Part shown: piece after piece, positions 1 through 13,995 of the stretch
Layout of the letters: the number at the start of each line of letters is the position of its first letter
How positions within the stretch are numbered: the first letter of the stretch is position 1
NCBI GenBank assembly: GCA_018238625.1
Contig: JABCSY010000105.1
Span: forward strand, 1-13,995
Direction: 5' to 3'
From: Promethearchaeota archaeon
GTDB lineage: Archaea; Asgardarchaeota; Lokiarchaeia; Sigyniarchaeales; SOKP01
Length of the DNA: 13,995 bases
Notes under the pieces: generated by a model
The model's input: only the letters and a program-made list of their open reading frames with translations
What the model was told of the DNA's origin: nothing
Databases searched by the model: none
Made by a program: the position numbers and the translations under genes

Positions 1-314
1 TCTCCTGCTTTAAGATTCTCGAGTCTCGCATCTATTTTCCATTTTGGATATTCTCTAAGCGATTTTTTAGGACCGTATTGAAATCGAATCAAGCGCATTT
101 GCTCATCTGCCCATATCACATCAACTAATCTTGCTCCCATTTGATATGCTTTTTTCGCAATTATTCGTACCAAAGGAGCTGTTCCAAAAGATATACCATC
201 ACCGGCAACAGAAGGCCCTCCAATAAGCAAACGTTGCTTAGGTCGGAGATTTAACCCTACCTTTAATATCACTTCAGCATATTTCTCTAATTTTCGTTCA
301 AACTCGGATGACAT
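1..314 (-). CDS. Aminopeptidase, peptidase M29 family (AmpS/aminopeptidase T-like), N-terminal part; runs off the window edge
   Basis: Not in the ORF track. Manual translation from ATG at 314 is open to the edge: MSSEFERKLEKYAEVILKVGLNLRPKQRLLIGG...APLVRIIAKKAYQMGARLVDVIWADEQMRLIRF. 'LEKYAEV.LKVGLNL' and 'AY..GA..V.V.W.D' match the M29 N-terminus. Confidence 0.85.
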   Translation of the reverse strand, partial: MSSEFERKLEKYAEVILKVGLNLRPKQRLLIGGPSVAGDGISFGTAPLVRIIAKKAYQMGARLVDVIWADEQMRLIRFQYGPKKSLREYPKWKIDARLENLKAG

Positions 315-528
315 TACATTTCCACCAAATTTGTAATAATTGTTTATAGTAATTGATAATTACATTAAACTCCTTTATATAAGTTTTGCATTCTTATCAT
401 ATAAAACGGTTATTCGATTTAAACCTAATTCTAAATAATAATGGAACTAATGCTTATATGAATAAGATTTAAGATTCTTTTTGAATTTCTAAACATACTC
501 TATTAATATATAATATTAGAAGGATATC

Positions 529-1749
529 ATGAAACCGTTTTCCTTATTAATCAAACCCGCTTCGGCAGATTGTAACCTTAGATGCGAATACTGTTTTTAC
601 ATAGATCACCTAGAAAATGTAAAGAAAAAACCTCGAATGTCTGATGAGATATTGGAAATCATGATTAAAAGTTATATGGGCACTGATCAGAATAAACAAT
701 ATTCTTTTGGGTGGCAAGGTGGAGAACCTACTTTATTAGGTATAGACTTCTTTAAGAAAGTCGTAGAATTCCAACTAAAATACGCCCCACCTGGTTCTTC
801 AATAAGTAACGGACTTCAAACCAACGCTACTTTAATAACGGAGGAAATGGCTAAGTTTTTTGGGGAATACAAATTTCTTGTGGGTGTCAGTTTGGATGGA
901 CCGGAATATCTTCACGATCACTATAGAAAAACAATTAGTCAAAAACCAACCCATGCCTTAGTCATGCGCGGAATAGAGCGTCTTAAACGACACAACGTTG
1001 AATTTAATATTCTGACGTTAATTAACAACAAAACGGTAAAAAAAGCAAAAGAAATTTACCAATATCACTGCAATAACGGTTTTTATTTCCATCAATACAT
1101 TCCCTGCGTGGAGTTTGATGAGGAGGGTAATCTTAGACCTTTTTCTATTAATGGAGAAGATTGGGGTAAATTTCTCTCTGAGTTATTCGAGGAATGGATT
1201 AAAGAAGATGTGAATAGGGTTTCGATTCGTTTATTCGACTCAATTATGGAATATTTAGTTTACGGACACTATAACGTTTGTTATATGGGAAAAAGTTGCG
1301 TTCAATATTTTGTTGTTGAATACGACGGTAGCGTATATCCGTGTGATTTTTTTGTACGCGATGATCTATTATTAGGAAACATTAAAACAGATTCATGGGA
1401 AGACCTTTTATTATCTGAGAAGTATCAAAGTTTTGGAAATCAAAAATCAGATTGGAATAAAGAATGCGATTTATGCCCTTATCTTAATTTATGTCATGGA
1501 GATTGCCAAAAATTTCGCTTTGGCGCGCCTAACTTTTCAAAAGAGTTAAGCGTTCTATGCAAAGGTTGGAAGATGTTTTATTCTCGCACATTACCTCGTT
1601 TTAAAAGTATAGCAGAAAAATTTAAAGCTGAGCACCAAATTAACGCTCCAGCACCCTTTAAAACAAAAAAGATTGGAAGAAACGAGCCGTGTTCGTGTGG
1701 AAGCGGAAAAAAGTATAAATATTGTTGCGGAAAAATAAATACTAATTAA
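529..1749 (+). CDS. Anaerobic sulfatase-maturating radical SAM/SPASM enzyme (anSME, AslB/ChuR family) with C-terminal SEC-C motif
   Basis: [14 protein letters not shown] (CxxxCxxC), [24 protein letters not shown] cysteines (C..GKSC, YPCD, CDLC...CHGDC, LC) and C-terminal [18 protein letters not shown]. Confidence 0.93.
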
Positions 1750-1770
1750 AAGATAAAATACTAAAAAAAA

Positions 1771-1956
1771 ATGGCAGATAAAGTAATAATAAATGGATTT
1801 TGCGACGAGCGATTTAAGACAGTTAAGGAAGTTTTAGCGAAAAACTTTGAAGATGGATTAGATGTCGGAGCTTCTTTTGCCGCAACGAAGTATCCAAAAA
1901 ATATCCTCTTTATTCAATATTTTTTAAATGAATCTTGCCTGCAAATTTTGGGATAA
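1771..1956 (+). pseudogene. N-terminal remnant of a beta-lactamase-like serine hydrolase (EstA/EstB type)
   Basis: INGFCDERFKTVKEVLAKNFEDGLDVGASFAAT matches the 'G.CD.RF..V...F..NF...ELGA' N-terminus of this family. Similarity stops near 1887, no SxxK catalytic motif follows, and the tail overlaps the convergent MFS 3' end. Confidence 0.7.
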
Positions 1957-3280
1957 AATAAAGAGGAATTAATGATAAAAGAATAATCATTGCGCCAAAA
2001 AGAAATATTTCTGGAGTGGGAATATAGCCAGCTTTTCCACCAATAATTGCAGGAATTCCGAAATTATGAATTATCAACGATCCAAGAGGAGCACCTAAAA
2101 CCATTGGAATTGCAACCATAAATATTATGCGTACACCTTGGAATTTTCCAATTTCACCTTTGGGATATCGATCTTGAAGCCAAGACATGAGAATAATACC
2201 CGATCCTATCTGAAAACAAAGCTGTAATGCAAAACCAACAACGAAAAGTATATTGTTATGTAAAAATGCCAATAGTAGAAGCATAATTCCAGTACCAAAT
2301 AACATTAGCTCCAGTTGGGGTTTGCGATTGAACTTATGACTAATCATTCCGATTCCGATAGATACAATGGAAGCAACTAAAATTGCAGATGCCCCGGCAA
2401 TACTAATCATCGTTTTTGAAAAACCCAAATTATATTCCATGTAGATAAACAAATAAGGGAAATAGATTTGATTTCCTATTCCTGATATAGCCATAATCAG
2501 AAATAAAAGAAAGAGAATTTTATTTTTCCGAATCGTCTGTGGTGTTAATGCATTTATAATTCCCCGCCATAATGATTCTTTCGGTTTTTGGATAGTTTCA
2601 TCCGGAAATTTAGGTTCTTTCATAATCAAACCTGCAATTAATCCAATTAGTGAAACAGTTCCTCCGAGAATAAAAAAGAAAATAAAATATCCGAAAGTAT
2701 CAATGATAATTCCAGCTAATCCTAATGCGATAAGATTTGCAAACAATGTTGAAAATGAAATAATTCCTTGAACACGCCCTCTATTGGTCGAATCACTAAT
2801 ATCTGTACTCCATGCATTAAAAGCAGCGTCATTTGCAGTTGAACCAAAGAATGTCATCACAGAATCTAATATTATCACTAACACAATTGCAAATCCCACA
2901 TTTTTTAATAGGGCTGTTTCTGGAAAAATGGCTGTAATGATTCCCCAAATAACATATCCAAATAAAATATATGGACGGCGGTGTCCCCATTTTGAACGGG
3001 TTCGATCGCTTAAACTTCCCATGACTAAAGTAGTCAAAGTCGCTGTGATAGCACTTAGAGCTATCATCCAAGCAATAGGTTCCGGATTCGGTGTTATTTC
3101 ATCAAATACAAATGTATTAAACCATGTATTCTCAACAGCCCAAGCAATTTGCCCCGAAATGGTGAGCATTAATAAGACCAAGACATTTTGAGCACCTAAT
3201 TTAGTTACTTTAATTGTTTTTTCTGTTTGTAAAGTATTATTAGGATTTAGAAATCTCTCTTCTTCGAAATTATCACTCAT
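1910..3280 (-). CDS. MFS transporter, probable sugar/glycoside (GPH/MelB-like) permease
   Basis: About 12 hydrophobic segments, motif-A-like GSLSDRTRSKWGHRRPY, and WAVENTWFN. Lies 15 nt downstream of the GH2 gene on the same strand. Confidence 0.9.
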   Translation of the reverse strand: MSDNFEEERFLNPNNTLQTEKTIKVTKLGAQNVLVLLMLTISGQIAWAVENTWFNTFVFDEITPNPEPIAWMIALSAITATLTTLVMGSLSDRTRSKWGHRRPYILFGYVIWGIITAIFPETALLKNVGFAIVLVIILDSVMTFFGSTANDAAFNAWSTDISDSTNRGRVQGIISFSTLFANLIALGLAGIIIDTFGYFIFFFILGGTVSLIGLIAGLIMKEPKFPDETIQKPKESLWRGIINALTPQTIRKNKILFLLFLIMAISGIGNQIYFPYLFIYMEYNLGFSKTMISIAGASAILVASIVSIGIGMISHKFNRKPQLELMLFGTGIMLLLLAFLHNNILFVVGFALQLCFQIGSGIILMSWLQDRYPKGEIGKFQGVRIIFMVAIPMVLGAPLGSLIIHNFGIPAIIGGKAGYIPTPEIFLFGAMIILLSLIPLYFIPKFAGKIHLKNIE

Positions 3281-3295
3281 AGTTTTTATCCTTCC

Positions 3296-5197
3296 TTAAT
3301 CTTGAAATAGCTTTTTATGTTGCATTTTAAGCCATTCTGTATCAATTTTAATTTTTTCTCTGTCATAAGTAATCAAGCCATTTACTTCTTGTTCGACATC
3401 TGTAATCTGTGTGTAAATGGCTACATTCAATCCTTTAATTATTAACGGTTTTAATTTTGTAAGAAGTGCTTTATATTGTTCTTTTAATGTTTTAATATCA
3501 GAAATATTACGATATCCCCATTTACGCCGCTTTGTTTTCCAGATATGATCTGGGATTGGTAAACCAAGACCTCCAAATTCAGTTAAACCCAATGCCCGAT
3601 CATCTTTTAATTTTGGAATATCGGGTCCAAGATATGAATGAATTGAATTTATATCACCTACATTATAATCAACCCATCCACTGGCACTATCGATTAATCT
3701 GGTAGAATCTAATCCACGAATGCATTTTGTTACCCTTTCTGTTTGGAATTGTCCCCATCCTTCATTAAAAGGCACCCATACTACAATTGACGGAAAATGA
3801 AAAAGATATTGAACCATTGAGCGTAATTCTTTAAAATAATTTGCTCTTACATCCTTTCTTTTGCGTCCAGTGCACCACGCTTTTTTAAAGCATTTTGCAA
3901 AAAATAATTGCAATAGCCCAAGCCAATTCCCGTAGACCCCACCTGAAGGCATATCTTGCCATACTAAAAGACCTAATCTATCACACTGGTAATACCAGAG
4001 TGCAGGTTCGATTTTAATATGTTTTCTTACCATATTAAAACCCATTTTCTTAATCATTTCTAAATCCCAGTACATCGCTTCATTAGTTGGGGCAGTGTAG
4101 AGACCGTCCGGCCACCATCCTTGATCTAACGGCCCATATTGAAAAATAAATTGGTTGTTCAATTCAATTCTCGGGATGCCTTGTAAATCTTTTCGTATAG
4201 CAATTTTTCTCATCCCAAAATAAGAGTAGATGTGATCTATCTCTTGATCTCCCGAAAGAAGAGCAACTTCAATATTGTAAAGATATGGCGAATTTGGAGA
4301 CCAAAGATGAAAAATTTCTTCTTTTAGATGAATTTGAGCATGGGACATTTTAGCGACAATAGGAATCTCAATTTCCATAATTATTGAGTCATTTGAAGTG
4401 TTTGAAGTGTTTGAAACTTGAGAAGCAAGTGAATCATTTTGAATATTCGCTTCAAATACTTTAATTTTTGCATGTAAATCAATATTTGACTGAAATTTAT
4501 TGAGTTTTATACTTAATTGGAGTGATTTATTATCACAATCAGAAATCGGTTTAAGTTCAGCAATAGAGATGTTTTTAACGGGTTCAAGCCATACTGTCTG
4601 CCAGATTCCGCTCATAGCATTATAAAATATCATATAAGGATGAATTTTTTGCTTTCCACGTTCTTGTTTACCTTTATCCGTTGGATCCCATACAGAAATG
4701 ACAATTTTATTTGGTTTTTCTGGATCTTGATATAAAGCTTTTGAAATATCAAAGGAAAAAGGAATATCACCGCCTTGATGTGTTCCAATATGCTGATCAT
4801 TTATCCAAACAGTTGTTTCCCAATCAACACCTCCAAAATGAAGCAAAATATTTGAGGTTTCGGGAAAATTATAATTTTTTATCCAATCTTCCGGGAGTAA
4901 AAAAGTGCGTCGATACCATATTTGTTGTTTTGGAGATAAAGATCGTTTCACTCCTGAAAGTGCTGATTCAACGGGGTAAGGAACTAAAATCTTTCCATCC
5001 CATTTTGTTATTTCCTGATTATTTTTTGAAATGTTAGTTATTACATAATCCCATTCGCCGTTAAGATTTATCCAGTTTTTCCGTTGTAATTGCGGTCTGG
5101 GGTATTCGGGCCATGGTTTTTCAGGATTTATATCATAAGCCCACCGTGTGATTAAATCACCTTCAATTGGATGCCAAGTGGATGAAAGTGAATCCAT
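3296..5197 (-). CDS. Glycoside hydrolase family 2 (beta-galactosidase/beta-glucuronidase-like)
   Basis: PEYPRPQ, NLNGEW, LLHFGGVDW, SGIWQTVWLE, GPLDQGWWPDGLYT, GFNMVRKHIK, acid/base motif WVPFNEGW, nucleophile motif TEFGG. No obvious signal peptide. Confidence 0.93.
   Translation of the reverse strand: MDSLSSTWHPIEGDLITRWAYDINPEKPWPEYPRPQLQRKNWINLNGEWDYVITNISKNNQEITKWDGKILVPYPVESALSGVKRSLSPKQQIWYRRTFLLPEDWIKNYNFPETSNILLHFGGVDWETTVWINDQHIGTHQGGDIPFSFDISKALYQDPEKPNKIVISVWDPTDKGKQERGKQKIHPYMIFYNAMSGIWQTVWLEPVKNISIAELKPISDCDNKSLQLSIKLNKFQSNIDLHAKIKVFEANIQNDSLASQVSNTSNTSNDSIIMEIEIPIVAKMSHAQIHLKEEIFHLWSPNSPYLYNIEVALLSGDQEIDHIYSYFGMRKIAIRKDLQGIPRIELNNQFIFQYGPLDQGWWPDGLYTAPTNEAMYWDLEMIKKMGFNMVRKHIKIEPALWYYQCDRLGLLVWQDMPSGGVYGNWLGLLQLFFAKCFKKAWCTGRKRKDVRANYFKELRSMVQYLFHFPSIVVWVPFNEGWGQFQTERVTKCIRGLDSTRLIDSASGWVDYNVGDINSIHSYLGPDIPKLKDDRALGLTEFGGLGLPIPDHIWKTKRRKWGYRNISDIKTLKEQYKALLTKLKPLIIKGLNVAIYTQITDVEQEVNGLITYDREKIKIDTEWLKMQHKKLFQD
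4392..4418. repeat. In-frame 9-bp tandem repeat (TTTGAAGTG x2 + TTTGAAACT) inside GH2
   Basis: Read directly from the sequence. Encodes SNTSNTSN in a low-complexity loop. Confidence 0.75.
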
Positions 5198-5343
5198 TTC
5201 AATTTAGATTAAGGAAGTAAATTTATTTAAATTTTATGTTTTAAAATTTATCATAGCACAATAGATTTATAAATATAAAAATCAAATATATTCACACCAT
5301 TGTTATTAATACAAAAAAAACTTATGTTAAGAGTAGAAATTTT

Positions 5344-7104
5344 ATGACAGTACCTAAATGGCATGTTGATGATAGTAAACCTTGGCTTAAGAAATACCAA
5401 GATGGCGTCCCAAAACATCCAGAGTTTCCCGTTATTAGTTTAGGGGACTGGTTTGATCAAAAGTGTGAAGAGTTTGGAAAGAACAAAGCTATATGGTTCG
5501 CAAAAACATTCATGAATTATCGAGTGCTGCGAAAATATACGGATTCTCTCGCTACCTCTTTATCACGGCAAGGAATAAAAAAAGGGGATGTTGTAGCAAT
5601 TTTACTTCCAAATTGTTTCCAATTTACAATCACTTATTTTGCGACCGTTAAACTAGGAGCCATAGTTATTCCGATAAATCCTACATATAAACCGCTAGAA
5701 ATTCTTCATGTACTGCAGCAAGTGAAACCTAAAGGATTGATTTGTATGGATGTAATGTATGGTTTGATTAAACCCATACAAGATAAATATAAATTTGACT
5801 TTGTGATTTCTACCTGTATTATTGATTTAGCTGCGATACCTCCAGCGGTTAAGGAGCAAATGCTAGCTGATGGGACGATTCCTTCGGGAGAAGTTCCAGG
5901 CGCTCTTAAGTTCCTTGATGTGTGCCAAAAACGCGGTGAAGTTGACATTCCGGAAGTTGAAATTGATCCATTAAATGATCCGGCAGTTTATTTAATGACT
6001 GGAGGAACAACAGGTGTTCCCAAACCTGCTATTATCACTCACTACAACTGTGTGACTAATGCTAAGCAAAATGTGATGTGGATGCCCGATGCAACACACC
6101 CAATTGCATGTATCGGTATTTTACCCATGTTCCACGCTTTTGGGATGACAATTGTTCAAAATGTCGTTATTGAAGGTGGAGATTTTAACATTCTTTTCGC
6201 AAAAAAAGAATTGGAATTAAAAGAAGTGGTAGATACTATATTAGAAGTTGGTCCTGAAGGTGGAGTTATTTTACCCGGAGTTGAAAATCTTTTCATTGGT
6301 CTAACTCGCTATTTAAAAGCGAATCCCGAGCCTAAATTGGAAAAAATGTTTCGTCTATGCGTTAGTGGTGCGGGACCGCTTCATAAACCCGTAAAGGATG
6401 CGTTTGAGGCAATTGGTGGTGGACACCTTGTTGAGGCTTATGGACTTACGGAATGTACAACTGCAGTAAGTATAGGTCCATTCAATGGAACAGACACGCC
6501 TGGTACCATTGGTTTACCATTACCTGGTGTTGAATGGGCTATATTCGATTCAGAAGATTTCAGTAAGGGACAATTAAAAGGTTACGGAATAGATTTTTCC
6601 GGAGAGATCTGTGTATGTGGTCCACAAGTAATGAAAGGTTATTTAAATAGACCTGAAGCCACAGCAGAAACCTTAAAGGAGTGGGAAGGACGAACTTGGT
6701 GTTTAACTGGAGATATTGGATACATGGACGAACAAGGACAGATGGTTATTCGAGATAGAAAGAAGCAAATGATTAAATATAAGGGTTATTCCGTTTTTCC
6801 TAAGGAAGTAGAAGACCTATTGGGATCTCACCCTGATGTAATGGAAGTAGCTGTTTCTGGGTTGCCTGATCTTGAAACGGGAGAACTAGTAAAAGCATGG
6901 GTTCAATTAGAAGACGAATCAGTGGGTAAAATTACTTCTGAAGAGTTAATTGCTTGGAGTAAAGAAAATATTACGCATTATAAGTGCCCTAAACAAATTG
7001 AAATTATAGACGAAATTCCAAAATCTATGGTTGGAAAAGTTCAAAGAAGAGAATTACAAATTAACGACCCAATCTGGAAAGAGAAATACGGAGAAACTCA
7101 ATAA
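5344..7104 (+). CDS. fadD: Long-chain fatty acid--CoA ligase (AMP-binding, FadD-like)
   Basis: MTGGTTGVPK (P-loop), AYGLTE, GEICVCGPQVMKGY, TGDIG, DRKKQMIK, PKSMVGK. Confidence 0.9.
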   Translation: MTVPKWHVDDSKPWLKKYQDGVPKHPEFPVISLGDWFDQKCEEFGKNKAIWFAKTFMNYRVLRKYTDSLATSLSRQGIKKGDVVAILLPNCFQFTITYFATVKLGAIVIPINPTYKPLEILHVLQQVKPKGLICMDVMYGLIKPIQDKYKFDFVISTCIIDLAAIPPAVKEQMLADGTIPSGEVPGALKFLDVCQKRGEVDIPEVEIDPLNDPAVYLMTGGTTGVPKPAIITHYNCVTNAKQNVMWMPDATHPIACIGILPMFHAFGMTIVQNVVIEGGDFNILFAKKELELKEVVDTILEVGPEGGVILPGVENLFIGLTRYLKANPEPKLEKMFRLCVSGAGPLHKPVKDAFEAIGGGHLVEAYGLTECTTAVSIGPFNGTDTPGTIGLPLPGVEWAIFDSEDFSKGQLKGYGIDFSGEICVCGPQVMKGYLNRPEATAETLKEWEGRTWCLTGDIGYMDEQGQMVIRDRKKQMIKYKGYSVFPKEVEDLLGSHPDVMEVAVSGLPDLETGELVKAWVQLEDESVGKITSEELIAWSKENITHYKCPKQIEIIDEIPKSMVGKVQRRELQINDPIWKEKYGETQ

Positions 7105-7110
7105 ACATTA

Positions 7111-7145
7111 TTCTTTTTTTTCATTTTTATTATTATTACTTTTTA
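7111..7145 (+). terminator. T-tract, probable archaeal-type terminator after the acyl-CoA ligase
   Basis: TTCTTTTTTTTCATTTTT begins 7 nt after the TAA, between convergent genes. Confidence 0.5.
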
Positions 7146-7151
7146 GTAAAA

Positions 7152-7595
7152 CTATTCTTTTAGCGTGTAAATAGTATCACAATGTGAATCTCCTGCCGCA
7201 ACAGTTTTAAGAACCTTAAGTTCGACCTTATCGCTAACCGCTTCGCGAAAGTACTCGTGGTCGATTGCCATAACGGCTTCGCATAACGCCTTAGATGTAT
7301 TTTCAAGACCAAAAGGGCACTTAGTACCTTGAATTTGAAATTTTTCATCTGAGACAGAAATTATCTTAACGAAATTAGGATTAAAGCTCTTTGAAAAAGC
7401 ACGTGCTACAGTTGTTAATTTATTGTCTGGTAACTTTTTCATTACTTTTAAGCCTAAAGCACGACCTTGTCTTCCACAAACGTTTTCTATAATAGGTAAT
7501 GCTTCCTTTCCGAATTTTTTATAAAATTCTTTAATCAATATACCTTGAGCTTCTATGGGATTATTTGGCAATTTTTCCGAATCTTTTTGAACCAT
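7152..7595 (-). CDS. L-2-amino-thiazoline-4-carboxylate hydrolase-like / V4R-related small protein
   Basis: Pattern 'FYKKFGKEAL...G...G', then KCPF...LCEAVMAID...KTVAAGDSHCD with three conserved Cys. The real function is unknown. Confidence 0.7.
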   Translation of the reverse strand: MVQKDSEKLPNNPIEAQGILIKEFYKKFGKEALPIIENVCGRQGRALGLKVMKKLPDNKLTTVARAFSKSFNPNFVKIISVSDEKFQIQGTKCPFGLENTSKALCEAVMAIDHEYFREAVSDKVELKVLKTVAAGDSHCDTIYTLKE

Positions 7596-7686
7596 TATCT
7601 TATCAACCTTAGCTTTATTTAATAAATCATGAAAAATAATTTATTATGTTTTATTGATTTAATTAAAACATTTTAGGTGAAATATT

Positions 7687-7824
7687 ATGAAAATTTCAAT
7701 AGACAAACCTCTAATTCTCTATTTCATCTTGGCAATAGGTATTACATGGCTTTTCTGGATTCCTACTTTAATTATATCCTCCATCAATGATTATTTTAAA
7801 AGGATGATAATAGAAGGAGAATAG
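7687..7824 (+). pseudogene. 45-aa ORF resembling the first TM helix of a CPBP (CAAX/Abi) intramembrane metalloprotease; remnant or small membrane protein
   Basis: Not in the ORF track. MKISIDKPLILYFILAIGITWLFWIPTLIISSINDYFKRMIIEGE*, preceded by SD-like AGGTGA at 7675-7680. 'PL..YF.LA..ITW.FWIP' is a typical CPBP N-terminus, but the EExxxR motif is absent. Confidence 0.55.
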
Positions 7825-7834
7825 TTAATTCTTT

Positions 7835-8461
7835 TTACTCTAAATTTATTTGTTGTATAATGTTTTTCTCTTTAATAATCTCAAAATCTTCAAAAACAGT
7901 TGGCACTTTTTGTTTTAATATATTTAAAATTTTAATTGCCATTCTCCTTATTTCCCATTGAGCCGCTAAATCCCCTCTAAGTTCAATTATATGTCTCCAT
8001 TCCCGTAAGTTTGCTGTTAATACTAATTGGCTTTCAATAGCATTTGGTAAAACAAATCGAGCATCTTCTTTTTTAATACCCAAATTTTTTAGTTCTATAT
8101 AAGCACCCCTAATCTTTTCCATCAGACCAATAAATAACGCATGAGCTTCACTATTTTTTTTAATCGAACTAGGTTCAATATAGTGAAAACTTTTTTCATC
8201 TATATATCTCTGTGATTGTTGTGTAATTGAACAAAATCTATGTCTTACTAATTGATGCGTCAACGCTCTTGATATTTCTGAAATTCTGAAAGTAGCATAA
8301 GCATGTTCTAAGACGGAAGTATGACCTCTCTTTATAAGCATTCGAACGAATCTTTTCTCGGAATCTTTTCCTTGCTTATCAAATGATAGATAAGACGTGC
8401 GTCCAGCAGATTCTATTAGTTTTTCTGCTTCTGGAGTAATAAATAATAATTCAATTTTCAT
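7835..8461 (-). CDS. thyX: FAD-dependent thymidylate synthase ThyX
   Basis: GHTSVLEH, ISRALTHQLVRHRFCSITQQSQRY (RHRx7S signature), EDARFVLP, NLREWRH, AQWEIR. Confidence 0.97.
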   Translation of the reverse strand: MKIELLFITPEAEKLIESAGRTSYLSFDKQGKDSEKRFVRMLIKRGHTSVLEHAYATFRISEISRALTHQLVRHRFCSITQQSQRYIDEKSFHYIEPSSIKKNSEAHALFIGLMEKIRGAYIELKNLGIKKEDARFVLPNAIESQLVLTANLREWRHIIELRGDLAAQWEIRRMAIKILNILKQKVPTVFEDFEIIKEKNIIQQINLE

Positions 8462-8685
8462 AATTACTTTTTAAGATATTCTTTTCCTTAATTAAATTGG
8501 GTATCTTACACTTAAAATGAATCTTATTACTATTTAAATAACTTAACTTAAAATCTTTTATTCAAATAAATGTATCATTTAGAGGAAATTTTTTTAGCTC
8601 TTCTTATAAAATAAAATCATTGTTGAGAGAAAAAGAAAAAAACAAATCCGGTAATATCAAGGTAATATTAGTATATACATATTTA

Positions 8686-8709
8686 ATCGTGAAACTCAGC
8701 TTTCACGAT
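8686..8709. repeat. Perfect 9-bp inverted repeat ATCGTGAAA-ctcagc-TTTCACGAT
   Basis: Arms at 8686-8694 and 8701-8709 in the thyX/antitoxin divergent intergenic region. Function unknown. Confidence 0.7.
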
Positions 8710-8770
8710 CAAAATAACTTTTCTTCAAGGAATTTACATGACTATTTCGATTTTTTAACAAAAAACTAAG

Positions 8771-8795
8771 CAAAAATTATAAATACTTAGTATTT
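8771..8795 (+). promoter_or_regulatory. Putative BRE/TATA promoter of the TA operon overlapped by the palindrome AAATACT-T-AGTATTT
   Basis: CAAAAA then TTATAAATA (8777-8785). A 7-1-7 palindrome spans 8781-8795. ATG at 8820. Confidence 0.55.
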
Positions 8796-8819
8796 CTTAA
8801 TTTTAATTAGTGAATTAAA

Positions 8820-9074
8820 ATGGTATTAGACAAAATTGTTAATGAAAAAGAAGTTACAATTACTAACCGTGGTATGATTACAATTCCAGCTGCGTTTAGG
8901 AAAATCTTTAATTTAAAAGACGGGGATAAAGTTTTAATAATTGAAGATGAAGGTACTCTTAAAATCATACCGATTAAAGATCCCGAAACTTTACGTTTAA
9001 ATTCTTATAATACTGAAGAAATGAAAAAAGAAATGGATAAATCTCGCAAAGAAGAATTGGAACGGGAAATATAA
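8820..9074 (+). CDS. AbrB/MazE/SpoVT-family DNA-binding antitoxin (VapB-like)
   Basis: VTITNRGMITIPAAFRKIFNLKDGDKV is the swapped-hairpin signature, followed by an acidic tail. Abuts the PIN gene (TAA-ATG). Confidence 0.92.
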   Translation: MVLDKIVNEKEVTITNRGMITIPAAFRKIFNLKDGDKVLIIEDEGTLKIIPIKDPETLRLNSYNTEEMKKEMDKSRKEELEREI

Positions 9075-9488
9075 ATGACGAATAAAGCTTGTCTAGACAC
9101 TGGGATTATTACACAATCATATTCTAAAGAACCCCCTAAGAGTATTTTACTTTTTATGGACTCAATTAAAGCGGGAAAAATTGAAGCTTATGTTCTTTCG
9201 CCTATAATTGTGGAGGTATTTTATCATATATGTAAATTGAAAGGAAAAGCAAACGCAGAAACAATGATTGCAACATTTCTTAAAACATATCCAATAAAAA
9301 TTGTGAATTTAAATCAATCACTTATTTTTAAAGCAGGTATATTAAAATGTCAGCATCGGGCAGAATTATCCTATAATGATTGTTATGCTATTGCTTTTTC
9401 CTTAAATAAAAAAATAACATTTCATACAACAGAAAAAAGCTTAAGTAAAATACTACCAACTCTAAAATTAAAAACTTATAGGTTTTAA
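9075..9488 (+). CDS. PIN-domain VapC-like toxin (ribonuclease)
   Basis: ACLDTGII, SPIIVEVFY, LSYNDCYAIA and TTEK supply the PIN acidic positions. Directly downstream of the AbrB gene. Confidence 0.9.
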   Translation: MTNKACLDTGIITQSYSKEPPKSILLFMDSIKAGKIEAYVLSPIIVEVFYHICKLKGKANAETMIATFLKTYPIKIVNLNQSLIFKAGILKCQHRAELSYNDCYAIAFSLNKKITFHTTEKSLSKILPTLKLKTYRF

Positions 9489-9506
9489 CTTGTATTAATC
9501 TAAAAA

Positions 9507-10364
9507 GTGATTTTTATGAATAAGAAATGGTATAAAGGAAAAGTATTTGTAATTACAGGAGCGAGCGGTGATATCGGTAGCGAAGTGTGTCGGCTTTTTG
9601 CTCCTTTAGGAATGAGGATGTACTTATTAGATTTACCTAACTCGCCTTTAGAGGGACTTGTAGATGAATTGAAAAAACTAGGAGCCGATCACGTGGAAGC
9701 ATTTATCTTAAATATAACAAACCGAGAACAAATTGAAGTAGTTCTTAAAAATATTGGTGAAAAAGAGAAGTATCTTGATATCATATTTAATAATGCCGGA
9801 ATTGGAAGCAAATGCTCGATAACAAATAAAGGAACGTTTGAAGAGTACAGAAAAATAATGTCCGTAAATGTAGACGGTATGTGGCTCGTACTTCAAGCAG
9901 CTCTCCCATACATAGGACGACCTTCTCCAACGAGAAAAACCCCCGATAGAAGGGAAGGACAATTAATATTTTCTTCGAGCGCTGCGGGAAAGACTGGTGT
10001 CCCTAACATGGCAGCATACGCTATGAGCAAAAGCGCAATTATAACCTTAGCAGATTCGATTCGGTCGGAATATAAAATGAACGGTCATAAAATTGATGTA
10101 ATTACTTCGTTATCCGCTCCTGCTAATACTAAATTTTATAGCACACCAGAAATGGTGAACTGGGTGAAAGGTTATAAAAAGAGAGGCTTTTTATTTAAAT
10201 TTGTCGAGCCCCAAGATGTTGCTAAACGAGTCTTAAAAGCTTCACGCAAAAGTAAGAAAGAGGTATACGTGCCAAGGTTTTGGTGGTTAATAGGCTTTCT
10301 ATTCGTTTTCAGCCACGGTCTAATAGGGAACTTACTCATTAAAATTGAGAAAACCCAGAAATAA
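9507..10364 (+). CDS. Short-chain dehydrogenase/reductase (classical SDR)
   Basis: TGASGDIG, NNAGIG, SSSAAG, YAMSK. The true start may be the ATG at 9516 rather than the GTG at 9507. Confidence 0.93.
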   Translation: MIFMNKKWYKGKVFVITGASGDIGSEVCRLFAPLGMRMYLLDLPNSPLEGLVDELKKLGADHVEAFILNITNREQIEVVLKNIGEKEKYLDIIFNNAGIGSKCSITNKGTFEEYRKIMSVNVDGMWLVLQAALPYIGRPSPTRKTPDRREGQLIFSSSAAGKTGVPNMAAYAMSKSAIITLADSIRSEYKMNGHKIDVITSLSAPANTKFYSTPEMVNWVKGYKKRGFLFKFVEPQDVAKRVLKASRKSKKEVYVPRFWWLIGFLFVFSHGLIGNLLIKIEKTQK

Positions 10365-10411
10365 GCACTAAAGAGTTAAAAATATTAAAAAAATTGGTTT
10401 TTACTTTATTT

Positions 10412-10798
10412 TTATTGCTCATATTTTAGCATAAATTCTATAAAAAGCATAGCAAAGACGAAATCTCCGAATGCCAGCACAACGAAAACAATTGTGAGGT
10501 CCCCTATAAATAAATATATAAGGTTACATCCAAAATAAGCAAGTTTACTAATTATTCCGAGTATGACAATTCCACTATTGTTATTTATATCCCTTCCAAC
10601 GATAAAATACCCTATTCCAAACGTAAATATTAATATCAAAAGAGCGTGCAAAAAGAAAAGAGTAGGTGGTTTTGTTATGCCAAAAGTAGCAAAAATCGTC
10701 TCGTCAACGATGCTTAAAATAATAAACGATACTGAAAGAATCCAATTCCAGAAAGCACCAATGATAAACATGTACTTGTAATAATCTTTCTTATCCAA
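10412..10798 (-). CDS. Small hypothetical membrane protein (about 4 TM helices)
   Basis: Four hydrophobic segments (GAFWNW..., FGIGYF..., GIISKL..., GDFVFAMLF). TTG start with AGGGA upstream. Confidence 0.75.
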   Translation of the reverse strand: MDKKDYYKYMFIIGAFWNWILSVSFIILSIVDETIFATFGITKPPTLFFLHALLILIFTFGIGYFIVGRDINNNSGIVILGIISKLAYFGCNLIYLFIGDLTIVFVVLAFGDFVFAMLFIEFMLKYEQ

Positions 10799-10992
10799 TT
10801 TAATCCCTTAATCGAAGTTTTTATAATTTTTATAAATAATATTGTTAAGTTAATTTAAACTACATCTTATAAAAGAATTGAGTTATAATAAATCTAATAA
10901 GGGAGATTTAAGTATTAGAATTGATATGAGATTTTTAATAAATAAAACTCTATTAAAAAAATTTAATTTTAAGAAAAAAAGGGTTAAAACAT

Positions 10993-11970
10993 ATGGCTAT
11001 ACAATATAATAAAATGATTTTACACGGAATTCTCCAAGCCGTTTTATACATAGCTCTACCTTTAGTTCTGTTCGAAGTAATCTCAATGATGGGACTTGTA
11101 ACGTTCAGTCAAGAGTTTAAAATTACGATTATAATTATCGGAATTATAGGCGTTGTATTTGCTATGTTAAGGCATGCTTTTCCCAAAGACACTTCTGCTA
11201 ATCGTCTTGTGGCGTTTGGTTCTGTAGTCTATTCTGGTATTTATTTGTTTTATCTATTCGGTGGATTTAGATCTGGAGTGGCCTTAGGAACATATTCAAT
11301 TAATCTCCCTACAATTCAGGTGCTTTTAGGCTTACAATTAATCGCTTGGTTATTTTTAGCATCCTCAGGAATTAGAGCATTACAATATTTAATTGAAGCA
11401 ATTGAACTTCGTAAGAAGAAAGAATATAATGTTAGGATAAAAAAACAGTTTAAATTGAGCAAAGTTTTTAAAACTCTTGGCTTAATACTAAGCTTAGTCA
11501 TAATGGGATATTTTGGTAGCATAATCTATAGCGGAACGAACCTAGGCTTTAATATACACGATATAGCTCCTACTGACATAACATATGACGATGGAGGAAC
11601 ACCAGGACCACCGGGTCTTGATGACGATTTAAATATTACAATAACTTTTGATATTATTAATCAAGGAGTTTATGCTATTTATGACGTATACCTTGATGTA
11701 ATTATTTATACGGTAACAACAGATAATCCAATAGTACTTCCAGAATATACAAAAATAGGTGAATCGCTAGACAATTTTTATAGTACATTTCATTCTTTTA
11801 CAACGACACTTAATCAAGAAATAATAGTGAACATTGATACAGCATATATATTCGGGTTAGCTACTACCGATGCTGTTTTAGAGCTACAAATCTCATTCTC
11901 AACGTTGTACGCCGGAATTTTAATTGATGTAAATACATCAATTCAAACAGTATGGAATTCTTTAATTTAG
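10993..11970 (+). CDS. Hypothetical membrane protein (about 5 TM helices plus acidic Thr-rich C-terminal domain, probably extracellular)
   Basis: Hydrophobic N-terminal half, basic loop (RKKKEYNVRIKKQFK), a further TM helix, then a D/T/I/V-rich domain. No family recognised. Confidence 0.8.
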   Translation: MAIQYNKMILHGILQAVLYIALPLVLFEVISMMGLVTFSQEFKITIIIIGIIGVVFAMLRHAFPKDTSANRLVAFGSVVYSGIYLFYLFGGFRSGVALGTYSINLPTIQVLLGLQLIAWLFLASSGIRALQYLIEAIELRKKKEYNVRIKKQFKLSKVFKTLGLILSLVIMGYFGSIIYSGTNLGFNIHDIAPTDITYDDGGTPGPPGLDDDLNITITFDIINQGVYAIYDVYLDVIIYTVTTDNPIVLPEYTKIGESLDNFYSTFHSFTTTLNQEIIVNIDTAYIFGLATTDAVLELQISFSTLYAGILIDVNTSIQTVWNSLI

Positions 11971-12064
11971 GTTTCTAAAACATTTTTATTTCTTTTTTTA
12001 ATTTTAATTTAATTGATTTTATTTTATTCAATTCGGTTTCTATTAATAAATTATATCCAATTAC

Positions 12065-12089
12065 TTTAAATTTGAGAGCACTCAATTTT
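12065..12089 (+). promoter_or_regulatory. Putative TATA box and downstream palindrome for a leaderless peroxiredoxin-like transcript
   Basis: TTTAAA at 12065-12070 ends 24 nt before ATG 12095. TTGAG-agca-CTCAA at 12072-12085. No SD motif visible. Confidence 0.5.
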
Positions 12090-12094
12090 TTAAT

Positions 12095-12607
12095 ATGAAC
12101 GACGAAGAACCGCCAAGGCCTAGTGGATTACCAGCGGGTTCTAAAGCGCCATTATTTGATACAAAAGACATCTACGGAAAAGAAATGAATTTAGAAAACT
12201 TGATCACGGAATACGATGGAGTGTTAATTGATTTCTTTAGAGGAAACTGGTGAAGTCATTGCAAAAAACATTTAACGCTACTAACAGAAAATATATCCGA
12301 ATTTGAGAACAGAAATATTAAACTTATGTCAATAGCAAGCGATAGCGAAAGACTTCTGAAGAAATTTAAGGAAGAAAATAATTTTGCGGTAGATATGATA
12401 TCAGATCGTGGAGCAAAGATTGCGAAGGATTACGATGTTTACTGGTTTGCTCCCGGTGGAGGAGGGAGTGTAAATATTAAACAAGCGGTACCGAGTAAAT
12501 TTCTAATAAACAAGGACGGAAAGATTATTTGGACTTATATTGGTAAAGATAAGACTGATAGGCCTTCAATAAAGATGATGACAGACATTATTGACGAAGA
12601 ATTATAG
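12095..12607 (+). CDS. Peroxiredoxin-like (AhpC/TSA, thioredoxin-fold) selenoprotein, 170 aa, Sec at codon 53
   Basis: ATG 12095 reads MNDEEPPRPSGLPAGSKAPLFDTKDIYGKEMNLENLITEYDGVLIDFFRGNW-TGA(12251-12253)-SHCKKHLTLLTENISEFENRNIKL and continues in frame into the 12326..12607 ORF. The TGA sits at the first Cys of the family motif F(Y/F)RGxWCPxC. AhpC/TSA motifs lie on both sides (G.KAP.F; SD; AVPSKFLINKDGKI; DRP). A SECIS-like element follows the stop. Confidence 0.92.
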
Positions 12608-12608
12608 A

Positions 12609-12679
12609 ATCCCTTAAGAATGACTTGTGTGTAAAAAATATAGACGCACGATGACGAACCCCGCAAGGTTTTATGGGAT
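12609..12679 (+). ncRNA. Eukaryote-like (Lokiarchaeal-type) SECIS element in the 3' UTR (cis-acting RNA)
   Basis: Manual folding. Helix I: AUCCCUUAAGA (12609-12619) with UUUUAUGGGAU (12669-12679). Core: A-UGAC (12620-12624) opposite UGAC (12652-12655), giving tandem G.A/A.G pairs. Helix II: UUGUGUGU (12625-12632) with ACGCACGA (12644-12651). Apical loop starts AAAAAA (12633-12638). Confidence 0.85.
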
Positions 12680-12684
12680 ATTAC

Positions 12685-12704
12685 TTATTTTTTTTAGATT
12701 TTTT
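12685..12704 (+). terminator. T-tract terminator directly after the SECIS
   Basis: TTATTTTTTTTAGATTTTTT follows the stem-loop, consistent with the SECIS lying inside the transcript. Confidence 0.5.
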
Positions 12705-12753
12705 GGACTATAATCAAATTAATAAAATTATAAAGAAAAAATAGATTTTATAA

Positions 12754-13575
12754 CTAATAAGTATAGAAACCCTTTCCAGATTTTCTTCCTAAATCGCCTT
12801 TATCAACCATATCTTTAAGAGCTTGCGGTGGTTTATCGTTTGGATCTCCGCTTTCCTTATAGTAAGACATCTCAATATCCCAAACAACATCTAATCCAAC
12901 TTGATCCATTAAGGTAAAAGGTCCTTGCCCCATTTTAGTATATATTTTCCACGCTTGATCAATTACTTCAACATCAGCGTGTCCACCAGCCCATATTTTC
13001 AAGCTTTCTTTTTTAATTGCGCGCCATATTCGATTAAAAACAAAACCAAAACATTCTTTTTTAACAATTAACGGCGTAATTTCTATACTTTCAACCCAAC
13101 TCTTCCCTTTCTGAAAAGTCTCATCGCTAGTCTCGCTCCCTCTCATTATATCTGCCATAGGAATTGCTGTAAGATTATAAAAGTGGATGTTCAACACTTT
13201 ATCTTTTCGTTTAACAGAGTCTTCAAGCTTCGATATGGGAATTGAGGAACTATTAGTCGCTATTATAGCATGTAGTGGTGCGTATTTGTCGATTTCAGAA
13301 AAGATTTCTTTCTTCAAATCCAATTTTTCTGGGATTGCTTCTATAATTAGATCTGCATCTTTTACAGCTTCCGCAATAGTATCGTGGAATGAAACATCTC
13401 CAGAAACCTTTTTTATCCTTTTCCTTCTCGCAATTTTTCTCGTGTATTTATCAAACCCTTCGGGATTTGCGTCGTACATTCGAATCGAATAATCCTTATC
13501 CGCAGATTTTTCAACAATTTGCTTTCCCATGAAACCTATTCCAATAATGGACACAACTTTAATTTCATCAACCAT
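12754..13575 (-). CDS. 3-hydroxyacyl-CoA dehydrogenase family protein
   Basis: IIGIGFMG Rossmann motif, DLIIEAIPEKLDLK, ATNSSS, IHFYN, GFVFNRI, GPFTLMDQVGLD, LGRKSGKGFYTY. Confidence 0.95.
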   Translation of the reverse strand: MVDEIKVVSIIGIGFMGKQIVEKSADKDYSIRMYDANPEGFDKYTRKIARRKRIKKVSGDVSFHDTIAEAVKDADLIIEAIPEKLDLKKEIFSEIDKYAPLHAIIATNSSSIPISKLEDSVKRKDKVLNIHFYNLTAIPMADIMRGSETSDETFQKGKSWVESIEITPLIVKKECFGFVFNRIWRAIKKESLKIWAGGHADVEVIDQAWKIYTKMGQGPFTLMDQVGLDVVWDIEMSYYKESGDPNDKPPQALKDMVDKGDLGRKSGKGFYTY

Positions 13576-13763
13576 TTTAAATCCACCAATTTTTTTTAAT
13601 TTAATTTATTTTAAAATTCTCTATATAAGAAATTAATTAACAATAATTATATATTCAAGTTTATCTCCAATAATTAATAATCAACTTTTTACAAGAAATT
13701 TTTCTTTAAAATTTAATTTACAAATAAAAAAAAATATGGATTCCAAAAGGAGATAAGATTAAA

Positions 13764-13995
13764 ATGGTACAAGAAAAAACAGCTTGGTATGAAACACCTG
13801 TAATTAAAGATATGATGGCATTAATGGGTGGCAGAGCGTTAAGAGGTGTAATGGCCAATTATTTATCGTCTAAAATTTATGTAGGAAAAGCGGCGCTACT
13901 ACGAGTTACGCGATACTTAGAAGCTATGATTGATAAACAAGATAGGCGAGCGTTAATTATAACAGATTCTTTTACTCAAAAATTTGCCAAAAAGC
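13764..13995 (+). CDS. Probable iron-containing alcohol dehydrogenase, N-terminal part; runs off the window edge
   Basis: Not in the ORF track. MVQEKTAWYETPVIKDMMALMGGRALRGVMANYLSSKIYVGKAALLRVTRYLEAMIDKQDRRALIITDSFTQKFAKK is open to the edge. 'KIYVG..AL' and 'RALIITD' fit the Fe-ADH N-terminus. AGGAG lies upstream. Confidence 0.65.
   Translation, partial: MVQEKTAWYETPVIKDMMALMGGRALRGVMANYLSSKIYVGKAALLRVTRYLEAMIDKQDRRALIITDSFTQKFAKK

Follow-up and report, generated by a model that had tools for sequence, protein, structure and literature searches.

The locus described here lies towards the end of the window, the term used throughout for the whole 13,995-nucleotide stretch of DNA that was analysed, and its features are all on the forward strand. 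A single reading frame extends from the ATG at 12095 to the TAG at 12607 and is interrupted solely by a TGA at 12251-12253, which is codon 53. With this TGA translated as selenocysteine (Sec, U), positions 12095-12607 give a protein of 170 residues, referred to as PrxL, which carries FFRGNW-U-SHC at residues 47-56. The coding sequence (170 codons, one of them for Sec, and the TAG) is supported by the frame itself, by Pfam, and by structure prediction. Codon 53 is the first position of a UxxC redox box, and the second is Cys56, encoded by TGC at 12260-12262; it is the sole cysteine of the translation, none being found outside the box. Two Pfam families extend across the TGA, AhpC-TSA (E = 2.5e-23, residues 15-146) and Redoxin (E = 6.9e-18, residues 14-159). 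Under translation table 11, the same frame is broken into open reading frames (ORFs) of 52 amino acids (12095-12253) and 93 amino acids (12326-12607), and the database protein for the window (P0045) is the 93-residue piece; the PrxL gene is miscalled as this fragment. Behind the gene are an RNA element and a run of eight T's (12688-12695), which from its sequence is likely an archaeal transcription stop. A membrane protein without a Pfam family (10993-11970) is encoded upstream, and a 3-hydroxyacyl-CoA dehydrogenase (12754-13575) is encoded downstream on the opposite strand. PrxL appears to stand alone, as its neighbours show no link to it.

The in-frame TGA is a conserved feature of the family. 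Codon 53 is TGA in all 30 orthologous loci fetched from other genomes (73-92% identity), and codon 56 alternates between TGC and TGT in the same loci. When 151 genomes of the class were searched, 109 of the 111 rows at E<=1e-19 contain in-frame TGA codons, one to three each; the remaining two rows span residues 73-170 and 79-165 only and fall short of codon 53. Nucleotides 12251-12253 are unchanged in contigs of two DNA runs and one RNA-library run, from three studies, which differ from the window elsewhere. One of the DNA runs covering the TGA may be the source sample, and the RNA-library contig comes from a relative and shows 22 differences, such libraries being able to hold DNA. Run X7 spans 12456-12695 only and is silent on the TGA. 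TGA is not reassigned in this genome: it terminates 232 of 2004 long ORFs genome-wide, in-frame TGA is present in none of the 12 other window ORFs, and tryptophan is encoded by TGG in all window genes. The sequence-only reading of this DNA had claimed one frame broken only at 12251 and a 93-residue fragment left by gene callers, and had proposed that U53 should align with Cys or TGA in homologues. These points are borne out by the translation, by the table 11 ORF with its database entry, and by the orthologous loci and rows. It had also named a misread TGT or TGC as a possible source of the stop, and the contigs of the three runs show no such difference at the site.

Public protein calls present the family in altered form. 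Of 208 matches in a protein search, the best 120 were considered, and the 39 of these with at least 162 residues were aligned. Among these listed matches, tryptophan occupies the U53 column in 39 of the 39 aligned full-length homologues and replaces C56 as well in 13 of them. The other 81 of the 120 listed matches are mostly 93-119 residues long and cover the C-terminal 55-65% of the query; some of the listed fragments are labelled 'redoxin domain-containing protein, partial'. The tryptophans read as gene calls on short contigs in which TGA was translated as Trp, and the TGA at codon 53 in the DNA of the orthologous loci, through which alone this was checked, confirms them as such. As public calls cut the PrxL family at the UGA, inventories of Asgard redox genes miss its active site.

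A 71-nucleotide element at 12609-12679 begins 2 nucleotides past the stop codon, and its sequence, alignment, folding, and covariation identify it as a lokiSECIS, which is type I eSECIS-like. In the MFE fold, an outer (lower) stem is formed by AUCCC at 12609-12613 and GGGAU at 12675-12679. The kink-turn-like core consists of AUGA at 12620-12623 and of GA(C) at 12653-12655. Between its halves, an upper stem of nine positions, with the 5' arm at 12624-12632 and the 3' arm at 12644-12652, carries the 11-nucleotide apical loop AAAAAAUAUAG at 12633-12643. In the window, this stem contains eight standard pairs and one C.U mismatch, at the first stem position. A third arm, read from the sequence, is a mini hairpin on the 3' side (AACC-CCGCAA-GGUU, 12657-12670). 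Across the 30 aligned orthologues, the AUGA, three A's of the loop (AAA), the closing G-A, and the GAC are invariant. The lokiSECIS features listed by Mariotti et al. (2016; PMC4989117), in the portions of that paper available to us, are AUGA, a 9-bp stem, an 11-nt loop with an A-rich start and a final G, and then GA; the window element has every one of them. The same portions state that standard SECIS tools fail on Loki. Rfam gave no match at 12609-12679 up to E=10, and its five weak matches elsewhere in the window (E 2.6-9.9) are chance.

Support for this predicted structure comes from covariation. RNAalifold calls the upper stem from the 30 orthologues, with compensatory changes in seven of its eight pairs. 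When the helix is counted as nine pairs, 88.9% of cells pair against 72.0% in shuffles, and 0 of 500 shuffles reach the observed value, a count that is not a probability because the orthologue sequences are related. Double changes occur in 59 cells against 21.7 in shuffles and are seen in eight of the nine pairs, and in slid controls 25.6-60.0% of cells pair. In the MAFFT alignment, the outer stem and the mini hairpin lie in several registers, so pair counts were limited to the upper stem. An outer stem of at least 4 bp is present in the MFE fold of 28 of the 30 orthologues against 213 of 600 flank-shuffled controls. For the mini hairpin, the corresponding counts (19 of 30 against 348 of 600) are not above control, and the single-sequence fold of the 3' UTR is no stabler than shuffles (z -1.16). 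Four of the 30 orthologues (L032, L034, L039, L040) have a PrxL frame that ends at the UGA of the SECIS AUGA, the stop lying inside the SECIS core, and several others have a TAA stop within the SECIS 5' flank. The window element shares with the eukaryotic SECIS (kink-turn, AUGA_AA_GA) its 3'-UTR site, the AUGA, the GA, and unpaired A's in the apical loop; unlike the eukaryotic form, its upper stem is shorter (9 positions) and a third arm is added on the 3' side. The available parts of Mariotti et al. (PMC4989117) state that no SBP2 was detected in Loki.

The genome was scanned with the pattern AUGA-N9-N10G-N9-[AG]A; a match needed eight or more of the nine stem positions to pair and no fewer than four A's in the first five bases of the loop. 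This gave six matches, against none in the reversed genome, and one of the six is the window element. Another stands directly behind HdrA and then VhuD, with two TGA codons each (G000:C32:13600-16230, minus strand; L052:162-2625). The two proteins, of 658 and 157 amino acids, have one common lokiSECIS, located 10 nucleotides past the VhuD stop, and an HdrA-VhuD arrangement with a shared SECIS is published (PMC4989117, in the portions available). One match at the start of contig C200 lies, as judged by eye, behind an apparent second VhuD C-terminus at the contig edge. In five of the six matches (window, C7, C32, C200, and C201), an outer stem is present and a 3' mini hairpin of differing sequence follows the GAC or AAC, and together these parts make the predicted SECIS a three-way junction. 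The examined texts of the two Asgard SECIS papers (PMC4989117, PMC11227280), both partial, contain no mention of a third arm. The match at C97:31066-31100, which follows a 41-residue ORF with CYTU, was judged to be chance; its stem is weak with three G.U pairs, and it is without outer stem or third arm.

The genome also encodes the machinery for Sec synthesis and insertion. SelD is present as two adjacent genes on contig C148 with one TGA each, which score 196.9 and 166.3 bits (cut-off 125), and SepSecS at C107:14407-15708 (+) scores 480 bits (cut-off 224.85). For EFSec (about C107:9536-10996, minus strand, 486 amino acids), the best family is selB at 237.8 bits versus 148.9 for EF-Tu, which is just short of the NCBIfam cut-off of 242.25. 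PSTK on C116 is likewise assigned by its best family, at 145.7 bits, below the NCBIfam cut-off of 290.5. A tRNA-Sec candidate at C107:14173-14328 (+) is found just ahead of SepSecS, with EFSec about 3 kb away. Its anticodon is UCA, its acceptor stem has 9 bp and its T stem 4 bp, the variable arm is long, and the discriminator base is G; it carries insertions in the D region (~33-35 nt) and the T loop (~30-31 nt), with approximate borders. The candidate is visible only after in-silico removal of both insertions: in a grid of 11,520 excision variants, aragorn reports tRNA-SeC(tca) in 2921, with the expected 5' end in 2597, and the commonest T-loop excisions are of 30-31 nt. A Loki tRNA-Sec with a 31-nt T-loop intron, and one intron only, is described in the available parts of Mariotti et al. 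(PMC4989117). Plain aragorn on the genome finds 12 tRNAs only, tRNA-SeC being absent, and the Rfam tRNA-Sec model gives three matches below cut-off, all of them ordinary tRNAs.

The AlphaFold2 model of PrxL has a mean pLDDT of 92.4 and places U53 just before a helix (residues 54-65) and after a strand (residues 42-47). In the model, this position between strand and helix is the usual place of the nucleophilic Cys of thioredoxin-fold proteins. The nearest folds found by Foldseek are Bcp4 (3hjp, TM 0.83), AhpE, PrxQ, and ResA. For proteins of the AhpC/TSA Prx-like type, the sequence-only reading gives FxRGxWCPxC at the redox-box site; a typical peroxiredoxin has a PxxxT/SxxC active site with a conserved Arg. 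The BCP/PrxQ/AhpE group (PDB 3hjp, 2ywn, 2cx3, 4x1u) contains the nearest solved folds, at TM 0.73-0.83, and C56 aligns with its peroxidatic Cys; PrxL differs in sequence, at an identity of about 20-24%, and in that R49, U53, and Q130 sit at the Pro, the Thr of TxxC, and (in 2ywn) the Arg of the BCP-type chains 2ywn and 2cx3. We take these three to be catalytic positions of peroxiredoxins. In the alignment to these two chains, only the Cys of the typical active site is kept in PrxL. The available text of PMC4989117 states T/S-x-x-Cys as the peroxiredoxin active site. In ResA/TlpA (PDB 4nmu, 1st9), a W-C-x-x-C box lies at the helix start, and U53 aligns with the first Cys and C56 with the second Cys of the ResA box. 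No NCBIfam model reaches its cut-off on PrxL; the best match is ResA with 55 bits against a cut-off of 170, and PrxL further differs from ResA/TlpA in having Sec for Cys and neither signal peptide nor membrane anchor.

The gene belongs to a family that is already known, and its interpretation as a selenoprotein is correct. In the portions of Mariotti et al. (2016; PMC4989117) available to us, two forms from Lokiarchaeota are described, PrxL.2, whose single Sec occupies the first position of the box, and PrxL.1 with two, and PrxL is without Cys outside the redox box. Huang et al. (2024; PMC11227280) find that 43.2% of the Asgard archaea using Sec have Prx-like selenoproteins, and describe type I eSECIS-like structures; a 2026 review (PMC13188914) lists a 'Prx-like thiol:disulfide oxidoreductase, UxxC, UxxU', both sources likewise being available in part. 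Of the features that define Asgard PrxL, those found here are the fold, UxxC with TGA, a single Cys, the lokiSECIS, and the Sec machinery, with EFSec and PSTK below cut-offs. Like PrxL.2 of Lokiarchaeota, the window protein combines an AhpC/TSA-type fold with Sec for the first Cys of CxxC, a lokiSECIS after the stop, and a Lokiarchaeial host. There is no difference of substance from PrxL.2 as described in those portions, and the window gene is another genome's orthologue. The UxxU proteins PrxL.1 (Lokiarchaeota) and SelL (aquatic animals and bacteria; Shchedrina 2007, as cited in PMC4989117) agree with the window protein in fold and box position, whereas its second box position is Cys (TGC), not Sec; the SelL-related model NF040769 scores 51.9 bits on PrxL against a cut-off of 120. 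In relatives, there are PrxL paralogues with two TGA codons (UxxU type), frequently as a tandem copy a few hundred bases downstream of the one-TGA gene, as at locus L037 (G049:C3:11919-12419), where a one-TGA PrxL has a tandem paralogue with TGA at both box positions. A search of this genome with the window PrxL as query did not find a two-TGA copy. The sequence-only reading had placed U53 at a conserved Cys and expected Sec machinery in the genome; the alignment with ResA supports the one, and the two SelD genes, PSTK, SepSecS, EFSec, and the tRNA-Sec candidate support the other. Its further statements, that Sec-containing Prx-like genes are reported in Lokiarchaeota and that the class is known, agree with PrxL.2 and the lokiSECIS in PMC4989117. 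As both the family and its RNA signal have been in the literature since 2016, the window gene is an annotation correction and no discovery, and the value of the finding lies in correcting the UGA-cut gene calls of the family in public data.

Taken with the reading frame, the conserved TGA, the covariation of the SECIS, the machinery genes, and the fold, the locus at 12095-12607 is very probably a PrxL.2-type selenoprotein with one Sec, whose UGA is decoded via the lokiSECIS. We hold it to be highly probable that the gene encodes a real small thioredoxin-fold redox protein in which the apparent stop is read as Sec. In the proposed mechanism, the UGA at codon 53 would be decoded as Sec by Sec-tRNA(Sec) delivered by EFSec, and decoding would be directed by the lokiSECIS of the 3' UTR (12609-12679), 369 nucleotides downstream of the UGA. 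The thioredoxin/peroxiredoxin fold would place the U53-S-H-C56 redox box where the first long helix begins. The selenolate of U53 would attack an oxidised substrate, which may be a disulfide or possibly a peroxide, and C56 would resolve the adduct as an intramolecular selenenylsulfide, which some reductant would then recycle. Sec insertion itself, the substrate, and the reductant are what we infer here from the foregoing observations.

Other explanations of the interrupted frame were weighed against Sec decoding. The source genome was assembled from a metagenome, in 201 contigs and with a contamination of 7.59%, which leaves some room for the view that the TGA arose through faulty sequencing or assembly or that this PrxL copy is a pseudogene. 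However, the codon is the same in all 30 orthologues of other genomes, all 109 strong matches reaching the site carry an in-frame TGA, the contigs from three runs and three studies are unchanged there though different elsewhere, and both halves of PrxL are conserved as protein; this view is refuted in practice and has a negligible probability. If the UGA instead terminated translation, as TGA ordinarily does here at the end of 232 of 2004 long ORFs, the products would be a 52-residue N-terminal peptide and/or the 93-residue fragment only, and the 3' hairpin, with the T-run after it, would be a terminator or stabiliser. The predicted fold needs both halves, as the strand at 42-47 and the helix at 54-65 flank the site, and the 93-residue piece is without the redox box. 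The hairpin, for its part, shows the SECIS hallmarks AUGA, AAA, and GA(C), all invariant, and recurs behind HdrA-VhuD with its four in-frame TGA codons, and termination is accordingly very improbable. The tryptophans at the U53 column in public gene calls on short contigs could suggest that the UGA encodes not Sec but a standard residue (Trp, Cys, or Arg), or that the code has changed genome-wide. Those residues, however, read as artefacts of calling TGA as W, Trp is TGG in the window genes, in-frame TGA is confined to PrxL among the window ORFs, and a SECIS and the full Sec pathway are present, which leaves such readthrough extremely improbable.

The chemistry of the protein leaves more room for a rival. 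Selenolates react fast with peroxides, the best-matching folds are peroxiredoxins (Bcp4 3hjp at TM 0.83, AhpE, and PrxQ), and AhpC-TSA is the best Pfam family, all of which could point to a true peroxidase whose peroxidatic residue is Sec. Against this, R49, U53, and Q130 occupy the Pro, Thr, and (in 2ywn) Arg positions of BCP-type chains, and the box is of the CxxC type of ResA and thioredoxin. The PrxL subclass, moreover, is called uncharacterised in the available text of PMC4989117. We regard a peroxidase as unlikely, though a serious possibility, and a thiol:disulfide oxidoreductase as the preferred reading.

A 36-codon mini-ORF with four Cys, zinc-ribbon or rubredoxin-like, is found at G000:C201:62302-62409 on the minus strand (L074:1501-1614:-) and ends in FK-TGA-TAA. 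A complete three-armed lokiSECIS follows 43 nucleotides later (G000:C201:62221-62255, minus strand), with no large gene before it. A homologue of the mini-ORF is present in 54 of 101 genomes from the family. Of the distinct sequences, 36 in number, 31 end in K-TGA followed by a stop (26 TAA, 5 TAG) and five in K-TGT-stop, and the two codons before the terminal TGA vary synonymously. As a control, 20 of 232 long TGA-ending ORFs of this genome have TAA or TAG next in frame. Most TGA forms have the SECIS pattern within the 120 nucleotides that follow them. None of the five Cys forms has it, and all five are located 79-111 nucleotides upstream of a PrxL gene in other genera. Counted over both forms, the mini-ORF is 79-250 nucleotides upstream of PrxL in three other genera (8 genomes), as five K-Cys-stop and three K-TGA-stop versions, the latter with their own lokiSECIS; in this genome it stands apart from PrxL. 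From these sequences, Sec and Cys would replace each other at the terminal residue of the mini-ORF, which is linked to PrxL by gene neighbourhood. It is a candidate for an unreported selenoprotein that ends in Sec, and it may be a partner of PrxL. A second small ORF (about 50 amino acids, four Cys, EAFCGAKP) occurs 200-350 nucleotides after the mini-ORF (L080-L083, L086, L087, L091, L103, L111, L112) or after PrxL (L029, L035, L094), which suggests a small conserved gene cluster.

It is conceivable, and in our judgement rather doubtful, that PrxL forms half of a two-part selenium/sulfur redox relay, of which the other half is the 36-37-residue, four-Cys mini-protein with terminal Sec/Cys. Such a relay, if true, would mean an unreported selenoprotein family with C-terminal Sec and would give the first candidate substrate or electron donor for the uncharacterised PrxL. 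A complex prediction of PrxL (with W at the Sec site) and a Cys-ending mini-protein scored 0.00, the partner's own fold being uncertain.

A different small ORF with a lokiSECIS is present on contig C7 (G000:C7:5139-5309, plus strand; L051:2840-3013). It encodes a 57-residue single-pass membrane protein with an in-frame TGA in the context NGGG-U-SC, and its lokiSECIS (G000:C7:5327-5361) begins 14 nucleotides past the stop. There are 16 non-self matches in the family, of which 15 have exactly one in-frame TGA; in the 14 ORFs examined, the TGA follows a glycine run, mostly GGG, and a Cys follows 2-5 residues later. Neither this family nor that of the mini-ORF has a significant Pfam match. Neither was found in the literature passages and the one supplement file covered by the search. 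A search for small Asgard selenoproteins or a C-terminal-Sec zinc ribbon found nothing in the literature covered, and one supplement file of Huang et al. contains no mention of zinc, ribbon, rubredoxin, transmembrane, hypothetical, or hairpin. On sequence evidence, the C7 family is a candidate for an unreported selenoprotein family. The two small SECIS-bearing ORF families and the third SECIS arm are the parts of this analysis that could matter further.

Two minor features were noted elsewhere in the window. At 8820-9488 (+), an ORF of 84 amino acids of the MazE/AbrB antitoxin type abuts a PIN-domain ORF of 137 amino acids, and the two look like a VapBC-like toxin-antitoxin pair. At 529-1749 (+), a radical SAM/SPASM protein with a C-terminal SEC-C motif is encoded.
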